Shown here: piece after piece, positions 1-64,000 of the stretch | Position numbering within the stretch: the stretch's first letter is position 1 | How the letters are laid out: each line of letters opens with the position of its first letter | Assembly (NCBI GenBank): GCA_964501185.1 | Contig: CAZCRT010000007.1 | Location: 16,581 to 80,580 of the forward strand | Origin: an uncultured Bacteroidia bacterium | GTDB taxonomy: Bacteria > CAIWAD01 > BS150m-G50 | Length of the DNA: 64,000 nucleotides | Reading direction: 5' to 3' | The notes under the pieces: model-generated | Told to the model about the DNA's origin: nothing | Seen by the model: only the letters and a program-made list of their open reading frames with translations | The model's database searches: none | Translations under genes and position numbers: made by a program

Positions 1-1803
1 CTGGTACATGACCTGACCGGGTGTGCTACAGATATTGAAGACGCCCCTGAGGATCTGAACTGGGTTATCCTGGACTGGGATGACCTCCTGTGGGAAAGCG
101 TGGAGATCGCTGGAGGGCTGCTGACAATGATCCCGCTGCCGGATGTCTCCGGTGAAGACGAAATGACTTTTAGCGTCACCGATAACGGTGAGGCGGGTGG
201 TGACGAATTGAGCGACAACGCCCTGATCACGCTCAGCATTACTCCTGCTAATGATGCTCCTCAGATCGACCTGCCGGACACCCTCGATTTCGATGAGGAT
301 ATGAGCCTGGAAATGGATTTCAGCGAGTTCCTAAGCGATGTGGACTCTGACACTTCACTGCTGTTGACAGCAAGTGGCAACCAGGAGATTGATGTCGCCA
401 TAGATGGGTTTTTAGTAACATTATCAGCCGCTGCAAATTGGAATGGCGCTGAGGATATTACTTTCACTATCGATGATCAGGACCTGCGTTTGACTGACAG
501 TGACTTGATCACTGTGGTTATCAACTCAGTTAACGATCTGCCGATGATTGAGGCGGGCTGCCTGTTGCTCGATACAGGTGAAGATGAAGTGCTGACTTTC
601 GATCTGACAGGTTGCGCATCTGATGCGGAGAACGGTGCTGCAGAGCTGATCTGGTCGTTGCTGGAGGGAATGGAAGCAGATTGGGATTCCACAATGTGGG
701 AATCATTTGTAATAGAAAGCAATATACTCACTGCAGTACCTCTCCCTGACGCCTGGGGTGCAGATTCGGTAACCTTTCTGGTGACTGACCTGGACTCTGG
801 AACTACGGAGCTGGTGAGCATGGTAACGATAGAATGTCAACTCGACTATACCGGCAGAACTGACTACGCTGCAGATCGTGGCAGCCTGCTCATCATGGAC
901 CTGAGTTATGACAGTGATTGTGGCACACCGGAGATCAGCGGTGAGCTGCCTGAATGGCTGACTTATGATGCCGGGACACAAACTGTAAGAGGCAGGGCGA
1001 CTGTCGAAGAGAGCCCCCAGCTGTTCAGTATGACTTTCACCCTGAACACAGGCACGATCACAGTTGATTTCAGCGTGGAACTGCTGGGAACGCTGATCAG
1101 TGAACCGGGTGAAGTTGTGGTGGAAATGCCAACCGATGACAACGGCTATTTCCGTTTTGTATTCAACGATGTAGTGAATCCCCCATATTATCTGGTGATC
1201 AATCAGGTAGACCTGCCGGAGAGGTCTGATGCTGAAGAGATGGCCCCGCTTGTCTGGCAGGTTGACACAGACCTGCCCACAGATATCATGGGTTCCGCCG
1301 AGCTTTATATGCCGGAGTTGCTGCCATTTTTCATGCAATCACTCGATTTCACCCCTACACACCTCTACTTCTACAACCGGTTTGGCACTGCTGATGACTG
1401 GACACGGCAGACTGAGACAGAGGTGCTCGACGAGGGTACCAGACTGATACTGGATATCAACCGGATGGAGAGTGGTGCCTGGACATATGGTGCCTGGTAC
1501 GAAGATGTAGTCGAGAACAGGCTGTGGCAGAACTATCCCAATCCCTTCAACGATGAAACCCGTATCGGTTGTGATATCAAAAACAATAATACACCGGTGG
1601 AGCTGGCTATCTATAATGCTGTCGGTGACAGGGTCTGGCAGGACAGGACGATTTTTAATGCCGGTGATTATCTGCAGAACTACTTCGTCTGGAACGGGCG
1701 CAACCGGCTGGGCAACCCGGTCGGTTCCGGAATCTACATCATCCGGGTGAAGATTGCCGGCAAGGTGTACACCAGACAGGCGGTATTCCTGCGGGGGAAT
1801 TAA
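1..1803 (+). CDS. Large secreted surface protein, 5'-truncated: cadherin-like/tandem-95 Ig repeats, a putative Ig domain and a C-terminal FlgD/T9SS-type sorting domain
   Basis: Frame 1 is open from base 1 (LVHDLTGCATDIEDAPEDLNW...), so the ORF-track start at 100 is internal. Repeats end in ITPANDAP / VINSVNDLP. The C-terminus has QNYPNPFN...WNGRN..G..VGSGIYIIR. Confidence 0.8.
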   Translation: MVHDLTGCATDIEDAPEDLNWVILDWDDLLWESVEIAGGLLTMIPLPDVSGEDEMTFSVTDNGEAGGDELSDNALITLSITPANDAPQIDLPDTLDFDEDMSLEMDFSEFLSDVDSDTSLLLTASGNQEIDVAIDGFLVTLSAAANWNGAEDITFTIDDQDLRLTDSDLITVVINSVNDLPMIEAGCLLLDTGEDEVLTFDLTGCASDAENGAAELIWSLLEGMEADWDSTMWESFVIESNILTAVPLPDAWGADSVTFLVTDLDSGTTELVSMVTIECQLDYTGRTDYAADRGSLLIMDLSYDSDCGTPEISGELPEWLTYDAGTQTVRGRATVEESPQLFSMTFTLNTGTITVDFSVELLGTLISEPGEVVVEMPTDDNGYFRFVFNDVVNPPYYLVINQVDLPERSDAEEMAPLVWQVDTDLPTDIMGSAELYMPELLPFFMQSLDFTPTHLYFYNRFGTADDWTRQTETEVLDEGTRLILDINRMESGAWTYGAWYEDVVENRLWQNYPNPFNDETRIGCDIKNNNTPVELAIYNAVGDRVWQDRTIFNAGDYLQNYFVWNGRNRLGNPVGSGIYIIRVKIAGKVYTRQAVFLRGN

Positions 1804-1825
1804 GGCAGAATGAAATACATGACAC

Positions 1826-1853
1826 AAAGCCCGGCTATCGCCGGGTTTTTTTT
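1826..1853 (+). terminator. Rho-independent terminator
   Basis: AAAGCCCGGC-TATC-GCCGGG followed by a T run, just after the stop at 1803. Confidence 0.9.
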
Positions 1854-1865
1854 ATGCAACACAAT

Positions 1866-2088
1866 GGGTCGGACCATAATATCTTATTAAGAATACTGGG
1901 GATAGGGTTCATAAATCCGACAAAAACGCCCTTAGAGCGAATTTTTACACCCTGAAAATAGCTTCTAAGAGGTTCTAAACATTGCTTAGACCGCATTTTA
2001 ACCAGGAAAAAACCTGTTCTAAGACCATTTTTGAGTGCTTTTAGGGCTGTAATAACATAATACTCAATATGTTACTGAAGTCCGACCC
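1866..2088. repeat. 223-bp AT-rich element with 9-bp terminal inverted repeats (MITE-like?)
   Basis: GGGTCGGAC at 1866-1874 and GTCCGACCC at 2080-2088. Two internal CTTAGA...TCTAAG modules at 1931-1969 and 1985-2023. Confidence 0.45.
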
Positions 2089-2122
2089 CGGTAACCCGTA
2101 GTTGCGAAGGAGTAGAAAAAGC

Positions 2123-2151
2123 TTGCATAATGCACATATGTGCATTATAAT
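2123..2151 (+). promoter_or_regulatory. Sigma70-type promoter overlapped by a perfect 22-bp palindromic operator
   Basis: TTGCAT (2123-2128), 17-bp spacer, TATAAT (2146-2151). Palindrome ATAATGCACATATGTGCATTAT at 2127-2148. Confidence 0.8.
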
Positions 2152-2188
2152 GTATCTGGAGAAGGTCACATACTGCAACGGAGTTACA

Positions 2189-2722
2189 ATGCCACGCACA
2201 AAAAAGCAGAAAATGGTAACCAGCCCGCCGCTTTTTACCGCTTACAAACCGATGGGTATCATGCGCAGCGCCCTGCAGCGTCTGCCTCTGGCTCTCGACG
2301 AATATGAAGCCCTTCGCCTGGCTGACTACCTGGGAATGGATCATGTAGAAGCGGCAGAGGAAATGGAGATATCCCGTTCGACATTCTCCCGTCTGGTGGT
2401 GGAAGCGCGCAGGAAAATTGCCTGCTTCCTGATTGAGGGAAGGGAGTTGCAGATCGAAGGGGGCAATATACATTTCCGCGGCAATGTACTCCGCTGTCAG
2501 AATTGTGGTCATATGTTCAATATAAGTATGGAGACGGAGTTCAATGAATGCCCGGAATGTCATTCAGACAATCTGCTGAATCTGGCGGGAGGATTCGGGC
2601 ATGGCAGGTGTTGTGTCGGGAAGATACCCCGGAATCAACAACAGAATCGTAACCGAAGAGGAGGCAATCATGCCAGGAAGAGACAGAACAGGGCCGGAAG
2701 GAATGGGTCCGATGACAGGTAG
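2189..2722 (+). CDS. DUF134 family putative DNA-binding regulator with a C-terminal Zn-ribbon/Cys cluster
   Basis: MPR..K...V...P....YKPMG, EYEALRLADY, MEISRSTFSR helix-turn-helix, then CxxC..CPEC. ATG at 2189. Confidence 0.9.
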   Translation: MPRTKKQKMVTSPPLFTAYKPMGIMRSALQRLPLALDEYEALRLADYLGMDHVEAAEEMEISRSTFSRLVVEARRKIACFLIEGRELQIEGGNIHFRGNVLRCQNCGHMFNISMETEFNECPECHSDNLLNLAGGFGHGRCCVGKIPRNQQQNRNRRGGNHARKRQNRAGRNGSDDR

Positions 2723-2993
2723 ACAGATGGGCAACTGTAACACTGATATACAACCGGAAAGTAACTTCAGAGCAATGGAAGCCAACAGGGATTCTGTTGC
2801 TGGCAGAGGTTACGGCAGAGGTGCCTGTCGAGGTGGCGGTATGGGTTTCAGACGGGGACATGGTTTCCGGTTATCGAACCGGGAGAGAGTTACAGCTTCT
2901 GGCCAGGATCCGCAGCAGGATGATATGAAAACGCTGCAGGAGAGGGTACAGGCACTGGAGAAGCAGCTGGCTGAAAAGCAACAGGATGAATGA
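2670..2993 (+). CDS. DUF5320 family Gly/Arg-rich protein
   Basis: MPGRDRTGPEGMGPMTGRQMGNC N-terminus, GRGYGRG repeats and a coiled-coil end. RBS GAGGAGG before ATG 2670. Confidence 0.85.
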   Translation: MPGRDRTGPEGMGPMTGRQMGNCNTDIQPESNFRAMEANRDSVAGRGYGRGACRGGGMGFRRGHGFRLSNRERVTASGQDPQQDDMKTLQERVQALEKQLAEKQQDE

Positions 2994-3034
2994 GCAGAAG
3001 ACTCGATTCTTCTCCAGGTAACAGGAGATATCTT

Positions 3035-3253
3035 ATGAGTGGAACTGCAGGAAGCAGAGGTCCCGGTAGTGGTCGCAGCAGTGGCCGGGGTGGCGGAGGC
3101 CGCAACAGAGGGGGCTCTTTCGGGCCGGGTGGACAGTGTGTTTGTGCGAAGTGTGGTGAAAGCATACCCCATCAACGAGGCACTAAATGTACCACGATCA
3201 AATGCCCCGAGTGTGGCCACACCATGGTCAGAGAAGAACTGTTGAAAAAGTAA
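3035..3253 (+). CDS. Small Gly-rich Zn-ribbon/ferredoxin-like protein
   Basis: GPGGQCVCAKCG..IPHQRG.KC..IKCPECG. RBS AGGAGA before ATG 3035. Confidence 0.8.
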   Translation: MSGTAGSRGPGSGRSSGRGGGGRNRGGSFGPGGQCVCAKCGESIPHQRGTKCTTIKCPECGHTMVREELLKK

Positions 3254-3264
3254 AGGGAGATCAA

Positions 3265-3603
3265 GTGAAAAAACTGTTTGCAGTACCGACACTGGCCGGT
3301 GAGCTGTGCGCACACTTCGGCCATTGCGAGAAATTTGCGATTGTGGAGACGGAAGACCAGCAGGTAACCGGAGAGGATTACATTACTCCACCGATGCACC
3401 AGCCCGGTGTATACCCGAAGTTTCTGGCTGACCATGGTGTTGAAGTGATTATTTCAGGTGGAATGGGACAGAAAGCACAGGATCTCTTTGCCCGGAACGA
3501 CATCGAGGTCTGTATGGGTGTCGGCGCTGCCAGCCCCAGGGAGCTGGTAGAACAGTATTTGAGTGAACAGCTGCAGACAGGTGAGAACCTGTGTGACCAC
3601 TGA
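3265..3603 (+). CDS. NifB/NifX family (dinitrogenase FeMo-cofactor-binding-like) protein
   Basis: HFGHCEKFAIV and GVEVIISGGMG motifs. GTG start at 3265 after GGGAG. Confidence 0.9.
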   Translation: MKKLFAVPTLAGELCAHFGHCEKFAIVETEDQQVTGEDYITPPMHQPGVYPKFLADHGVEVIISGGMGQKAQDLFARNDIEVCMGVGAASPRELVEQYLSEQLQTGENLCDH

Positions 3604-3615
3604 ACTGAGAACCTG

Positions 3616-4545
3616 ATGAAGATTGCGATTGCCAGCGGTAAAGGCGGGACCGGAAAAACAACCCTGGCCACCAACCTTGCCGGTTATCTGGCTGAAAAGA
3701 GTAGAGTGGTACTGGTTGATCTGGATGTTGAGGAGCCCAATTCAGGTCTCTTTATAAAGGGCGAACAGATCCACTTCGAAGTGAAGTACAAGATGATTCC
3801 TGAATGGAAACAGGCAGACTGTTCTCTTACACCTGCGGTGCAGGGCGATTTAATATCAGGGCAGATTCCAGGGTCCGGCAGCTCGCATATCTGCGGATTG
3901 TGTCAGGAGGTCTGTAATTTCCATGCCGTACTGCAACTGGGTGACCAGATTCTGGTCTTCCCGGAGCTATGCCATGGATGTTACGCCTGTTCCGAACTAT
4001 GTCCCACCAATGCGCTGCCGATGATCCCGCGACGGATGGGGGAGTTAAGGCAATGGAGAATCGGCTCTCTCGATTTTGTGGAAAGCAAGCTGGATATCGG
4101 CCAGGAGCATGCAGTACCCTTGATTTCAGAGACAAACAGCTATGTTGAAGAGCACTTCCCGGATGAGACAATCAAATTGTTTGACTCGCCACCCGGGACC
4201 GCCTGCCCGGTGATTGAAGCTGTCAAAGATGTCGATTTTGTAATCCTTGTAACTGAACCGACCCCTTTTGGATTGCACGACCTGAGGCTGGCGGTAGATG
4301 CTGTGCGTACCCTGAACAGACAATTCGGTGTTGTGATCAATCGCCACGGTATAGGCAATGACGAAGTAGTCGATTACTGCCACCGGGAGAGTATTCCGGT
4401 ACTGGCGCTGATACCCAATGACCGTCGTATCGCGGAGATGTATTCGCGCGGGGAATTGGTCTATCACCAGTTTCCTGAAGTCAGACAGCAGCTGGAAGAG
4501 ATCATGAACGATGTTCCTGGAAAACTGCAGGACAAAGCTGTATGA
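3616..4545 (+). CDS. MinD-superfamily P-loop ATPase with inserted ferredoxin domain (COG1149)
   Basis: SGKGGTGKT, DVEEPN, CHGCYACSELCP, DSPPGTACP, VTEPTPFGLHDL. Confidence 0.92.
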   Translation: MKIAIASGKGGTGKTTLATNLAGYLAEKSRVVLVDLDVEEPNSGLFIKGEQIHFEVKYKMIPEWKQADCSLTPAVQGDLISGQIPGSGSSHICGLCQEVCNFHAVLQLGDQILVFPELCHGCYACSELCPTNALPMIPRRMGELRQWRIGSLDFVESKLDIGQEHAVPLISETNSYVEEHFPDETIKLFDSPPGTACPVIEAVKDVDFVILVTEPTPFGLHDLRLAVDAVRTLNRQFGVVINRHGIGNDEVVDYCHRESIPVLALIPNDRRIAEMYSRGELVYHQFPEVRQQLEEIMNDVPGKLQDKAV

Positions 4546-5423
4546 AAGAAATCGTTGTTATCTCCGGCAAAGGCGGTACCGGAAAAACCTCTATTACGGC
4601 ATCATTTGCATTGCTGGCTGGTGAAGAGATCGTTGTGGCTGATTGTGATGTAGATGCAGCCGACATGCATCTGCTACTGCATCCTGATTTTGCAAAGGCG
4701 GAGGATTTTTACAGCGGTGAAATCTCCCGGATCGATCAGGACAGCTGTACCCGCTGCGGAAAATGCGCCGATGCCTGCCGGTTTGACGCCATACCAGTTA
4801 TCGACGGTCAGTATATCGTGCAGCCTTTGAATTGCGAAGGGTGTGGCTATTGCGCCCGTGTCTGTCCTGAAGATGCGATCATCAATCTGGCGCAGCATGT
4901 GGGTGAATGGTATATCTCTTCCACCAGAGCGGGCAACACCATGGTGCATGCACGACTTGGAATTGGTGCGGAAAACTCCGGCAAGCTGGTAGCCAGGGTC
5001 AAAAGTGAGTCCCTGCGCATTGCAGAGGAAACAGGCAGGGAGCTGATTGTAGTTGATGGCTCACCCGGAATAGGTTGCCCGGTTGTCTCTTCCCTCTCTG
5101 GTGCCAGCCTGGTAGTCCTGGTAACTGAACCAACTGTTTCTGGTCTGCATGATCTGAAGCGGGTTTATCAGCTGGTGAAGAAATTCGATCTCAAGGCAGG
5201 TTGCATTATCAACAAACAGGACCTCAATCCACAGGTGACACTGGAAATTGAGGAATTCCTTAAGCAGGAAGGTATCGCGCACATCGCCGGTCTGCCCTAC
5301 GATGAGACTTTTACCCGGGCGATAACGCAGGGGCAGACCATTGTAGAATTTGATACGGGTGAACTGAAGAACCTCCTGGTGGAAAGCTGGGAAAAAGTGA
5401 AACAGTTGACAATTTCTGATTAA
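4542..5423 (+). CDS. MinD-superfamily P-loop ATPase with inserted 2x[4Fe-4S] ferredoxin domain (COG1149), second paralog
   Basis: SGKGGTGKT, DCDVDA, CTRCGKCADAC, CEGCGYCARVCP, DGSPGIGCP. Confidence 0.93.
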   Translation: MKEIVVISGKGGTGKTSITASFALLAGEEIVVADCDVDAADMHLLLHPDFAKAEDFYSGEISRIDQDSCTRCGKCADACRFDAIPVIDGQYIVQPLNCEGCGYCARVCPEDAIINLAQHVGEWYISSTRAGNTMVHARLGIGAENSGKLVARVKSESLRIAEETGRELIVVDGSPGIGCPVVSSLSGASLVVLVTEPTVSGLHDLKRVYQLVKKFDLKAGCIINKQDLNPQVTLEIEEFLKQEGIAHIAGLPYDETFTRAITQGQTIVEFDTGELKNLLVESWEKVKQLTISD

Positions 5424-5434
5424 AGAGGATAGAG

Positions 5435-5779
5435 ATGAAAATCGCATTTACGACAAAAGGTATCGAGTGGGATTCCAGAATGGACCCCCGTTTCGGTAGA
5501 ACTGAATACATCGTTGTATACGATAATGAGCTGGATCAGCTGTCACACGTTGACAACCGCCAGGTCGAAGAGGTAGCCCACGGCGCCGGTCCACAAACAG
5601 CACAGAAACTGTTTGATCTTAAACCGGATGTTCTGATTACCGGCAACGGTCCCGGTGGAAATGCCGGTATTGTTCTGGAAAAGGCCGGTATGAAAATACT
5701 GGTCGGTGCCGGTGAGATGACAGTTAAAGAGGCTTATGACGCCTTTATGCAGGGTGGCTTGAAGGTGTACACTTCCTGA
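5435..5779 (+). CDS. NifB/NifX family protein
   Basis: MKIAF...DPRFGR, HGAGPQTAQ, LITGNGPG. Confidence 0.9.
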   Translation: MKIAFTTKGIEWDSRMDPRFGRTEYIVVYDNELDQLSHVDNRQVEEVAHGAGPQTAQKLFDLKPDVLITGNGPGGNAGIVLEKAGMKILVGAGEMTVKEAYDAFMQGGLKVYTS

Positions 5780-5794
5780 GTAAATGGCCTTGAA

Positions 5795-6319
5795 ATGAAG
5801 ATGAAACGAGTGGAAACCCCGGGAGAGATCGAAGAAGTTCGTCAACTCTTCCAGGAGTATGAAGCATATCTCGATGCCGATCTCTGCTTTCAGAGCTTTG
5901 AAGAGGAGCTGGAAACCCTCCCCGGCAGATACACGCCACCCGGCGGAGTGCTCCTGCTGGGCTCAATAACCGGGGAAGTGGCAGGATCTGTTGCCCTGCG
6001 CGAGCTGACGCCCGGTGTTTGTGAGATGAAGCGCCTCTTCGTCAGGCCGGAATTCAGGGGGAGCGGTCTGGGAAGACAGCTGGCGGAAGAGGTAGTCGCT
6101 CTGGCGCGTGCAAACGGTTATGCAAAGATGCGGCTGGACACACTCAATAAACTGATGGCAGCTAACTGTCTTTACGAGTCACTTGGTTTTATAAAAACTG
6201 AACCATATTACGATAACCCGCTTCCGGGAGTGGTATACTGGGAACTGGATCTGAAACAGGTTGATTCAACAGTGAGCTCCCCCGCGCTACCGCTGACCGC
6301 TCCAACTCCTTCTGTCTGA
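5795..6319 (+). CDS. GNAT family N-acetyltransferase
   Basis: CEMKRLFVRPEFRGSGLGR acetyl-CoA motif and LYESLGF. Confidence 0.92.
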   Translation: MKMKRVETPGEIEEVRQLFQEYEAYLDADLCFQSFEEELETLPGRYTPPGGVLLLGSITGEVAGSVALRELTPGVCEMKRLFVRPEFRGSGLGRQLAEEVVALARANGYAKMRLDTLNKLMAANCLYESLGFIKTEPYYDNPLPGVVYWELDLKQVDSTVSSPALPLTAPTPSV

Positions 6320-6514
6320 ATCGACATCTCCCGCCTTGTAAAATTGTGCCCATTTGCCCTTTTGTTATCCCTTCCGTCTGTTTCTGTAATCTTCCATTGG
6401 CATTGGCCTTCAGTCATTGTAAATTACTGGTCAGGTAGCGGGAACCATGATTTTCCTGTAGCACCAGGTTATTTATACAACGTCATTTGAATCGACTATC
6501 AAATCCACATTGCC

Positions 6515-8911
6515 ATGAAACGACTCCTTATCAGATACCTGATACTCCTTTGCCTGCTGCCATCAGGGCAGCTGTTGGCTGCTGTCCTGCCGGTCGCACA
6601 CACCTGCCAGCGGCAGGTCAGCTCCCTGTTGCATTATGACGGTTGCCTTTATGGCGCTACCACAGGCGGGCTTTTCATTAACGATACCCTGGAGACCGAT
6701 TTCAGCCACTATACTGTGCTGGATGGCCTGAGCGAAAACGACAATCGCCGCCTGGCAATCACTGAAGACGGCCTGCTATGGTGTGCTTCTGCCGGTGCCC
6801 GGCTTGATCTGTTTGAAATAAACGGGACTTCCGGACAGAATCCGAATCTGGTGTTCATCGGTACGTTTCAGGAATTCGCTGACGACGATCAGATATTTTC
6901 CATACACGATCTGGCGGTGATGGGGGAGTGGATACTGGTGGCATCTGATATCGGTTACACCAGAATGCGCTGGGATGCTGCCAGCGGCGGGTTCACTGTT
7001 GACTATACCGTCAGGCGCCCTGGTGAGCTGGGTTACGAAGTTCCAATCCATCGCCTGGCTGTTTTCGACGACAGGATTGTTCTGGCAGCGGAATGTGGTG
7101 TGGCAGTGCACAACCCGTTGCTCGGTGAGCCGGATCAGCCGGAAAGCTGGCAGGATTTTCCGATCTGCTCACAGGATGATGAGATTCGTCAGCTGATCTC
7201 AGCCGGGGACAGAGCCTGGTTAATGATCAGCGATGTTAATGACACCGGTCATCTCTACCGGGTTGATGCCGACGGTATCAACGAAGTACTGACACACCCG
7301 CACCTGCTGGATATTACGATTCGCGATAACGAATTGGTACTGGCTGATGAGCAGCAGATTTACAGTTTCAGTGGTATTTACGGTGACCCGCTGATTGCCA
7401 TGCAGCCGGTTACAAATTTCAATCTCTTTGCCAGGCAGGTGAATGGTTGCTGGTATCACCGCAGCTCCACCTGGACTGATGAAGGGGGATTGGTACAGTT
7501 GTGCAGCGGTAGTGAGACGGTTATTCCCGGCCCTGCCATGGAGAGCTTCACCGATCTGCAATACGATGACACCGGACGTCTCTGGGTTACCGGGCAATCT
7601 GCCGGTGCGGTGGGAGCCGGTATCGCGGTGCTTGAGAATGGTGTGTGGATCAACTATACCTGCCAGGACTCAGCCTACAGGGCGCAGATGAATATTTCCA
7701 CCGGTTTCGAAGCCTTCAATGAACTGCTGATCGACAGTGAAGGATGGATCTGGCTATCCACCTGGGGTTATGGCCTGATTCTTTTTCGCCCCGATCAGGA
7801 GCGCTTCTATCAGTTTAATCATGACTCCCCTTCAGGCCAGCGTTTTTATGGCCCGATAACTGAAAATGGCCCCATTCCGACCTATCCTATTACCGCCGGG
7901 CTCTCTGAGGATCCCTTTGGCAATGTCTGGGTGCTCAATAATCGTTCACTGACTGATACCGTACTGGTGGCGATTCCCCGGGAATTCCATACCAACGATA
8001 GTACCGATTTCCGTTATCATGCGCTTCCGGAGACCAACCTCTACTCACTCTATGCCGAGCAGCCAGGTAATATCTGGGCTGGAGCAGGTGCGGTGCTTTC
8101 CGGAGCGGGTGGTGCCGGTGACTGGGGTAGTTCCAGCAAAGATATTTACGGATTGCTGGGTGATGACAACACACTGCCAATCTGGGACCAGGATTCAGTA
8201 ACACAGGTTGAAATCTCCCTGCTCGATGAGGAGTACAATGGCGGTATCACCGGTGCTTCCGGTTTCATCACAACTATGCAGGCTGATCTGGATGGTAATT
8301 TCTGGGTTGCCACCACACAGGGACTCTATTACTCATCCGCGTTTCTGGGAGACCCCACACTTTTCAACCGCCTGCTTTATGTGGAAGGATTGAGCAGCGA
8401 AGAAATCTACTGTCTCGAGGTCGATCCACGCAACCGGCTCTGGGTTGGCACCAATCTCGGTTTTGATCTGCTGGATGTCACCACTTTCCTCTTCACGGAT
8501 CACTATACGGAAGCGGTGACAGGAATCCCCTGGAGTAATGTGCGGGCGCTTGACTTCAATGCACAGGATGGTGCAGCAGCTGCGATAACAGGGCGGGGGA
8601 TTTTTATTCTGCCAACCGGATTGGCTGAACACCCCGAAGCACAGTCGGATGTGATACATCCATACCCGAATCCATTCCGTCCCGGCATCCATGACCGGAT
8701 ACACTTCCCCCCGGAAGAGGTCTCCCGTTACGCGACTGTGGCTATCTACACAGTCTCCGGAAAACTGGTACGCCGTATCAGTGGTGTTGAGAGCGATGAG
8801 GGCTGGGACGGACGCACGGAAAGCGGTGAGCTTGTACCGAGTGGCATCTATATCATATTGCTCTCCGGTAATCAGGGTAAAGCGACCGGAAAAATTGCTG
8901 TGATACATTGA
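6515..8911 (+). CDS. PorZ-like beta-propeller protein with a C-terminal FlgD/T9SS-type domain
   Basis: Signal peptide and repeated propeller blades (DSEGWIWLST, DLDGNFWVAT, DPRNRLWVGT). C-terminus has YPNPFRP...WDGRTESGELVPSGIY. Confidence 0.7.
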   Translation: MKRLLIRYLILLCLLPSGQLLAAVLPVAHTCQRQVSSLLHYDGCLYGATTGGLFINDTLETDFSHYTVLDGLSENDNRRLAITEDGLLWCASAGARLDLFEINGTSGQNPNLVFIGTFQEFADDDQIFSIHDLAVMGEWILVASDIGYTRMRWDAASGGFTVDYTVRRPGELGYEVPIHRLAVFDDRIVLAAECGVAVHNPLLGEPDQPESWQDFPICSQDDEIRQLISAGDRAWLMISDVNDTGHLYRVDADGINEVLTHPHLLDITIRDNELVLADEQQIYSFSGIYGDPLIAMQPVTNFNLFARQVNGCWYHRSSTWTDEGGLVQLCSGSETVIPGPAMESFTDLQYDDTGRLWVTGQSAGAVGAGIAVLENGVWINYTCQDSAYRAQMNISTGFEAFNELLIDSEGWIWLSTWGYGLILFRPDQERFYQFNHDSPSGQRFYGPITENGPIPTYPITAGLSEDPFGNVWVLNNRSLTDTVLVAIPREFHTNDSTDFRYHALPETNLYSLYAEQPGNIWAGAGAVLSGAGGAGDWGSSSKDIYGLLGDDNTLPIWDQDSVTQVEISLLDEEYNGGITGASGFITTMQADLDGNFWVATTQGLYYSSAFLGDPTLFNRLLYVEGLSSEEIYCLEVDPRNRLWVGTNLGFDLLDVTTFLFTDHYTEAVTGIPWSNVRALDFNAQDGAAAAITGRGIFILPTGLAEHPEAQSDVIHPYPNPFRPGIHDRIHFPPEEVSRYATVAIYTVSGKLVRRISGVESDEGWDGRTESGELVPSGIYIILLSGNQGKATGKIAVIH

Positions 8912-8912
8912 C

Positions 8913-10565
8913 ATGCTGACTAATCTGCGACTTGCCAACTACTTCTATTCCGATGCTCTGGAAATCAGCTTCACTGATGGACTCAATATAATCACCGGTG
9001 CAACCGGTAGTGGTAAGTCTGTATTGATTGCCGCGATTGAAGCTGCTCTGGGCAGTCGTAAACTGCTGTCCGCTGCTGATGATGAACGCAAGAGCATTAT
9101 GGAGTGCGAGTTTCAGGCGGATCATGTCAACGGGTTGCTGGAAGCGGAAGATCTGGATCTGCTGCCTGCCCTGCAGTTGCGACGTGAAATCAGGCCGGAT
9201 AACACTTCCCGATTCTTCATAAACGACACACCGGTACGAATGAAGCTGGTGCGTAATCTTGGTGATCATCTGGTTGACTTCCATTCACAGAATGACCTCA
9301 GCCTCCTGCTGCGAAAAAAATATCACACTACTTATGTCGACTCCTTTGCGGGTGCTGTTAACGCCCGGAAGCAGTACGACCGGTCATGGCAAAGCTGGCG
9401 CAGGACAGTCATGCAACTGCAGCAGTTGGACGAGCAGTTGCGGCATGAGTTGGAAAAGCAGGAACTGCACCAGTTTCAATTACGGGAGTTGCAGACTGCG
9501 CAACTGGCCCCCGATGAGGACAGCAAACTGACCCGGTCTGAAAAAATACTCTCCAATGCAGAAATACTCCTGCTCGATATCCAACTGGTACGTCAGACAT
9601 TGGACGGAGATGAAGAGTCGGTTCGCAGCTCCCTGCACCAGGCACAGAAAGCAATGGAGAGAATCAAGTCGCAGAGCGGGCTTGGTGAAGAAGCACTGCA
9701 GACCCTGAAAGAGGCTGCAATAGCTGTTGAAGATGTCGCATTGCAGGTGAGCGCCCTGGATGATCAGGTCGAACACAACCCGGAGCGGCTCGAGGAAATC
9801 AGACAGCGGCTGGAAGTTGTCAACGGTATGAAACGGAAATACGGCCCCACGCTGAAAGATGTTCTACTGCGGCAGCAGGCGCTGGAAAACGGCAGGAACG
9901 ATCTACTGGAGCTGCAACAGGAACGGGACCAGGTAGCCACGCTTCAGGAGGAGCAGCTCCAGACGCTGAAGCAGGCTGCGGATAAACTCACACGCGCCCG
10001 GACTGAAAGCGGGAATGAAATTTCAACCAGAGTTAACCCTTTGCTGCGGGAGCTGGGCATCCAGGGAGACGGATTGGAAGTAATACTTACACCCCGCGCT
10101 GATTTCCCCCATGCGGATGGAGCAGAGCAGTGTGAGTTTCATATTTCAACAAATCCCGGTATGGCTGCTGAACCTCTGGAAACAGTAGCTTCCGGTGGGG
10201 AAATGTCCCGCATCATGCTGGCACTGAAATCGGTCAGTGCTGACTTTGAACCACAGAGTGTACTGGTCTTCGATGAGATCGACAGGGGTGTATCCGGAAA
10301 AGCGGCAGCAGCTGTAGGTAAGCGTCTGCAGGCCCTGGCACAGACGCGGCAGGTAATTTGTATTACGCACCTGCCACAGATTGCCGCACTGGGGGATAAT
10401 CATCTCAGCGTAATCAAGGATGCTGAAAAAAACAGCACCAGGATCCGGGTGAAAGAGCTGAACCGGGAGGAGCGGGTTGAAGAGCTGGCTTCACTGGCGG
10501 GTAGCAGCGAAGTTACCGACGCGGATCGCAAGTACGCCATGCAATTATTGACACAGGATAACTGA
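8913..10565 (+). CDS. recN: DNA repair protein RecN
   Basis: TGATGSGKS Walker A, long coiled coil, ASGGEMSRIMLA, FDEIDRGVSG, QVICITHLPQIAA. Confidence 0.97.
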   Translation: MLTNLRLANYFYSDALEISFTDGLNIITGATGSGKSVLIAAIEAALGSRKLLSAADDERKSIMECEFQADHVNGLLEAEDLDLLPALQLRREIRPDNTSRFFINDTPVRMKLVRNLGDHLVDFHSQNDLSLLLRKKYHTTYVDSFAGAVNARKQYDRSWQSWRRTVMQLQQLDEQLRHELEKQELHQFQLRELQTAQLAPDEDSKLTRSEKILSNAEILLLDIQLVRQTLDGDEESVRSSLHQAQKAMERIKSQSGLGEEALQTLKEAAIAVEDVALQVSALDDQVEHNPERLEEIRQRLEVVNGMKRKYGPTLKDVLLRQQALENGRNDLLELQQERDQVATLQEEQLQTLKQAADKLTRARTESGNEISTRVNPLLRELGIQGDGLEVILTPRADFPHADGAEQCEFHISTNPGMAAEPLETVASGGEMSRIMLALKSVSADFEPQSVLVFDEIDRGVSGKAAAAVGKRLQALAQTRQVICITHLPQIAALGDNHLSVIKDAEKNSTRIRVKELNREERVEELASLAGSSEVTDADRKYAMQLLTQDN

Positions 10566-10582
10566 CTATAAGGAGCAGCCAC

Positions 10583-13500
10583 TTGGGCTTTGTTCATCTG
10601 CATAATCATTCCGACTACAGTATTCTGGATGGTGCAGCCAGTGTGAAAAATCTGGTGCGCAAGGCTTCCGAGCTGGAGATGTCCGCAATCGCCCTGACAG
10701 ATCACGGCAACATGTACGGTGCGATGGAGTTCTATCTGACCGCGCAGAAGGCCGGAATCAAACCGATTATCGGTTGCGAAGCCTATATCGCACCCGGCAG
10801 CCGTCATGAAAGGGGCGCAAAAAAGCGACCCGACGCCCCCAGAACCCGCAACTACTATCATCTGGTTCTGCTTGCAAAAAACATGACCGGGTACCGCAAT
10901 CTCACCCGGCTTTCCTCCCTCAGTTTTCTGGAGGGCTTTTATTACAAACCTCGTATCGACTGGGAAATCCTGCAGCAACATCATGAGGGAGTCATCTGCC
11001 TTTCCGCCTGTATCAGCGGTGAGATCAGCCTGCTGCTGATTGAAGACAAAGATGAGCAGGCAAGGCAGCGCGTTCTGGAGTATCGGGAACTCTTCGGGGA
11101 TGATTATTATCTCGAAATCCAGAATCATGGGCTGGACCGGGAAGATAAAGCCCGCCGTAAAATGATAGAGCTGAGCAGGGAGCTATCCGTTCCCCTGGTC
11201 GCCACAAATGACATCCACTACATAGAGAAGGAGCATTACCTCTCCCATGATGTGCTGCTCTGTATGCGGCATCAGCATGTACACAATCCGCACGATATCC
11301 AGTACAACACCGATCAACTCTACTTCAAAAGCGAAGAGGAGATGCGCCGTCTTTTTGCCGATACACCGGAAGCGCTCGATGTTACGATCGACATCGCTGA
11401 CAAAGTTGATCTGCAATTGAAATTTGGTGAATACCATCTGCCCCGTTTCCCGATAGCCGCAGACAGTGAGTCGACAACGATTGAGGGATTTTTCGCTGAG
11501 AGAGCACTTGCCGGTCTGCATGAACGGTTCACCGACATCGGGCCGAAGCAGCTGGAACGGCTCAACTACGAGATCAAGGTGATTCAGGAAATGGGCTTCT
11601 CTGCCTATATGTTGATCGTTCAGGATTTCATCCATCATGCCAGACGGCACAACTGCCGGGTTGGCCCGGGACGGGGGTCTGCCGCCGGCTCGCTGGTAGC
11701 TTATGCGATGGGGATCACCGATATCAATCCACTGGAGTACGATCTGCTCTTTGAAAGGTTCCTCAACCCGGAGCGGGTCAGTATGCCGGATATTGATATC
11801 GATTTCGACGATCTGCACCGGGGTGAGGTCTACGAGTATGTAAAGGAAAAGTATGGCGTTGACAATGTCGCCCAGATAATCACTTTCAACCGGATGAAAC
11901 CGAAAGCGGCTATCAAAGCGGTTGCCCGCGCTCTGGGAATTCCTTTCGGTGAAGCTAACAGAGTCAGCAAGCTCTATCCTGATGAAGCTGCATCGCTGGA
12001 TGATGGACTGAAATTAAGTCCGGAGCTGCGACAGGCTTTTGAGGGTGATGAGATCAATCAGTCCTGGTTGCAACACTCCCTCGTGCTGGAAAACTTCAAC
12101 AGCACAATCGGTAAACATGCCGCCGGTGTTGTTATCGCCCCCACAGTGCTGACCGATTATCTGCCGCTGGCTCGCTCTGTTGAGGAGGACGTCCTCACTC
12201 AGTACGACCTCAACTATATCGAGGAGATGGGACTCCTGAAGATGGACTTCCTGGGTCTGACCACCCTCAGCATTGTAGAGGGTGCCCTGGAGCGTATCCG
12301 GCAACATGACGCTGATGTCGATATCGACTCCATCCCCAAAGATGATAAAGAGGTTTACGAACTCTTCAGCCGTGGTGAGACGATCGGGATTTTCCAGTTT
12401 GAAAGTAGCGGTATGCGGGAGAATCTGAAAAAACTGCAACCGACATCGCTGGAAGACCTGATTGCCATGAATGCACTTTACCGGCCCGGTCCGATGGATA
12501 ATATTGGCTCTTTCATCGCCCGTAAGCATGGCCGTGAACCGATTGAATATGCCCACTACCTGCTGGCGCCGTTACTGCAGAACACTTACGGTGTTATAGT
12601 CTACCAGGAGCAGGTGATGCAGGTGGTCAGTGAGATCGGCGGATTCTCCCTCGGTAAAGCGGATATCCTGCGCAAAGCCATGGGGAAGAAGAAGGTTGCC
12701 ATCATGGACGAGATGAAGCCGGAGTTTATGCAGGGTGCTGCAGAGCGGGGACTGGAGGGGCGGACTGCAGAAGTGATCTGGCAGCTGATCTACAAGTTTT
12801 CGAATTATGGCTTCAACAAAGCACACGCGGCTGCTTACACCTGGCTGGCCTATCAGACCGCCTGGCTCAAGGTCCATCATCCGGCTGAATATATGGCGGC
12901 AGTGATGAGCTCCACGGATGATCTGGAGACGCTGGCGCTGTTTCGCAACGAGGCACAACGGCTCGGTATCGAGATCATCTATCCTGATATCAACAAGAGT
13001 ACGCACACTTTTGATGTGCGGGATAAGAAGATCTACTACGGACTCTCTGCTATCAAAAATGTCGGCAAAGGGGGTATTGAAGCTATTACTGCCGAACGGG
13101 AACGGCAGGGAGAATTCACCGATCTACTGGATCTGGTCAGTCGTATCGACCTGAAACGGGTGCCACGTCGAGCGCTGGAGTGTTTGATACAGGCTGGCGC
13201 GCTCGATTGCCTGCCGGGGCATCGTTCTCAGATGATGATGGGACTCGATGATGCTATCCGCTATGCAGAAGTACTGGCTGATGAAAAAGCCCGTAATCAG
13301 ATCAGTCTCTTTGAGGAGTGGGAGGAGCAGTCAGGTGTAGTGCTCAAACCGGTATTGCAGGATATTCCGGAATGGCTGGAACTGGAGCGGTTGGCACGCG
13401 AAATGGAGATGCTGGGATTCTATGTTTCCGGGCATCCACTGATGCTGTACGAGGACGAAGTGCGTTTCTTCTCGACAGTCTCTCTGGCTCAACTGTCCCA

Positions 13501-14011
13501 GGTGACAGATGGTACGGTAGTCCGGCTTTCCGGGATACTGTCTGAAGTCAGTCGGCGTGTGATCAAGAGTCGCAACAAACCGATGATACTGTTCCGTTTG
13601 TCTGATATGACAGGCGGTGTCAAAATGCGGATGTTTGACGAGGCCATCCAGCAGTTTCAGGAACTGGTGGTTGATGGCGCACTGCTTTCCATTAAGGGCC
13701 GTCTGCGCAACCGTGATGATGATATGATTGTAACGGTAGAGCAGGTAATTCCACTTGAGCAGGTGAAGGAAAAACTGGCACGGCGAATCACTATTGATCT
13801 TGAGGATGAACTGCTGCCGGAGGAATTGATCAACAGGTTGGAAACCCTCTGTCTCAATTGTCCCGGCACGACCCGCCTTCGTTTTCTGCTGACCGCCAGA
13901 GATGACAAACGGTTGACCCTGCAATCGGAGAAATACAGCGTGAAAGTGACAAACGAGCTGATCGGTGAAATGAAGGAGCTGGTGCATCCCCGACGTGTGG
14001 TACTGGACTGA
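10583..14011 (+). CDS. dnaE: DNA polymerase III subunit alpha
   Basis: PHP domain (HLHNHSDYS, ALTDHGN), GRGSAAGS, PDIDIDF, LLKMDFLGL and a C-terminal OB fold. TTG start after AGGAG. Confidence 0.98.
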   Translation: MGFVHLHNHSDYSILDGAASVKNLVRKASELEMSAIALTDHGNMYGAMEFYLTAQKAGIKPIIGCEAYIAPGSRHERGAKKRPDAPRTRNYYHLVLLAKNMTGYRNLTRLSSLSFLEGFYYKPRIDWEILQQHHEGVICLSACISGEISLLLIEDKDEQARQRVLEYRELFGDDYYLEIQNHGLDREDKARRKMIELSRELSVPLVATNDIHYIEKEHYLSHDVLLCMRHQHVHNPHDIQYNTDQLYFKSEEEMRRLFADTPEALDVTIDIADKVDLQLKFGEYHLPRFPIAADSESTTIEGFFAERALAGLHERFTDIGPKQLERLNYEIKVIQEMGFSAYMLIVQDFIHHARRHNCRVGPGRGSAAGSLVAYAMGITDINPLEYDLLFERFLNPERVSMPDIDIDFDDLHRGEVYEYVKEKYGVDNVAQIITFNRMKPKAAIKAVARALGIPFGEANRVSKLYPDEAASLDDGLKLSPELRQAFEGDEINQSWLQHSLVLENFNSTIGKHAAGVVIAPTVLTDYLPLARSVEEDVLTQYDLNYIEEMGLLKMDFLGLTTLSIVEGALERIRQHDADVDIDSIPKDDKEVYELFSRGETIGIFQFESSGMRENLKKLQPTSLEDLIAMNALYRPGPMDNIGSFIARKHGREPIEYAHYLLAPLLQNTYGVIVYQEQVMQVVSEIGGFSLGKADILRKAMGKKKVAIMDEMKPEFMQGAAERGLEGRTAEVIWQLIYKFSNYGFNKAHAAAYTWLAYQTAWLKVHHPAEYMAAVMSSTDDLETLALFRNEAQRLGIEIIYPDINKSTHTFDVRDKKIYYGLSAIKNVGKGGIEAITAERERQGEFTDLLDLVSRIDLKRVPRRALECLIQAGALDCLPGHRSQMMMGLDDAIRYAEVLADEKARNQISLFEEWEEQSGVVLKPVLQDIPEWLELERLAREMEMLGFYVSGHPLMLYEDEVRFFSTVSLAQLSQVTDGTVVRLSGILSEVSRRVIKSRNKPMILFRLSDMTGGVKMRMFDEAIQQFQELVVDGALLSIKGRLRNRDDDMIVTVEQVIPLEQVKEKLARRITIDLEDELLPEELINRLETLCLNCPGTTRLRFLLTARDDKRLTLQSEKYSVKVTNELIGEMKELVHPRRVVLD

Positions 14012-14478
14012 TGCGGGCGGTAGTGCAACGTGTCAGCCAGGCGCAGGTAACGGTTGCTTCCGGTGAATGCCGGTCGATAGGTGCAGGACTGGTAATCCTG
14101 CTGGCAGTTACCCATGAAGATCAGGAGGAGCAGCTTGACCGTCTGCTGCAGAAAATCGTCAGTCTGCGTATCTTCGATGATGAGGAGGGGGTCATGAACC
14201 GTTCGCTGCTGGAGAGTGGGGGGCAGGCGCTGGTAGTTTCGCAGTTCACGCTCTATGGGGACACCCGGCGTGGTAATCGGCCATCGTATACCCGTTCCGC
14301 CCCTGCAGCGGTTGCAGTGCCTCTGTATGAAATGTTCATCAGGCGATTGGTGGAATTGGAAATAGAGGTGCAGAGTGGTGAATTTGGTGATATGATGGAT
14401 CTGCAGTTGACCAACAGCGGTCCGGTTACTATTTTGCTGGACAGTGATCATGCAGCGCGTAGCCAGACACCGTTTTAA
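14011..14478 (+). CDS. dtd: D-aminoacyl-tRNA deacylase
   Basis: MRAVVQRV, VVSQFTL, RPSY, GEFG..M...LTNSGPVT. Confidence 0.96.
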   Translation: MRAVVQRVSQAQVTVASGECRSIGAGLVILLAVTHEDQEEQLDRLLQKIVSLRIFDDEEGVMNRSLLESGGQALVVSQFTLYGDTRRGNRPSYTRSAPAAVAVPLYEMFIRRLVELEIEVQSGEFGDMMDLQLTNSGPVTILLDSDHAARSQTPF

Positions 14479-14569
14479 AGCACCCGGTCGATCTGTTGAA
14501 ACCTGTAGCAGCTGTACACTGGATCATTTGAATCCGTTTTTAGAAGAAGGACAGAGACCGGACGAGGTT

Positions 14570-15310
14570 ATGATGAGAACAGTATCTCCCTGGAAACGCC
14601 TGTTGCCATTTCTGTTGCTGCTGACAGCTACAGCCTGTGATACACGCACCTATCCCGGTGGTGGCGGCGATGACGGTGACGACGGTCCTGCCTGGGCTGC
14701 CGACAGCGTTGCCATAACTTACGCACCTGCTTCAGCGGTCGGCCTGGACTCCCTGGCAATTGAGATCAATGCTTTTGCTTTCCGTAACGGTGAAGCCCGT
14801 TCCGGCCTGCGGGTCTACTGGGGAGTTCTGCAGCTGGACGAAGCGGCGGGTTATTTCCTTCACACTGAGGTCGAATCAGCCAGTGTGCCACCTGGCAAGG
14901 CAACCGGTGTCTTCATCAGTGGCAGTTCACCATCCGGCAGGGTACGGCTTTTTGTGGAACCTGTTGTCGGTTACGGTGGTGACAGTGTTGATGTTATACT
15001 TCACAAACGACCACAACTGACACTTCCTGCAGATACAGCCATGGCAGACACAACTATTGATATCGTTTTACCATTATCGCTGTATGACGACCGCCAGCAA
15101 CCTCTGGCGCAACAACGACTTTTCTTTGATGCCTATCCACAATATGGTTATGTGTCAGCCTTTGTGGATACAGACCAGAATGGAGATGCTGAAATCTCCT
15201 TTGATGCAAATGGTTACGCTGAGACTTTTACCATTATCGGCTGGATGTCGCAGTTTTACGGTGTGGTGAGAGATACACTGTATATTGAGGTATGGGAAAC
15301 CGGTCTGTAA
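14570..15310 (+). CDS. Hypothetical lipoprotein with two Ig/invasin-like domains
   Basis: RBS GAGG, ATG 14570, lipobox LTATA-C. Beta-rich sequence with a VDTDQNGDA motif. Confidence 0.6.
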   Translation: MMRTVSPWKRLLPFLLLLTATACDTRTYPGGGGDDGDDGPAWAADSVAITYAPASAVGLDSLAIEINAFAFRNGEARSGLRVYWGVLQLDEAAGYFLHTEVESASVPPGKATGVFISGSSPSGRVRLFVEPVVGYGGDSVDVILHKRPQLTLPADTAMADTTIDIVLPLSLYDDRQQPLAQQRLFFDAYPQYGYVSAFVDTDQNGDAEISFDANGYAETFTIIGWMSQFYGVVRDTLYIEVWETGL

Positions 15311-15487
15311 GCTGCAAATAGTGATATTCCAACAAGAATCAAAAAAGCCCATCTGAAGTGTGTGCCATTTTCCGGTATCGTTCAACGGTTACCTTAAGGT
15401 TCTTCCCAGCTTCATCCAGGTAGACATGCATTCCTTCAGTACACTACAATTCGGGCCTGTTGCACTGAAAAATGAAGGGAGACTACT

Positions 15488-15850
15488 GTGAAGACAAAGA
15501 GACTGGTTATTGCAACTTCACTGGGAATAGTTTTCGGTTTTGTTTGCCTCGCTTTCGCCTCCAGCGGCCAGCAGGAGATCACACTCGCTCTGGCAGCGAG
15601 TATTATCCTGGGTAGAACGCTGATTGGTGTTGGAATTGGTATCAGTCGGTTCTCAATCAAACACTGGTCATTACATGGAATTGTTCTGGGACTGGTTTTC
15701 AGCCTGCCGGGTTCGTTCGGGGCAATAATGGGTCCGGAAGATCCAGCCTACTCTCATACCATGGTGTTCCTGTCCACACTTGTCATGGGCATGATCTATG
15801 GATTCCTGATTGAGTTGATCACGACAGTGCTGTTCAAAGCAAAACAGTAG
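15488..15850 (+). CDS. Small 4-TM membrane protein, unknown function
   Basis: Four hydrophobic segments. GTG start after AAGGGA. Confidence 0.7.
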   Translation: MKTKRLVIATSLGIVFGFVCLAFASSGQQEITLALAASIILGRTLIGVGIGISRFSIKHWSLHGIVLGLVFSLPGSFGAIMGPEDPAYSHTMVFLSTLVMGMIYGFLIELITTVLFKAKQ

Positions 15851-16016
15851 CAATATGCTTGAAACCCCAATTCCGGGTGGGGCAGGAAAACCAATATATT
15901 ACTGGACATTATTGATGCTGGAAGTATTGTTACTATAGACCATACTCTGGTTTCCCTTGATGATAACCAGGATTCTGTTTTACCAACTGTCGCGTACTAA
16001 GAAAAAGGAGTTGCTC

Positions 16017-17825
16017 ATGCGAACTTTCAGAATGGCTTTATCAATGATCCTGTTGTTTGCAGCTGCCACGGCGATGGCGCAGGCACCACAATCATTCCGC
16101 AGTATCGCTACCGGTGGTACAATTGATGATAACCTTGATATTTCCTTTGATCCGATTGAATTGCGTTTCATCGAAGGGATGCATTTCTACACAAACCTTT
16201 CCAACCTGACCAGCAGCACAGAAAGGTTATTAAATAATGTCTGTGATAATGAGTTCATGCTGGGAGTATCCCTGCCCAATCCCTGGCTCAGCAATCTCTG
16301 GACTGCATTTGCCTGGCAGATGGAGAACACAGAGAATTCAAACTTTGTTGTGATTGATCCTGACTGGACCTACGGCAATATGCCACAGGAAAATGGTGTT
16401 GGTATGCTGGACTACAATTACATTGCCTGGCTCGATACAAACTTTGATGGTGTCTACGACCAGCAGCAGTCAATTTTCCAGGAGGTAACAGATTATAATA
16501 CTAACGACAGTTACGGTTTTACCCTCAATAACAGCTATCTGACCGATATGGGCACATTTGGTGTGTTGATTGCCAGGAGGAGCCAGGTTATGACCGGTGA
16601 TATCGCCTCTGCCGGAAACCTGGGTAGCGGTTATGGCCCCTTGAGTCAACAGGCTGCAGGTTCCCAGACTTTCAGACGTTCTGTAACCATCCACGATGAG
16701 GGTGGTGATTATGATATAACCGACTGGTCGGAGAATGGCACATACGAGACAACGAACACTGATGCCAATACCTGGGTAAACATGGCTTTCATGACCGAAT
16801 GGAATGAGTACGAAGTCCGTGGCGACTTCGGCTTCAATTCACAATCCGATATGATAGAGGGTAGTGATCGCTATCACGGTGAAGTTGACGATAACGACCC
16901 ATCGATCAGTGGTTACACTGATACTTACCGGGAAACCGATACATTTGAAGAGAAACAGAATGAAGAGGGATCAACATTTACACTGGCAGGCTCCATTCGT
17001 GAAACTCTTCAGCAGGGAACCTCCCGGCTGAACGACGGTTACTGGCAGGCGGGTGTCAGTATGCAGTTCGGTGGTTGTGATTACGAAGCTTCCGAAGCAT
17101 CCGACTTCTCCAGTGCAGAGGATTACTTCGACGGTAATAATGCAGGTGGCCTGGACTTTCAGGAAACTGTAAGTCGGTCGGAGTTGACCAGTGATAAAGG
17201 TACAGCCGATGATTTCGGTTTCAGTTTCTGGAGTGTATATAACCGGCAGCTGGGCGACAACCTCACATTTGGTTTTGGCGCTGGTTGGAATAGCAATTCC
17301 ACTACCCGTTCCACTGACTACGTAGTAGATTTCCGTGAGGTTACCAATTATGACTACTACGATAACGCATTTAATGACGACTGGGAACAGACTGAGACTC
17401 AGGAATTTGGTGCTGACCGTACCTGGGAACGCACTGCTTCAACATTCAGCTGCCCGGTAGGACTTGAGTACCGCACCGGTAAGCGGGGGCAATGGGCCTG
17501 GCGTTGTGGATCACGCTTCAGCCGTACAAGCATTGTAACTACTGACGATCTACAGGCAGTAGCATCTGAAACCACACCCTATACAACTGTGCGCGACTAT
17601 GATGGTGCTACCCCTGACACAGAAGTGATTACTGACAATCGGTACGGGTCTTCACGGGAAGAGATTCACGACACTTTCAGTATTACAACTTTCTATTATG
17701 GCATGGGTTACACACCGACTGATAATCTGCAGGTTGATGTGATCTATATGTTTAATGGTGGTTTTGATCTGCTCGATTCCGATTTCTTCCGGGATCTGCG
17801 GATTTCGATTACTTTGAATAATTAA
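16017..17825 (+). CDS. Putative outer-membrane beta-barrel protein, acidic, unknown family (paralog A)
   Basis: RBS AAGGAG before ATG 16017, signal peptide (ATAMA), amphipathic strands, DTNFDG loop and terminal strand LRISITLNN. Confidence 0.6.
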   Translation: MRTFRMALSMILLFAAATAMAQAPQSFRSIATGGTIDDNLDISFDPIELRFIEGMHFYTNLSNLTSSTERLLNNVCDNEFMLGVSLPNPWLSNLWTAFAWQMENTENSNFVVIDPDWTYGNMPQENGVGMLDYNYIAWLDTNFDGVYDQQQSIFQEVTDYNTNDSYGFTLNNSYLTDMGTFGVLIARRSQVMTGDIASAGNLGSGYGPLSQQAAGSQTFRRSVTIHDEGGDYDITDWSENGTYETTNTDANTWVNMAFMTEWNEYEVRGDFGFNSQSDMIEGSDRYHGEVDDNDPSISGYTDTYRETDTFEEKQNEEGSTFTLAGSIRETLQQGTSRLNDGYWQAGVSMQFGGCDYEASEASDFSSAEDYFDGNNAGGLDFQETVSRSELTSDKGTADDFGFSFWSVYNRQLGDNLTFGFGAGWNSNSTTRSTDYVVDFREVTNYDYYDNAFNDDWEQTETQEFGADRTWERTASTFSCPVGLEYRTGKRGQWAWRCGSRFSRTSIVTTDDLQAVASETTPYTTVRDYDGATPDTEVITDNRYGSSREEIHDTFSITTFYYGMGYTPTDNLQVDVIYMFNGGFDLLDSDFFRDLRISITLNN

Positions 17826-17848
17826 GCTATACCCTGTATGAGCTTGTG

Positions 17849-17876
17849 AAAAACCCGCCTTGAGGGCGGGTTTTTT
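17849..17876. terminator. Bidirectional Rho-independent terminator
   Basis: AAAAACCCGCC-TTGAG-GGCGGGTTTTTT between convergent genes. Confidence 0.92.
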
Positions 17877-17921
17877 GTAGTACTGAATTGGGGACCGACT
17901 CTTAATCTTCAGATCATTCGA

Positions 17922-19718
17922 TCAGTCCAGATTCAACGATACTGAAAGTCTCAGGCAGCGATAGAAATCAGCATCGATTATCTGTGACCCGGCTGTCATG
18001 CCCAGGAAACCCAGCAGATCGATTTGCAGATTACTGGTGGGATAGTACCCAAGTCCATAGCTGAAGAGAGTATTGCTGGTAGTCCGTCGGCTCTGTGAGC
18101 TGGTAGACTGGAAAGTGTTATCAGACAGATTGACTGTCACTTCACCATCACCAAATTCAGTAGTTGTAGTGAAAGGATCGCTGTCAGTCACCTGAAATGA
18201 CTCGTTCTGCACGACAGACTGTTGCTGGAAGCGGGCACCCAGACGCATCTCCCAGTTTTTCTTCTTGCCGTAACGCCAGGAAACACCTACCGGGACGACC
18301 ACTGTTGTTATGAAATCCTCACAGGTGTGATCAGCGGTCATGTTTTCAGTATGGGTGGTAACAATATCATTAGCATCATCGATGTTATCGTTCTGGTTGA
18401 AACTGGTGATACTTACCATCCGCTCGACATAATCAGTCTCGGTCGTTATCCGGGTGTTTATCAGCCGGACTGCACCGCCGAATTGAACCTGAGAAGTCAG
18501 GGGGCGGTTATAGCGGAGAAAGAGGGAACTGGAGAATGAATCCCGGGTACCGTTGTCATCGATGTAGACATTGTTGTCAGCAGTTGTCGCATAATCATTG
18601 GCTGGTGTATCATCACCATCGAAGAAGTTTTCACTGCTGCTGAAAGGTGAGCTGGTGCTCTGAGTATAATCGTAGGATCCGAAACCGAGATTGCCACCCG
18701 CCTGCCAATAACCATCGTTTACAGCGTCATCCTCTTCAGCGAAAGTATGTCGGATACTTCCCCCAATGCGCATTTCGCTTCCCTTTACTTCCTCTATGCT
18801 GGTGTACTGATCCATTTCCTCATAGTTGTCGAAATGATCAGGATTTTCCCTGTCGAAATCCGCTCTGTTCGCTTCATAGCTATCATTGATCTCTAACAGG
18901 TCTTCCTCACCATGAAAACTGAAATCTACTCTCGCTTCATGATTGTCCAGGAATGGCAGCATAGCTGCTAATGTGAATTCACTCTCACGTTGTACGTTAT
19001 TCCAGGAGAAGTCACCATTATCACCCCAACTCCAGTCAGTATCACCTTCCGGCAGCAGTACAAGGTCCAGCTCACGTGTGTAGCTGGGATCACCTGGCGC
19101 AACCGGATTGAAGACCGTTCCTGAACCCAGATTGGAAGAAGCCCGGGTATCAGATGCTTCCGTTGTCCTGCGGTTGTAACGGGCACCTAAGGTCAGTTCA
19201 TCAAATCGAAAAGTGTTATTGATGAGAAATCCCCGGTTGTTCTGAGTATCGAAATCCTGTACGGTTTGATGTGTAGTAGTAAGTGTGTTGTACAGACCAT
19301 CGCCATCAGTATCAAGGTGTTCGGTGTAGATGTCCTCAAGCTCACCGTTACCATCTATATTCCAGAAACCGTCCAGATCGCTATCGATAGATACCCATTG
19401 CGGGGTTTCAGTGTTGCGTGATTGAAGCATTCCGGAGACCCACCACTGTTCGAGAAATGGCAGACGGGAGGATACACCCATAAGGAATTCACCATCAGAA
19501 ACAGCGTTGAAGACCTCTTCATTGGTACTGGTCAGATTGCTCAGATTGGTGTAAAGCCTCACACCTTCAACTCTGAATAGATTGACAGGATCAAATATAT
19601 AGTCGAGGTTGTCGTCGATGGCGCCACCGGTAGCGTTATTGCGAAATGACGCTGCGGGTTGAGCCTGTACAGCTACCGTAAAAATAAATGTGATGAGAAA
19701 AATCATTCTTAAACGCAT
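17922..19718 (-). CDS. Putative outer-membrane beta-barrel protein (paralog B)
   Basis: RBS GGAGGAG before the start at 19718 and a signal peptide (AVQA). Clearly similar to 16017..17825. Loops DSDLDG and DTDGDG. Confidence 0.6.
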   Translation of the reverse strand: MRLRMIFLITFIFTVAVQAQPAASFRNNATGGAIDDNLDYIFDPVNLFRVEGVRLYTNLSNLTSTNEEVFNAVSDGEFLMGVSSRLPFLEQWWVSGMLQSRNTETPQWVSIDSDLDGFWNIDGNGELEDIYTEHLDTDGDGLYNTLTTTHQTVQDFDTQNNRGFLINNTFRFDELTLGARYNRRTTEASDTRASSNLGSGTVFNPVAPGDPSYTRELDLVLLPEGDTDWSWGDNGDFSWNNVQRESEFTLAAMLPFLDNHEARVDFSFHGEEDLLEINDSYEANRADFDRENPDHFDNYEEMDQYTSIEEVKGSEMRIGGSIRHTFAEEDDAVNDGYWQAGGNLGFGSYDYTQSTSSPFSSSENFFDGDDTPANDYATTADNNVYIDDNGTRDSFSSSLFLRYNRPLTSQVQFGGAVRLINTRITTETDYVERMVSITSFNQNDNIDDANDIVTTHTENMTADHTCEDFITTVVVPVGVSWRYGKKKNWEMRLGARFQQQSVVQNESFQVTDSDPFTTTTEFGDGEVTVNLSDNTFQSTSSQSRRTTSNTLFSYGLGYYPTSNLQIDLLGFLGMTAGSQIIDADFYRCLRLSVSLNLD

Positions 19719-19722
19719 CGTT

Positions 19723-21102
19723 CTACTCCTCCCAGTATATCTGGATGTCATCTAAAGCTCCGTAACCGTTTTGCTGAGTATCGTAAGCCCACTCCATATC
19801 CAGAGTAGTATCTCCACTTGGATAGAAATCGGTAGCGAACTCCTGCCACTGATCACCGAGAATGTCATATCCCCAGTTTAACTCATTATCACCGTTGATG
19901 ACAAAACTACCGACGCCGTCATCGCCACCTCTATGGTAGAAGGAGATATGAATAACAGTGTACGGGAAAGGTAGGTCCAATGTCATGGAGAGGGTTTCTG
20001 TTGTATTTGTGGAGGCGTAGTTGCGAATGAACTGACCCTCATCCATAAGCTCATAAACATCCAGATACCAACCCCAGCCGTTGCCCATGGTGAAGTCAGC
20101 GGGTATGGCATCTTCGAAACCGGTTTCCCAGATGTAGTATGAGTTGATATAAGTGGATTCGGAAACGTAATCTGATTCAACGCCATCTCCGTCCACCGCA
20201 GTTATTCTGTAGCTGAAGAAATACCCTGGTGAATGGGAATCACTGTCTATCCAGGTAGAAACATCGGTTGGTACAGTTGCAACTTCTTCAAAATCGTCAT
20301 TGCCCTGACGGCGGTAGATCTGGAAGTAAAGCTCTGAGCTGGAAGCGTCTGTCCAGGACAACTCAATATCGGAAGTGGGAGCAATCTGATCCACCTCCAG
20401 ATTGAAAGGGGCATCGAGGTCATACTCAACAAGTACCGGGGTGAAGTAATAGGTTGCGGTTGTATCGTAATCGCTGTAAGCGAAAATGCGATAGTCATAA
20501 GTTGAACCATTGGACAACCCGGTGTCCAGGTAAGTAGTATCAGTGATTCCAGCCTCAACTACCCCATACTCATCTTCTGGCTCCCAATCCAGTTTACGAC
20601 TGATAGTAAAACTGTGGGCAACCTCTGAGTTGTTACGAAAATAAAGACGCACACTGTTGACAGTTGCCACCTGGATACCCGCACTGGTCGGGGCATCGAA
20701 CAGGGGTGTCTTCACTGTGATTGTATCAGTCAGGTTGCGTCCGTCAATAAGTGTGGCGCTGATGCGATAGAAATACTCCGTATCAGGCGCGAGATTGTCA
20801 TCTGTGTAGCTGGTAGTAGACCTGTTAGTGAAATCCGCCAGCTGGTTGTTATCACGAAAAATCCGATAGTAAAGAAATTCGTCATCGTTGTTTTGCGACC
20901 ATTCGAGTGTAATCACTTCCGGGCGCACTGAACCGTTAAGATATCCCACACCGAATCCATCAGCATCACGGATCAGCTCATGTGAGAAGGTGGGATTTGA
21001 TGAGGGGACGTTTAGTACAGTATCGTTGATCCCCAGAGGACCGGGTGTATCGCACGATATCAAGACTAAAGTCAATAGACTCCAGATTACAAATCGTCGC
21101 AT
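19723..21102 (-). CDS. Fibronectin type III-repeat lipoprotein
   Basis: Lipobox VLIS-C after the start at 21102. FN3 patterns such as LEWS..YYRIFR..YTD..L.P..EYFYRI and LSWTD..FQIYRR..WID..FSYRITA. Confidence 0.75.
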   Translation of the reverse strand: MRRFVIWSLLTLVLISCDTPGPLGINDTVLNVPSSNPTFSHELIRDADGFGVGYLNGSVRPEVITLEWSQNNDDEFLYYRIFRDNNQLADFTNRSTTSYTDDNLAPDTEYFYRISATLIDGRNLTDTITVKTPLFDAPTSAGIQVATVNSVRLYFRNNSEVAHSFTISRKLDWEPEDEYGVVEAGITDTTYLDTGLSNGSTYDYRIFAYSDYDTTATYYFTPVLVEYDLDAPFNLEVDQIAPTSDIELSWTDASSSELYFQIYRRQGNDDFEEVATVPTDVSTWIDSDSHSPGYFFSYRITAVDGDGVESDYVSESTYINSYYIWETGFEDAIPADFTMGNGWGWYLDVYELMDEGQFIRNYASTNTTETLSMTLDLPFPYTVIHISFYHRGGDDGVGSFVINGDNELNWGYDILGDQWQEFATDFYPSGDTTLDMEWAYDTQQNGYGALDDIQIYWEE

Positions 21103-21362
21103 CTTCGTTTCCTTCCTGTTAAACACACGGAACACACTATTCAAAAATTCTATGAACACATTAACAAAGTCTCTACATAAACATATTCTCAATCTATTGC
21201 CTTCAAAGACAATTCACAATCTGTAACCTGCACCCCTTACCCTTTCATTCCAGCAGATAGATCAACATCTTATAGCAAAGTGCAAACCACATCTTTCAAA
21301 CCGGTACCTCCTGATTGAGTCTGGAATTTTCCAGATCAGAATTGCCGGATAAGCGAGGTCCT

Positions 21363-23975
21363 ATGAAAACCGTAACACTGTTTATCTCCTGCTTCCTGCT
21401 TACCTCACTGGCAGCAGCAGAGACAATTTATGAGATCCAGTACACAACCAGTCCCGGTGGTGAGGGAACTTACCCCTCACCGATGGAAGGGGAACTGGTT
21501 ACCGTCAGCGGTATTGTCACTGCCAATCACTATTTCAGCAGTGGCTATTTCATTGAAGACCCGGCCGGAGGCCCCTGGAACGGGATACTTATCTGGGATG
21601 AAACCTATGGTATGCCACAAATTGGCGAGGAACTGGAGATCACCGGTACTGTAATGGAATACAGCGGCCTGACCGAAATCAACAATGTCCAGTCTCGCAG
21701 TCAGCTCAGTCCTTCTGAACCGCTGCCACCGGCTGCTCTCGCGGAAAGCGGTGAATTGCAGCAGGAGGCCTTCGAAGGCTGCTGGGCCGTTCTTCAGAAT
21801 GTAACCGTCGCCAGCCCCCCCGATGGTGATGGCCAGTGGCTGGTTGACGATGGCTCAGGTGATTGCCTGGTGGAGGACAACCTTTTCAATCCTGCTGATA
21901 ACGGTATTATTATTGAAGCCGGTATGCAGTATCTGCAACTGTCCGGTATCCTTATCTGGCGCTGGGGTGAATTCAGCCTCAACCCCCGCTCGGCCGCAGA
22001 TCTGGTCGGAGGCCTGGATCAGACCTCTGTTACCGCAGAGAACACGGTTATTCCGCTGGATCAAACCGGTGAAGCAGCAATCACTGTTTCTACATTGCTG
22101 CCTGAATGGGAAGTGGACCACTACCAGTTTAATCTGACATGGGAGCCTACCATAGCCATTTTTGTCGACTGGCAGATCGCCGGGACTCTGTCACAGAATG
22201 GTACAGTGACGGTTATCGAAAATGGCAACACGCTGGATATCTCATTTGACAGCGCTACTCCTCTGGAAGGCACAGGCACTCTATTGGAACTGAGTTTCAC
22301 CGGTGATGATACTGGTACTTCGCCACTGGCACTTTCCAACTTCCTGCTGGGTGATACACAGCTTGCCAATCTGAATGACGGGGAGCTGGAGGTGATAAGC
22401 GGGGTCATTCCCACAGGTGATACCCTGACCGTGATACAACGGCCACTCCTGACAATTCCGGCCCTGGTCTGCCCGGGTGATACCCTGGAAATTCTCTGCG
22501 ACGCTGATCCATCTACCAGCGGCTGGGTTGTCAACCTGCTGCATCCCGGTGTCACTGTTCCGCTTCCACTGTTCAGCAGTGAGTATGACGCTGACCTGAC
22601 CTGGTGGCGTTTGCAGGCAGTTATTCCGGAAATGCCATTCTTTGAACAGTTTGATCTGCAGGTAAGCGCCGATGCTCTCCTCCCGGATATCAGTCGCCGG
22701 GCGGTAAAAGTGTCAGCCGCTGTTCCGGATCAATTCTACTTCGCCCATGTCACCGATACCCATCTCCCCACTCATCTGTACTGGGATCAACCGGGTGCTG
22801 ACAGCGATTCTTCTGAAATGCGGGACCTGCGAGCGGTGCTGGAGGATCTGGCTATCATCAATCCGGCTTTTATCCTGCTTACAGGTGATCTGATCAACGA
22901 AGGTGAGCTGGAGGATTTTCTCTTCAGACGTTACTACACCCGTGCTAAAGGAATCCTGGGTGAGTCGCAGGTGCCGATTTACCTGGGCGCCGGTAATCAT
23001 GACATCGGTGGGTGGCTGGAAACACCGGAACCGGACGGCACAGCCCGTCGTGACTGGTGGCGTTTCTTCGGCTGGCCGATCTGCTATGATCCATCGGCAG
23101 GTTATCCCTATTTCACCCAGAACTACAGCTTCGATTTCGGACCATTGCATGTGGCAATGATGGAGGGATATGATAATTACGACTCCTGGCGTTATGAGAT
23201 CTATGGCAGCACCAGCTTCACCTCCGGTCAACTGGACTGGCTGGAAGATGATCTGGTTGACACCACCCAACCTTTGCAGGTAATAGCGTATCATTACGAT
23301 TTTGCCAATCAGATCAATCTCAACTCTCTCGGTGTCGACATGGCACTCTGGGGGCATATACACAGCAATAACGGTTCCATTTACCAGCATCCCTATGACC
23401 TGGCGACTGACAATACATGCGATGGGGCACGGTCGTTCAGGCTGATTCGGGTAGATGGAGAAGAGCTGCAACCGCTGTCGACTCTGAGTTCCGGTGGTTC
23501 CGGCCAGAACCTGCAGGTTTCCTGGCTTCCTGCTAACGATGGTACGGCTGATACGGTTTCTGCCACCGTCAACAATCAGTTCAATGTAGATTTTCCGGAG
23601 GGATTGCTGCGTTTCTACCTGTCCCCGGCTGTCGGCAGTTGCGAAGTGAGTGGTGGAACGCTGTTGCAGATGATCCGGCTGCCTGACGCTGTGGAGTGCC
23701 AGGTTTCAGTTCCGCTGGCAGGTTCCTCCACCACAGAGGTGACAGTGATGGGTATGCCGATCGGGCCGCTGAATCTGACTCTGCAGATATTCCAGGAGCT
23801 GTTAACTCTGAACTGGGATCCGATGCCGGGTGCCCTGAACTACAGAGTCTACATGTCGGATAATCCCTTTGGCCCATTCCAGGATGTTTCGGCTGAGGGT
23901 GAGTTCAATGGGGCCAGCTGGGTGACTCCGCTTTCACCTGAACAGGGGTTCTACCGGGTTACAGGTGTGTATTAA
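21363..23975 (+). CDS. Secreted calcineurin-like metallophosphoesterase with N-terminal OB-fold and cohesin-like domains
   Basis: Signal peptide, OB-type VTVSGIVTA..YFIED..GPWNGI, metallophos motifs DTH, TGDLIN, GNHD and GHIH, and a small C-terminal beta domain. Confidence 0.75.
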   Translation: MKTVTLFISCFLLTSLAAAETIYEIQYTTSPGGEGTYPSPMEGELVTVSGIVTANHYFSSGYFIEDPAGGPWNGILIWDETYGMPQIGEELEITGTVMEYSGLTEINNVQSRSQLSPSEPLPPAALAESGELQQEAFEGCWAVLQNVTVASPPDGDGQWLVDDGSGDCLVEDNLFNPADNGIIIEAGMQYLQLSGILIWRWGEFSLNPRSAADLVGGLDQTSVTAENTVIPLDQTGEAAITVSTLLPEWEVDHYQFNLTWEPTIAIFVDWQIAGTLSQNGTVTVIENGNTLDISFDSATPLEGTGTLLELSFTGDDTGTSPLALSNFLLGDTQLANLNDGELEVISGVIPTGDTLTVIQRPLLTIPALVCPGDTLEILCDADPSTSGWVVNLLHPGVTVPLPLFSSEYDADLTWWRLQAVIPEMPFFEQFDLQVSADALLPDISRRAVKVSAAVPDQFYFAHVTDTHLPTHLYWDQPGADSDSSEMRDLRAVLEDLAIINPAFILLTGDLINEGELEDFLFRRYYTRAKGILGESQVPIYLGAGNHDIGGWLETPEPDGTARRDWWRFFGWPICYDPSAGYPYFTQNYSFDFGPLHVAMMEGYDNYDSWRYEIYGSTSFTSGQLDWLEDDLVDTTQPLQVIAYHYDFANQINLNSLGVDMALWGHIHSNNGSIYQHPYDLATDNTCDGARSFRLIRVDGEELQPLSTLSSGGSGQNLQVSWLPANDGTADTVSATVNNQFNVDFPEGLLRFYLSPAVGSCEVSGGTLLQMIRLPDAVECQVSVPLAGSSTTEVTVMGMPIGPLNLTLQIFQELLTLNWDPMPGALNYRVYMSDNPFGPFQDVSAEGEFNGASWVTPLSPEQGFYRVTGVY

Positions 23976-23978
23976 AAC

Positions 23979-24161
23979 AAGACTCACACAGAGACACGGA
24001 GAAGAATAATACGAAGCCACAGAGAAGAAACAATTATAGTTAAAAGAAAAACAACAGGGGAAAAATTCTACCAGATTTTAATTACCCCACAATCAACCAT
24101 AGATTTTTGTTTTCTTTATTTTCTCTGTGTCTCCGTTCCTCAGTGCCTCCGTGTGAGTCTT
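23979..24161. repeat. Inverted-repeat (REP/MITE-like) element between convergent genes
   Basis: AAGACTCACAC (23979-23989) and GTGTGAGTCTT (24151-24161). Arms continue as CACAC(A/G)GAG(A/G)CAC(G/T)GAG around an AT-rich core. Confidence 0.7.
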
Positions 24162-24167
24162 TGTTTT

Positions 24168-25304
24168 TTAAATCCAGCCCAGGCTGAGCTGCACTACATG
24201 TGAATAATCCTCACCCAGGCCAGGTTTGCGGCCGGTTTCCATACCATAGAGTGCGTAATCAAGGCTGATCACCTTGAACCGCAGACCAAAACCGACAGTT
24301 GGATATCCCTGGTTGATACCACCACGCAACTGCAGCAACGGCAGGCTTATTTCAGTACCGAAGTGCATCCGGCTGAAAAGGTTGGTACCGTTCAGATTCA
24401 AAATATCATTCCAGCCGGCCATCCAGGTTACCCGGTCCATCATCGGAGTAATGTATTTTTCCGGCAGAACCCTGTCCAGGGTACCGGAAACACCGGCCGA
24501 TAACTGCGGGTTGTAGCTCCTGCCATCAAAACTGGCAAACAGATCGCTGATCGAAGCACCACCCTGTATACCTGAAGGCAGTTCCCGGGTATACCCTACA
24601 GTAGTGCTTAAACCGGATGCCATGGTTGAATCACCCATCGCACCCCAGAATTTTTCCTGTGCAGCCGCGTTATCGTTCAGGTCACCGGCGCTGAACCGGG
24701 TAGGCATCATAGTTTTACCCCAGAGTGGTGTCATGCTGATACCGATAGTTTCGATATCTCTGAAGCGCATGCTGTAGCTGAATGTCAATCCGACCAGAAT
24801 ATTGCCCTTGAGGCCAACTGCGGGTGTATAGATCCCCCGGTCCAGCTTGACACCGAGGCCACTCTGTCCCTGCAGCAACAAACCGAAACCACCCAGGTAG
24901 AAACCACAAGCAACATCGTTGTTGATATCGACATACTGGTCGTCAAACGGTTCCATGTCATTGTAAAAAGCCTGCTGGTCTTCCGGGGATAAAGTTTCTA
25001 CATCGGCAAAGCGTTCCGTGTTGTCCTGGATGAACTTGAAGGTCTTCAGGGTTCTGGTATTGATACGAAACTGGTAAGCGGGGATATAAATTCGCAAACC
25101 GGAACCGGCCGATAGTGCCGGGTTAGTCCACCCCATGCTCAGTGAGGGTTGCACCAGCAGATCAGCGTTACCGAGTGCCATACTGCGCGCGTCGTGAAAA
25201 AACGGAAGTGATTCACCGGCAGCAGCATTCTGCGGCAGACAGGCAACTGTCAGTAACATCCCGATAATCAGGCTTCTGGTAAACTTCATATATTCTAGCT
25301 TCAT
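24168..25304 (-). CDS. Outer-membrane beta-barrel of the FadL/PorV/TraF_2-like group
   Basis: RBS GAGGA before the start at 25304, signal peptide, DARSMALGNA and NPA motifs, and end LRGGINQGYPTVGFG...LDYA...QLSLGW. Confidence 0.65.
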   Translation of the reverse strand: MKLEYMKFTRSLIIGMLLTVACLPQNAAAGESLPFFHDARSMALGNADLLVQPSLSMGWTNPALSAGSGLRIYIPAYQFRINTRTLKTFKFIQDNTERFADVETLSPEDQQAFYNDMEPFDDQYVDINNDVACGFYLGGFGLLLQGQSGLGVKLDRGIYTPAVGLKGNILVGLTFSYSMRFRDIETIGISMTPLWGKTMMPTRFSAGDLNDNAAAQEKFWGAMGDSTMASGLSTTVGYTRELPSGIQGGASISDLFASFDGRSYNPQLSAGVSGTLDRVLPEKYITPMMDRVTWMAGWNDILNLNGTNLFSRMHFGTEISLPLLQLRGGINQGYPTVGFGLRFKVISLDYALYGMETGRKPGLGEDYSHVVQLSLGWI

Positions 25305-25365
25305 GTTGATTCCTCTTTTGGTGGTGATCAAGTAACCTGTCAGAACAGATATTGAAATCCTCGCT

Positions 25366-26238
25366 CTAGAAATGAGTATCTTCGTCAGTGAAACCGTCAC
25401 CGTCGTCGTCAATACCGTCCATTGCCTCTTCGTCAATTTCACCATCACCATCGTTATCAATACCATCATTGACCATGTACATTTCGAGCATTTGCTCAAT
25501 ATCGAGAGCCAGCGAATCCAGTTGCTCGGTATTATAAGGGCTCTCTTCACCGAACAGATCGGGGAATAACAGCAACGGAATCAGAACCAGATCAATTCCG
25601 TTCTCCAGCAGGGTGTTGATCACATCTGCCCGGGCCTGATCATCAAGCTCGCCCAGTGAGTTCCAGAATTCGAGCAGGTTTTCCAGATTGAGTCCGTTTT
25701 CATCGAAGAGAAAATTCAGGTTGAAGTCGTTCTCGTCGATAAAACCATCCCCGTTTGTATCCCGCAGGTTGAGAATACTCTCTATCAGAACCGCCACAGT
25801 GTAATCGTACTGAATGTCGCTGAATACTATCGGGCCATGTGTCTGCTCCAACCTGATCGGCTCCAGATCCTGATGGATTGCAACATTAGCCCTGAACAGC
25901 TGATTGGCATCACCCATCTCCCAGTCGAAGAAGGGGAGACCGACTCTGTTTGTATCCGACATTTCCGTCACCACGTTGATAACATTGAATCCACAGACCA
26001 GTAGTGATGTCTTTGCGTGCAGGAAACGTGCCTCTGAATTGAAGTTGTCCTCCTGCATGGCGTCTGCGAAATCAGCCAGTGCCCCTTCGTAATCACCCTC
26101 GGTGATCTTGATACGGCCGCTGCTGATATAGTCATCTGCAGAGGTAGGAGATGCGGTGAACTGGAAGACATTGCATCCGGAAAGCAAATAGGTTAGAAGG
26201 AGCAGGAAAAGAATTAATGTTATCGGATTTCGTCTCAT
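25366..26238 (-). CDS. Lipoprotein with a TPR-like region and C-terminal acidic metal-binding repeats
   Basis: Lipobox LLSG-C, a TPR-like helix pair, and DGIDNDGDGEIDE / DGIDDDGDGFTDE repeats. Confidence 0.7.
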   Translation of the reverse strand: MRRNPITLILFLLLLTYLLSGCNVFQFTASPTSADDYISSGRIKITEGDYEGALADFADAMQEDNFNSEARFLHAKTSLLVCGFNVINVVTEMSDTNRVGLPFFDWEMGDANQLFRANVAIHQDLEPIRLEQTHGPIVFSDIQYDYTVAVLIESILNLRDTNGDGFIDENDFNLNFLFDENGLNLENLLEFWNSLGELDDQARADVINTLLENGIDLVLIPLLLFPDLFGEESPYNTEQLDSLALDIEQMLEMYMVNDGIDNDGDGEIDEEAMDGIDDDGDGFTDEDTHF

Positions 26239-26358
26239 GGCGTACCTCAGGATTTATTAGATCGTTACGGAATGTTCTTCAATGGAGTGCAGTCGAACCT
26301 CAAGTTGTTAGATGGCTTCTCATATCTTATCATAATATGTAACATGATCCTTAACTGG

Positions 26359-26376
26359 TTGTGATTATAATCACAA
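26359..26376. promoter_or_regulatory. Perfect 18-bp palindrome TTGTGATTATAATCACAA (Rex/CRP-type site)
   Basis: Fits TTGTGA-N6-TCACAA. Lies about 120 bp upstream of the minus-strand lipoprotein-barrel pair. Confidence 0.6.
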
Positions 26377-26409
26377 TTTTCAATCAAGATAAGAACTTTT
26401 CTACGTAAA

Positions 26410-27231
26410 TCAAAACCTCCATTCACCCTGAAAAGCAGCTTCAATTTTGCCCCTGAAAGAGATCTGCTGATAGTCATCTGAAAAGTTCACTGTCAGATCA
26501 CCACCCACCTGCTGCACCAGAACCGGTGAGTCGAGCAAACCACGCTGATGCAACAGAATAACAGCTGCAGTGCCACCGGTACCACATGACAGCGTCTCTG
26601 CGTCAACACCCTTTTCCCAGGTGCGTGTTTGTAAAGTCTGCCGGTCGATCAGTTGCGCGAAATTGACATTGGTACCACTGCTGCCGAACAGCTCATGCCT
26701 GCTGATCCAGGCGCCCATCGGGTTAATATCGAGGTTGTCGAGGTCAGTTGAGATTGCCACATAATGAGGAACACCGGTATTGATAAATCCCAGATGAACG
26801 AGAGGAGACAGGCGCCGGCGAAAATTCTCCGCCCCGGCGAAATCCTCCTCTTTCTCCAGTATCTGTCGCGGTGGTTGCAGCTGCAGTTCAATACCATCGT
26901 CATGAAAATATACCTGGTGCAGACCATCCCCCGCTTCAAAAAGAGATGTTTTACCGGCCAGACCCAGCTGCTCCGCATACAGTGCCATGGCCCGGCTGCC
27001 GTTACCACACATCGGTGCCTCACTGCCGTCCGGGTTGAAAATCCGCATTCGCCAGGCAGCCTGTTCCGATTTGCACAGCAGGAGCAGGCCGTCAGCTCCA
27101 ACACCCCGGCGCCGGTCACACAACCGCTGGATCTGCTCTACACTGAGATGCGATAGACTATCATCCCTGTTGTCGAAGGCTATGAAGTCGTTACCGAGCG
27201 CGTTAATCTTCTGGAACGGTGTGGTGGTCAT
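26410..27231 (-). CDS. dapF: Diaminopimelate epimerase
   Basis: GNDF, GVGADG, NPDGSEAPMCGNG, NTGVPH, GTNVNF, WEKGVDAETLSCGTG. Confidence 0.96.
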   Translation of the reverse strand: MTTTPFQKINALGNDFIAFDNRDDSLSHLSVEQIQRLCDRRRGVGADGLLLLCKSEQAAWRMRIFNPDGSEAPMCGNGSRAMALYAEQLGLAGKTSLFEAGDGLHQVYFHDDGIELQLQPPRQILEKEEDFAGAENFRRRLSPLVHLGFINTGVPHYVAISTDLDNLDINPMGAWISRHELFGSSGTNVNFAQLIDRQTLQTRTWEKGVDAETLSCGTGGTAAVILLHQRGLLDSPVLVQQVGGDLTVNFSDDYQQISFRGKIEAAFQGEWRF

Positions 27232-27254
27232 GAGGTCGTTTCTTTCTCATTGGA

Positions 27255-28589
27255 TTAAGGCAGCATGGACAGGAATTCTCTGAGTTGCGGGTGCCAGAGC
27301 CAGATATCACCTGCGCCCAGGGTGATGATGGTATCACCGGGTCTGAACTGTTTCCGCAGATGGGGCAGGGGGTCAGTGCCATATTCAACTCTGTCATACC
27401 CGAGCTGACGCATTTTACCGGCGATAAGTTCCGCATTGATTCCCGGAAGGGGCGCTTCGCGCGCCGGGAATACAGGCAGGATGTATGCAGAAGCAGCCGC
27501 GGTCAAAGATCTGGCAAACTGTTCGGCAAAATCGCGTGTTCTGGTAAAAGTATGCGACTGGAACAGTACATGCGTTCTGGCTGGCAAGGTCTCCAGAACA
27601 GCGCTGATTTCTACCGGGTGATGGGCATAGTCATCCAGCAATATCCCCTTTTCGGTCTGCAGCACCGTCTCCATCCTGCGTGCCACACCGCTGAAACCTG
27701 CCAGCGCTTCCTCAATAGCTGCAGTGTCAAAACCCAGTTCCCGTAACAAAGCCAGTACCAGTAAAGCGTTGAGCGCCTGATGGCGGCCGGTTAAAGGGAG
27801 ATTGAAGCTACGCTGCTGCTCTCCCAGCCGATAATGTACCTGTTGCCCCTGTAGCAGTGGTTCAACCGATAACAGCTCCAACTCACCGGCAGGGCCGATT
27901 TGCCTGGCCCGGCTTCCGGAAGCTGCCGTCAACCGGTTCAATATATCTTCATCGTGATGAATAACCAGGTCGCTCTGACGGCAGAACTGCTGCAGAGCCT
28001 CTTCCAACGCCGCAGGAGTGGGATAGATATCGGTGTGATCGTGATCGAGTGATGTTATCAGCGCGATGCGTGGATGCAGTTCCAGGAAAGAGCGGTCATA
28101 TTCATCCGCCTCACAGACGCAGAGATCGCTGCTGCCGACCAGCAGGTTTGAATCCACACAACGCATTACACCACCGACAAAAGCGGTGGGTGACTGTTCC
28201 AGCTTGAGCAGTGTTTCCGCCAGCAGTGCCGAGGTGCCGGTTTTACCATGTGTGCCGGCTACCGCCAGTGTCTGCAGGTTGCTGCTGATCTCACCCAGCA
28301 GTTGTGCCCGTTTGCTCATGGGAAGCCCCTGCTTTCTGGCATCCGCAAGCTCCCGGTTACTCTCCGGTACAGCAGCACTGAGGATTACCCGCTCCACACC
28401 ATCAGGCAGTTCCTCAGGATGCGGAATGGTGATAACTGCGCCCAGCTGCCTGAGGGCAGGGAAGCGTTCATCGTCATTGAGGTCGGAACCGGTGACAATT
28501 TCCCCCCGCCTGAGTAGATATTCCGCCAGCGCCGACATACCGATGCCGCCGATACCGATGAAATGCCAGTGGATGGGGTTTTGAGACAC
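27255..28589 (-). CDS. murC: UDP-N-acetylmuramate--L-alanine ligase
   Basis: HFIGIGGIGMS, VTGSD, AVAGTHGKT, EADEYDRSFL, DHDH, DDYAHHP, FQSHTFTRT. Confidence 0.96.
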   Translation of the reverse strand: MSQNPIHWHFIGIGGIGMSALAEYLLRRGEIVTGSDLNDDERFPALRQLGAVITIPHPEELPDGVERVILSAAVPESNRELADARKQGLPMSKRAQLLGEISSNLQTLAVAGTHGKTGTSALLAETLLKLEQSPTAFVGGVMRCVDSNLLVGSSDLCVCEADEYDRSFLELHPRIALITSLDHDHTDIYPTPAALEEALQQFCRQSDLVIHHDEDILNRLTAASGSRARQIGPAGELELLSVEPLLQGQQVHYRLGEQQRSFNLPLTGRHQALNALLVLALLRELGFDTAAIEEALAGFSGVARRMETVLQTEKGILLDDYAHHPVEISAVLETLPARTHVLFQSHTFTRTRDFAEQFARSLTAAASAYILPVFPAREAPLPGINAELIAGKMRQLGYDRVEYGTDPLPHLRKQFRPGDTIITLGAGDIWLWHPQLREFLSMLP

Positions 28590-28722
28590 TCAACTACTCC
28601 AGTATACTACTGATTGCCTGATGGTTGTTAATATAGTGGTCAAGTAGAGATATCCAACTGTAGTCGCTATTGGTGTATCATAAGGTGTTGCCTTTTGAGA
28701 TACACTGACCTATACTGAACAC

Positions 28723-29277
28723 ATGGATTCAGAAAAATTAGTAGAAGTGAACATCGTTGAAGTTTCAATCGACAAAACCAACCAGTCCAGCATCGTAGTG
28801 TTGCGGGAAAAGGATGGTGACCGCTGGTTTCCAATCCATGTAGGTCCGATCGAAGCCCACACAATCACCTATATTCTCAGCGGCGCAACCTATACCCGGC
28901 CATTGACATTCGACACTATCGTCCACATTCTGGAAGCTCTGGGCGGTGTCGTAGTGCAGATCGTTATAACCGAGATGCGGGACAGCACCTTCTTCTCAAC
29001 TATCGAGCTGATTCGCGAAGATGGCGCCACAGTTCTGGTTGATGCCCGGCCCTCAGACGCAATCCCGCTGGCATTGAAACTGGGGCTCCCCATTCATGTC
29101 ACCCGGAAGGTTATTGATGAAATCGGACGTTCGGGTGAACCGGAAGTAATCGACCGGGATGAGAAGATCAGCGAGCTGAAAGCGCGGCTTAAGGTTGCTG
29201 TTGAAGCGGAACAATACGAGAAGGCTGCCCGTCTTCGAGACCTGATCAGCGAGTTGCAGAATGACCAGAATGACTGA
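28723..29277 (+). CDS. Bifunctional nuclease (DUF151) family protein with C-terminal UVR domain
   Basis: FPIHVGPIEA, RPLTFD, DARPSDAIPLA and AVEAEQYEKAARLRD. Confidence 0.9.
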   Translation: MDSEKLVEVNIVEVSIDKTNQSSIVVLREKDGDRWFPIHVGPIEAHTITYILSGATYTRPLTFDTIVHILEALGGVVVQIVITEMRDSTFFSTIELIREDGATVLVDARPSDAIPLALKLGLPIHVTRKVIDEIGRSGEPEVIDRDEKISELKARLKVAVEAEQYEKAARLRDLISELQNDQND

Positions 29278-29935
29278 CGGTATTCCGCGATTTCCAGTAA
29301 GCAAACTGCTGGAAGAACGGGAGCGATTCGCCTATCTGGGCTCACTCCTCGGCGGTATGATACACAACCTGAATAATCCCCTCAATGCAGTCATGGGTGT
29401 TTCGCAGCTAATGGAGTTGCGACTGCCTGATGATAAGGATATTCCCCGCCTGCTGAAATACATCGATGAACTGGCCAATCAACTGCGGGAGATAACCAGC
29501 AAGGTTCAATTTGAGGAACGGATGCCCCGCATTGACGATCTGCCAGCCTGGCTGGATCAGGAAATGCGGTTCTACCGCTGTCACCTCGGATTCAAGCATG
29601 GTGTTGAGGTGAAGCTGGAACTGGACGCCGGGCGCTTTCCGACCATAGATGTTCCCGGTTTGCCGGTGACGACATTTTTCTTCCGCTTCATAGAGTGGAT
29701 GAGCGGAGTGATTGATCACAAAAAGAAAGCGGAACTGGTTTTACGCACGACACCGGAACCGTCAGATCCGGTACTGCTGCTGGAGTTGCATCTTGTTCAG
29801 GCTGAAGCTGCGACAGCATCTACCCTGGTGGATCTGATTGATCTTCTGGCTGTGGATAATATCGAATGTCAACTTGATATCATCTCCGACACCGATCTTG
29901 CCTGGCAGCTGACTTTTCCCAGACCCCGGGCGTAG
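29270..29935 (+). CDS. Histidine-kinase-like protein with an intact H-box and a degenerate ATPase domain
   Basis: GGMIHNLNNPLNAV H-box. No recognisable N, G1, F or G2 boxes and no sensor domain. Start could be 29261 or 29270. Confidence 0.65.
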   Translation: MTDGIPRFPVSKLLEERERFAYLGSLLGGMIHNLNNPLNAVMGVSQLMELRLPDDKDIPRLLKYIDELANQLREITSKVQFEERMPRIDDLPAWLDQEMRFYRCHLGFKHGVEVKLELDAGRFPTIDVPGLPVTTFFFRFIEWMSGVIDHKKKAELVLRTTPEPSDPVLLLELHLVQAEAATASTLVDLIDLLAVDNIECQLDIISDTDLAWQLTFPRPRA

Positions 29936-30005
29936 TGAGCAGGAAGGCCAACAGCAGCGGCAGGTTCACAAAGAAACAAATCACCACATCCTGACTGGAG
30001 GAAAT

Positions 30006-30386
30006 ATGCCGGAAAACACAGAACAGATTCCGATAGAGGAAAAACGCAAACTGCTCTTTGTACAACTGTTGACTTCATTTCAGCAGGCTGCCTGGACCGG
30101 TCTGGGTAAGATTCAGGGTCCCGATGGTAAAATTGCAATCGATCTGGATGCAGCTTCAGCTTATATCGACCTGCTGGACATGTTGCGTGACCTGACCCAG
30201 GGTAATCTTGAAGATGAACTCTCCAGATTGCTGGAAAAGATGGTCGGTGATCTGAAACTCAACTACCTGGAAGAAAGCAGCAAGAAGAGATCTGCTGATG
30301 AGGAAACCACAGAAGCAGCCGCAGAGGAAGACAATGATCCTCCTGCTGATGAGGGTGCAACAGAAGATCAGACAAAAAGTGAATAG
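30006..30386 (+). CDS. DUF1844 family protein
   Basis: AWTGLGKIQGP...DLDAASAYIDLLDML..LTQGNL...L..LKLNY. Confidence 0.85.
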   Translation: MPENTEQIPIEEKRKLLFVQLLTSFQQAAWTGLGKIQGPDGKIAIDLDAASAYIDLLDMLRDLTQGNLEDELSRLLEKMVGDLKLNYLEESSKKRSADEETTEAAAEEDNDPPADEGATEDQTKSE

Positions 30387-30418
30387 CAGGGTTCTCCCAC
30401 AGCCTGCAAATAAACAGC

Positions 30419-30832
30419 GTGACTTCAACTGTATCCAGCCGTCTGCGACGTGAACTGAAGACCCTGACAATAATGATCAGGCGCTATTGTAATCATCATC
30501 ATGAGCATGACGATGGTGTATCCGGCCTCTGCCCGGAATGTGAGACATTACAGTATTACGCATTACAACGGATCGAGAAGTGCCCCTTCCTCAAACAGGA
30601 AAAACCCGAAGATAATCAGGTAGCGCTTCAGCATGAGCCATCGCAAAATAACAAGACCTGCTTTGAAGTTGAGAAACCACCCTGTGATCAGTGCCCTGTC
30701 CACTGTTATCGGCCGGAAATGCGGGAACAGATCAGGCAGGTAATGAGGTGGACCGGACCCCGGATGTTGTGGCGGCATCCCTGGCTGACACTGTTCCACC
30801 TCTGGAATGGTAGACGTTATAAGGGACAGTAG
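30419..30832 (+). CDS. YgbA / nitrous-oxide-stimulated promoter family protein
   Basis: RELKTL..MI..YC, CPECE.L..YA..RIEKCP, CPVHCY, IRQVMRWTGPRML. Confidence 0.88.
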   Translation: MTSTVSSRLRRELKTLTIMIRRYCNHHHEHDDGVSGLCPECETLQYYALQRIEKCPFLKQEKPEDNQVALQHEPSQNNKTCFEVEKPPCDQCPVHCYRPEMREQIRQVMRWTGPRMLWRHPWLTLFHLWNGRRYKGQ

Positions 30833-30948
30833 ACAGCATACAGAATACAGGAGACAGGTCATCGACTCTATTCTGTAGGAATTGACCCGGAGATCTATTC
30901 GCCTTTTGTATCACAATTTAACGGGATGCGAAAGAGTCAGAATACAAT

Positions 30949-31100
30949 TAATGGAGTTGAGACAGGCGACCGATCGCTACAGGAGGTAAAAACTCAAGTG
31001 CGTGATAACTTTCTCTTATTCTGCTAATGGAGTTGAGACAGGCGACCGATCGCTACAGGAGGTAAAAACTCAAGTGCGTGATAACTTTCTCTTATTCTGC
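30949..31100. repeat. Perfect 2 x 76-bp tandem duplication
   Basis: 30949-31024 is identical to 31025-31100 (TAATGGAGTTGAGACAGG...CTTATTCTGC). Confidence 0.95.
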
Positions 31101-31158
31101 ATTCTACCTGCTGACTACTGCATGCTGCTATTTCTTATCCGGCCAATCCTCGAAATCA

Positions 31159-31187
31159 TTGACAAACAAACAGATCTCAGATAAATT
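31159..31187 (+). promoter_or_regulatory. Putative sigma70 promoter
   Basis: TTGACA (31159-31164), 17-bp spacer, TAAATT (31182-31187). Confidence 0.55.
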
Positions 31188-31207
31188 AAAAGTCTCTGTA
31201 ATTTGGA

Positions 31208-32869
31208 TTGATCTGTTCACCACTGTTGAATAAAACCGACAACCAAGAGCTGGAATTGAAGTATAAAGTTCGCAAAAACAAGACAAAAGAAACCGATATT
31301 GATCTGTCCTTCCTGCAGCAGGAGATTAATACCGACCTGCTGGAACAGCTTTACGACATTGTAGCCACTCATCCAGAACATATCGCTGTTCGCTGGCATG
31401 AAGAACAGCTGAGCTACGGTATGCTGATGCAGCGAGTGGAACAAACAGCTCTGAAGCTGCGCGAGCAGGGTGTTAACGAACAATCACGTTTACTACTGTT
31501 TCACCCGAACAGTATTGAATATGTTATCCTGTTACTGGCCGGCCTAACTACCGGGGCAGTGTTAATTCCAATCGACTATAAACTGACCCCCGATCTGCTT
31601 CAGCGTGTTATTCATGAAGCAGCACCCAATTTTGCCAGTTATCCGGCTCACATGGCAGATCGCATCCGCCGTGAAGAGCACATGTTTGCCAGAGACATCC
31701 GTTTCCTGATATCTGATGCTGATGGAGAGCCGGGACCGCAGGCAACCCACATCAATACAGACTTTCTGGAGCAGGCTGCGCCCCGGGTAAATCAGCATGT
31801 TCAAACCCGTATTGTGTATTTCTATCGCAACCAGCGTGGCAGGATGATCGGTGCGGAGTTCCGGGTGAATAAGCTGGTATCGCAGGCTCACAAAGTGCGT
31901 CGCCGGTTTTCGATCTTCAAGTCAGATCACCTGCTCTGTCAGATGTCGCTGGCACATTACGTAGTGCTTTCCAATATGCTGTTTCCATCCCTGCTTTCCT
32001 CAGCCACTCTGCTATTGCTGGACCGTGAAGAGGATGACAACCGGGTGGATGAGATCATCGAGCGCTACAGACCACACCTGATGGTCAATACGCGCAAGTA
32101 CTATTACATTTTGCTCAAGCATTTACGTGATAGCGGTCGCAAACACAAAATCGTGAATTGTGTCATGATTTACGATGGCACCAGACTGGACTGGATGGAG
32201 GAATTTGAGGAGCAATTCAGAGCGCATCTGCTTCCGGGCCTCGCCTCCCCTTTGATTGCCGGTTTTGTAACACTGACCCTGCCTTTTCTCTGCCGGGTGG
32301 AGGGTTCCGTCGGGACACCGATGATCGGGATCGAGTACCATATCATTAACAGGGATGGAGAAGTACTACCTGCCGGGGAGTGGGGAGAACTGGTGATTGA
32401 TTCACCCTACGGACTGGATAATTTCTACAACAATACGGACCTCCAGTTCGAGAAGGCTGTTGAAGACTACTATCGTACGCATCAGATGGCCCGGCAGGAT
32501 GCCGGTGGTTATCTTTACCTGGCAGATGAAGTACAGGATGTTATCCGGATGCGTGGATTCGATATCTCTCCTCTTGAAATAGAGGAGGAATTGATGAAGC
32601 TGCCTGGTGTGGATGATGCTGTTGCCACAAATGGATTTACCCGTCGTAATGAGACGATTATTGCTTTCGTGAAGCTGGAGGAAGGGTCACAGCTTGCCAG
32701 CGATGAGGTTCTCCACGAGGCCTGTCAGGCAATGCCCGGCTATCTGCATCCGGAACAGGTTCTGCTGGTTGAAGAGATCCCGTACAATAACGAAGATCGC
32801 AAGATGCGTCTCGAATTGAAGAATAGAATGGAAAATAAGATAACAGGAGGTTCAAGTGAGTCAGTTTAA
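31208..32869 (+). CDS. Class I adenylate-forming (AMP-binding, acyl-CoA synthetase-like) protein with degenerate catalytic motifs
   Basis: The fold is recognisable (LSYGML..RV..A, GAVLIPID, SVGTPMIG, GELVI, GYLYL..DVI..RG..ISPLEIEEEL), but the P-loop and TGD motifs are absent. The start is uncertain. Confidence 0.75.
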   Translation: MICSPLLNKTDNQELELKYKVRKNKTKETDIDLSFLQQEINTDLLEQLYDIVATHPEHIAVRWHEEQLSYGMLMQRVEQTALKLREQGVNEQSRLLLFHPNSIEYVILLLAGLTTGAVLIPIDYKLTPDLLQRVIHEAAPNFASYPAHMADRIRREEHMFARDIRFLISDADGEPGPQATHINTDFLEQAAPRVNQHVQTRIVYFYRNQRGRMIGAEFRVNKLVSQAHKVRRRFSIFKSDHLLCQMSLAHYVVLSNMLFPSLLSSATLLLLDREEDDNRVDEIIERYRPHLMVNTRKYYYILLKHLRDSGRKHKIVNCVMIYDGTRLDWMEEFEEQFRAHLLPGLASPLIAGFVTLTLPFLCRVEGSVGTPMIGIEYHIINRDGEVLPAGEWGELVIDSPYGLDNFYNNTDLQFEKAVEDYYRTHQMARQDAGGYLYLADEVQDVIRMRGFDISPLEIEEELMKLPGVDDAVATNGFTRRNETIIAFVKLEEGSQLASDEVLHEACQAMPGYLHPEQVLLVEEIPYNNEDRKMRLELKNRMENKITGGSSESV

Positions 32870-34940
32870 ACCAGAGGATATCCGCAATGTGGTTGTTATA
32901 GGCCACGAAGGAAGTGGCAAAACCATGTTGACAGAAGCATTCCTCAGGAGTATGGGTGAAATCATCCGTATGGGGTCGATCGAGGATGGCTCAACCGTTT
33001 GTGATCATAATCAGGAAGAGATAGACCGCACGAAATCGATCAGTCTGGCGCTCTGTCAGGGACAGCACAAGGGTAAGAAGATCAACCTGCTGGATACACC
33101 CGGATTCGCTGAGTTTTCCGGAGAGGTGCTGACCGGTGTCCGTGTGGCTGATTCCGCTGTAGTAACTGTTTCCGCACAGAACGGCGTAGAAGTCGGTACG
33201 GAACTTTTCTGGGAGCAGGCCAGGCAGCGTGATCTTTCGGGACTGTTTGTGATCAATCATCTCGATAAAGAACAGGCGAATTTTGACAGTACTCTGGACG
33301 AGCTGAAGCAGGTTTTCGGCAGCGCCATTCTCCCATTACAGATTCCGGTGAACGCTGGCAGTGAGAACTTTGACACAGTTATTGACCTCGGGCTTATGAA
33401 GCAGCTCAAGTTTACCACTGATGGTTCCGGAGATTACACAGAGGAAGAACTCAGTGGTGATGCCAGGTCCCAGGCTGACGAGATGCTGGAGGCAATGACT
33501 GAAACTGTCGCCGAAAGTGATGACGAACTACTCGAAAAATTCTTTGAAGCCGGCGAGCTGACTCCTGACGAATTCAAGGCCGGTCTGGAAAAGGGAATTG
33601 CGACTGGCAAGATTTACCCGGTTCTCTGTTCTGTAGCTTCCCGTAATCGCGGCCCCCGTCGGATTCTGGACATGCTGGCGGATTACTTCCCCGCGCCCAG
33701 CGACCGTCCCGGTGAAGTTGTGAAATCAGGGGACAGCGAGAAAGAGATCAGTTGTGCACCCGATGGTGAGCTTTCCGCGATGGTTTTCAAGACTGTTGTG
33801 GAAAAGCATGTGGGTGAGCTTTCCTTTTTCCGTGTTTTTAGTGGTAAGGCTACTACAGGTGCTGAAGTCAAGAATGTTTCCCAGAAGGGAGATACTACCA
33901 AATTTGGGCAGCTGTTTTATCCTGCCGGTAAGAATCGCAAGGATACCGATGCTGTTATCGCCGGTGATATCGGTGTGACTGTCAAGATGAAAAGTTGCCG
34001 CACAGGTGATTCACTGATTCCGAAGAGTGGGAACTATACCTTTGCACCGGTGAATTTCCCTGAAACGGTACACGATGAAGCGATCAAGGCTGTAACCGAA
34101 GGTGATGAGGAAAAGATATCCACCGGCCTGCAGGCGCTGATGGCTGAGGATCCATCCTTCCAGGTTATTCACAGTGCCGAGCTGAATCAGATTATCATTG
34201 CCGGGCAGGGTGAGATGCAGCTGCAGATTCTGGTCGAGAAGCTGAAGACCCGTTATGGAGTTGAAGCCAGGCTCAGCGAACCGGGTGTTCCATTCCGTGA
34301 AACAATTACCGCCAGGGCTGATGAGAAATACAGGCATAAAAAGCAGTCCGGTGGCGCCGGGCAGTTTGCTGAGGTCTGGATGCGGATCGAGCCGATGGAA
34401 CGTGGCGGTGATTTTGAATTCGCCTCCGAAGTCGTCGGTGGTAATATCTCCCAGCCTTTCATCCCCGCTATCGAGAAGGGTATCAAGCAGGTCATGAACC
34501 AGGGTATCGTTTCCGGTCACAAAGTTGTTGATGTAAAAGCAATTGTCTACGACGGTAAGGAACACCCGGTGGACAGTAAGGATATCGCTTTCCAGATTGC
34601 CGGCCGGGAGGTTTTCAAGATGGCAGTCAAGAAGGCCAAACCGATCCTGCTGGAGCCGATCTATGATATCCGGGTCAAGGTGCCGGAAGACTACATGGGT
34701 GATGTGATGGGCGACATTTCCTCCCGCCGTGGAAAAATCCAGGGTATGGAAGCGGAAGGACGCTATCAGGTCATCAATGCCAAAGTGCCGCTGGCAGACC
34801 TGTATCGCTACTGCACACACCTGCGTTCAATGACACAGGGGCGCGGTATTTTCTCCCGTACTTTCTCACACTATGAGAAGATGCCGGAAGAAGAGGCGAA
34901 GAAGGTTGTCGCCGCCTATGAATCCAGCCAGGTGGAGTAG
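32856..34940 (+). CDS. fusA: Elongation factor G-like protein (EF-G2 type paralog)
   Basis: 694 aa with the EF-G domain layout (KKQSGGAGQFA, PILLEP, DISSRRG, LRSMTQGRG). G-motifs are variant: GHEGSGKT, DTPGF, NHLD. Confidence 0.9.
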   Translation: MSQFKPEDIRNVVVIGHEGSGKTMLTEAFLRSMGEIIRMGSIEDGSTVCDHNQEEIDRTKSISLALCQGQHKGKKINLLDTPGFAEFSGEVLTGVRVADSAVVTVSAQNGVEVGTELFWEQARQRDLSGLFVINHLDKEQANFDSTLDELKQVFGSAILPLQIPVNAGSENFDTVIDLGLMKQLKFTTDGSGDYTEEELSGDARSQADEMLEAMTETVAESDDELLEKFFEAGELTPDEFKAGLEKGIATGKIYPVLCSVASRNRGPRRILDMLADYFPAPSDRPGEVVKSGDSEKEISCAPDGELSAMVFKTVVEKHVGELSFFRVFSGKATTGAEVKNVSQKGDTTKFGQLFYPAGKNRKDTDAVIAGDIGVTVKMKSCRTGDSLIPKSGNYTFAPVNFPETVHDEAIKAVTEGDEEKISTGLQALMAEDPSFQVIHSAELNQIIIAGQGEMQLQILVEKLKTRYGVEARLSEPGVPFRETITARADEKYRHKKQSGGAGQFAEVWMRIEPMERGGDFEFASEVVGGNISQPFIPAIEKGIKQVMNQGIVSGHKVVDVKAIVYDGKEHPVDSKDIAFQIAGREVFKMAVKKAKPILLEPIYDIRVKVPEDYMGDVMGDISSRRGKIQGMEAEGRYQVINAKVPLADLYRYCTHLRSMTQGRGIFSRTFSHYEKMPEEEAKKVVAAYESSQVE

Positions 34941-34969
34941 TCCGGCTGACCGATTGAGAAGAGAAACGG

Positions 34970-35003
34970 GCCGGACTGCATCATGTATGTGGTCCGGCTT
35001 TTT
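34970..35003 (+). terminator. Putative Rho-independent terminator
   Basis: GCCGGACTGCAT / ATGTGGTCCGGC stem with G-U pairs, followed by TTTTT. Confidence 0.7.
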
Positions 35004-35030
35004 CAATTTGAACCATGCAGGAGTGACGAT

Positions 35031-35531
35031 ATGGATAAGCTCTGGGCCCCCTGGCGCATGCAGTATATCGAGCAGATTGATGATTCGGAGGGGGAGGGGT
35101 GTATCTTCTGCAGTAAACCCGGGCAGAAGAATGACCGGGAAAACCTGCTGCTTCACCGCTCTGAGCACGCCTATGTGTTGATGAATCTCTTTCCTTACAA
35201 TAACGGTCACCTGCTGATCATCCCCTTCCATCATAGCGGTGACCTGCTGGATTGCAAACCGGAGGTTCTGCAAAACTGTCAGGAGCTGCTGCAGCTCAGC
35301 ATGCGTGTTCTGAATGCAGCCTGGCAACCACAGGGTTTCAACATAGGGCTGAATCAGGGACGCTGTGCCGGTGCGGGTATAGATCAACACCTCCATTATC
35401 ACATTGTGCCACGTTGGTCAGGTGACACCAATTTCATGCCGCTTCTGGGTGAGACGAAGGTCATCTCTCATGAACTGGGAAAATCCTGGGATAAGCTGCA
35501 GCCACTGTTTGAAGAGTATAGCAGGCTATGA
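35031..35531 (+). CDS. HIT family hydrolase (Ap4A phosphorylase-like)
   Basis: LWAPWR..YI, CIFC, NLFPYNNGH, HLHYHIVPRW.GD. RBS AGGAG. Confidence 0.92.
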   Translation: MDKLWAPWRMQYIEQIDDSEGEGCIFCSKPGQKNDRENLLLHRSEHAYVLMNLFPYNNGHLLIIPFHHSGDLLDCKPEVLQNCQELLQLSMRVLNAAWQPQGFNIGLNQGRCAGAGIDQHLHYHIVPRWSGDTNFMPLLGETKVISHELGKSWDKLQPLFEEYSRL

Positions 35532-36682
35532 AGCACCCGTTGCCACTACATCTGATTATAATTGCTCTAGTGTTGCTGTCCGGGTGCGCCCCCACTGCGG
35601 TAGTAACCCGAGACCCGGTTGAACACTATCAGGCTGTCAGGGTGGGTGATCCTCTACAGTTGTATGTTACCCGACTGCCGGCTGACCTGAAGCAGGGTCT
35701 GGCTGATCGCAGCCCGCAATTTATGACTGCAGCAGACAGTGCGGAAATGAGGGATTTCAAGCGGTGGTTGAGTAGTGAGTTCTTTCTCACCTGCCGGGTG
35801 CCGGTCACTGTACCACCTGACTCTCTGGTGGACCAGTATCTCAAACTTGCCGGGCATTCCTGGTATCTGCGTCATATCCTGCTGGCAGATTCGATGACTG
35901 CCCGGGAAGTTGAAAAAGCTCTGGAGTCAAATGCTGATTTTGCTTCACTGGCAATCGCAAGCAGTCTGGATCCAGGTAGCGCAGGGCAGGGTGGTGTACT
36001 CCCCCCGACACATCTGGCGGAAACGGTGTTTGCTTTTGAGCAGGCTTTTCTGGACCTGCAGCCCGGAGAAATGTCATCGCCGGTTACGACTCCATTCGGC
36101 TGGCATCTGATACAGCTTGACTCCCTGATTGATTGTGATACACTTTTCAAAAGCGATGAAGATATTGTGGCACATCTGGAACGTGCGCTGCACAACCGGG
36201 CCACAAATGACTATATGACCGGTTTGTATCACAAATACAGGGTGGTAATCGATGAGGACAACTGGGGCAGCCAGGCCCCGGCGGCAGTCTGGGACGAACG
36301 CCAGTTGCCGGTAGAAGACTCTGATTGCCTCCTGCCACAGCATGGTGAATACTATTCAGAAGGACGCAGATGTGTCAGCGGTATAGCACTTGACAGCCTG
36401 CTCCGGGTTGCATTCTCCGGCAAGATTGAGGTGGATTCTTTCGACGATAGTTTTCGGCTTGATTTCCTGCACCACTTCATCGATCAGGAGTTGCTTTACC
36501 GGCAGTCAATGATCACCGGTTTTTGCGCAGGCAATGATATACAACTGGCGCTGGAGAAGAAACGGACGCTTGTCAGGGCATCCGCAACGCTGCGTGGGTT
36601 GTTGCCTGTAAATGAAACGGCTGAGGATCTACCCTCACCCGAGCAGTTGTGGGAGCTGCTTGACAAGAATATGAATCCTTAG
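35528..36682 (+). CDS. PpiC/parvulin-type peptidylprolyl isomerase lipoprotein
   Basis: Lipobox LLSG-C, LRHILL, FASLA..SSLD.GSA.QGG.L, S.PV.TPFGWHLIQL. Confidence 0.8.
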   Translation: MKHPLPLHLIIIALVLLSGCAPTAVVTRDPVEHYQAVRVGDPLQLYVTRLPADLKQGLADRSPQFMTAADSAEMRDFKRWLSSEFFLTCRVPVTVPPDSLVDQYLKLAGHSWYLRHILLADSMTAREVEKALESNADFASLAIASSLDPGSAGQGGVLPPTHLAETVFAFEQAFLDLQPGEMSSPVTTPFGWHLIQLDSLIDCDTLFKSDEDIVAHLERALHNRATNDYMTGLYHKYRVVIDEDNWGSQAPAAVWDERQLPVEDSDCLLPQHGEYYSEGRRCVSGIALDSLLRVAFSGKIEVDSFDDSFRLDFLHHFIDQELLYRQSMITGFCAGNDIQLALEKKRTLVRASATLRGLLPVNETAEDLPSPEQLWELLDKNMNP

Positions 36683-37035
36683 AATCCACAGGTCAAAAAG
36701 GCCAGAATAGAACTGCCGGCAATCAGAAACGCCAGTAGTGTGCCCACTATCCCCGCCAGTGCCAGCACACCCATAATTGTGAAGTAGGTGCGCAGGTTGT
36801 TCATAGTCCTGATGAATTCTTCACTACTGCCTGACAGCTGAGCCACTTCGACACTGTTCCCCGCCCGCAACAGGAGAATCCCCTGCCAGATTGGCAGCCA
36901 GCATATCAGTATACCGATTATTGTCATCGCTGTCAGTACACCATACAGAATGCTGAGAATGCCGAGTAATTTGAGCCAGCTCCGTGATTGGAAAAGTGGT
37001 ATCGATAGTTGCTTAACCAGATTACTTTCTTCCAT
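36679..37035 (-). CDS. DUF5362 family membrane protein
   Basis: WLKLLGILSI..G, LPIWQGILL, LRTYFTIMG. Confidence 0.8.
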   Translation of the reverse strand: MEESNLVKQLSIPLFQSRSWLKLLGILSILYGVLTAMTIIGILICWLPIWQGILLLRAGNSVEVAQLSGSSEEFIRTMNNLRTYFTIMGVLALAGIVGTLLAFLIAGSSILAFLTCGF

Positions 37036-37161
37036 AGGTTCTCCATTAGTACACAGTTGCTATCATTTCCACGACCATTTATATCTCCTCAGAAGTGAAG
37101 TAGCAGGTCCTCATCTACAGCGAATGCCTGCAAGAAAGTGTCTGCTCGATTTACTGGGAAA

Positions 37162-37370
37162 GTCATTCCCGCGAAGGCGGGAATCCAGTCTCTATAAGAT
37201 TAAGCAATACAAATCAGCTTATTATGATACATATCAATCAGTCAAATTCGCTTCCATTCTTCCTGGTCAGACAGCGATTACACCGGATGTGGTTTACCCT
37301 GCTGATCATGATTGTGATACATCTGGTATTTTCTTGACTACTCCTGGATTCCCGCCTACGCGGGAATGAC
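37162..37370. repeat. Inverted pair of GTCATTCCCGC-type REP-like palindromes
   Basis: GTCATTCCCGCGAAGGCGGGAATCCAG (37162-37188) and CTGGATTCCCGCCTACGCGGGAATGAC (37344-37370). Confidence 0.85.
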
Positions 37371-37422
37371 GTTTCGGGGTAACCAGATGATCTTCTGGAG
37401 ATATTACCGGATGCCCTCTCCA

Positions 37423-38100
37423 TCAGGGAACATACTCCTCCAGAATGAAGCTGCTCTGAAAACTGTGTGCCTGAAAGTCAAGCAATGGTGATTCCTCCCG
37501 CACCTTGCCGCTGTCCGGTGCGAAATAATACCAGGTGCGGTTACCGGTAGCGGGATAACTATAAACCAGAGCCATCCGGTCACCTGTCAATAATCCCTGC
37601 AGGGAATCACCGGTAGCAGGGGTAATTTCCACTGTGGTAATATAGGGACTTACCAGAGCCTGATTATTGTCGTCCACCATCCGGGTGGTATAAGTATGCT
37701 GGAAGGGTGCTGCCCCCGGCTGCAGGGGCAACCATTCCGGAAACCAGGGGTCAAAACTGATGTGACGATTACTGGTCAGAGCATGAATCGAAAGCATTTT
37801 TACAGTATCTTCGTCAACCACCAGCAGCTGGCGGCTGATCGGAAGGTCATTAGAACTGACTGTCAGCTCCCAGCTCTCAGGGAATCGCATGCCAGAGCTG
37901 GAAGTAACCGGCCCTGCCAGTCTGGCCACAACCTGATGCCTGGCCATGGTGGTACCCTCAGGACCGAGCTGACTCTCATTGTAAATCCATTTCCCACCAT
38001 CTGACAGTGGATAATAAACCGGCCCCCGGGATTGCTTTTCGCTGCAGGAAACAAGCAGCGTCATGATCGCAATCAGTGAAACAAGGTGTTGTCTACGCAT
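37423..38100 (-). CDS. Hypothetical lipoprotein
   Basis: Lipobox LLVS-C. YYPL..G.KW.Y start and YYFAPDSGKVR end. Confidence 0.65.
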   Translation of the reverse strand: MRRQHLVSLIAIMTLLVSCSEKQSRGPVYYPLSDGGKWIYNESQLGPEGTTMARHQVVARLAGPVTSSSGMRFPESWELTVSSNDLPISRQLLVVDEDTVKMLSIHALTSNRHISFDPWFPEWLPLQPGAAPFQHTYTTRMVDDNNQALVSPYITTVEITPATGDSLQGLLTGDRMALVYSYPATGNRTWYYFAPDSGKVREESPLLDFQAHSFQSSFILEEYVP

Positions 38101-38112
38101 GGTTACCTCTTG

Positions 38113-38730
38113 CTACAGGTTCGGTTGCCAATGGTCAGTTTTCCGGGGTAATTGTTTCAGGCCGCCCAGTTGCTCTGCCCCCAGCACTACCCTGGCATAA
38201 AACTCAAGCAGTTCCATCCTGCGAAGCGCTTGCGCCAGATCTTCACCGATAGTCAGGGCGCCGTGGTTAGCCATCAGGAAAGCACACTTCCCACCACCGG
38301 CTCTTTCGAGTGTTGCTGCCAGATCGGGACTGCCGGGCGGAGCCCAGGGAAGCAGCATTATCTCCCCCAATTCCTCCTCTATTTCCACCAGGATACCATG
38401 TGGCAGCGTTCTGCCGGCAGTTGCAAAAGCAGTTGCTGAAGGTGGGTGAGCGTGAATAACTGCCCCGATGGTGGGAAACTGTCGATATGCTGTCAGGTGC
38501 AGGGGTGTTTCCGAGGAGGGAATGGCGCCGGCTGATTGCACATCACCCTTCTTTGTGAGTGTGATTATGTCATTCCTCTGCAGTCGGCCTTTGTCTGCAC
38601 CACTGCGGGTGATCAGAATACTCCCATCCGTTTTACGCAGGCTGATATTTCCCTGGCTGGCAGTAACCAGGCCGGCTGCATGTAGTCGGGTACCACAAGT
38701 GATTATCTCCTGAATTAGCAGCATTCCCAC
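38113..38730 (-). CDS. Class II aldolase/adducin family protein
   Basis: GNIS, PSSETPLH, AVIHAHP, LMANHG. Confidence 0.9.
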   Translation of the reverse strand: MGMLLIQEIITCGTRLHAAGLVTASQGNISLRKTDGSILITRSGADKGRLQRNDIITLTKKGDVQSAGAIPSSETPLHLTAYRQFPTIGAVIHAHPPSATAFATAGRTLPHGILVEIEEELGEIMLLPWAPPGSPDLAATLERAGGGKCAFLMANHGALTIGEDLAQALRRMELLEFYARVVLGAEQLGGLKQLPRKTDHWQPNL

Positions 38731-38979
38731 CTCCGATTGACCTAATTCTACTGTAAATGTGGAAAAGTATCCACGCTTTTGTCAACTGGCAGGATCAGCT
38801 CATGAACATTTAGCCGTTGTTTGCTTACCCTGAACCTTGTTTGCGGTTCTATCGAGCAGATTTATTCCCCCGGGTTGCTCGCATATGGGGGCTTGAGATA
38901 AATCAAATCGTACACACTGACCTCAAAGATTCAATGTTTTCAGGAACCAGCCGATACAATTAATGACAAAGGAGGATCA

Positions 38980-39366
38980 ATGCCGGAATACAAACTGCTG
39001 GCCCGTGGTGGGGAAGGCAGCCAGATATTCCGCCGGGAGAATCGATTACTGCTGGCGATGGGTAACATCTTGCTGCCATTGGATTATGGCAGGCTTAAGC
39101 AGGTTTTTCGTCTGGCTAAAAGAATACGTAGAAAATTCGATCACTTTCAACAGGACCAATGTGTCCTGATCAACTACGAAATGGCAGCCTTTCGTTTTAC
39201 CCGCAGCCAGCTGGATGATTTCATCCGGCTGCTTGATGATGCTCTCACTCATTCAGATTCCAGTGAAAATGCCACTCTTTTTCCCGGTCAGCATAATCCA
39301 CCCGGCTACTTTTCCAGACCCAACATCCCTCCTCCCCCTGATCTGCCACATTACTCCCGGAATTAA
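38980..39366 (+). CDS. Hypothetical protein with a Pro-rich tail
   Basis: Strong RBS AAGGAGGA directly before ATG. No family recognised. Confidence 0.55.
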   Translation: MPEYKLLARGGEGSQIFRRENRLLLAMGNILLPLDYGRLKQVFRLAKRIRRKFDHFQQDQCVLINYEMAAFRFTRSQLDDFIRLLDDALTHSDSSENATLFPGQHNPPGYFSRPNIPPPPDLPHYSRN

Positions 39367-39436
39367 TTCCACGAACAGGCACCTCTGCTGATATCACTTA
39401 TCAGGTCGCGCTACAACGCTGGCAGAGCCCAATTTC

Positions 39437-39465
39437 TTGACTTACGCTGCTGGAAAAGGTATTAT
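39437..39465 (+). promoter_or_regulatory. Putative sigma70 promoter of the DUF2723/glycosyltransferase operon
   Basis: TTGACT, 17-bp spacer, TATTAT. Confidence 0.6.
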
Positions 39466-39571
39466 AAAATCTTGTTTTAGAACGCTCATGCCCTGTTCTA
39501 AACACACATGGTAGCCATCCGGTCAAAGATGGCTCCAGCCCGACTGCATTCTGGTAGCTAATGGAGATTTC

Positions 39572-42253
39572 ATGACAGTTTACCGCAAAATTCACCGTCT
39601 GACAGCCCTGGCGATTTTTCTGCTGACAGGTATCATTTATCTGATGACCATGGCCCCTACGCTCAGCTTCTGGGATTGCGGTGAATTCATAGCTGCTTCT
39701 CATACAATGAGTGTTCCTCATCCGCCAGGTGCTCCTTTCTTTCTGCTGCTGGGGCGTTTCTTCTCCCTGTTGCCACTGGGGAGTGATATCGGATTCAGGG
39801 TCAACCTGATCTCTGTCATCAGCAGCGCTCTTACTGTTATGTTACTCTATCTGATCATCGTCAAGCTGGTCAGGATCATGCGGGGCAAAGAACAGGATAA
39901 AAGAGATTATCTGATTGCGATCACCTCCGGTGCGGTTGGCGCTTTCACTTATGCTTTCAGTCACAGTTTCTGGTTTAATGCGGTGGAAGCGGAAGTATAT
40001 GCGATCTCCATGTTTTTCACTGCTATCGTTGTCTGGCTGATATTCGCCTGGCGTGAACATTCTGATTCTGCCACAGGTGACCGTTACCTTCTGCTGATAT
40101 TCTATAGCATCGGACTGGCTATCGGTGTTCACCTGCTCAATGTACTGGCTTTGCCGGCAGTGTTTCTGGTTATCTTCTACCGGAAATATCCGGCTGACAA
40201 TGCTCTGCGGGTACTTGCAGCATGGGTGGTGAGCGCGCTGTTAATCCTGCCGATTTATCCTGGTATAGTACAGAAACTGCCCGCCCTCGCTGCTGACTAC
40301 GGGCTCTGGACGGTGGGCTTTATCTTTCTGCTGCTGGTTGGAGTTTACATCTGGTCGGTCCGCAGGCGGCATCATATCAGTGCCCTGGCCACCAGTGCGC
40401 TTCTGCTGGTAATGATAGGTTATTTTTCCTATGCCATTATTCTGATCCGCTCCGGGCTCAATCCTCCACTGGATGAGAACAATCCGGAGACCTTCACCAA
40501 ACTGGTAGCCTATCTGAACCGGGAGCAGTACGGTGTGACCGGGCTCTGGAGTTCTTTCTGGCCACGTAACGCGCCTCTCTGGGATTATCAGATTAACTAC
40601 ATGTATATCCGCTACTTCCTGCAGAATTTCATGGACCTGCCCCGTTACTATGCCCTGCCACTGCTGTTGGGCCTGTTCGGTGCCGCTCATCATTTCAGTA
40701 AGGACTGGAAGCACGCATCGGTCGTACTCAACCTCTTTCTGCTCACCGGGCTGGCTATTGTAGCCTATGTCAATCAGAACGATCCACAACCGCGTGAGCG
40801 GGATTATTCTTATGTGGGTTCTTTTTTCGCTTTCGCCATCTGGATTGGTATCGGAACACAGGCAGTGCTGGAGTGGGTAAGCGACCTGTTGCGTGAGAAA
40901 CGGAGCCACCTGAACGGGCTTGCTGTTACAGGTGTGCTGCTTCTGCTCCTGTTGCCTGTGAACATGATGGCCCGCAACTATCACACTCATTCCCGGGCAG
41001 GGAACTATGTCGCCTGGGATTATGCCTGGAACATGCTCAACAGCATGGAACCGAACGCTATTGTATTTACGAATGGTGACAACGACACCTTTCCCCTATG
41101 GTATCTGCAGTATGTGGAGCATGTGCGGGAAGATGTCCGGGTGGTTAATCTATCGCTGCTCAATACCGGTTGGTACATCCGTCAATTGCGGGACGAGGAA
41201 CCTCGTGTACCGCTCAGTATGGATGACAGATTTATAGACCGGTATATCGATTCACATGATATGGAGGCGCTGCGCTGGCGCTATCTGCCTGGCCCCAGTC
41301 CGGTCAACCTGCGCACTGCCAGCGGTGACAGTATTCAGTTTACCGTTAAACCTACCATGCGCCTGCCTGTAGACGATGGAATCAAGGGCAACAACTTCCT
41401 GCAGATCAAAGACCTGATGATTCTCGATATTCTGCACACCAATCACTGGCAGAAACCGGTGTATTTTGCGGTAACCGTCTCACGGCACAATCAGGTTGGT
41501 ATGGGTGATGCCGGTTTGCTGCGTATGGACGGACTGGTATTCAAGGTTGTTCAGGAAAAACTCAGGCATGAAACCGATATAGATGTGGATGTACTGACCC
41601 ATAACCTGTTGGAAGTATATCCTGATCATTTCCGCAATCTGGATAATCCTTCTGTTTATCTGAATGATGATATCATACGGATGATGCAGAATTACAGATC
41701 TGCCTATCTGCAGCTGGCGATGGCGCACATGTACAGCGACCGTAACGAAGAGGGGCTGGAAGTGCTGCGACGTATGGAGGAATACCTTCCGGAAGAGCGC
41801 CTTCCGACTTATAACATGGAACTCTCGTTACAGATAGGGCAGATGTACAGTGAGATGGGTGACAAGGCTGAACTGGAACGTCGTCTGGAGCTGTTTCTGG
41901 AGCGGGACTGCAGTCAGAATGACCTGCTGCTGGCAGCCCAGTACTATATTGAATTTCTGGACAATCCGGAGCGTGCGGCAGCAATTCTGCGGCGTCTTCC
42001 TGCTTCACCGCAGATCATGACCGCTATTGGCGAGGCCTGGCTGGGGAGTGAGAAGCCGGATTCTGCAGCCTACTACTACCGCGAGGCATTGAAACTGACA
42101 CCGGAAGACCCGATGGCTTACGGGGGTTTGATCACAGCCCTGGAGATGGCCGGTCGCGATTCTCAGGCAATTGTTGAGCTGGAAAACTGGCTGCTGCTCA
42201 ACCCCAACGATTCCGCTGCCAGACGCAAGCTGGATCAACTCCGGCAGCAGTAA
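39572..42253 (+). CDS. DUF2723 family membrane glycosyltransferase-like protein (GT-C) with C-terminal TPRs
   Basis: PTLSFWDCGEFIAA..HPPGAP, AVEAEVY, P.LDENNP, QPRERDY, TNGDNDTFPLWY. Confidence 0.9.
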   Translation: MTVYRKIHRLTALAIFLLTGIIYLMTMAPTLSFWDCGEFIAASHTMSVPHPPGAPFFLLLGRFFSLLPLGSDIGFRVNLISVISSALTVMLLYLIIVKLVRIMRGKEQDKRDYLIAITSGAVGAFTYAFSHSFWFNAVEAEVYAISMFFTAIVVWLIFAWREHSDSATGDRYLLLIFYSIGLAIGVHLLNVLALPAVFLVIFYRKYPADNALRVLAAWVVSALLILPIYPGIVQKLPALAADYGLWTVGFIFLLLVGVYIWSVRRRHHISALATSALLLVMIGYFSYAIILIRSGLNPPLDENNPETFTKLVAYLNREQYGVTGLWSSFWPRNAPLWDYQINYMYIRYFLQNFMDLPRYYALPLLLGLFGAAHHFSKDWKHASVVLNLFLLTGLAIVAYVNQNDPQPRERDYSYVGSFFAFAIWIGIGTQAVLEWVSDLLREKRSHLNGLAVTGVLLLLLLPVNMMARNYHTHSRAGNYVAWDYAWNMLNSMEPNAIVFTNGDNDTFPLWYLQYVEHVREDVRVVNLSLLNTGWYIRQLRDEEPRVPLSMDDRFIDRYIDSHDMEALRWRYLPGPSPVNLRTASGDSIQFTVKPTMRLPVDDGIKGNNFLQIKDLMILDILHTNHWQKPVYFAVTVSRHNQVGMGDAGLLRMDGLVFKVVQEKLRHETDIDVDVLTHNLLEVYPDHFRNLDNPSVYLNDDIIRMMQNYRSAYLQLAMAHMYSDRNEEGLEVLRRMEEYLPEERLPTYNMELSLQIGQMYSEMGDKAELERRLELFLERDCSQNDLLLAAQYYIEFLDNPERAAAILRRLPASPQIMTAIGEAWLGSEKPDSAAYYYREALKLTPEDPMAYGGLITALEMAGRDSQAIVELENWLLLNPNDSAARRKLDQLRQQ

Positions 42254-42265
42254 AGACATAAAGCA

Positions 42266-43327
42266 ATGACGGTACCTGCAGTTGAGATCATTATTCCCCA
42301 CTTTAATGGAGTGGAAATTCTGCGGCAATGCCTGCGGAGTCTGGCTGGTTTAAGCTGGCAGGACCTGCGTATCACCGTGGTTGATAACGCATCCACAGAT
42401 GACTCAGTTGCCATGATAGAATCCGAATTCCCCACGGTGAGTATTCTGCGCTGTGAGCAGAACCTCGGGTTTGCCGGTGGTTGTAACGCCGGTATGCGCG
42501 CTTCCAGAGCACCATGGCAGCTTCTGCTCAATAATGACACTGAAGTGGAGCCTGGATTCATTGAGCCTCTGGTCAGGCAACTGGAGGATAACCCCCGGGT
42601 TGCTGCAGTACAGCCTCGTATCTGTTCTATTCCCCGCGCAGGTTATCTGGATTATGCCGGTGCTGCCGGGGGGATGCTGGACCGTTACGGTTTTCCTTTC
42701 GCTGTGGGTCGGATTTTCAGTGAACTGGAACCGGATGATGGACGCTATCGTGAGGGCCGTTCCATTTTCTGGGCTTCAGGGACGGCAGTTCTCTTTCGCG
42801 CTGCCGCACTCGAAGAGGTCGGTTTGCTGGATGAAGATTTTTTCATGCATATGGAGGAGATTGACCTGGCCTGGCGACTGCACCTGAACGGCTGGGAAGT
42901 CAGATCAGTACCGGAGCAGGCGGTGTATCATCATTCCGGCTATTCATTACCGGAGGGTGCTGGCCGCAAGGTTTATCTGAACTATCGCAACAGCCTGCTG
43001 ATGCTGTTGAAAAATTATCAGGCCGCCACACTCTGGCGGCGATTACCGATACGACTGCTGTTTGACTGGATCGCAATGATTCGTTTGTTGCGACTGGGTG
43101 ATTTCACCGGAGTGTGGGGTGTAAAAAAGGCGCACTTCTGGATACTGTCTCATCCGCGCCGGATCGCACGAATGCGCAGACAGGTTCAGAGTCAGCGCCG
43201 TTTACCAGACAATGCTGTAGACAGGGTGCTTTTCCCCCGCAGTATTGTCTGGAGTCATTTTAAGCGTGGAATCAACCGCTTCAGCGAACTGGACTGGGAT
43301 ATCAATGATCCGACCTGTGATACATGA
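42266..43327 (+). CDS. Glycosyltransferase family 2
   Basis: VVDNAS.D, NLGFAGGCN, LLNNDT, WASG, FFMHMEEIDL. Confidence 0.92.
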   Translation: MTVPAVEIIIPHFNGVEILRQCLRSLAGLSWQDLRITVVDNASTDDSVAMIESEFPTVSILRCEQNLGFAGGCNAGMRASRAPWQLLLNNDTEVEPGFIEPLVRQLEDNPRVAAVQPRICSIPRAGYLDYAGAAGGMLDRYGFPFAVGRIFSELEPDDGRYREGRSIFWASGTAVLFRAAALEEVGLLDEDFFMHMEEIDLAWRLHLNGWEVRSVPEQAVYHHSGYSLPEGAGRKVYLNYRNSLLMLLKNYQAATLWRRLPIRLLFDWIAMIRLLRLGDFTGVWGVKKAHFWILSHPRRIARMRRQVQSQRRLPDNAVDRVLFPRSIVWSHFKRGINRFSELDWDINDPTCDT

Positions 43328-43404
43328 GTGCTATTCTTAATAATTACGTGGTGATATTAAACTGGTCAACCACAAAAAGTCAGTGATCAGGAGTTTGCCC
43401 AACC

Positions 43405-44157
43405 ATGAAACTGTCGATTGTAATTCCAGCCTACAATGAAGCTACCCGTATCGGGCCTACCCTGCTGGCAGCATATGAGTATTTCAAAGAGCTGTTTCCA
43501 GACCATGAATTGCTGGTGATTGATGACGGCAGCCGTGATAACACCAGCGGGCTGGTACGGCAACTGCAGACCGAACAGATCCCGACGCTACGTCTGCTGG
43601 CTAACGGCCGAAACATGGGTAAGGGTGGAGCACTTCAGCACGGAATGCTGGCTGCTTATGGCGATTATATTCTCTTCTGCGATGCGGATCAGTCAACTCC
43701 TTTCAGGGAAATGGAGAAATTCCTGCCGGCTCTGGAACAGAATCAGCCGGTTGTTATCGGAACACGCAAGAGCGATGGTGCCGATGTCATAAAGCATCAA
43801 CCCTGGTTGCGTGAGACAATGGGAAAAGGTTTTACTGTTTTATCCCGGGCAATGATCGGTGTCAAGGTCAGCGATTTCACCTGTGGCTTCAAACTGTTCT
43901 CACAGGAAGCCGCCCGGGCGATTTTCAGCCGGCAGCGGGTTTATGACTGGAGTTTTGACAGCGAAATTCTGCATATCGCCGTTAAGCTCGGGTACAGCAT
44001 CACCGAAGTGCCGGTAACCTGGATCAATTCAGAGGATACCCGGGTAAATCTGGTGCGTGATACAATCAACTCGTTCAAAGGATTACTACGCATCCGTTAC
44101 TACAGCAGTTCCGGTGCCTACGAATACCCGCGGCCAGCAGAAGAACTGGTCTTTTAG
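43405..44157 (+). CDS. Polyprenyl/dolichyl-phosphate beta-glucosyltransferase-like GT2
   Basis: SIVIPAYNE, IDDGSRD, NMGKG.A, FCDAD.ST, DFTCGFKLF, FDSEIL. Confidence 0.88.
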   Translation: MKLSIVIPAYNEATRIGPTLLAAYEYFKELFPDHELLVIDDGSRDNTSGLVRQLQTEQIPTLRLLANGRNMGKGGALQHGMLAAYGDYILFCDADQSTPFREMEKFLPALEQNQPVVIGTRKSDGADVIKHQPWLRETMGKGFTVLSRAMIGVKVSDFTCGFKLFSQEAARAIFSRQRVYDWSFDSEILHIAVKLGYSITEVPVTWINSEDTRVNLVRDTINSFKGLLRIRYYSSSGAYEYPRPAEELVF

Positions 44158-44171
44158 TACAGAGGGGTCCC

Positions 44172-46382
44172 ATGCAGCCTGACAGACAATCTTTCACCGG
44201 GCTACTGATACATGATCGAACAGCACTGTTTCTGCTGGCGGTGGTGTTATTGATCGGAACATTGCTGCGCTTTCAGGGGCTTGACTGGGGGACCTCAAAC
44301 TACGATCTGCATACTCCTTCCGACAGCAGCACCACTCATTTCTATCACTTCCATCCTGATGAGACCAGCAATGTCAAAGTGGCCGGTAACCTGAAGGATT
44401 CGTGGCGTCCCAACATAAATTTCTACGGTGAGAATGTTGCCTATTCGCTGTATGGTGCTTCGACAGTCTATCTGAACGCGCTGGCAGTGCGGATAGCGGA
44501 TCTCTTTGTGGATTTTGAACCCTATGTCTACGATAACTCAAATAATGAGCGTCTCACATTTCTGGCGGTGAGAATACTTAACGCCATGCTGGGGGCATTG
44601 TCACCACTGTTGCTGTTTCTGGCAGCCCGCCGTCTCTATGGTGCCTGGACCGGCCTTGGTGCTGCCGCGCTGTTTGCCGTAACCATGTTGCATGTACAGA
44701 TGTCGCACTTCGGTGTGGTGGATGTACCGGTGGTTTTCTTCTCACTGGCAGCTTTCTATTTCATCACCTGTCTCTACTACCACTCCCGGCTGCATTATTA
44801 TCTGCTGGCAGGAGCGTTCTTCGGGATCGCTGTTTCCACCAAGGTTAACGCTATCCTGCTGGTACTGCCTTTTCTGACTGCACATACGCTCAGCCGTTTC
44901 AGGAGTGAGCCCTGGAACTGGCGCCGTGTTTCCGGCTGGATGCATTTTATCAGAGTGCTGTTGCAGTCAAAAATGCTGGCCGCAGGTGGTATGACAATTC
45001 TGGTATTCTTCCTGCTCAACCCATATGCCATTCTCGATTTCAAGGACTATCTCTTTGCCGACAATGCTTTCGGGTTTTTTCACATTCTCCGGAATATCCG
45101 CGGGGAGAACCTGTATCCTTTCCAGATCCAGTTCATGGATAACAACTTTCCACTGGCTTATCTGTTCAGCAATCTGCTGCCCTGGGGCATGGGCTGGCCG
45201 CTGGCGGTGCTGGGTGGTGCCGGTGTTGTGATACAGATAATACGTGGCCGTTCTGCGGACTGGATACTGCTCGTCTGGCTGCTGGTGACATTGCTTCTGA
45301 CCCATAACGCCAAGGTTCTCTATATTCGCTATGCTCTGCCTTTGATACCATTACTGCTGTTGGGCGGTGTGCGTGGTATCGCTTTGCTCTGGGAATGGCG
45401 GCCGACTCCAACAGTGCGCTATGCTCTTTCACTGCTCGTACTGCTGGTCTGGGGATACGGACTTGCCTGGTCGACCGCATTCAACTCGGTATACAAACAG
45501 GAAGATTCCAGATTAGCTGCCGCACGCTGGCTGGGGCAGAATGTATCACACGGAACTACAGTACTGCACGAGCAGAGCGCTAACAGTATGAAATTCTACC
45601 TGGACCGTGAAGACTACGACCTGCTGCATCTCAGCATTCATATGCTCTATCGCAGTGGCGGATTGCTGACTTTCCAGGAGCGGATAGATTATTTGTATCA
45701 CAAACTGGCAATGGCCGATTACTTTATCTTTGTCGATACAAACAGGATGGCAGGTTATCGGGAGGTCAGTAAACACTTCCCTGTAGAAACGGATTTCTAC
45801 AACCTGCTGCTGTCGGGGAGGCTGGGGTATGAGCTGGTGTTTGACCGGAAGATGCCTCCTGAAGTGCTGGGTTGGGAGATTGATGATACAGAGGCGGAGT
45901 TCTCACTGCGTTATTATGACCACTCCCGTACTTTTATACTGAGAAAAACCGATTCGTTCAGCCGGGATCTGTTTGACCGCTGGCGGGATCTATACCAGAG
46001 CGCTGCCGGTACTCAGGATGAATTGATCAGGCTTGCTCAACAACAGATAGCGCTGGGGGAATGGGAGCAGGCAAGCAGTCTGCTGGGGCAGGGGCTGAAC
46101 AATCAGCAGGGATTGATCACCAAACTGCGCCTGCTGGGTGACTGTGCTCTGGCACTGGGCGATACCACTGTTGCACACCAGGCATACGAGAATACTCTGC
46201 AGTATGACAGGCTGCAGCCCCAGATATCCTACCAGTACTACATACAGTTTCTGCTGGATATCGGTAAGCGTGCTGAAGCAGAACGGGCTTATGCCGGTTT
46301 GCATCAGCAACTGGCTGAACGCCGTGCGGAAGTGAAGGCGCTGGAGCGTTTCTGGGCAGAGGCGACGGATTACAAAGAATGA
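44172..46382 (+). CDS. GT-C/PMT-like (ArnT/GT39-type) membrane glycosyltransferase with a TPR tail
   Basis: FHPDE motif, SHFGVVDVP, STKVN, multiple TM helices, DSRLAAARW and C-terminal TPR-like helices. Confidence 0.8.
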   Translation: MQPDRQSFTGLLIHDRTALFLLAVVLLIGTLLRFQGLDWGTSNYDLHTPSDSSTTHFYHFHPDETSNVKVAGNLKDSWRPNINFYGENVAYSLYGASTVYLNALAVRIADLFVDFEPYVYDNSNNERLTFLAVRILNAMLGALSPLLLFLAARRLYGAWTGLGAAALFAVTMLHVQMSHFGVVDVPVVFFSLAAFYFITCLYYHSRLHYYLLAGAFFGIAVSTKVNAILLVLPFLTAHTLSRFRSEPWNWRRVSGWMHFIRVLLQSKMLAAGGMTILVFFLLNPYAILDFKDYLFADNAFGFFHILRNIRGENLYPFQIQFMDNNFPLAYLFSNLLPWGMGWPLAVLGGAGVVIQIIRGRSADWILLVWLLVTLLLTHNAKVLYIRYALPLIPLLLLGGVRGIALLWEWRPTPTVRYALSLLVLLVWGYGLAWSTAFNSVYKQEDSRLAAARWLGQNVSHGTTVLHEQSANSMKFYLDREDYDLLHLSIHMLYRSGGLLTFQERIDYLYHKLAMADYFIFVDTNRMAGYREVSKHFPVETDFYNLLLSGRLGYELVFDRKMPPEVLGWEIDDTEAEFSLRYYDHSRTFILRKTDSFSRDLFDRWRDLYQSAAGTQDELIRLAQQQIALGEWEQASSLLGQGLNNQQGLITKLRLLGDCALALGDTTVAHQAYENTLQYDRLQPQISYQYYIQFLLDIGKRAEAERAYAGLHQQLAERRAEVKALERFWAEATDYKE

Positions 46383-46387
46383 AAAAT

Positions 46388-46645
46388 ACCACGAAGGGCA
46401 CGAAAGACACGAAGGGAAATATTGATCTACGAAGAGATTGGAAGTGACCCATGAGTTGTTCAATCTGATTGGGTGATTCCAGGCTTATACCAAGACGAAA
46501 CGAAAGTACGCTTATGCGACGACTGCAAGGATCCAGACAGGTAAGCTGGTTTCAGGAGTTTCTGAAAAATCAGGTAAGTTTGAACTTCTCTACACTCAAC
46601 CCTAACTTTTCTTCGTGTTCTTCGTGTAGCGAAGCACTTCGTGGT
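46388..46645. repeat. Inverted-repeat element with triple CACGAAG arms
   Basis: CACGAA(G) at 46390, 46399 and 46408. CTTCGTG at 46611, 46620 and 46637. Confidence 0.75.
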
Positions 46646-46674
46646 GAGATTTCCTGTTTAAACCGGAGTAGATC

Positions 46675-47691
46675 GTGATACAGAAAAGCACACTTGTACT
46701 GCTTCTGCTGCTGCCGCTGCTGTGGCTGGGTTGTGGGCAACCTCGCTCGTGGGGTGACTGGGATGAGGTTACGGTATTTATCGATTCCCTCGACCGTAGT
46801 CAGTTTGAACCGCAGCTACGGGAAGTTTTTGAGGTATCCAGTATTTCACCACAGCTGGAACCCTGGTTCGGGCTTAAGTTTGTTGACCAGAATCAACTCA
46901 ACTCACTGGCCAACCGGCGGCTGCTGTTGTTTATCGCCAGCCGCATTGACGGTGACAGCCCGGTGAACAACTATGTGCGTTCTCTTTTCGGTAGTGAAGA
47001 GCTTGAACGAATCCGCTCTGGTGAGCAGTTGATCTTTGCCAGAGAAAACGCACTGGCACGCCCGCAACAGGTGGTAATCCTACCGGCGAATGATCCGAAT
47101 GCATTGACTGAACTGCTTCGGGAGCGAGACACTTCGCTGGTTCAGTTGTTTCTCGACTACACTTTGAGCCAGGCACAGGAACAGATATATTCCAGATATG
47201 AGCAGGTGGATTTAGCGGACAGTCTGTATCACATGTTGAATGTGAAGCTGCGGATTCCCCACGATTACCAGGTGGTTAACGCGATGCCTGAGCAGAACCT
47301 GCTCCGGTTCAGACGCTATCATCCTGACCGCTGGGTGGCAGTACAGACACTGCCCGGGTTACCGGCAGATCCCTATGATCCCGCCTATCTGCTGGATCTG
47401 CGTGACTCTCTGGGGGTACATTTCTACGACAGAGTGTATGTGGAAAGAGATCCTGATTTTCAGAGAGTAACACAGATACATGTGAACGGGCATGATGGTG
47501 TCTGTCTGGAGGGCCTCTGGGGCACATATGAAATGATTGGTGGTGGCCCCTACATCCTGTACCTGTTTCCGGACCATACTAACAACAGGACTATAGTTGT
47601 AGATGGGGCAGTTTTCGCCCCGGGCAAAGACAAGAATCCGTTCCTGCTTCAACTCTGGAGCATTCTGGAAACATATGGAGAAACGAAATAG
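46675..47691 (+). CDS. DUF4837 family lipoprotein
   Basis: Lipobox WLG-C, P.LEPWF, WG.Y..GGP and GAVFAPGKDK. Confidence 0.75.
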   Translation: MIQKSTLVLLLLLPLLWLGCGQPRSWGDWDEVTVFIDSLDRSQFEPQLREVFEVSSISPQLEPWFGLKFVDQNQLNSLANRRLLLFIASRIDGDSPVNNYVRSLFGSEELERIRSGEQLIFARENALARPQQVVILPANDPNALTELLRERDTSLVQLFLDYTLSQAQEQIYSRYEQVDLADSLYHMLNVKLRIPHDYQVVNAMPEQNLLRFRRYHPDRWVAVQTLPGLPADPYDPAYLLDLRDSLGVHFYDRVYVERDPDFQRVTQIHVNGHDGVCLEGLWGTYEMIGGGPYILYLFPDHTNNRTIVVDGAVFAPGKDKNPFLLQLWSILETYGETK

Positions 47692-47794
47692 ACACCAATA
47701 CTCACCAGAGCGCTTACGGGAAATCAGTTGAGCTGATGAGTTATCCTGTCAAGTGCCAACTTATGAGTATTCTGGAAACTTAGGGAGAAAGACA

Positions 47795-48253
47795 ATGAGC
47801 TGGAAATGTGCGTTGCTGATGGGGAGCCCTTCCGATCGTAAGGAACTGGAAAAGGCGCTTCCGTATTTTGAGTATTTCGATCTGCAGGTTGAGGTGAAAG
47901 TAATCTCTGCTCACCGTAATCCACAGGAGGTGACGCAGTTTGCTACGACCGCCCGGCAGGAAGGCTACCGGGCAGTTATCGCAGCTGCCGGTATGGCGGC
48001 ACATCTGGCCGGTGTTATCGCCTCGCATACGACGCTGCCGGTTCTGGGAGTACCGTTGGCCGGGTCCTTTAACGGGCTGGACGCGCTACTCTCAACAGTA
48101 CAGATGCCTGCCGGTATCCCGGTCGCTACATTTGCTGTAGGTGCTGCCGGTGCCCGCAACGCTGCCATTTTCCTGGCTGAAATGATAGCAGTCGATGACT
48201 CTGCTATGGCAGCAAGGCTGGATGAGTTCCGCAGTCAGGGAGCGCGTCTCTAG
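47795..48253 (+). CDS. purE: N5-carboxyaminoimidazole ribonucleotide mutase
   Basis: [40 protein letters not shown]. Confidence 0.96.
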
Positions 48254-49159
48254 ATGGCACACCTACTGGTGCTGGGTTGTCATGGTTTGCTGGGACAAAA
48301 CCTGGTCAGGATGGCTACGTCCCATCAGCGTGTAACCGGCATTGATCTGGAGGACTCAACATTTCTCGACTATCACCGTTTTAACTATATCTCAGGTGAC
48401 CTGACCGATAGTTCACTGGTGGATCTGATTCGACAACAGAAACCTGATCAGATTGTCAACTGTGCGGCCTGGACAGCAGTTGATAAGGCGGAGACACACC
48501 GTGAGCAGTGCTGGCAGGTTAATCAGGATGGTGTGCGAAATCTTATTGCTGCCGCCAGGCTGACCAACGCGCGCCTCCTGCAGATTTCTACCGACTATGT
48601 TTTCGACGGCACAGCAGGCCCATACAGAGAGCAGAGCGAACCCAATCCCCAATCGGTCTACGCCCGCTCAAAGCTGGCTGCAGAAAATCTGCTGCGTGGC
48701 AGTGGTATCGACTACTGCATTATTCGCACAATTGTACTTTTTGGAAAGGGTGTGAATGTAGCGCCGGATTTTGTAGCCTGGTTGCTGCAGGAGTTACTGG
48801 CAGGGCGGGAGGTGAACATTGTTAACGATCAGATAGGTAATGTTACCTACGCTCCACTACTGTCCCGGGCCGTATTGCAGGCGTTGAAACTGCGGCTGAA
48901 TGGAATTTTACACGTCGGTTCCAGTGACATAATGAGTAGATTGGAGTTTGCACTGCTGGTTGCTCGTCAGTATAATCTGGATGAGAAACTGATTCATTCC
49001 ACTACAACTGCTGCGTTGAAGCAGCCGGCAGCCCGTCCACTTAAGGGAGGTCTGCTGGTAGAGGATAGTCAGCAACGACTGGAAATGAAGTTCGATTCAT
49101 GCGCCGCTATGATGCGAGCTTATGCGGAAGAAGAACCACATACACACAGGTTGAATTGA
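48254..49159 (+). CDS. rfbD: dTDP-4-dehydrorhamnose reductase family SDR
   Basis: GxxGLLG, NCAAWTAVDKAE, ISTDYVFDG, YARSK, DQIG..T, PAARP. Confidence 0.85.
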   Translation: MAHLLVLGCHGLLGQNLVRMATSHQRVTGIDLEDSTFLDYHRFNYISGDLTDSSLVDLIRQQKPDQIVNCAAWTAVDKAETHREQCWQVNQDGVRNLIAAARLTNARLLQISTDYVFDGTAGPYREQSEPNPQSVYARSKLAAENLLRGSGIDYCIIRTIVLFGKGVNVAPDFVAWLLQELLAGREVNIVNDQIGNVTYAPLLSRAVLQALKLRLNGILHVGSSDIMSRLEFALLVARQYNLDEKLIHSTTTAALKQPAARPLKGGLLVEDSQQRLEMKFDSCAAMMRAYAEEEPHTHRLN

Positions 49160-49878
49160 TGGCTGAGAAGGCACTGGTAATAATACCGACTTACAATGAA
49201 TGTGAAAATGTTGAGCAGATTATCAGGCGTGTTCTGGAGCAGAGCCCTATTATCAGTGTCCTGATAGTGGATGATAACTCTCCTGATGGCACCGGTAAAC
49301 TGGTCGACAGGCTGGCAGCGGCTGAAGAGCGTGTAAATGTGATACATCGTTCCGGTAAACTGGGGCTTGGAACAGCCTATGTAGCTGGCTTCAAATATGC
49401 TATTGGAATGAAGTATGACTACATCTTTGAGATGGATGCTGATCTGTCTCACGACCCGGAAGAGATTCCCAATTTTCTGGAAGCGATCAAGGATAACGAC
49501 CTGGTAATCGGGTCCCGCTACATTCAGGGTGTCAATGTCATCAACTGGCCTCTTTCCCGTTTGCTGCTGAGCAAGGGTGCTTCGCTATACACCCGTATTA
49601 TTACCGGTATGCATATCCAGGACCCCACCGGTGGATTCAAGTGTTTCAGGCGTGAGGTGCTGGAATCACTGGATCTGGATCGCATAAAGTCCGGTGGCTA
49701 TTCTTTCCAGATAGAGGTAAATTTCAAGGTCTGGAAGAGTGGATTTCGTATTCGCGAGATTCCAATAGTATTCACTGACCGCATGGAGGGCTCCTCCAAG
49801 ATGTCCCGCCAGATAGTGCGGGAGGCTGTGCTGATGGTCTGGAAACTGAAAGCGCGCAGTATTCTGGGACGGTTATAA
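49159..49878 (+). CDS. Polyprenol monophosphomannose synthase (Dpm1-like GT2)
   Basis: IPTYNE, DDNSPDGTG, KLGLGTAY, EMDADLSHDP, DPTGGFK, GYSFQIE. Confidence 0.92.
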   Translation: MAEKALVIIPTYNECENVEQIIRRVLEQSPIISVLIVDDNSPDGTGKLVDRLAAAEERVNVIHRSGKLGLGTAYVAGFKYAIGMKYDYIFEMDADLSHDPEEIPNFLEAIKDNDLVIGSRYIQGVNVINWPLSRLLLSKGASLYTRIITGMHIQDPTGGFKCFRREVLESLDLDRIKSGGYSFQIEVNFKVWKSGFRIREIPIVFTDRMEGSSKMSRQIVREAVLMVWKLKARSILGRL

Positions 49879-49907
49879 CAGATAACAGTAATTGAAAGCG
49901 ACAGCTT

Positions 49908-50867
49908 ATGGCTATAGAATATATGCTGGATTTTGAGCGGCCGATTTTCGAGATGAAGCGCAAGATTGATGAGATGCGTATTCTTTCACAGAACTCCCAG
50001 ATGGATATGAGTGATGAGATCACTCAGCTGGAGGGAAAGCTGGAGAAGTTGAAAAACGACATCTACAGCAAGCTGACACCCTGGAACAAGGTTCAGATCG
50101 CCCGTCATCCCCGCCGTCCATACACCCTGGATTACATTGAACGGATTGTAACCGATTTTCGCGAGCTGCATGGTGATCGTCTCTATGCTGATGATCATGC
50201 CATTGTAGGCGGGCTGGGTAATATCGATGGCCGCAGCGTGATGATTATCGGTCACCAGAAAGGCCGTGATACAAAGCAGAATATTCACCATAACTTCGGT
50301 ATGCCCAATCCTGAAGGGTATCGCAAGGCTCTCCGCTTGATGAAGCTGGCTGACAAGTTTCATATTCCTGTAGTTACACTGATAGATACCCCGGGTGCCT
50401 ATCCCGGACTGGGCGCAGAAGAACGGGGGCAGGCGGAAGCGATTGCCCGTAACCTCTACGAAATGGCCGGTTTCAGAGTGCCGCTGCTCGGTATCGTTAT
50501 CGGTGAGGGTGGTTCAGGTGGCGCGCTTGCACTGGGCGTTACTGACAGAGTTCTGATTCTGGAGAATTCCATCTATTCGGTTATCTCCCCGGAGGGCTGT
50601 TCCTCCATCCTGTTCAAAGATGCCAGACATGCAGAAGAATTGGCTCAATCACTCAATCTGACCGCACCGGATCTGCAGGAGCTGGGTATTGTGGAGCAGA
50701 TTATTCCCGAACCACCGGGTGGTGCTCACAATGACTGGGACAGCACGATTAAAAGTGTCAAAGACTCCATCAGCAGAAATCTGGCAGAACTCAGCCAGCT
50801 GGATGCTGACCGGCTGGTAGCTGAAAGACTTCAGCGCTATCAACGGATGGGCAAATGGGCGGAATAG
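49908..50867 (+). CDS. accA: Acetyl-CoA carboxylase carboxyltransferase subunit alpha
   Basis: ARHPRRP, ELHGDR, FGMPNPEGYRKA, IDTPGAYPG, GEGGSGGALA. Confidence 0.98.
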   Translation: MAIEYMLDFERPIFEMKRKIDEMRILSQNSQMDMSDEITQLEGKLEKLKNDIYSKLTPWNKVQIARHPRRPYTLDYIERIVTDFRELHGDRLYADDHAIVGGLGNIDGRSVMIIGHQKGRDTKQNIHHNFGMPNPEGYRKALRLMKLADKFHIPVVTLIDTPGAYPGLGAEERGQAEAIARNLYEMAGFRVPLLGIVIGEGGSGGALALGVTDRVLILENSIYSVISPEGCSSILFKDARHAEELAQSLNLTAPDLQELGIVEQIIPEPPGGAHNDWDSTIKSVKDSISRNLAELSQLDADRLVAERLQRYQRMGKWAE

Positions 50868-51265
50868 AGCAGGCGGTAGATGTTACGCTGCGGGTCCGCT
50901 ATGCTGAAACCGACGCCATGCGGATCGCCTATCATGCCAACTACCTGGTCTGGTACGAGATGGGGCGCAACGAACTGATGCGGGTTAACGGATTGCCCTA
51001 CCGCGAAATCGAGGAACGGGGTTTCATCCTGCCGGTACTGGAGGCCGGTTCGAAGTACATTCAGAGTGCCCTCTACGACGATGAGTTGACTGTTCGCACG
51101 ACACTTCAGCGCCAGTCACGGGCGAGTATCAGGCTGGACTATGAAGTTTTGCGTGATGGCAAAGCGATCAACCGCGGTTTTACCCGGCACTGTTTCCTGA
51201 CCCTCGATGGGCATGAGCTGGTTCCCATCCCCTCCTTCTTTCTGGAAAAATTCAATTGGAAGTAG
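50855..51265 (+). CDS. Acyl-CoA thioesterase (YbgC/FadM hot-dog family)
   Basis: RVRYAETDAM..AYHANYLVWYEMGR and YDDEL. Confidence 0.9.
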   Translation: MGGIEQAVDVTLRVRYAETDAMRIAYHANYLVWYEMGRNELMRVNGLPYREIEERGFILPVLEAGSKYIQSALYDDELTVRTTLQRQSRASIRLDYEVLRDGKAINRGFTRHCFLTLDGHELVPIPSFFLEKFNWK

Positions 51266-51267
51266 TT

Positions 51268-51456
51268 ATGACTATCAGTGAAGAGCTGTTGCAGATCCTG
51301 GCCTGTCCTCATTGTCACGGCAGGCTGCGCCCGCAGGATAGCGACCTGATCTGCGATGCCTGCCAGTTGGCCTACCCGATCGTTGACGGTATCCCCGATT
51401 TCCTGCCTGACTCTGCCAGGAAGGTGGAAGAGAGTGTAGAAGGGGATGACTTCTGA
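51268..51456 (+). CDS. Trm112 family protein
   Basis: LLQILACPHC..L...LIC..C.LAYPIVDGIP. Confidence 0.9.
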   Translation: MTISEELLQILACPHCHGRLRPQDSDLICDACQLAYPIVDGIPDFLPDSARKVEESVEGDDF

Positions 51457-51585
51457 TGGGTCTGCCCCTGTATCCTCCTCACCTCTCCGTGTGATTTTTC
51501 TTCTCACCCCCTCTCCTGAGCCTTGGCATCCACGCCTCAAAATACTAGCTTATGTAGCTCAATTGCTAATTCAAGTGAGATACCC

Positions 51586-52686
51586 ATGAACCTGTTGAAA
51601 CTTTCGCAGGCAGCTCTGGTAACGCTGCTGTTCTGTATTTTACCCCTGTCGGCACAACCCCCCGGATACTATGATTCCACTGAGGGGTTACTGGGTGAAG
51701 AACTACAGCTGGCCCTTCACCAGATTATCGACAACCATTCGGTAATGAGCTATGCTGCGCTCTGGACTGCTTTTTATACAACTGACGACAGACCAGACGG
51801 CACAGTCTGGGATATCTACTCCGACATTCCGGATGGCACCCCTCCTTATGTATATCAATTTGGTGTTGATCAGGAAGGTTCCGCCAGTGGGGAAGGGGAA
51901 GGGTACAACCGGGAGCACTCCTGGCCACGCAGCTGGTTCGGCGGAGAAGTGCTGCCGATGAACACTGATATCAACGCTATCTACCCCACCGATGTTTACT
52001 GCAACAGTATGCGTGGGAGTTACGCATATGGCGAAGTCAGCTACGCTCAATGGACATCACTTAACGGCAGTAAACGGGGCCCCTGCGCAACTCCAGGATA
52101 TTCCGGAACTGTTTATGAACCACGTGACGACTTCAAGGGGGACCTGGCACGGACCTATTTCTATATGACAACCCGCTACTATGGTGAGGATGGCAGCTGG
52201 CCCGGTGGGCCGATGTCTGATGGATCGCAGCTGTTGCCCTGGGCACTGGATCTGATGCTCGGCTGGCACGAGCAGGATCCGGTCAGTCAGAAAGAGATAG
52301 ACCGTAACAACGCCGCATACAATTTACAGAATAACCGTAATCCCTTCATCGATGATCCACAATTTGCCCTCCGGATGTATGATCCCGATTTCTCCTGGGG
52401 AGAGGTGCCGCTGGCAGCGATTACCGATTTCAATCTGGAGATAGTGGAAGATGGAATACTGTTTTCCTGGTCGGAACCGACACAGGATGTGAATGGAAAT
52501 CCACCGGTGTTGATTGAAGGATATTCAATTCATATCTCAGGTGATCCAAATTTCACACCTTCAGAGACCAGTCTGTTTGTGACCCTGTCAGCGGCGGAAA
52601 CAAGCTATCTGTTCATGATTGATCTGAACTATCCGGGGATGGCGATTTTCTTTAATATCGTCGCTCTGGGATATGGAGAAGAATAG
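51586..52686 (+). CDS. Secreted endonuclease I family nuclease with a C-terminal extension
   Basis: Signal peptide, NREHSWP.SW, FKGDLAR.YFYM..RY, DPVS.KEI.RN, QNNRNPFID.P. Confidence 0.9.
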   Translation: MNLLKLSQAALVTLLFCILPLSAQPPGYYDSTEGLLGEELQLALHQIIDNHSVMSYAALWTAFYTTDDRPDGTVWDIYSDIPDGTPPYVYQFGVDQEGSASGEGEGYNREHSWPRSWFGGEVLPMNTDINAIYPTDVYCNSMRGSYAYGEVSYAQWTSLNGSKRGPCATPGYSGTVYEPRDDFKGDLARTYFYMTTRYYGEDGSWPGGPMSDGSQLLPWALDLMLGWHEQDPVSQKEIDRNNAAYNLQNNRNPFIDDPQFALRMYDPDFSWGEVPLAAITDFNLEIVEDGILFSWSEPTQDVNGNPPVLIEGYSIHISGDPNFTPSETSLFVTLSAAETSYLFMIDLNYPGMAIFFNIVALGYGEE

Positions 52687-52716
52687 CGGATAAATCCCTT
52701 TCCATGGAAAATAATC

Positions 52717-52745
52717 TTGACAACCTGACAACGTCACTGTAAACT
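52717..52745 (+). promoter_or_regulatory. Putative sigma70 promoter of rplM-rpsI
   Basis: TTGACA, 17-bp spacer, TAAACT. Confidence 0.65.
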
Positions 52746-52893
52746 AAAAGTCTCCTTGTATTGCGATTCATAAAAAGAATTGTCAATTAAGAACAACCAC
52801 CAGGTGAATCACTTGATAGTATTTCCTGAAAGTGATGGTCTGCACCTTAAGTTCTTTCAGGGAAATACTATCGAAACTAAGAAAGAGGATATT

Positions 52894-53322
52894 GTGAAAA
52901 CATACTCGGCCAGGCCGAAAGATATCAAGCAGGACTGGATCATCGTTGACGCCACTGACCAGGTGCTGGGACGGATGGCTTCACGTGTCGCTGCTGTATT
53001 GCGGGGCAAGAACAAAGCGATCTTCACTCCCCACATGGATACAGGTGATTACGTAATCGTGATCAATGCTGATAAGGTTCGATTGACCGGGCAGAAAGAG
53101 CTGCAGAAAACATATTTCCATCATACAGGTTTCCCGCACGGTGCGCGTACCAGTAGTTTCCGTCACATGCGTCAGAAGAGTCCGGAATGGATTATTCAGA
53201 ATGCGGTTCGGGGGATGTTACCCCATAATCGTCTGGGACGGGAGATCTTCAAGAAGCTTAAGGTCTATGCAGGATCAGATCATCCACACGAAGCACAGCA
53301 ACCGCAACTGATGGAACTGTAG
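52894..53322 (+). CDS. rplM: 50S ribosomal protein L13
   Basis: GTG start after GAGGA. WIIVDA, LRGKNK..FTPH.DTGD, AVRGMLP, KLKVYAG. Confidence 0.98.
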   Translation: MKTYSARPKDIKQDWIIVDATDQVLGRMASRVAAVLRGKNKAIFTPHMDTGDYVIVINADKVRLTGQKELQKTYFHHTGFPHGARTSSFRHMRQKSPEWIIQNAVRGMLPHNRLGREIFKKLKVYAGSDHPHEAQQPQLMEL

Positions 53323-53382
53323 CGGTACCGATTACCTGTTATGAGAGTAAAAAGAAATTCGAGATTGAGAGGATAGAGCAGT

Positions 53383-53775
53383 ATGAAGGGCAAATCCTAT
53401 TATGCCACCGGCCGCAGGAAGAATTCAGTCGCCCGCGTCTGGATTACACCAGGTAAAGGCGCTTATAAGGTAAACGGACAGGAGCTGTTGGAGTACTTCC
53501 GTCGCGCTACCCTTAAAACCGTTATTGAAGAGCCGCTGGAAGAGCTGGACCTGATGGGGAAGTTTGATGTTGTCGCTACAATGAAAGGTGGCGGTATTTC
53601 CGGACAGGCTGGCGCTCTGCGTCTTGGCATCAGCCGGGCTCTCGTTCTCTACGATGAGGAGCTTCGTTCAGGCTTACGCAAAAACGGTTTCCTGACTCGT
53701 GACGCTCGTATCAAGGAGCGTAAGAAGTACGGTCAGCCCGGTGCCCGTAAGAATTTCCAGTTCTCGAAACGTTAA
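53383..53775 (+). CDS. rpsI: 30S ribosomal protein S9
   Basis: [35 protein letters not shown]. Confidence 0.99.
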
Positions 53776-53786
53776 GTCGATCAATC

Positions 53787-53809
53787 GGGGAGATTATCTC
53801 CCCTTTTTT
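53787..53809 (+). terminator. Rho-independent terminator after rpsI
   Basis: GGGGAGA-TTA-TCTCCCC followed by TTTTTT. Confidence 0.85.
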
Positions 53810-53841
53810 ACTCTACCTTTTCAGGTGGAGCTTATAAAAGA

Positions 53842-53918
53842 GCACGCTGATGGATCGTCCCCCGGTGTTCCGGATTTTCGGAATGGGATGGCGAGATGAT
53901 GTCAGCGGAAGTATAACC
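53842..53918 (+). ncRNA. Putative rpsB leader (S2-binding, t44-like cis-regulatory RNA)
   Basis: Nested stems CGCTGA/TCAGCG, CGTCCC/GGGATG and TTCCG/CGGAA, ending in GGAAGTATAACC just upstream of rpsB. Confidence 0.5.
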
Positions 53919-53934
53919 AATTACAGGAGTTTAC

Positions 53935-54978
53935 ATGCCTCGCGCAAGCCTCAAGCAGCTGTTACTGGCTGGTTCCCACTTTGGACATTTGACCCGCCGC
54001 TGGAATCCCAAGATGGAAAAGTACATCTTCATGCAGAAGAATGGGATTCACATTATTGATCTCAAGAAGACTCAGTTTAAACTGGAAGAAGCCTGTAACG
54101 CCCTGCAGCACATTGTGCAGCGTGGTGATGACGTGCTTTTTGTCGGAACCAAACCGCAGAGCCGGGAAATGATTCAGGACGAAGCAACCCGGGTCGATAT
54201 GTTCTATGTTGAGGAGCGATGGCTCGGTGGCATGCTTACCAATTTCCGGACTATTCGTAATTCCATCCGTAAGCTGGATGAATTTGACGAGATGGAAAAG
54301 GACGGAACCTACGATAAGCTGAATAAAAAAGAAATTCTCCAGGTAGAGCGCCAGAAAGCCAAGCTGTTAAAGGTTCTCGGCGGTATGCGCAAAATGAAGC
54401 GTCTGCCCGGTGCTGTATTCGTGATTGATATAAACAAAGAGAGTATCGCAGTCCACGAAGCGCAGAAACTGGGAATTCCGGTTTTTGCTATTGTGGACAC
54501 TAATGCTGATCCCACCACAGTGGAATATCCCATCCCGGCTAACGATGATGCTTACAAATCTATCGCTCTGATCACACATGTGGTTGCAGATGCGATTGAG
54601 GAAGCCAAACTGTTGCGTCAGGAGAAAGTTGAGCTGGAAGAGGAGTTGAAGGAGAAGCAGGAGCGCAAGCAGAAGAAAGCGGCTCCCGCACAGAAACCGG
54701 TACGTCGTCGCCGCAGCACCAAGCCTGCTGGTGAGGAAAAATCAGCTGTCGCCAAGGACGAGGTTGAGGAGAAGAAACCTGCTAAAAAAACTGCTGTGAA
54801 GAAGGACGAGGCTGAGGAGAAGAAGCCCGCTAAAAAAGCTGCTGTGAAAAAGGACGAGGCTGAGGAGAAGAAGCCCGCTAAAAAAGCTGCTGTGAAAAAG
54901 GACGAGGCTGAGGAGAAGAAGCCCGCTAAAAAGACTGCTGCTAAAAAAGACGAGACTGGCGCGAAGGAAGAGAAATAA
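53935..54978 (+). CDS. rpsB: 30S ribosomal protein S2 with a long Lys/Glu/Ala-rich C-terminal extension
   Basis: AGSHFGHLTRRWNPKM, FVGTK, RWLGGMLTN, IVDTNADP, PANDDA. Confidence 0.98.
   Translation: MPRASLKQLLLAGSHFGHLTRRWNPKMEKYIFMQKNGIHIIDLKKTQFKLEEACNALQHIVQRGDDVLFVGTKPQSREMIQDEATRVDMFYVEERWLGGMLTNFRTIRNSIRKLDEFDEMEKDGTYDKLNKKEILQVERQKAKLLKVLGGMRKMKRLPGAVFVIDINKESIAVHEAQKLGIPVFAIVDTNADPTTVEYPIPANDDAYKSIALITHVVADAIEEAKLLRQEKVELEEELKEKQERKQKKAAPAQKPVRRRRSTKPAGEEKSAVAKDEVEEKKPAKKTAVKKDEAEEKKPAKKAAVKKDEAEEKKPAKKAAVKKDEAEEKKPAKKTAAKKDETGAKEEK
54754..54954 (+). repeat. 48-bp (16-codon) tandem repeat, about 4.2 copies, inside rpsB
   Basis: KDE(A/V)EEKKPAKK(A/T)A(V/A)K units start at 54754, 54802, 54850, 54898 and 54946 (partial). 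Confidence 0.95.
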
Positions 54979-54992
54979 CCGCGAACGCTGAG

Positions 54993-55091
54993 CTGAAGCG
55001 ATTGCGCTTTCTGGTATATCGAGACGTAATAGAATCGAAAACCTGAAGCGATTGAGCTTTCTGGTATAAGTAGGAACGTAATAGAGTCGAA
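54993..55091 (+). repeat. Two ~50-bp direct repeats in the rpsB-tsf spacer
   Basis: CTGAAGCGATTG(C/A)GCTTTCTGGTATA...ACGTAATAGA(A/G)TCGAA starting at 54993 and 55043. Confidence 0.85.
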
Positions 55092-55110
55092 TAATTGAGG
55101 ATTCTGATAA

Positions 55111-55995
55111 ATGAGTATTTCTGCCAAGGACGTGATGAAACTGCGCCAGATGACAGGCGCCGGTATGATGGATTGCAAAAAAGCACTGGCCGAATCAGAT
55201 GGTGATATTGAGAGCGCCTTTGAGCACCTGCGCAAGAAAGGCTTGAAGACTGCGGCCAAGCGTGCTGAGCGGGAAGCCAACGAAGGTGTCATTGTCACCT
55301 GTACCAGTGATGATAGGCGGAGCGGTGGAATTCTGGAGCTTCTCTGTGAGACCGATTTCGTTGCCAAGACTGACGAATTCATACAATTTGCTCAGGACGT
55401 TGCGAACACCATGCTGGAGACCAGGATCACTGCTCCTGAGGAGCTGATGCAGAAGGACTCGCAGACACTTACCGGAAAGACATATGCCGATCAGCTTAAC
55501 GGCATCGTGGCCAAGCTGGGCGAAAAGATGCATATCGGGCGTTGCGGACTGCTAACTGTTGAAGAGGACCATCAGGGTATGGTCAGCCCATATATCCATC
55601 TCGGAAGCAAACAGGGTGTCATCGTACAGATTGACGCCGGCAAGGCTGACAGTACTGCTGCTGAAAGCTTCAAGACTGTAATTAACGACCTGGCACTTCA
55701 GATTGTTGCCTATAATCCAATCTCTGTCGATGAGGCTGGAGTTGATAAAACAGTTGTAGAGAAGGAACTTGATGTCTACCGTGAGATTGCCCGCAACGAG
55801 GGCAAACCGGAACAGATCATCGATAAGATCGCGGAAGGCAAACTGCGCAAGTTCTATTCCGAGGTCACTCTGCTGGCTCAATCTTTTGTCAAGGAAGAGA
55901 AGCTCACCGTACAGCAGCATCTGGATACTATCGGGAAAGAGCTGGACGACAAGCTGGAAGTAAAAAGCTTTATCAGTTTCAATATCGGCAGCTAA
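55111..55995 (+). CDS. tsf: Elongation factor Ts
   Basis: LRQMTGAGMMDCKKAL, ELLCETDFVAK, IAEGKL, LLAQSFVK. Confidence 0.98.
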   Translation: MSISAKDVMKLRQMTGAGMMDCKKALAESDGDIESAFEHLRKKGLKTAAKRAEREANEGVIVTCTSDDRRSGGILELLCETDFVAKTDEFIQFAQDVANTMLETRITAPEELMQKDSQTLTGKTYADQLNGIVAKLGEKMHIGRCGLLTVEEDHQGMVSPYIHLGSKQGVIVQIDAGKADSTAAESFKTVINDLALQIVAYNPISVDEAGVDKTVVEKELDVYREIARNEGKPEQIIDKIAEGKLRKFYSEVTLLAQSFVKEEKLTVQQHLDTIGKELDDKLEVKSFISFNIGS

Positions 55996-56721
55996 ATGTC
56001 AACTGTACCCTACCGTCGAATTCTCCTGAAACTCTCCGGCGAGGCTCTCGCTGGTAATGGGGGACAGGGTATTGACGCAAAGGTAATAGCCCGTATGGCT
56101 GAAGAGATCGCCACAGTATCTCGAGGTGGCGTTCAGATAGGCCTGGTCATAGGTGGTGGCAATTTCTTCCGGGGTGCGGTTGCATCCGATCTCGGTATGG
56201 ACAGGGTTCCCGCCGATCACATGGGAATGCTGGCCACAATGATCAACGGCCTGGCAATGCAACAGGCAATTGAGAAGGTGGGCGTACCTGTCCGGCTCAT
56301 GTCTGCCATCCGTATGAATGAAGTCTGCGAACCATTTATTCAACGCCGGGCCAACCGTCACCTGGACAAGGGACGTGTGGTGATTATCGGTGGTGGAACC
56401 GGTAACCCCTATTTCTCTACCGACACTGCCGCAGTGTTGCGTGCGCTGGAGATTGAAGCTGATGCGATCATCAAGGGTACCAAAGTCGATGGTGTTTACT
56501 CGGCAGACCCTGTAAAGGACAGTTCCGCACAGATGTACAGCCACCTCAGCTACAGTGAAGTGGTTGCCCGCAAGTTGGAGGTGATGGATTTCACCGCCGT
56601 TACACTCTGCATGGAAAACGATTTGCCATTACGTGTTTTCAATATGAACAAAGAAGGCAACCTGCAGCGTCTGCTCCAGGGTGAGGATATCGGAACTACT
56701 ATTTCGGGGGAGAAATCATGA
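55996..56721 (+). CDS. pyrH: UMP kinase
   Basis: [43 protein letters not shown]. Confidence 0.98.
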
Positions 56722-57272
56722 AAGAGATGATTGCCGAACATGAAGTAAGAATGAAAAAGACCATTGAGGACCTGCACGAAAGGCTGAGCAGCATCCGTAC
56801 CGGTAAGGCATCGGTTTCCATGTTGAACAACATCACTGTAGATTACTATGGTACTCAGGTGCCGATCAATCAGACTGCCGGTGTCAATGTTCCGGAACCA
56901 CGCATGATTACTGTCAGCCCCTGGGAAAAGAACATGTTACCGATTATTGAGAAGGCTTTACTGGCTTCTGATCTGGGTATTACGCCCAGCAATGACGGTA
57001 CTATCATCCGTCTGGCTATCCCGGAACTTACCGAGGAGAGACGCCTGGAGATGGTCAAGCAGATCAAGCAACAGGGCGAAGATCACAAGGTTGCTCTACG
57101 CAATATTCGCCGTGATGCTAATGACAAGCTCAAGAAAATGCAGAAGGACAGCGCTATCTCTGAAGACCAGGAACATGATGGCCTGGACGAGGTTCAGAAA
57201 TTGACTGATAAATATGTCGCAGAGATTGATGAAATTCTGCAGCACAAAGAAGCGGAAGTAATGGAAGTCTAG
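56718..57272 (+). CDS. frr: Ribosome recycling factor
   Basis: [36 protein letters not shown]. Confidence 0.98.
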
Positions 57273-57293
57273 CAGGCTTTCTCCTACCCCCCC

Positions 57294-59090
57294 ATGGCCC
57301 TCAATAATAGAAATTTCTCCATCATTGCCCATATCGACCATGGGAAATCCACAATTGCAGACCGGCTCCTGGAGCTGACCGGGACTGTTGCTCCCTCAAA
57401 AATGCGCAAGCAGGTGCTCGACGACATGGAGCTCGAGCAGGAGCGTGGCATCACTATCAAGGCACATGCTGTCACCATGGCTTACAGGGCTGACGATGGT
57501 AATGAGTATACCCTGAACCTGATCGACACACCGGGACATGTTGACTTCAGTTATGAAGTTTCACGCAGCCTGGCTGCCTGTGAAGGGGTGTTGCTTGTGG
57601 TTGACGCCACGCAGGGAATTGAAGCACAGACTCTCTCCAACCTCTATCTGGCGCTTGAACACGATCTGCAGATTATTCCAATTATCAACAAAATAGACCT
57701 CCCCAGCGCACAGCCGGATGTTGTTCGGCATCAGATTGTAGAACTGCTCGGTTGTGAGGCAGAAGAGGTGATAGCAGTTTCCGCCAAGACAGGTGAAAAC
57801 TGTCACGACATTCTGGAAGCGGTTGTCAGATCAACGCCACCACCTGTCCTTCGGGATGATGATCCCCTGCAGGTATTGATATTCGATTCTGTATTTGACA
57901 GCTATCGTGGTGTGATCGCTTTTGTAAGAGTGATGGCAGGCAGGATACAGAAGGGAGATCTGGTTCGACTGTTCTCCAACGAGCGCAAATTCAGTGTTGA
58001 TGAGGTCGGCATACTGCAGCTGGAACGGAAACCAGATGAACAGCTGACATCAGGTGATGTGGGTTATGTGATAACCGGTGCCAAAGATGTCAAGGATATC
58101 AAGGTCGGGGATACCATGACCCATTTCCGTGACGGCGCTGTGGAAAGACTCCCCGGCTATCAGGATCCAAAACCGATGGTTTTTGCCGGGATTTATCCGG
58201 TCAATACTGATGACTATGAACTGTTGAGGGATTCTCTTGCTAAACTGGTACTCAACGATGCTTCATTGACATACATCCCCGAGACATCGACAGCACTCGG
58301 ATTTGGATTCCGTTGTGGTTTTCTCGGCCTGTTGCATATGGAAATCATCCAGGAGCGGCTGGACCGGGAATATGAGATAGATATTATCACTACGGTTCCC
58401 AATGTCGAATACCGTCTCAAACTGCCTCAGGAAGACTGGCGTGTGATCGATAATCCCGCAGAGTTTCCCCGTCAGGCAAAGGTGGATGATGTGGAGGAAC
58501 CTTACATCACTGCCTCAATTATCACGCACAGCGACTATATCGGCAACCTGATGAAACTGACGATGGAGCGGCGCGGTGTCTATATCTCTACCGAGTACAT
58601 TGACCAGCAGCGAGTGAATCTGAAGTATGAGCTTCCACTGGCTGAAGTTGTTTTCGATTTCTATGACCGCCTGAAAACCGTTTCCCGGGGTTATGCTTCG
58701 CTCGATTATGAACTGACTGATAATCGAAGTGGCAAACTGGTACGGTTGGATATTCTACTCAATGGAGATCCGATTGACGCACTCTCCATGATTGTGCATC
58801 AGGATCGGGCGTTTGAGTGGGGGAATAAGCTGACTATCAAGCTGAAGGAGCTGATACCAAGGCAGCAATTTGATGTTGCGGTGCAGGCGGCTATCGGAAC
58901 CAAGATTATCGCTCGCACAACTGTGAAAGCGCTACGCAAGAATGTTACAGCCAAGTGCTATGGTGGTGATATTACCCGTAAACGCAAACTGCTTGCCAAA
59001 CAGAAGGCCGGTAAAAAGCGGATGAAACAGGTTGGCAATGTGGAAGTACCGCAGGAAGCGTTTTTGGCCATGCTAAAAGTCGAACGGTAG
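57294..59090 (+). CDS. lepA: Elongation factor 4 (LepA)
   Basis: [73 protein letters not shown]. Confidence 0.99.
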
Positions 59091-59446
59091 GCACAGAAAT
59101 GGTAGTGCATAGCGAGGGCGATTAATAGTGTAGCAGGTTTGAGACTGCTGACAGTCGATGGTTTGGCGATGTTAAAAGTAGAGCGCTAGTCTCAAGAACT
59201 ATCACGCATGGCCAAAGCGATTGAATCGATGGGTCGTTCTAAATATCTGACTGTCGATGGTTTAGCGATGCTAAAAGTAGAACGGTAGGTTCAGAAACTA
59301 TCGTTCATCGCTAAAGCGATTGAGCCTTCGGGTTGTTCATTGAGTGGTAGACTCGCTGGCCTCGCCATGCTTAAGGTGGAGCGGTAGGCACAGAAGTGAT
59401 AGTGTATGTCAAGGGCGATTGATAGTGTAGCAGGTTTGAAACTGTG
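59064..59446 (+). repeat. Degenerate array with an exact 99-bp period, each unit carrying a copy of the lepA 3' end (LAMLKVER*)
   Basis: LAMLKVER* blocks start at 59064 (native), 59163, 59262 and 59361. A partial unit follows to about 59446. Confidence 0.9.
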
Positions 59447-59540
59447 ATTATTGACCATTATTCAAGGAACAAAAAACAGTTGTCATGCATCTTATTAGCG
59501 TAGCAACAGGCATAACAACTGAACAGATAGCGGAGCAAAT

Positions 59541-60302
59541 GTGAACATCATCAGAAAATACCTCGATTGGCGCAGGCGGCGGAAGATATTTCTGAAGGAG
59601 CGGGCCAAACGTCGTGGCCCATTGCTTGAATGGCTGGATACGATCGTATCAGTGACAGTCACCGTCTTTCTTATTCGCACAGTAGCGGTAGAAGCCTATC
59701 GGGTACCGACCGGTTCAATGGAGAAGACAATTCTACCTGGTGATTTTCTGCTGGTGAATAAATTTCTCTACGGAATCCGCACACCGGAGTGGATTGGTGT
59801 TCCCTTCACTGATTTTGGATTTGACCTGCCGGTCTACCGTTTTCCCTCGTTTGTTGAGCCGGATCGGGGTGATGTCATCGTTTTCAAATATCCCCGCGAC
59901 CCTGATGTAAACTTCATCAAGCGTTGTGTTGCCCTGCCGGGGGATACCCTGGAGATACGTAACAAGCAGCTCTACATCAACGGTGACATGAGCGCACTGG
60001 ACTCACATGCACAGTTTGTTTCGGATCGTATCATGCCCGCCGGGTATAATGATCAGCGGATCTCACCGGCAGGAATGGGAAACAAAGATAACTATGGACC
60101 GGTGATTGTACCACCGGATCAGTTTTTTATGATGGGTGACAATCGGGATAACAGTGAGGATTCACGATTCTGGGGATTTCTTCCACGAGAAAACATTGTT
60201 GGTAAGGCCTGGATCATATATTTTTCCTGGGAACAACGTTATTCACCCTGGCTGCTCTACAAGAAGATTCGCTGGAGCCGCCTGCTGGATGTGATGAGAT
60301 AA
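59541..60302 (+). CDS. lepB: Signal peptidase I
   Basis: VPTGSME.T...GD.LLVNKF, RGDVIVF, FIKRC, FMMGDNRDNSEDSRFWG. Confidence 0.97.
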   Translation: MNIIRKYLDWRRRRKIFLKERAKRRGPLLEWLDTIVSVTVTVFLIRTVAVEAYRVPTGSMEKTILPGDFLLVNKFLYGIRTPEWIGVPFTDFGFDLPVYRFPSFVEPDRGDVIVFKYPRDPDVNFIKRCVALPGDTLEIRNKQLYINGDMSALDSHAQFVSDRIMPAGYNDQRISPAGMGNKDNYGPVIVPPDQFFMMGDNRDNSEDSRFWGFLPRENIVGKAWIIYFSWEQRYSPWLLYKKIRWSRLLDVMR

Positions 60303-60327
60303 GCTGAACTGTTGACGGAGTAGACTG

Positions 60328-60696
60328 ATGCAGATACAGGTTTTGCGTGCCAAACTTCACCAGGCACGGGTAACACAGGCCAATCTCGAATACCATGGTT
60401 CTCTCTCTCTCGATGAAGATATCATGGATCGTGCCGGTATTCGGCGTTATGAGAAAGTGCTTATCGGCAATATGACCAATGGGCAACGGCTGGAAACATA
60501 CGCCATACCTGCCCCTCGTGGTTCACGCGAGGTGGGTGCCAATGGTGGTGCAGCCCGGCTCTGTGCCACGGGTGACAGACTGGTAGTCATGACTTTCGGG
60601 CTGGTGGATGAGCAGGAGGAGTATCATCCACAGGTGCTGGTGCTGGATAGTGATAACAATATCATCGAAGAGCTGGACTACGACCCGGCACCCTGA
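60328..60696 (+). CDS. panD: Aspartate 1-decarboxylase
   Basis: AKLHQARVT.ANLEYHGS, NGQRLETYAI, NGGAAR, GDRLVV. Confidence 0.95.
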   Translation: MQIQVLRAKLHQARVTQANLEYHGSLSLDEDIMDRAGIRRYEKVLIGNMTNGQRLETYAIPAPRGSREVGANGGAARLCATGDRLVVMTFGLVDEQEEYHPQVLVLDSDNNIIEELDYDPAP

Positions 60697-60723
60697 TACA
60701 TGGTGTTGATAACATGAATTACG

Positions 60724-60749
60724 AAAGAGAGGCGCTGTCTCTCTTTTTT
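60724..60749 (+). terminator. Putative Rho-independent terminator after panD
   Basis: GAGAGGC-GCT-GTCTCTC followed by TTTTTT. Confidence 0.7.
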
Positions 60750-60849
60750 GTGATCTGTTTTCCTGTTTATGCTCAACCCGGAATGATAGTGCGAAGCGAT
60801 TTACTCCTGGATAGAATAAGCTCTACCTGCTTCATCATAAGGAGCCATT

Positions 60850-62148
60850 TTGACTCCCCTCCCACAAACGACAGATTCATACACGCTTCCCGAACTTCTG
60901 TCTCCGGCCGGTAATCTGGAGAAGCTGCGGATTGCGATAGCTTATGGAGCTGACGCGGTTTACGCTGGCGGTCCGAGCTGGGGTTTGCGGGCCAGGGCAG
61001 GGAATTTCACTCTACAGGAACTGGAACAGGGGCTGCAGGAGGCCCATGCTGCCGGCTGTCAGGTTTATCTGACCCTTAACTCCTTTCTGGAGTCCGCTGA
61101 CTGGGGTCCTTTGAAAGAACATATAACCTATCTCAATCACCTGAATCCTGACGCGCTGATAGTATCCGATCCTGCACTTGTGCAACTGCTGAAGCGGGAA
61201 ACCGATATTCCGCTTCATATCTCAACGCAGACCTCCTGTGCCAACAGTGCCGCCATGGATTTCTGGGAGGAGCTGGGAGCCAGCCGGGTAGTCCTGGCGC
61301 GGGAGTTATCGCTGAAGGATCTACACAGTCTGCGCGCAGAATCGGGAATGGAACTGGAACTGTTTGTACAGGGCGCGATGTGCAGTTCCTGGTCCGGAAA
61401 GTGTACAATCAGTAATTATCTTTCCGGGGGCGACGCTAATCGTGGTGGCTGTACACATCCCTGTCGCTGGGATTATGAAATTCCCTCATCAGGGAAAGGG
61501 CAGTTCCTTTTCAGCCGCGAACTCAACATGCTGACCGGGCTACCGGAACTGCTGGAAACCGGTGTCAACAGCCTGAAGATTGAAGGTCGGATGCGCTCGC
61601 TCCATTACGTGGCAACCATGACCCGCATCTATCGTCAGGCTCTCGATCATATTCGCCAGCGACGGCAGCAGAACGCAGAGCCTGAACCGGAACTGCTGAT
61701 GGAACTGTCTGGAGAGGTGGCAGCTCTCGGCAACCGTGAGTATACCAGTGGCAGTTATCATCAACGTGCCGGACGAGAATCGATTTCCCGCCGTGGTGCT
61801 ACTGAAAAGCCACAACTGCGTTATATCGGGCGCCGGGTAGCAGGAGAGCCGGATAACAGCTGGTTTGCCATAACGTCCCCTTTTGACCCGGTGACGACAC
61901 GTGAGCAGTTGGAGGTGGTGAGCAGGGCCGCTATTGAAGGTGTGAGCAATGACCGGAGTGGAGCTGCTTCAGGCAGCGCTGCTCAGACGATAATACTGAC
62001 TGACCGGGGCTCACTTTCCGGACCGCTGGGTGAGCGGCTGCAACAGCTGCACCCGAACAGCATTGTAAGGTTGACCGGCATATTTGATTCCTCTGCAATT
62101 CTGCAGGCGCGGAAGATTACGGTGCCAGAGATGGGGCCGTCGCAATGA
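60850..62148 (+). CDS. Peptidase U32 family protein (TrhP/RlhA-type hydroxylation protein)
   Basis: ELLSPAG, GADAVY.G, HISTQ, VLAREL, C-x6-C-x15-C-x3-C (CSSWSGKC...GCTHPC), LKIEGR. TTG start. Confidence 0.9.
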   Translation: MTPLPQTTDSYTLPELLSPAGNLEKLRIAIAYGADAVYAGGPSWGLRARAGNFTLQELEQGLQEAHAAGCQVYLTLNSFLESADWGPLKEHITYLNHLNPDALIVSDPALVQLLKRETDIPLHISTQTSCANSAAMDFWEELGASRVVLARELSLKDLHSLRAESGMELELFVQGAMCSSWSGKCTISNYLSGGDANRGGCTHPCRWDYEIPSSGKGQFLFSRELNMLTGLPELLETGVNSLKIEGRMRSLHYVATMTRIYRQALDHIRQRRQQNAEPEPELLMELSGEVAALGNREYTSGSYHQRAGRESISRRGATEKPQLRYIGRRVAGEPDNSWFAITSPFDPVTTREQLEVVSRAAIEGVSNDRSGAASGSAAQTIILTDRGSLSGPLGERLQQLHPNSIVRLTGIFDSSAILQARKITVPEMGPSQ

Positions 62149-63332
62149 GTTGGATAACTTTTCTACAATCACCGGAGGATTTCGAGCAGTTATCACCCTT
62201 CAGGTTCTCCCATTGGCTGCTGGAGCATTCCCGTTTCTCGCTGCAGGCTGCCACCCGGGCGGAAGATCCCCATTTTGTACAACTTGCGAAGACGATAAAT
62301 CTGCTGCCCGCAAACACGAGCGTTGCTTTCAATCTCGATCTGATTGCCCTGCCGGAAGACTTCCCGGATATTGAACGGTTGTTGAGTTTCCTGCGTGAGC
62401 AGGGTGTGAACCGTATTCGTGTGCAGGACTTCGGGCTGTTTCATCATCTGCGGAAGAACAGCGATTTTGATCTGGAACTGGACCCGTATACCGGTGGTAA
62501 CCATCCAGCCTGGTGGGAGTCTTTTGTCAGGTCTGCCGGTTCCCGTCTGCGAGTGATGCATCTTCCGGATCAGGTATCACTGGCAGAGGCTGGCAGGTTG
62601 CAGGAACGCTTTCCGGGGCAGGTGGAACTGCTGGCCTGCGGACCGTTACTGATGTATCACAGTCGTCGTCAACTGTTTGATGCTGATGAAGTATCAACTG
62701 AAGGTTGGGTGAGTGGCAGAGAATTACAGCGGCCGGATCAGCAGTTCAGCTGGCGGGCAGGTCCTCATGGTACACTGATGTATCACAACCGGTGGCGCTG
62801 GCTGTTACCGCAACAACTGGAGAATGCTCACCTGAATGAATTGCGATTGCTGTTCGACTGGCGTCGCGCTCCATTGAAACTTGTGGAGGCGGTGATGGGT
62901 TGTTTTCAGCATGCACCCGCTGATACGGCAGAGGTTAAAGCACACATTCTGCGGGATTACGGAATTGAGTTTATCAGCCCTTCATCGCTGGGAGCTGCTA
63001 CCGACAGTACTCCCGCAAATGTTGACACTGTTTCAACAACACCACAGGCGCTTGTTCGCCACCGTGAGGGAAAGAAGTACCTGCTCCTGCAGGCAAAGTC
63101 AGAGTTGGACCTGCAACAGGAATATCTCCTGTCACCACCAGGTGGAGAACCTCGCGCTGCGAGACTGCGTCATCCTCGTGATCTGAATGAGCAACCGATC
63201 GACAGAGTGCCTGCAGGCGGATTATTCCTCATCGACAGTGAAGCTGCCATAGTACCGGGCAGTCGTCTGGATTGCAAAGTAAGCGCCACATCTGAAAACT
63301 GTGGCGGAAACGAGGTCAAGCCTGTAACTTGA
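62145..63332 (+). CDS. Divergent U32-like partner protein
   Basis: RVQDFGL, E.L..G.L.MYHSRR, GTLMY and a C-terminal beta domain. The 4-Cys cluster is absent. Confidence 0.55.
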   Translation: MSWITFLQSPEDFEQLSPFRFSHWLLEHSRFSLQAATRAEDPHFVQLAKTINLLPANTSVAFNLDLIALPEDFPDIERLLSFLREQGVNRIRVQDFGLFHHLRKNSDFDLELDPYTGGNHPAWWESFVRSAGSRLRVMHLPDQVSLAEAGRLQERFPGQVELLACGPLLMYHSRRQLFDADEVSTEGWVSGRELQRPDQQFSWRAGPHGTLMYHNRWRWLLPQQLENAHLNELRLLFDWRRAPLKLVEAVMGCFQHAPADTAEVKAHILRDYGIEFISPSSLGAATDSTPANVDTVSTTPQALVRHREGKKYLLLQAKSELDLQQEYLLSPPGGEPRAARLRHPRDLNEQPIDRVPAGGLFLIDSEAAIVPGSRLDCKVSATSENCGGNEVKPVT

Positions 63333-63338
63333 TGCCTA

Positions 63339-64000
63339 ATGGATTATGATCCGATCAAAGACAAACTGGGACGCCTGCTCGGCTCCTTTCCAGGTGGCTA
63401 TCGCCTGCTTTTCGGCCTGCTCAACCGGGTGTTTCTGCGCTCCTGGTATGTGCGCCGGGAGCTGAGACGGCTGGCCGGGAGCAAACAACCTGCTACCATA
63501 CTGGACGCTGGCACCGGCTTTGGACAGTACACCTGGTTCATGCGTCATCTTTTTCCACAGGCTGATATCACTGCGGTGGATGTTAAGAAAGAGTATCTGC
63601 AGCGGCTGGAACAGTATTGGGATGGGCATCATCTACCTCCCCGGCTGCAGGTTGCTGATCTGCTGGAGCTTCCATTCAAAGAAGAATTCGACCTGTTAAT
63701 CAATGTAGATGTAATGGAACATATCGAGGATGATCGCAGGGTTCTGCGTAATTTTCAGGAAGCCCTGCTACCGGACGGCCTGCTGCTGCTGCATACACCG
63801 GCACTTGCAGAAGACTCACCGGAGCAACTGGAAAACAGTTTTGTCGGTGAGCATGTGCGGGCCGGCTACCGGCACAGTGAGATACGCACCAAGCTCACTG
63901 AAGCCGGATTCCATGATATCAGGATTACTCCCACCTACCGCTTCTGGGGTGGCCTGGCCTGGCGCCTGCTCCTGCAGTTTCCGCTCCGGACTCTGGATCA
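63339..64000 (+). CDS. Class I SAM-dependent methyltransferase, 3'-truncated at the window end
   Basis: Not in the ORF track. Manual translation from ATG 63339 gives MDYDPIKDKL...ILDAGTGFG...AVD...DVMEHIEDD...LLPDG, open to 64000. Confidence 0.88.
   Translation, partial: MDYDPIKDKLGRLLGSFPGGYRLLFGLLNRVFLRSWYVRRELRRLAGSKQPATILDAGTGFGQYTWFMRHLFPQADITAVDVKKEYLQRLEQYWDGHHLPPRLQVADLLELPFKEEFDLLINVDVMEHIEDDRRVLRNFQEALLPDGLLLLHTPALAEDSPEQLENSFVGEHVRAGYRHSEIRTKLTEAGFHDIRITPTYRFWGGLAWRLLLQFPLRTLD

Follow-up and report, generated by a model that had tools for sequence, protein, structure and literature searches.

A conserved ANL-fold protein without the usual adenylation motifs and its predicted translational coupling to an EF-G2 paralog

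The window, by which we mean the whole stretch of 64,000 nucleotides that was analysed, carries on its forward strand a coding sequence of the ANL superfamily (acyl-CoA-synthetase-like; 31208..32869) that is devoid of the catalytic motifs of these enzymes. It is followed on the same strand by an EF-G2-type paralog (32856..34940) and by a HIT-family gene of the Ap4A-phosphorylase/ATP-adenylyltransferase-like type (35031..35531), which is a recurrent 3' neighbour of EF-G2. The description of the ANL-like gene draws on its open reading frame, Pfam and NCBIfam models, alignments, an AF2 model and dN/dS. Its longest open reading frame starts at TTG 31208 and extends for 553 codons with no internal stop, confirming the unbroken frame reported in an earlier note on this DNA. 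Comparison with orthologs points to TTG 31256 as the likelier conserved start, giving a protein of 537 aa. The matching position in ortholog L025 is immediately preceded by an in-frame TAA, and LKYK/MKYK is the called N-terminus in three orthologs.

The gene encodes an intact, full-length protein with the ANL fold. Both Pfam domains were found above their gathering thresholds, namely AMP-binding (PF00501; 2e-33, 116.2 bits against 29.9) and AMP-binding_C (PF13193; 2.8e-6, 28.6 bits against 24.5). The best NCBIfam model, PRK06187, was matched over its full length (residues 45-543), with a score of 174.6 bits that does not reach the curated cutoff of 476. The AF2 model (pLDDT 74.9, with the lowest confidence around the pocket and the A5 loop) has the ANL layout of a large N-terminal and a small hinged C-terminal domain, and Foldseek matched it to 5bsw, 8wev and 4fuq at E ~1e-36 and to 1ult with a TM score of 0.78. 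Length and fold pattern had been described as kept, and all of these lines agree with that. The window protein therefore has its two-domain fold and length in common with the PRK06187-type acyl-CoA synthetases (8weu/8wev, 4fuq, 5bsw, 1ult), together with the structural motifs A1, A2, A6, A9 and the hinge. It differs from them in that A3, the adenine loop, A5, A7, A8 and the aligned A10 are replaced, and in belonging to a separate, long-stem clade.

Motifs were assigned by aligning the window protein to 8weu and canonical ANLs. In ANL enzymes the A3 P-loop contacts the ATP phosphates, A5 places an aromatic residue on the adenine and a Glu for Mg2+, the A7 Asp contacts the ribose hydroxyls, the A10 Lys is catalytic and the A4 His lines the acyl pocket. 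At the A3 position (residues 204-215; 31817..31852, + strand) the window protein reads YFYRNQRGRMIG in place of YTSGTTGxPKG. The former P-loop contains YRNQRGRMIG in the window and DREDHWRG, LTRDETYIFA or QNAQGYWQTA in other family members; the f2 clade has YFRMDREDHWRG at this site, P0028 and P0030 differ again, and cross-clade conservation is approximately 0. The adenine loop GGAP aligns with YDGTR. At A5 (residues 343-347; 32234..32248, + strand), PGLAS replaces (E)GYGxTE with loss of the Mg-binding Glu and the Thr, the longer EGYGxTE string reading LPGLASP in the window and xG(F/Y)A in f2; here the alignment register of the earlier note was off by one residue. At A7 (YRTHQ, residues 422-426; 32471..32485, + strand) the ribose-binding Asp is a Gln, TGD having become THQ in the window or (S/T)QQ elsewhere, and this Gln is invariant in the family, as 'QMA'. 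The hinge/A8 block LADEVQDVIRMRGFDISPLEIE (residues 438-459; 32519..32584, + strand) has Glu in place of the A8 Arg, with DRxKD reading DEVQD in the window and D-E-V-x-D, with invariant Glu, in the family.

The sixth motif, A10, is altered rather than plainly lost. Its GK reads DR in the window (D530-R531-K532; 32795..32803, + strand), and the catalytic-Lys position is occupied by R, F or I across the family, with Arg also found at the aligned position in the window's genus, in G009 and in G007. Since the adjoining K532 is invariant family-wide, the loss of the A10 lysine is uncertain. The claim that all the main ANL motifs are replaced therefore stands for A3, A5 and A7, and extends to the adenine loop and A8, but is not secure for A10; the four motif strings quoted for it (YFYRNQRGRMIG, PGLAS, YRTHQ and DR) are all present in the sequence. 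The hinge/A8 block is the conservation maximum of the family, its G-F-x-(I/V)-S-P-L-E-(I/V)-E stretch being invariant, as are the A4 His (H250), the A6 GE (G393-E394) and the hinge Asp (D440). Conservation is highest on the faces that, in ANL enzymes, are turned towards the active site. The replacement motifs are constant within clades, with the P-loop varying between them, and such conservation within clades is expected of a protein that is maintained rather than of one that is decaying. An ordinary fatty-acid CoA ligase was ruled out by the motif loss and the sub-threshold family scores.

The gene is under strong purifying selection. Among orthologs its dN/dS was 0.057-0.127, within the range of its neighbours EF-G2 (0.035-0.071) and HIT (~0.06), with PpiC and YgbA higher than the ANL-like gene. 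In the closest ortholog pair pN was 0.060 against a pS of 0.575, and no internal stops were found in more than 20 orthologs. These values, together with the clade-conserved replacement motifs, support the proposal that the gene is maintained. It is present as a single copy in 11 of 12 genomes of the source's small uncultured phylum, and the one genome without it is 67% complete and is missing EF-G2 too. The family branches off as a clade of its own in the phylogeny (support 100%), subtended by a long stem. It is a small family, with ~7 representative clusters among 1.84 billion proteins and only five further loci contributed by the metagenome scan. All its members are acidic proteins (pI 4.9-5.9), a property more in keeping with binding to another protein than to rRNA. 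One MAG of the source phylum bears the title Candidatus Delongbacteria.

The ANL-like frame, ending at 32869, overlaps the EF-G2-like frame, which starts at GTG 32856, by 14 nt, exactly as had been noted. A GGAGG Shine-Dalgarno sequence for EF-G2 (32846..32850, + strand) lies 5 nt before this GTG, within the C-terminal Gly-Gly codons of the ANL-like gene. In the f2 clade it lies instead within TGG-AGG (Trp-Arg) and is followed by a TTGA start/stop overlap. GGAGG was found 5-6 nt 5' of the EF-G2 start in all loci for which the DNA was read, with overlaps of 1-20 nt (14, 20, 4, 16 and 1 nt). EF-G2 is directly downstream in every examined locus, that is, in 11/11 gene-carrying genomes and in the metagenome contigs, and the most divergent family members, P0028 and P0030, also keep this adjacency. 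Like the dN/dS values, this conserved adjacency, a check proposed in the earlier note, turned out in favour of its interpretation. The pair, with its overlap and embedded Shine-Dalgarno sequence, is retained down to ~30% ANL identity. Since the genes flanking it differ between the two clades, the ANL-like/EF-G2 pair is itself the conserved unit. We conclude from this layout that the two genes are predicted to form a translationally coupled operon, with the ribosome-binding site for EF-G2 carried in the 3' codons of the ANL-like gene.

A promoter-like TTGACA-17-TAAATT element precedes the operon (31159..31187, + strand; consensus scan, 10/12 matches). In the orthologous loci L025, L026 and L027 this block hardly changes, in contrast to the intergenic sequence around it. 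A terminator-like hairpin of 14 pairs with a T-run, seen by consensus scan only, lies 3' of the EF-G2 stop (34968..35000, + strand). No Rfam match was found upstream for a leader RNA or riboswitch that could name a ligand. A 76-bp tandem repeat was considered as a regulator of the operon and rejected, as it is missing from the orthologous loci and, within the genome, is confined to this site.

The downstream gene had been called EF-G2, and the family models uphold this. It scored 848.4 bits against NF009381 (PRK12740.1-5; cutoff 583) and 592.8 bits against the canonical EF-G model TIGR00484, below the cutoff of 659.4; the canonical fusA sits elsewhere in the genome (G000:C21; 1081.8 bits with TIGR00484). 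Its motifs are G1 GHEGSGKT, switch I RTKSI, switch II DTPGF and G4 NHLD, so that the catalytic His of DxPGH is replaced by Phe. The G1 motif starting with Gly and the divergent switch I match the description of EF-G2 (PMC12172202). In Bacteroides thetaiotaomicron, EF-G2 (fusA2, BT2167) is described as induced by carbon limitation (PMC6989115) and is cited as lacking GTPase activity. Like that protein, the window EF-G2 is encoded away from the str operon as an additional EF-G, and it has EF-G2-type G1/G2 features. It differs in that with the Bacteroidota EF-G2 model it scores 692 bits, short of the cutoff of 1000, and in that the B. thetaiotaomicron protein, by its description, has no reported ANL partner.

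EF-G2 paralogs are widespread and tied to starvation survival, and in many phyla their orthologs were found without an ANL neighbour. The replacement of His by Phe was rejected as a feature specific to ANL coupling, as the His is replaced (by F, Y or D) in each of the ten EF-G2-type orthologs that were examined from beyond the phylum. The ANL-adjacent EF-G2 of G013 is among these His-less orthologs. When EF-G2 was searched for docking signatures, only six positions and no insert proved specific to the clade, and these signatures are weak evidence because they are drawn from a single clade. The HIT gene occupies the same position in the f2 loci and in the contexts of P0028, G013, P0174, P0175, P0178, P0217 and G027.

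The order ANL, EF-G2, HIT, with a near-canonical ANL, was also found in five other lineages (G013, P0174, P0175, P0178 and P0217), of which G013 is labelled 'candidate division KSB1' and is a singleton phylum within the genome collection. These modules resemble that of the window in gene order, strand, the His-less EF-G2 subfamily (theirs with DTPGY) and the Ap4A-phosphorylase-like HIT gene. Unlike the window's, their ANLs retain A3, A5 and A7, and their genes are separated by gaps of 22-430 nt with no overlap. The EF-G-linked ANL of G013 scored 329 bits with PF00501 and 481.6 bits with PRK06187, above the cutoff of 476. Shared ancestry of the window family with these EF-G-linked canonical ANLs found no support in the phylogeny; the AU test rejected the clade (p = 0.006), albeit for a family with a long stem. 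Synteny is the sole argument for common ancestry. Literature searches found no description of an ANL-EF-G2-HIT gene neighbourhood, and we regard its occurrence in other lineages as new here.

We propose that the window gene encodes a maintained, non-adenylating protein of the ANL fold that is co-produced in fixed proportion with the His-less EF-G2 and serves as its non-catalytic partner, a reading to which we give a probability of about one half. Since the protein is conserved, has lost the ATP-binding residues and is apparently always made with EF-G2, it is probably a non-catalytic partner in translation control. Translational coupling would yield the two proteins in fixed proportion, and the ANL-like protein may then act as a regulator, adaptor or scaffold of EF-G2 without catalysis. 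The two are predicted to bind each other, and the ANL-like protein may modulate the starvation-type, GTP-hydrolysis-independent action of EF-G2 on the ribosome. The ancestor would have been an active acyl-CoA-synthetase-like enzyme already linked to EF-G2 and to the Ap4A-phosphorylase-like HIT protein, from which the chemistry was presumably lost and the partnership kept. Several observations speak against this reading: the invariant K532 and A4 His and the conserved A7-A8 block could reflect a residual pocket or residual chemistry, the tree sets the family apart from the EF-G-linked canonical ANLs, A10 Arg is not confined to ANLs linked to EF-G, and in many phyla EF-G2 works without an ANL beside it. 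More tentatively, the ANL-like protein might be a dedicated stoichiometric subunit of a GTPase-dead EF-G2, within a starvation module with HIT that is allosteric here and catalytic-looking elsewhere. The catalytic-looking ANLs elsewhere, among them that of the lineage with the candidate division KSB1 label, might produce an acyl-adenylate or dinucleotide signal, or else carry out a modification.

A precedent for a maintained ANL is the platensimycin/platencin acyl-CoA-ligase homolog, which has reportedly lost the adenylation half-reaction naturally and is said to bind an acyl-adenylate, form the thioester and work with a second, adenylating ANL. The window protein is likewise a maintained ANL homolog that has probably lost adenylation, but its nucleotide-binding motifs are erased, it has no partner ANL, and its conserved partner is a translation factor. 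Altered chemistry, with the window protein carrying out only the second half-reaction on a pre-activated acyl donor, like that homolog, or acylating or modifying EF-G2 or a ribosomal component, and the HIT enzyme acting on the nucleotide by-product or adduct, is in our estimation unlikely. The invariant H250, G393-E394, D440, A8 block and K532 beside A10, the conservation of active-site-facing surfaces and the near-canonical ANLs adjoining EF-G2 and HIT in related modules would suit it. Against this, nothing is left of the P-loop, adenine loop, A5 Glu/Thr, A7 Asp or A8 Arg, with the P-loop variable in the family, and the operon has no second, adenylating ANL gene as an acyl-adenylate source. 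Furthermore, in ordinary ANLs too, conservation is highest in A7-A8, for structural reasons.

A similarly low probability attaches to a small-molecule sensor, the ligand sensor suggested in the earlier note, in which a relic acyl/CoA pocket would bind a fatty acid, acyl-CoA or nucleotide alarmone and signal to EF-G2. The retained two-domain hinged architecture of the AF2 model, the invariant pocket-lining A4 His, the HIT gene in the module and the link of EF-G2 to carbon starvation (PMC6989115) are consistent with it, but the pocket and the A5 loop are where that model has its lowest confidence, and a nucleotide ligand is unlikely because every class of AMP/ATP-contacting residue is replaced. 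A protein partner is thus favoured over a nucleotide sensor, since the nucleotide-contacting motifs are all gone and the P-loop is unconserved within the family. Less probable again is a function unrelated to translation in a gene that merely shares an operon with fusA2. Operon partners do not have to interact, and EF-G2 occurs elsewhere without an ANL neighbour; however, the overlap and embedded Shine-Dalgarno sequence persist to ~30% ANL identity while other neighbours change, the ANL-EF-G2-HIT order recurs in other lineages, and no ordinary metabolic role remains because the ATP motifs are lost. Loss of catalytic motifs would also be expected of a decaying pseudogene or chance ORF, but this is extremely improbable given the stop-free orthologs, the pN and pS of the closest pair and the family-specific invariant residues, and it is ruled out by the dN/dS of 0.057-0.127 and the single-copy retention across the phylum.

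A coupled, conserved partner is a concrete candidate for explaining how a His-less EF-G2 is regulated and leaves the ribosome, and the window protein would be a clear example from nature of an adenylate-forming enzyme that has become a pseudoenzyme. If the regulatory-subunit reading is true, no protein cofactor of an EF-G paralog would have been described before it, nor any ANL pseudoenzyme with a role in translation; our literature searches found no paper linking EF-G2 to an ANL protein or acyl-CoA synthetase, and no paper on an ANL pseudoenzyme. The ANL-EF-G2-HIT neighbourhood also hints at a link between adenylate/dinucleotide chemistry and alternative translocation, and candidate intermediates, with A10 Lys replaced by Arg beside EF-G2, may survive in other lineages. 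As a marker of EF-G linkage this replacement was rejected, being a trend only: it was seen in 4/5 EF-G-linked near-canonical ANLs against 1/3 unlinked ones, P0219 having Arg without EF-G and P0174 being linked yet keeping Lys. Among 120 close homologs, 24 have GR at A10.

The unbroken ORF at 31208-32869 (+), which opens with a TTG and runs for 553 codons, encodes a protein that is by homology and fold a member of the ANL superfamily. It matches Pfam AMP-binding (2e-33) and AMP-binding_C (2.8e-6), and aligns over residues 45-543 with the NCBIfam long-chain-fatty-acid--CoA ligase model PRK06187 (174.6 bits vs a cutoff of 476) and over its full length with its closest solved relative, the feruloyl/fatty-acyl-CoA synthetase 8weu/8wev (E = 3e-25). 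An AlphaFold2 model built from the family alignment (mean pLDDT 74.9) matched ANL structures at E ~1e-36, with a TM of 0.78 to 1ult. Since an 88%-identical ortholog (L025) has an in-frame TAA immediately 5' of TTG-AAG-TAT-AAA, and the gene calls of three orthologs begin at LKYK/MKYK, the conserved start is TTG 31256, giving 537 aa. Upstream of the ANL-like/EF-G2 operon lies a promoter-like TTGACA-17-TAAATT (31159-31187), near-invariant in the orthologous loci L025, L026 and L027, unlike the spacer around it, which varies among them.

About 60 bp upstream of this promoter is an exact 76-bp tandem duplication (30949-31100) with AGGAGGT in each unit; the unit is present in two copies and nowhere else in the window's genome, and the ~290-nt stretch bearing it is missing from the same three loci. 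The preceding block (28723-30832) encodes BFN-nuclease/UVR, HisKA-only, DUF1844 and YgbA_NO proteins, the HisKA-only and BFN-nuclease/UVR genes overlapping by 17 nt, and is kept across the genus, with YgbA absent from the P0002 contig.

Compared with 8weu and five canonical ANLs, the window protein reads YFYRNQRGRMIG for YTSGTTGxPKG at A3, YDGTR for GGAP in the adenine loop, LPGLASP for EGYGxTE at A5, THQ for TGD at A7, DEVQD for DRxKD at A8 and DR for GK at A10. The motif strings quoted in the earlier note were all found, with its A5 register one residue off. Judged from this alignment, the five ATP-contacting elements besides A10 have clearly been lost, and the protein is without the defining features of an adenylate-forming enzyme. 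Loss of the A10 lysine is uncertain, since K532, directly after the aligned position, is invariant in all family members.

Among 5.8e9 proteins searched the ANL-like protein had five close homologs (69-100% identity), the following matches falling to ~22%, and a profile search of 1.84e9 representatives gave only about seven single-domain members, the remaining high scores being NRPS megasynthases that add up many A-domains. The window's phylum comprises 12 species-level genomes in the collection (two families, seven genera), and the gene is present in one copy in 11 of them, which are all 11 genomes at least 90% complete; the only one in which it is absent has a completeness of 67% and is missing EF-G2 too. 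NCBI titles within this phylum conflict (uncultured Bacteroidia/Bacteroidaceae, Acetofilamentum sp., Candidatus Delongbacteria and plain "bacterium" in L013-L019), and some public labels are probably wrong. Nei-Gojobori dN/dS for the ANL-like gene was 0.057 in the closest pair (pN 0.060, pS 0.575) and 0.06-0.13 overall, compared with 0.035-0.071 for EF-G2, ~0.06 for HIT, 0.20-0.27 for PpiC and 0.17-0.21 for YgbA, the ratios being rough because dS is saturated in most pairs. The gene is under strong purifying selection and, as the earlier note had proposed, is maintained rather than decaying. The replacement motifs do not vary within the window's genus, and the P-loop relic is clade-dependent, with essentially zero conservation between the two clades (that of the window's genus and f2). 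Both clades share H250, LLLDR, HLLxGxA, LxLPxL, WGE, QMA, LADEVxDVI...GFx(I/V)SP(L/V)E(I/V)E, P.YL.P and IPY(D/N)(D/N)E..K.R.xL, and conservation is maximal at residues 421-470 and 521-540.

The EF-G-like ORF starts at GTG 32856, overlapping the ANL-like ORF by 14 nt. At every locus compared (the window, genomes G001 and G003-G011, the divergent members P0028 and P0030, and metagenome contigs), several of the contigs being read as gene listings, a same-strand EF-G paralog lies 3' of the ANL-like gene, its start overlapping or abutting the stop, so that the adjacency to EF-G2 held throughout. In the window's genus the terminal ANL codons GGA-GGT (Gly-Gly) form a GGAGG 5 nt upstream of the GTG start; in f2 they are TGG-AGG (Trp-Arg) followed by TTGA, in which the TTG start and TGA stop overlap by 4 nt. 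These are therefore two distinct sequence solutions to one coupling, and since no other neighbouring gene is common to both clades, the pair is the conserved unit. The ANL-like gene is thus obligatorily coupled in translation to an EF-G2 without the catalytic His.

Canonical EF-G is encoded elsewhere in the window's genome (contig C21; 1081.8 bits), and an EF-Tu-like match lies immediately 3' of it. The copy in the window reaches 592.8 bits, under the canonical model's cutoff of 659.4; it exceeds the NF009381 cutoff and fails the Bacteroidota EF-G2 model. Its motifs are GHEGSGKT (G1), RTKSI (switch I), DTPGF (switch II) and NHLD (G4). In ten genomes that do not belong to the phylum, the EF-G2-type orthologs have DTPGF, DTPGY, DCPGY or DTPGD at switch II, and nine of the ten have no ANL upstream, the tenth being G013 (candidate division KSB1, a singleton phylum in the collection). 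We therefore rejected His loss as an ANL-tied trait; across L035-L044 the entire NF009381-type subfamily has Phe, Tyr or Asp instead of this His. Only six signature positions differ in the ANL-coupled EF-G2s, two of them in the nucleotide pocket (P-loop Glu18, switch-I Lys60), although these come from a single clade and are weak evidence. In G039 and G018 the EF-G2 gene is closely followed by the start of a YebC/TACO1-like gene, and in G027 by that of a HIT gene. Bacteroides EF-G2 is reported to be induced by carbon limitation and required for gut colonisation (PMC6989115), and EF-G2-type proteins are reported to translocate weakly and to have a divergent G2 motif (PMC12172202).

Across the phylum, then, a single-copy gene keeps the ANL fold intact with the ATP-binding residues gone; at the window it has its own promoter-like site. 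We propose that the protein is a non-catalytic partner of EF-G2 (probability about 0.5), which would bind EF-G2 and tune its action. Since the family is acidic (pI 4.9-5.9), protein-protein contact fits better than rRNA contact. The N terminus may supply a docking peptide, in the form of a conserved D-(L/I)-x-F-L motif that lies where the model has low confidence. Our literature search found no paper linking EF-G2 to an ANL protein and none on an ANL pseudoenzyme.

Adenylation has been lost naturally in one other case that comes closest to this one, the non-adenylating ligase homolog of platensimycin biosynthesis, which reportedly can still bind the adenylate and form the thioester. Residual chemistry of such a non-adenylating kind is unlikely here: the invariant K532 speaks for it, the replaced ATP-contacting elements against. 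A ligand-sensing variant is equally unlikely; the retained fold speaks for it, and the P-loop relic, which differs between clades, against a nucleotide ligand. An unrelated function, against which the invariant pairing speaks, is less likely again, while a pseudogene, suggested by the loss of the motifs, is highly improbable given the low dN/dS.

The HIT protein 3' of EF-G2 is nearest to Ap4A phosphorylase (3ano/3wo5, E ~2e-31) and scores 139 bits against ATP adenylyltransferase (cutoff 290). HIT also follows EF-G2 in the f2 loci, the P0028 contig, G013 and G027. A terminator-like hairpin (34968-35000) lies 3' of EF-G2; the longest HIT ORF (34983-35531) begins within it at ATG 34983. Conserved is the later start at 35031 (MDKLWAPWR), which agrees with ortholog gene calls of 164-166 aa. 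In G013 the ANL upstream of EF-G2 and HIT is near-canonical (PF00501 329 bits; PRK06187 481.6, above the 476 cutoff), and of its nearest homologs P0174, P0175, P0178 and P0217 have the ANL-EF-G-HIT order with gaps of 22-159 nt, an order not found for P0177, P0187 and P0219. In our tree, for which long-branch effects were flagged, the window's family forms a clade with 100% support and a long stem, separate from the clade of these linked ANLs. Since the AU test rejects joining the two (p = 0.006), it is synteny alone that argues for shared ancestry.

The EF-G-linked ANLs retain A3 (YTAG.TG..KG), A5 and A7. Arg replaces the A10 Lys in 4/5 linked vs 1/3 unlinked proteins, in this small sample a trend and not a rule, and is also found at the aligned position in the window's genus, G009 and G007. 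Among the 120 closest homologs of the G013 ANL (P0173-P0292) about 24 have this Arg, most with the P-loop variant YTAG and only some adjoining EF-G2; they look like a sizeable acyl-CoA-synthetase-like subclass without the adenylation lysine. Outside the window's phylum, L034 (the G013 locus), L045, L046, L048 and L051 have a near-canonical ANL followed by EF-G2 and HIT. In L045 and L048 HIT is followed by an oppositely oriented MazG gene; in L051 a cyclophilin-type PPIase comes next, at the place where the window has a parvulin-type PPIase.

Follow-up and report, generated by a model that had tools for sequence, protein, structure and literature searches.

Several described systems share features with the locus analysed here. 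The att repeats of integrative elements are short duplicates of a gene's 3' end that lie downstream of that gene; tandem accretion at att sites, also together with cis-mobilisable elements, is known, arrays can form, and the duplicate keeps its coding potential since it is usable as the gene's end. The repeats of ICESt1 and ICESt3 at fda are reportedly 27 bp long, a core size similar to that of the array described below. REP and BIME sequences are hairpin repeats that separate genes of the same operon and lie just past a stop codon; they may plausibly act in mRNA stability or differential expression. In translationally coupled stop-start junctions the start codon comes right after the stop; the ancestral lepA/lepB junction, with GGAG in the last lepA codons, appears to have been of this type, and the repeat unit would duplicate that junction. 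Homing endonucleases, and TnsD at glmS, tolerate the wobble positions of their coding targets, and recognition of this sort would impose a constraint with a three-base period even on copies that are not translated. The lepA-lepB spacer examined here likewise holds short duplicates of the lepA 3' end that could serve as the gene's end, set in hairpin repeats just past a stop codon and between two genes of one operon, where an effect on mRNA stability or differential expression is plausible.

The locus, from an uncultured marine bacterium, lies in a 64-kb window, by which we mean the whole stretch of 64,000 nucleotides analysed, and all features given here are on the plus strand. lepA (elongation factor 4, EF4; 598 aa; 57294..59090), assigned from the ORF list, its homologues and the Pfam domains GTP_EFTU, EFG_C and LepA_C on an identical protein, ends in LAMLKVER and a stop. 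Its final eight codons plus TAG make up a native 27-mer (59064..59090), whose first 10 nt are the 5' arm of a hairpin, P1. Linker 0 (type A; 59091..59162) carries the P1 3' arm at 59107-59116 (GCATAGCGAG) and leads to copy 1 (59163..59189), in which TTGGCGATGTTAAAAGTAGAGCGCTAG again encodes LAMLKVER-stop. Linker 1 (type B; 59190..59261; 3' arm 59206-59215, GCATGGCCAA) reads KNYHAWPKRL in frame +1, resembling LepB residues 5-14. Copy 2 (59262..59288), also LAMLKVER-stop, has a population SNP at 59282 (A/G, GAA/GAG, silent), and 9/10 positions of its TTAGCGATG pair with the 3' arm (59305-59314, TCATCGCTAA) of linker 2 (type B'; 59289..59360). Copy 3 (59361..59387; CTCGCCATGCTTAAGGTGGAGCGGTAG, LAMLKVER-stop), whose codon usage resembles that of native ends in array-less relatives, is followed by a partial linker 3 (type A'; 59388..59444; 3' arm 59404-59413). 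The lepB 5' leader contains a further hairpin with 17-nt arms (59477..59521), kept in two related species (H and G, below), whose arms, TTGTCATGC and GCATAACAA, are P1-like as read from the sequences, including a C.A mismatch beside AUGC/GCAU. lepB itself (signal peptidase I; 59541..60302) starts with GTG behind a GGAG at 59532-59535.

An earlier note on this DNA, made from the letters alone, had described four LAMLKVER-stop 27-mers repeated at a 99-bp period, with homology to lepA beginning at the Leu codon; the coordinates, the letters, the exact 99-nt period (three times, in frame with lepA) and the Leu boundary all hold. Its two linker types, one after the native end and copy 3 and the other after copies 1 and 2, are supported by linker identities (linker 0 and partial linker 3, 81-95%, or 85% over the shared repeat; first halves of linkers 1 and 2, 75%), except that the last linker is incomplete, its homology covering about 57 nt and running out near 59444. 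A degenerate LAMLKVER-stop pattern matched four times in the window and not once in 100 shuffles, and for no other ORF in the window was a downstream copy of the last eight codons found. Tandem Repeats Finder reported no repeat in the array because the units are too diverged, and a promoter and terminator scan of the spacer gave nothing on the plus strand. An identical LepA is encoded by 22 independent metagenome contigs, and of those shown, each of the six that cover the complete spacer (JGI, ENA) reproduces the array and its length; the array is thus not an assembly artefact. No unit-number polymorphism was seen among the contigs of the window species.

Arrays occur in five species: that of the window (W) and four Candidatus Delongbacteria relatives with homologous arrays and LepA proteins 85-93% identical, namely H (L102), G (L099), D (L093/94/98) and E (L095/96). 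Where LepA identity falls to 77% or 69%, the relatives show a single terminus, a lepA-lepB spacer of 0-94 nt and no array; in F, the 77% relative, lepB abuts the lepA stop, as it does in one of two sampled relatives at 69%, the second of which has the 94-nt spacer. Among GTDB representative genomes the closest LepA is 65% identical and the pattern was found in none, while a metagenome scan for paired copies returned species D only. Unit periods are 99 nt throughout in W and H, 107 in D, 100 and 100 in E, and 148, 98 and 98 in G, with linkers of 71-80 nt and one of 121 nt; the arrays of G, D, E and H end with a 27-mer as their last element. The native unit of H has its counterpart in copy 2 of W together with its linker (one difference in the 27-mer; linkers 81% identical), and a copy and the true terminus have thereby swapped places between these sister species. 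The copies behave like sequences filtered by translation of a LepA terminus. In E the 27-mers are identical though the E0 and E1 linkers are 72-81% identical, and the H0 and H2 27-mers are one base apart beside only partly similar linkers; paralogous linkers are more alike within a genome than between species. Searches with nhmmer and a covariance model found the module only in lepA-lepB spacers (the 64-kb window; 164 kb in all).

The substitutions among the copies follow the genetic code. All 14 differences from the native end (5+3+6) that had been reported are present and silent, and the accompanying claim that neutral decay would not produce them survives a formal test: with shared changes counted once (12 events), a simulation gave no all-silent outcome in 2,000,000 runs, and an analytic estimate puts the probability at 3e-8 to 6e-7. 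Among the 12 non-native copies, nearest pairs differ by 25 silent versus 2 non-silent changes. Differences by codon position number 30/21/143 in the 27-mers, as against 211/252/280 in the linkers. Third bases are purines in 26/26 split codon boxes, with pyrimidines in 23/58 four-fold boxes; stops exchange among TAG, TAA and TGA; Arg codons vary (AGG versus CGT/CGA); copies in D and E encode Arg as in their own LepA; and ATG is invariant in 12/12 non-native copies. An antisense ORF sharing the wobble positions was also considered and rejected: the minus-strand peptides, for example YRSTLSMA, carry replacement changes, and the plus frame is therefore the constrained one. Within W, G and D the copies show 3-9 differences over about 10 silent sites, near saturation, which indicates that they have persisted for about one dS unit or more. 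In that time, without direct selection on them, some 20 replacement sites in each copy would be expected to have changed. Gene conversion as the sole cause is rejected for W, G and D, since homogenisation by conversion would erase the silent differences too. Sequence without obvious translation thus evolves in a code-aware manner in five species, across a divergence that saturates silent sites.

P1 is the one structure common to all units. Across the alignment 88% of cells pair, compared with 23-51% in slid controls, a value equalled by 1/500 shuffles; 8-10 of 10 positions pair in every unit, around a loop of 34-42 nt. Three pairs change on both sides, although the 3' arm of type A stays the same regardless of what it pairs with, and part of this covariation therefore stems from the few unit types. 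The base pairs of the hairpin module appear to be kept through compensatory change, and the folding strand may be RNA or single-stranded DNA. An all-against-all column scan for further conserved helices gave P1 alone, single-unit folds showed a variable second hairpin with none shared, and the whole-spacer fold was only slightly better than shuffles (z = -1.4). Rfam models gave no hit with E ≤ 1 at the H and G loci, and the spacer of the window yielded noise alone, with E above 3.

The linkers have a history of their own. D, H and G share 92% identity over the first half of the type-A linker, set against a lepA dS of 1.5, and conservation of this kind between species whose silent sites are saturated makes a function for the linkers probable. 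At the peptide level, linker starts match LepB residues 4-14 in two related linkers with p ~0.01 (H0, FKNYLASLKR versus LepB FKQYLAWRRR, p=0.007; W1, p=0.013), the E0 linker (FRRWVALPKR) falling at the same LepB position with p = 0.17; DNA-level local alignment of linkers with lepB was not significant. The linkers thus appear to be descended from the lepB 5' end, and the resemblance of their 5' part to lepB codons 4-13 at the expected position points to duplication of the ancestral lepA/lepB junction, an origin which the outgroups with abutting lepA and lepB fit and which we infer with moderate support. Homology between the linker and the 24 preceding codons of lepA was discarded (28% identity in register, chance level), as was translation of whole linkers: no clear codon periodicity was found, several linkers contain stops, and open linkers are about as numerous as chance predicts.

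Our tentative preference, which we hold at somewhat below an even chance, is that the array goes back to an old tandem amplification of the lepA/lepB junction that was inherited vertically, reshaped into hairpin modules and remodelled by recombination. In the ancestor the lepB start would have followed directly on the lepA stop, and a segment of about 100 nt, comprising the last eight lepA codons, the stop and the first lepB codons, would have been tandemly duplicated several times. The lepB pieces may then have lost their start codon, and their Ala/Asp-Trp-Arg codons (GCA TGG CCA A) would have become the 3' arm of the 10-bp P1. That arm would pair with the Leu-Ala-Met-Leu codons of its own unit, leaving the remaining codons and the stop in the loop. 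Transcription presumably places the modules in the intercistronic RNA between lepA and lepB, where, assuming that they act as RNA, they could affect the fate of the lepA/lepB mRNA or the expression of lepB. Recombination among 27-mers, by unequal exchange or gene conversion, could turn a copy into the working lepA end and the reverse, and this exchangeability would most likely be the reason why LAML(K/R)VER-stop can still be read in every copy; real translation of the copies may add to it. Against exchange as the cause, visible recombination seems too rare to purge defects. The alternative named in the earlier note, silent cassette shuffling that alters lepB expression, comes close to the reading that we favour.

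To our knowledge, translation is the only process that reads the genetic code, and it is possible, if rather unlikely, that the copies are themselves decoded. They would then be mini-cistrons, minimally AUG-Leu-Lys-Val-Glu-Arg-stop from the invariant Met and longer where an in-frame TTG or CTG lies upstream, with ribosomes that finish lepA re-initiating from module to module. Translation would be relayed to lepB over 450 nt, or lepB would depend on the termination events, and peptide and stop would be conserved because the nascent peptide and the stop act on the ribosome. Such decoding would account for code-specific substitutions (two-fold versus four-fold sites, stop for stop) and for the ATG kept in all 12 non-native copies, and the ancestor probably had stop-start coupling, with GGAG within the Val-Glu codons. 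However, there is no conserved start context and the ATG lies inside the P1 stem; the ORFs 5' of the 27-mer are unconserved (G2 has a stop 12 nt upstream); constraint begins at the Leu codon, which is the homology boundary, and not at the ATG; the linkers lack clear codon periodicity; the stops are not followed by a start codon; and the peptide's identity with the LepA tail, an ordinary conserved LepA feature, is left unexplained. Shine-Dalgarno use is low in this organism (18/59 ORFs versus a 17% background), and the absence of such a site is therefore weak evidence against initiation. The fuller form of this idea, in which the spacer is a chain of tiny cistrons that each end in the EF4 C-terminal peptide and a stop and are each closed by a hairpin, so that termination on lepA is relayed or sensed from one module to the next to set lepB translation, we consider doubtful and slightly less probable still; if true, the chain of decoded modules would be a new cis-regulatory device made from a recycled gene junction. 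Readthrough of TAG, by which LepA would gain C-terminal repeats of 33 residues each ending in LAMLKVER, scarcely deserves credence. The uniform 99-nt periods of W and H, the in-frame stops from 59088 to 59385, all TAG before a TGA at 59397, and the open frame of both H linkers and two W linkers would suit it, but TAG acts as a normal stop for 15/59 long ORFs of the window, including frr, linker 0 contains an internal TAG, and the number of open linkers is about what chance would give. In D, E and G the copies are out of frame yet equally conserved, which refutes readthrough there.

Constraint that spares silent positions could also come from outside the ribosome. A trans-acting factor, a protein or RNA binding RNA or DNA, might recognise the lepA terminus, which would once have been the lepB initiation region as well, the copies being extra operator or decoy sites; since the terminus varies at silent positions only, such a factor would read the invariant ones. 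The same positions are constrained in native end and copies, and each copy is displayed in a conserved hairpin loop beside a strongly conserved 30-nt linker motif, CAGAAATTGTCGTGCATAGCGAGGGCGAT. Purine-only two-fold sites, AGG versus CGT/CGA for Arg and swaps among three stops are nevertheless not naturally explained by binding, no candidate factor is known, and no such site occurs elsewhere (window; 164 kb searched). We regard this reading as unlikely. We give distinctly less weight to the hypothesis of the earlier note, serial site-specific insertion of a minimal element of about 99 bp that brings its own lepA terminus and pushes older termini downstream; we take such an element to be non-autonomous, with a recombinase supplied in trans. 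The sharp homology boundary at the Leu codon, arrays in G, D, E and H that start and end with a 27-mer in the manner of attL and attR, the (near-)identical 27-mers beside dissimilar linkers in E and H, and the codon choices that distal copies share with array-less outgroups would agree with it, as would the tandem accretion known for integrative elements. But the linkers are vertically conserved and lepB-like rather than foreign, the unit occurs at no other locus (window; 164 kb searched), and silent sites of the 27-mers are far more diverged than the linkers (W0 versus W3, 6/27; linkers, 14%). A double-stranded circle of 99 bp would be mechanically implausible. Neighbours within 6 kb in W encode ribosomal proteins L13, S9 and S2, EF-Ts (tsf), UMP kinase (pyrH), ribosome recycling factor (frr), LepA, LepB, PanD, a U32 peptidase, a methyltransferase and a histidine kinase; this list includes no recombinase domain, and in D and E none lies within about 3 kb downstream or 1.8 kb upstream of the array. 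The supposed LAMLKVER-type att core in phages found no counterpart either, no viral contig carrying the LAMLKVER-stop pattern. Nor is there a polarised record of insertions: divergence from the native end shows no gradient (W 5,3,6; G 8,5,5; H 6,1), and in H the native-like copy is at the distal end.

Sequence outside recognisable reading frames is not expected to follow the rules of the genetic code, and here it does so. If the copies are decoded, short unannotated cistrons are translated and their peptide matters. If they are exchangeable, recombination maintains several interchangeable versions of a gene terminus, and a conserved translation-factor gene has redundancy built in. If a factor reads them, a coding sequence is recognised while its wobble positions are ignored. 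Gene callers and repeat finders miss such arrays, and similar structures at other junctions may therefore be widespread and unseen.

Compared with the known systems, the array departs from each. Its putative elements, unlike those bounded by att repeats, are 72 nt long, gene-less, conserved across species, apparently lepB-derived and confined to a single locus with no integrase nearby. REPs are short palindromes with small loops, many dispersed copies and no gene-derived codons, whereas here codons of the gene itself form part of the stem, the loop measures 34-42 nt and a single spacer holds the whole family; dispersal like that of REP/BIME or MITE sequences was not seen in the nhmmer and covariance searches of 164 kb. 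In contrast to coupled stop-start junctions and leader cistrons, no start follows the stops and GGAG is unconserved in the copies, lepB having its own GGAG 110-250 nt past the last copy. Wobble-tolerant recognition is alike in principle only, fitting the two-fold/four-fold pattern and the stop swaps poorly. The unit boundaries (GGT|TTGGCG, GGC|CTCGCC, GAT|TTGGCA) show no conserved GTTRRRY of integron attC sites, with no integrase among the neighbours. Unlike in a CRISPR array, all wobble positions vary among the "repeats" and the "spacers" are mutually homologous, and the differences (C>G, C>T, C>A, A>G, G>C), with no reverse transcriptase among the neighbours, are not those of a diversity-generating retroelement. 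A search of the literature on lepA as an integration site or on Delongbacteria found nothing relevant. Each known family tested fails on a defining feature, and we provisionally regard the array as a new kind of repeat that none of them explains.

The lepA gene (57294-59090, forward strand; 598 aa) ends TTG GCC ATG CTA AAA GTC GAA CGG TAG, and lepB follows on the same strand from a GTG start at 59541. Three extra 27-nt segments coding LAMLKVER and a stop lie between them, at 59163, 59262 and 59361, exactly as the earlier note had given them, and all 14 of their differences from the native end are silent, as it had counted. A degenerate LAMLKVER-stop pattern finds 4 matches in the window and 0 in 100 shuffles. 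The 99-nt period recurs three times, in the lepA frame, and linker comparison upheld the proposed division of the 72-nt linkers into two types. The last linker is partial, its homology running out near 59444. We call a 27-mer with its linker a unit, numbered W0 (native) to W3 in the window species, W, and likewise in its relatives.

The surrounding gene order (55996-60696) is pyrH, frr, lepA, array, lepB, panD. The frr gene, for ribosome recycling factor, lies directly 5' of lepA, with 21 nt between it and the lepA start, an adjacency that may be relevant to the array if post-termination ribosomes matter there. TAG is a normal stop codon in the window. Between 59088 and 59399, the lepA-frame stops at 59088, 59103, 59187, 59286 and 59385 are all TAG, the first exception being TGA at 59397; in relative H, both linkers are open in the lepA frame. 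Both patterns are probably by-products of unit homology, because array copies in other species are out of frame.

The array is not an assembly artefact. Among 22 contigs with identical LepA (JGI, ENA and Logan assemblies), all six that span the spacer agree in their four 27-mers and in the spacing between them. Across the roughly 6 kb compared, same-population contigs differ by only three SNPs, all within the array: T/C at 59246 in linker 1, where the lepA frame reads TAT/TAC, a silent A/G at 59282 in copy 2 (GAA/GAG), and T/A at 59305, the first base of the unit 2 segment that forms the 3' arm of the hairpin described below. Two Logan contigs from one run, one ending at 59281 and the other starting at 59306, suggest that haplotypes coexist in one sample. 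Such clustering is absent from the populations of relatives D and E.

GTDB representative genomes offer no LepA closer than 65% identity; a large protein collection contains closer relatives, at 93, 87, 85, 77 and 69%. Of these, the 87% protein carries the name Candidatus Delongbacteria; one 69% contig is labelled Delongbacteria. Homologous arrays occur in four further species, making five with W: H (L102; LepA 93%) has two extra copies at periods of 99 and 99 nt; G (L099; 93%) has three and one decayed unit, at 148, 98 and 98 nt; D (L093/L094/L098; 87%) has two, one ending TGA, at 107 and 99 nt; and E (L095/L096; 85%) has two at 100 and 100 nt, the 27-mers being identical except for TAG/TAA. 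The array is a derived feature of one subclade, since the 77% relative, F, and the 69% relatives, L100 and L101, have a single lepA terminus, with lepB abutting lepA or 94 nt away. It is also old, because lepA dS already stands at 0.64-0.87 within the group of W, H and G and reaches 1.1-2.1 from these to D and E. In array-less loci L097 (2750-2765) and L100 (4285-4295), the lepB GGAG lies inside the lepA Val-Glu codons, with the start of lepB placed after the lepA stop or overlapping it. The decayed unit of G (L099 1320-1370, between the first linker and copy 1) begins TTGGCCA and then lacks about 19 nt of codons, which shows that units can die, unlike the intact copies. A 46-aa ORF annotated by the source gene caller over the G array (L099 1316-1456), with no Pfam hit, is most likely spurious.

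The substitutions in the copies follow the genetic code. The earlier note held that neutral decay would not leave only silent changes; in 2,000,000 simulated runs of such decay, with shared changes counted once, none did (analytic estimate 3e-8 to 6e-7), so neutral drift is not the source of the pattern. Across eight units, differences at codon positions 1/2/3 number 30/21/143 in the 27-mers versus 211/252/280 in the linkers. Nearest pairs among the 12 non-native copies differ by 25 silent and 2 non-silent changes (Ala to Val in G2; Glu to Lys in D2). Stops vary among TAG, TAA and TGA and are never a sense codon, and the D and E copies have Arg at codon 5, matching their own LepA, through CGT/CGA versus AGG in native D. 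Split-box codons (AA_, GA_, TT_) have a purine at the third position in 26/26 cases, whereas four-fold-box codons have a pyrimidine there in 23/58, a contrast that points to the genetic code itself beyond three-base periodicity. An antisense frame sharing the wobble positions carries replacement changes and was excluded; the constrained frame is thus the plus frame.

The linkers are neither junk nor foreign. Between D, H and G, whose silent sites are saturated, the type-A linker retains 92% identity over its first half (CAGAAATTGTCGTGCATAGCGAGGGCGAT). Each linker holds a 10-nt segment centred on GCATNGC that is the reverse complement of its own unit's Leu-Ala-Met-Leu codons, so that the unit forms a predicted hairpin module whose loop contains the rest of the codons and the stop. 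The stem pairs in 88% of cells across 11 units, a value equalled by 1/500 shuffles, with slid controls at 23-51%. At three pairs both partners have changed (types such as TTAGCGATG/CATCGCTAA, TTGGCAATGC/GCATTGCCAA and CTCGCC.../...GGCGAG), and the D and E native units lengthen the helix to 13-14 pairs, into lepA. A lepB leader hairpin (59477-59521, 20 nt 5' of the GTG), kept in H and G, has arms (TTGTCATGC / GCATAACAA) resembling a shortened module stem and shares its C.A mismatch beside AUGC/GCAU in W, H and G. No Rfam family matched the array, and searches with a linker profile and a module covariance model, covering 164 kb with the window included, found the module in lepA-lepB spacers only.

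The array probably arose by tandem duplication of an ancestral lepA-stop/lepB-start junction, at which the lepA terminus would have doubled as the lepB initiation region. This is argued by LepB-like linker starts, abutting outgroup genes, arrays that terminate in a 27-mer (G, D, E and H) and a GGAG-containing remnant immediately 5' of lepB (TAGTGGAGCAAATGTG in H vs AAGTGGAGCGTTAATTG in F). In frame +1, several linkers begin with a resemblance to LepB residues 4-14 (peptide comparison with shuffling): FKNYLASLKR in H0 against FKQYLAWRRR (p 0.007), KNYHAWPKRLNRWVVL in W1 against RRYFAWRRRRKEFLSL (p 0.013), and FRRWVALPKR in E0 against FRRYFAWRRR at the same LepB position (p 0.17); the type-A linker reads FRNCRA-stop. 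Support is moderate because the DNA-level alignment of linkers to lepB is not significant alone. The hairpin 3' arm would then descend from the stretch of lepB that encoded Ala/Asp-Trp-Arg. The variable middle base of the arm would correspond to position 2 of the original Trp codon (TGG, TAG, TCG, TTG), and the duplication breakpoint would lie at the Leu codon that bounds the homology.

Units have also changed places. The native unit of H has its counterpart in window copy 2 and the linker of that copy (one difference in the 27-mer; 81% identity in the first half of the linker), so the working terminus of one species is an internal copy in its sister; the following unit matches H1. E has three identical 27-mers, yet identity between its E0 and E1 linkers is just 72-81%; in H one base separates the first 27-mer from the last. 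Within a genome, paralogous linkers often resemble one another more closely than they do linkers of other species (W0 vs W3, 81-95%). Such patterns are signatures of unequal exchange and gene conversion acting at the 27-mers.

Several explanations can be weighed for the fact that the copies remain readable. The leading one, which we hold tentatively, is that recombination swaps copies with the terminus. Such interchange is well attested by the unit comparisons, but conversion would wipe out silent differences as well, and we estimate that recombination is too infrequent to suffice, because in W, G and D the copies are close to saturation at silent sites, a span in which many replacement changes should have accumulated, yet almost none is seen. 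The pattern seems to call for some code-aware selection acting directly on the copies. Translation is, to our knowledge, the only process that reads the genetic code, which speaks for translated mini-cistrons; this is nevertheless rather improbable, as a conserved start context is absent, the copy ATG sits within the stem, constraint starts at the Leu codon and the stops have no start following. A factor recognising the lepA terminus while ignoring wobble positions is less probable still, being a poor fit to the two-fold versus four-fold pattern.

The serial insertion of a mobile element of about 99 bp bringing its own lepA terminus, as the earlier note proposed, is largely unsupported and quite unlikely: linkers are conserved across species and LepB-like, and the expected polarised record is missing, divergence showing no gradient with distance from lepA (W 5,3,6; G 8,5,5; H 6,1), although most distal copies do share the CTY GCC ... 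GAG choices of outgroup termini. Readthrough of the lepA stop is the least credible cause, excluded because the D, E and G copies are out of frame with lepA.

The analysis confirms the original observation and widens it to five species, and how the copies are maintained is an interesting question. In a limited literature search we came across no account of an intercistronic spacer in which copies of a gene terminus are kept under code-aware constraint. Its nearest known counterparts, the att repeats of integrative elements, REP/BIME hairpin repeats, integron cassettes and coupled stop-start junctions, each share one aspect with the array, but for each of them the array lacks at least one defining feature that was tested: a recombinase, foreign cargo, dispersal, core motifs or a start codon following the stop.

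What the first reader, a model, noticed from the sequence alone, without database searches (positions are those of the whole stretch)
59063..59414. Each lepA-array unit forms a stop-codon-enclosing hairpin with compensatory base changes
A 10-nt arm over the L-A-M codons pairs with an arm 45 nt downstream in all four units: TTTGGCCATG/CATAGCGAGG (8/10, two G-U), TTTGGCGATG/CATGGCCAAA (9/10), TTTAGCGATG/CATCGCTAAA (10/10) and CCTCGCCATG/TATGTCAAGG (8/10). Compensatory swaps occur at position 4 (G-C vs A-T) and positions 1-2 (T-A vs C-G). A conserved fold in RNA or ssDNA is how integron attC sites and HUH-transposase ends are recognised. It could also modulate termination or lepA-lepB coupling.
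Basis: partly seen in the sequence, partly recalled or inferred. Interest (0 to 1): 0.72.

Follow-up and report, generated by a model that had tools for sequence, protein, structure and literature searches.

The report
Conserved hairpins in lepA-end repeat array
Just after the lepA gene of an uncultured marine bacterium lie four 99-base copies of the gene's last nine codons, each followed by a matching reverse-complement partner; the fold-back is real and conserved in three sister species, but it is still open whether a recombinase or the mRNA machinery reads it.

Summary
At 59063-59414 four 99-nt units each carry a 10-nt arm over the L-A-M codons and a complementary arm 45 nt downstream (8, 9, 10 and 8 of 10 pairs). 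The same array lies between lepA and lepB in three sister lineages of Candidatus Delongbacteria and in none of 67 other FCB-group loci. Across 12 units the stem pairs in 90% of cells. RNAalifold finds it independently, and four positions change on both sides. The number of independent events is small, and the stricter covariation measures are not significant.

Three further findings came out. Internal units have a second, outer helix. The sense strand folds better in 11 of 11 units. The copied gene ends ('heads') differ almost only at synonymous sites, while the mid-tail and wobble positions drift at the neutral rate.

No attC core, Rfam family, terminator, recombinase gene, cargo or copy elsewhere was found.

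My leading reading (0.35) is cargo-less, att/attC-like recombination modules moved in register, so that each head takes a turn as the real lepA end. The rivals are a sense-strand mRNA hairpin (0.30), a neutral quasi-palindrome kept up by replication template switching (0.20) and MLKVER mini-ORF leaders (0.08). Interest is moderate.

The parts
57294..59090 (+). lepA (elongation factor 4); its last nine codons plus the stop form 'head 1'.
   Evidence: ORF. It is 100% identical to P0001 and 87% identical to a Candidatus Delongbacteria LepA; Pfam gives GTP_EFTU and LepA_C.
59063..59161 (+). Unit 1. The 5' arm is 59063-59072 (T+Leu-Ala-Met), the stop is 59088-59090 and the 3' arm is 59108-59117 (CATAGCGAGG). 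This is a chimeric unit: a T-type head with a C-type tail, a weak stem and no outer helix, because the sequence before the head is lepA coding sequence.
   Evidence: The stem is absent from the MFE fold. The same 13-nt tail arm GTGCATAGCGAGG occurs in L095 unit 1 and L011 unit 2.
59162..59260 (+). Unit 2. The 5' arm is 59162-59171, the stop is 59187-59189 and the 3' arm is 59207-59216 (9 of 10 pairs). The outer helix is 59152-59157 with 59218-59223.
   Evidence: Its 3' arm is also a perfect 11-nt complement of head 1 (59063-59073 with 59206-59216; repeat I2), and the whole-array fold uses that pairing.
59261..59359 (+). Unit 3. The 5' arm is 59261-59270, the stop is 59286-59288 and the 3' arm is 59306-59315 (10 of 10 pairs). 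An inner helix pairs 59280-59288 with 59298-59306, and the outer helix pairs 59254-59258 with 59319-59323. This is the best hairpin of the array.
   Evidence: repeat I3; z = -3.17, 0 of 200 shuffles; DNA fold, z = -3.97. Strain SNPs lie at 59246, 59282 and 59305.
59360..59444 (+). Unit 4. The 5' arm is 59360-59369 (C-type, CCTCGCCATG), the stop is 59385-59387 and the 3' arm is 59405-59414 (TATGTCAAGG, decayed). The tail is a paralogue of the unit 1 tail and is cut short before a fifth head.
   Evidence: family D1, 85% identity to unit 1; the stem is not in the MFE fold.
59445..59540 (+). Unique spacer upstream of lepB, with its own 17-nt inverted repeat (59477-59493 with 59505-59521). It is conserved in lineage X.
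   Evidence: repeat I1.
59541..60302 (+). lepB (signal peptidase I), which in relatives without the array directly abuts or overlaps the lepA stop.

Best explanation
Each hairpin is the conserved core of a 99-nt module. A module is lepA's last nine codons plus the stop (the 'head') followed by a 71-nt 'tail'; tail nt 18-27 are the reverse complement of the L-A-M codons. In internal units, tail nt 29-33 also pair with the last bases of the preceding tail.

Shown here: the modules have stood in register between lepA and lepB since before four Delongbacteria lineages split. The two helices and the first two positions of each head codon are conserved, while wobble positions and the mid-tail drift at the neutral rate. 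Heads and tails have been re-assorted by exchanges inside the loop.

Inferred: the modules are cargo-less recombination units. They resemble the att-site repeats that integrative elements leave at the 3' end of a target gene, and they work like integron attC sites in that the signal is a folded single strand. Rare, conservative, in-register recombination at the hairpin moves whole modules, so every head takes its turn as the real end of lepA. This exposes all heads to selection for LAML(K/R)VER-stop without homogenising them. On this view the hairpin defines the register and the strand of the exchange. The recombinase is unknown and lies outside the sequence available to me.
For: (1) The array is a set of direct repeats of a gene's 3' end, which is the classical mark of site-specific integration. 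lepA is a documented prophage integration site in Salmonella enterica (PMC3603311).

(2) Non-first heads are codon-constrained. The pairs W2-W4 and Y1-Y2 differ at 8 and 9 sites, all synonymous, including AGG/CGT/CGA and TAG/TGA/TAA. Five or six random substitutions would leave the peptide intact in only 2e-4 to 5e-5 of trials. The tails show no codon periodicity.

(3) Between species, head third positions (0.49 identity) and the mid-tail (0.45) sit at the neutral level; lepA 4-fold sites are 0.42-0.57 identical. The arms, the post-arm and the pre-head are 0.68-0.73 identical. Mid-tails are collinear between species: W1~X1, W4~X3 and W2~Y1, scoring above the 99th percentile of the null (2), though W4~X3 and W2~Y1 do not exceed the null maximum of 6. 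The units are therefore old and under selection in place. Any copy-based exposure to selection (unequal crossover, gene conversion) would also homogenise them, which leaves conservative rearrangement or translation in place.

(4) The unit boundary is constant, 1 nt before the Leu codon, at the foot of the helix.

(5) Head/tail chimeras exist. Head 1 is perfectly complementary to tail 2, and tail 1 belongs with the C-type head as seen together in L011 unit 2.

(6) The architecture has two helices, an asymmetric internal loop and a large variable loop.

(7) Unit number differs between species: 4, 4, 3 and 3. The only large indel, 50 nt in L095, lies in the neutral mid-tail.

(8) Within the W population, all SNPs in 12.7 kb fall in repeats, 2-3 of them in the array, and five contigs break inside the array.
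Against: No recombinase of any Pfam family lies in the 64-kb window or in the 6-10-kb flanks in four lineages. There is no cargo. No attP-like copy occurs anywhere else. There is no attC core.

Unit order and number are identical in every full-length contig of each species.

In lineages Y and Z the first-unit stem is the longest (13-14 bp) and reaches into lepA-specific sequence upstream of the duplicated head. That looks like adaptation in place, or templated copying, rather than an imported site.

The last head is followed by a decayed tail, not by a naked original gene end.

A 99-bp double-stranded circle is implausible, so a single-strand pathway would be needed. The 35-nt spacing of the arms does not fit a tyrosine-recombinase core.
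Confidence: 0.35

Rival explanations
1. The stems are sense-strand RNA hairpins in the lepA-lepB transcript. Each unit folds into a stem-loop enclosing a stop codon. The stack would protect the 3' end of lepA mRNA, provide a processing site, or uncouple lepB translation from lepA, which abutted lepB in the ancestor. The array would be a tandem duplication of that element.
For: All units are co-oriented with transcription and lie in an operon spacer. The sense strand folds better than the antisense strand in 11 of 11 units, with summed energies of -257.7 against -186.6 kcal/mol; 7 G-U cells are tolerated against 3 C-A cells. Covariation and RNAalifold support the helix. The real lepA end carries the strongest stems in Y and Z, 13-14 bp, matched to lepA-specific bases. 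Relatives without the array have no spacer at all.
Against: This reading does not explain the codon-like conservation of the non-first heads. The first-unit stem, where the function should matter most, is degenerate in W and X. There is no terminator-like T run and no Rfam family. The strand bias may partly reflect G+T-rich composition.
Confidence: 0.3
2. The structure has no function. The array is a neutral tandem repeat in a genome prone to them, and the inverted repeat is a quasi-palindrome that perpetuates itself. Template switching during replication copies one arm from the other, producing apparently compensatory changes and extended perfect arms in single events.
For: Template switching is known to create and maintain hairpins and to homogenise inverted-repeat arms (PMC8794818 and PMC8604942). 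In Z unit 1 a cluster of 3 substitutions plus 1 indel within 14 nt turns the tail arm into a perfect 14-nt complement of lepA, running past the ancestral arm on both sides. Y unit 1 extends by 3 bp on the loop side. Tracts like these are what a copying event gives. The window holds three other tandem duplications. The array is a SNP hotspot.
Against: The arms, the outer helix, the post-arm and the pre-head are conserved well above the neutral level between species, whereas the mid-tail is not. The C-type tail arm GTGCATAGCGAGG is identical in three species whose 4-fold sites differ by about 50%. The heads are codon-constrained. Neutral sequence would not behave in these ways.
Confidence: 0.2
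3. Each non-first unit is a leader-like mini-ORF, ATG-Leu-Lys/Arg-Val-Glu-Arg-stop. Its start codon sits in the 5' arm and its stop in the loop. Translation by re-initiation after lepA termination would open successive hairpins and relay ribosomes towards lepB.
For: The ATG is invariant in all 14 heads and a stop is always kept, although its identity varies. The strongest codon signal lies in the six codons from the ATG onwards. Constraint weakens distally: the two non-synonymous changes (X3, Y3) and the decayed tails are in distal units. Translation in place is the most direct way to obtain coding constraint without homogenisation.
Against: There is no reason for the peptide itself to be conserved, or to share K in lineages W and X and R in lineages Y and Z with LepA. 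The start lies inside a helix in a G+C-rich context. There is no conserved longer ORF, and frames are not kept, with periods of 98, 99, 100 and 107 nt. I know of no precedent for tandem leaders of this kind.
Confidence: 0.08

Closest known systems
Integron attC sites and integrase-less attC clusters (CALINs)
   Same: Tandem, co-oriented imperfect hairpins of about 60-80 nt. Each has two helices separated by an unpaired spacer and a large variable loop. Structure is conserved more than sequence. The unit boundary lies at the foot of the hairpin, and the first junction is a hybrid site.
   Different: There is no R''/R' core (RYYYAAC, GTTRRRY), no IntI, attI or Pc within reach, and no cassette ORFs; only about 25 nt lies between hairpins. 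The loop holds a copy of a housekeeping gene's last codons and its stop. The array occurs at one locus in one small clade.
att-site direct repeats left by integrative elements at the 3' end of a gene, including tandem accretion and cis-mobilisable remnants (for example ICESt1/ICESt3 and CIMEs at fda, or prophages at lepA in Salmonella)
   Same: Direct repeats reproduce the last ~27 nt of the target gene so that the gene stays intact. Several such repeats lie in a row, with chimeric junctions. lepA is a known target (PMC3603311; the CIME and accretion concept is described in PMC7563491 and PMC5812530, which were listed but not read in depth; the ICESt1/ICESt3 and fda details are from my own knowledge).
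   Different: There is no integrase and no element body. The 'remnants' are a uniform 71 nt and homologous to one another. They are conserved across species rather than decaying. The distal-most head has a decayed tail rather than the native downstream sequence.
REP/BIME-type intergenic palindromes
   Same: Imperfect palindromes stacked in tandem just after a stop codon inside an operon; these are known to affect mRNA stability and translation of the upstream gene (from my own knowledge).
   Different: REPs are dispersed in hundreds of copies and associated with RAYT transposases. Here there is a single locus, no other copy in 64 kb, and one arm lies inside the coding sequence.
Quasi-palindrome correction by replication template switching
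   Same: Arms become perfect and longer through clustered changes, giving apparent compensation without selection (PMC8794818, PMC8604942).
   Different: It is a mutational process, not a function. It does not explain the conservation of the outer helix and flanking motifs, or the codon pattern of the heads.

Membership tests
Integron attC / CALIN | Conserved core sites R'' (RYYYAAC) and R' (GTTRRRY) at the two feet of the hairpin | tested here: not met
   Neither motif occurs on either strand of 59040-59470.
Integron attC / CALIN | Imperfect hairpin of 57-141 nt with two paired boxes, an unpaired central spacer and a variable terminal loop | tested here: met
   A 10-11-bp inner helix and a 5-6-bp outer helix are separated by a 3-4 nt / 1 nt internal loop, with a 35-43-nt terminal loop. 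The resemblance is in architecture only.
Integron attC / CALIN | Integron integrase (IntI) with attI and Pc, or at least cassette ORFs between the sites | tested here: not met
   No recombinase Pfam hit in the window or in the flanks of relatives. The spacers of ~25 nt are non-coding. The rest of the genome could not be searched.
IS200/IS605 or REP-RAYT (Y1 HUH) hairpin ends | A TnpA/RAYT gene nearby, and many dispersed copies of the hairpin | tested here: not met
   No Y1_Tnp-type hit. The covariance model finds no further copy in 64 kb, with filters off, or in 82 loci.
IS110 family / bridge-RNA recombinases | A DEDD-type recombinase gene with an adjacent structured non-coding RNA | tested here: not met
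   No such gene in the window and no Rfam match.
Integrative-element att repeats at a gene's 3' end | Direct repeats that reproduce the target gene's 3' end | tested here: met
   There are 4, 4, 3 and 3 heads encoding LAML(K/R)VER-stop in the four lineages.
Integrative-element att repeats at a gene's 3' end | An integrase and element DNA between the repeats, and presence/absence polymorphism of the element | tested here: not met
   Only homologous 71-nt tails lie between the heads. There are no occupied or empty variants in any contig and no attP-like copy in the viral or metagenome scans.
Intrinsic (rho-independent) terminator | A short G+C-rich stem with a 3-8-nt loop followed by a T run | tested here: not met
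   No terminator-like sites in 58800-59700; the loops are 35 nt.
Any Rfam family | A covariance-model match at or near the gathering score | tested here: not met
   No match at gathering score in the whole window. In the array only chance-level hits were found, at E of 1.9 or more.

The most novel reading that the evidence does not exclude
The array is a cargo-less, integron-like cassette system in which the 'cassette' is the stop-codon region of a housekeeping gene. Folded 99-nt single-stranded modules would be excised and re-inserted conservatively at the end of lepA by an unidentified recombinase, so that the gene's last nine codons are periodically swapped. This would be a new class of hairpin-guided site-specific recombination, with a selfish mini-element that pays its way by always restoring the gene.
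Probability: 0.15. Interest if true: 0.8.

Novelty: new variant of a known kind. Interest (0 to 1): 0.5.

Why it matters
If the modules are recombination units, this is a minimal, naturally cargo-free system for studying how a folded DNA site is recognised and how an element can live inside the end of an essential-pathway gene without harming it. It would also point to an unknown recombinase in a barely studied phylum.

If the stems act in the mRNA, this is an unusual case in which a coding 3' end and its downstream partner co-evolve at synonymous sites.

In either case, pseudo gene-ends that lie downstream of the real stop yet evolve like coding sequence are a population-genetic puzzle. That puzzle can now be stated precisely and tested with existing metagenomes.

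Tried and rejected
(1) I first thought each array had one more head than tails, leaving a naked original gene end distally, which would favour integration. The covariance model aligns the sequence after the last head to a full-length, decayed tail (Y3 34.2 bits, Z3 25.7, X4 18.6), so I dropped that argument.

(2) I tested a model with the crossover after the head, in which tail k should match head k+1. Cis pairing is as good or better in W, Y and Z, and only X fits comparably (hand count).

(3) I tested whether the tails are coding, because in-frame translations look alike. Substitutions by codon phase are 49, 56 and 71, so there is no clear periodicity.

(4) I tested for recent allelic replacement of the lepA 3' end by a diverged lineage, which would explain the synonymous differences. 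Sliding-window divergence shows no anomaly at the 3' end.

(5) I considered gene conversion or unequal crossover as the source of purifying selection on the non-first heads. I rejected this on argument: both processes homogenise copies, and the expected ratio of synonymous to non-synonymous differences is about 1:1, against about 21:1 by my hand count in the part of the head after the 5' arm (sequences). Lineage Z, with three identical heads, does show homogenisation.

(6) Pattern scans for units outside lepA loci found nothing: three viral scans gave no hits, and the metagenome scan gave only another copy of lineage Y.

(7) Rfam gave nothing at the gathering score or at permissive E-values.

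(8) A 7-nt loop segment is inverted between units 2 and 4 (CTATCAC / GTGATAG). I judged this compatible with chance, given the number of comparisons.

(9) I considered T4 gene 60-type bypassing, read-through extensions and DGR or CRISPR analogies. I rejected them because frames are not conserved, the tails are homologous to one another, and every unit ends in a stop.
Full report
WHAT IS THERE. lepA (57294-59090, +) is followed by a 450-nt spacer and then lepB (59541-60302, +). The spacer begins inside lepA with four head-to-tail units of exactly 99 nt, starting at 59063, 59162, 59261 and 59360. Each unit has a 28-nt 'head': one base, then the codons Leu-Ala-Met-Leu-Lys-Val-Glu-Arg and a stop. 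Head 1 is the real end of lepA. Each head is followed by a 71-nt 'tail'. Tail nt 18-27 are the reverse complement of the first ten bases of the head.

WHERE IT OCCURS. The LepA protein places the window in Candidatus Delongbacteria; the closest named relative is 87% identical, from a Black Sea MAG. I recovered the locus from four lineages.
- W: this window, plus more than 20 contigs at 99.95% identity or above.
- X: 93% LepA identity, locus L095.
- Y: 87% identity, loci L011, L012, L015 and L094.
- Z: 85% identity, loci L009, L010 and L014.
All four carry the array, with 4, 4, 3 and 3 heads and periods of 98-107 nt (one of 148 nt, caused by a 50-nt insertion). The next relatives, at 77% identity, have lepA abutting lepB. 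None of 67 lepA-lepB loci from Ignavibacteria, Marinimicrobia and allied groups has a copy of the gene end downstream. A covariance model of the unit finds nothing else in the 64-kb window (filters off) or in 82 loci. Pattern scans of the viral and metagenome collections found only another lineage Y locus.

IS THE HAIRPIN REAL? In an alignment of 12 units (A2) the 10-bp helix is paired in 90% of cells. Column shuffles give 80.6 +/- 2.0% (0 of 500 reach the observed value), and sliding the partner by 1-3 columns gives 28-49%. The covariation score is 0.362 against 0.199 +/- 0.033. RNAalifold finds the same helix unaided and adds an eleventh pair. Positions 1, 2, 4 and 7 change on both sides.

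The most telling detail concerns the 'T-type' tails. They mirror the two synonymous sites (Leu and Ala third positions) of the real lepA ends of all four lineages:
- G,C for W (in tail 2 of the window);
- A,G for X (in window unit 3);
- A,A for Y;
- G,A for Z.

The caveats are as follows. The events are few and the sequences related. The two relatedness-robust measures are not significant. Five of the ten pairs hardly vary. In the 'C-type' tails (CATAGCGAGG) the base opposite the Ala wobble is always A, so it is mismatched in all five such units. Single-sequence folds contain the helix in W2, W3, X2, X3, Y1, Y2, Z1 and Z2, but not in W1, W4 or X1.

(i) Internal units have an outer helix of 5-6 bp between the end of the preceding tail (..GTCG..) and the bases just after the 3' arm (..CGAY..). 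It shows one compensatory change: G-U or G-C changes to U-A. An asymmetric internal loop of 3-4 nt against 1 nt separates it from the inner helix.
(ii) The sense strand folds better than the antisense strand in 11 of 11 units, with sums of -257.7 against -186.6 kcal/mol.
(iii) In Y and Z the first unit, at the real gene end, has the longest stems, 13 and 14 bp. In Z the stem runs into lepA sequence upstream of the duplicated head. In W and X the first unit is a chimera of a T-type head and a C-type tail and folds poorly.
(iv) The last unit always has a decayed tail.

THE HEADS BEHAVE LIKE CODING SEQUENCE. All 14 heads encode LAML(K/R)VER-stop, apart from two distal changes (X3 Ala>Val and Y3 Glu>Lys). 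Within a genome, heads differ at up to 9 of 27 sites, and all of these differences are synonymous. They include TTR/CTY Leu, AGG/CGT/CGA Arg and TAG/TGA/TAA. All W and X heads have Lys; all Y and Z heads have Arg. The tails are not coding.

Between species, head third positions are 0.49 identical and the mid-tail 0.45. That is the neutral level: lepA 4-fold sites differ by 0.43-0.58. The arms, the post-arm and the pre-head are 0.68-0.73 identical. Mid-tails are collinear between species (W1~X1, W4~X3, W2~Y1), but even more alike within a genome (W1~W4, X1~X3). The array is therefore older than the species splits. Its helices and head codons are under purifying selection where they stand, and some intra-array conversion occurs.

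This is the hard fact to explain. Fossil copies should collect about as many non-synonymous as synonymous differences. Exposure to selection through unequal crossover or gene conversion would homogenise the copies, as has happened in Z. lepA shows no sign of a recently imported 3' end.

SHUFFLING AND INSTABILITY. Head 1 of the window is a perfect 11-nt complement of tail 2 (repeat I2), and the whole-array fold uses that pairing. Tail 1 belongs with the C-type head, and the two are seen together in L011 unit 2. Exchanges inside the loop have therefore re-assorted heads and tails. Among W strains, the only SNPs in 12.7 kb lie in repeats: two in the rpsB repeat and two or three in unit 3. Five contigs end inside the array, two of them bracketing the 59282/59305 polymorphism. 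Unit order and number are nevertheless the same in every contig that spans the array.

TESTS AGAINST KNOWN KINDS. There are no attC core motifs, no Rfam family, no terminator-like site and no tRNA. Among 40 ORFs of the window I scanned, and among the annotated flanks of relatives, there is no recombinase or transposase. There is no cargo. lepA is a documented prophage attachment gene in Salmonella, so targeting of this gene end has precedent.

WEIGHING THE EXPLANATIONS.
(a) Recombination modules, 0.35. These would be att/attC-like units without cargo. This is the only reading that accounts at once for the direct repeats of a gene end, the constant boundary at the foot of the helix, the two-helix architecture, the loop chimeras, the neutral 'spacer', and heads that stay translatable without being homogenised (through conservative, in-register rearrangement). 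Against it, there is no enzyme, no second copy and no observed rearrangement, and in Y and Z the stems look adapted in place.
(b) An mRNA hairpin, 0.30. This fits the strand bias, the orientation, the operon setting and the strong stems at the real gene end in Y and Z. It does not explain the heads, or the weak first stems in W and X.
(c) A neutral quasi-palindrome maintained by template switching, 0.20 (PMC8794818, PMC8604942). This explains the extended perfect arms and the clustered changes. It probably contributes under any model, but it is contradicted by the above-neutral conservation of several tail motifs.
(d) Mini-ORF leaders (MLKVER), 0.08. This would give coding constraint in place and a proximal-to-distal gradient, but there is no reason for the peptide itself to be conserved.

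VERDICT. The attC/HUH label is not earned, although a recombination role remains the best single explanation at modest confidence. The feature is a lineage-restricted oddity with one surprising property, codon-constrained pseudo gene-ends. That property, more than the hairpin itself, is what merits follow-up.

BASIS OF CLAIMS. Sequence facts and statistics come from the cited calls. Three things rest on my own knowledge and inference, not on a test done here: the population-genetic argument about homogenisation, the statements on attC architecture, and the REP and ICE/CIME comparisons.

Noticed in passing
window 54737-54976 (inside rpsB, 53935-54978): Ribosomal protein S2 carries a Lys/Glu-rich C-terminal extension built from four 48-nt (16-aa) tandem repeats (KKPAKKAAVKKDEAEE). 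The only other strain SNPs in 12.7 kb (54828 and 54831) lie here.
   Followed up: partly
window 54985-55100 (rpsB-tsf spacer): A ~51-nt tandem duplicate, each copy with a small stem-loop (GAAGCG-ATTG-CGCTTTC). It shares the motif GAAGCGATTG with the post-arm of the lepA unit (AAAGCGATTGA).
   Followed up: no
window 30949-31100: A perfect 76-nt tandem duplication in the spacer between a YgbA_NO-family gene (30419-30832) and an AMP-binding enzyme gene (31208-32869). Together with the other repeats it suggests that this genome readily makes or keeps tandem duplications.
   Followed up: no
L095 1313-1369: Lineage X has an extra ~50-nt insertion with its own inverted repeat (TGGCCAGG...CTGGCCTGG). 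It sits in the neutral mid-tail of unit 1, just before the next head, and is the only large indel in any unit.
   Followed up: no
window 59477-59521: A 17-nt inverted repeat (CAGTTGTCATGCATCTT / AACAGGCATAACAACTG, 82% complementary) lies 20-64 nt upstream of the lepB start. The surrounding sequence is conserved in lineage X and could be a lepB leader or operator.
   Followed up: no
window 59142/3, 59281/2, 59305/6, 59344/5 and 59350/1: Five independent short assemblies (Logan and ENA) end or start at these points inside the array. Two of them bracket the linked SNPs 59282 A/G and 59305 T/A, which points to co-existing array haplotypes within single samples.
   Followed up: partly
window 59190-59288 and 59289-59387; L011 7905-8003: In three units the whole 33-codon stretch from one head's stop to the next is open in the head's frame, and the translations look alike (xQKLSxIA(K/R)AI...[13 protein letters not shown]). 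Codon-phase counts do not support coding, so this is probably nucleotide conservation.
   Followed up: yes
window 32856-34940: An EF-G-family GTPase gene, a second translational GTPase, lies 22 kb upstream of lepA and has no repeat array at its end.
   Followed up: no
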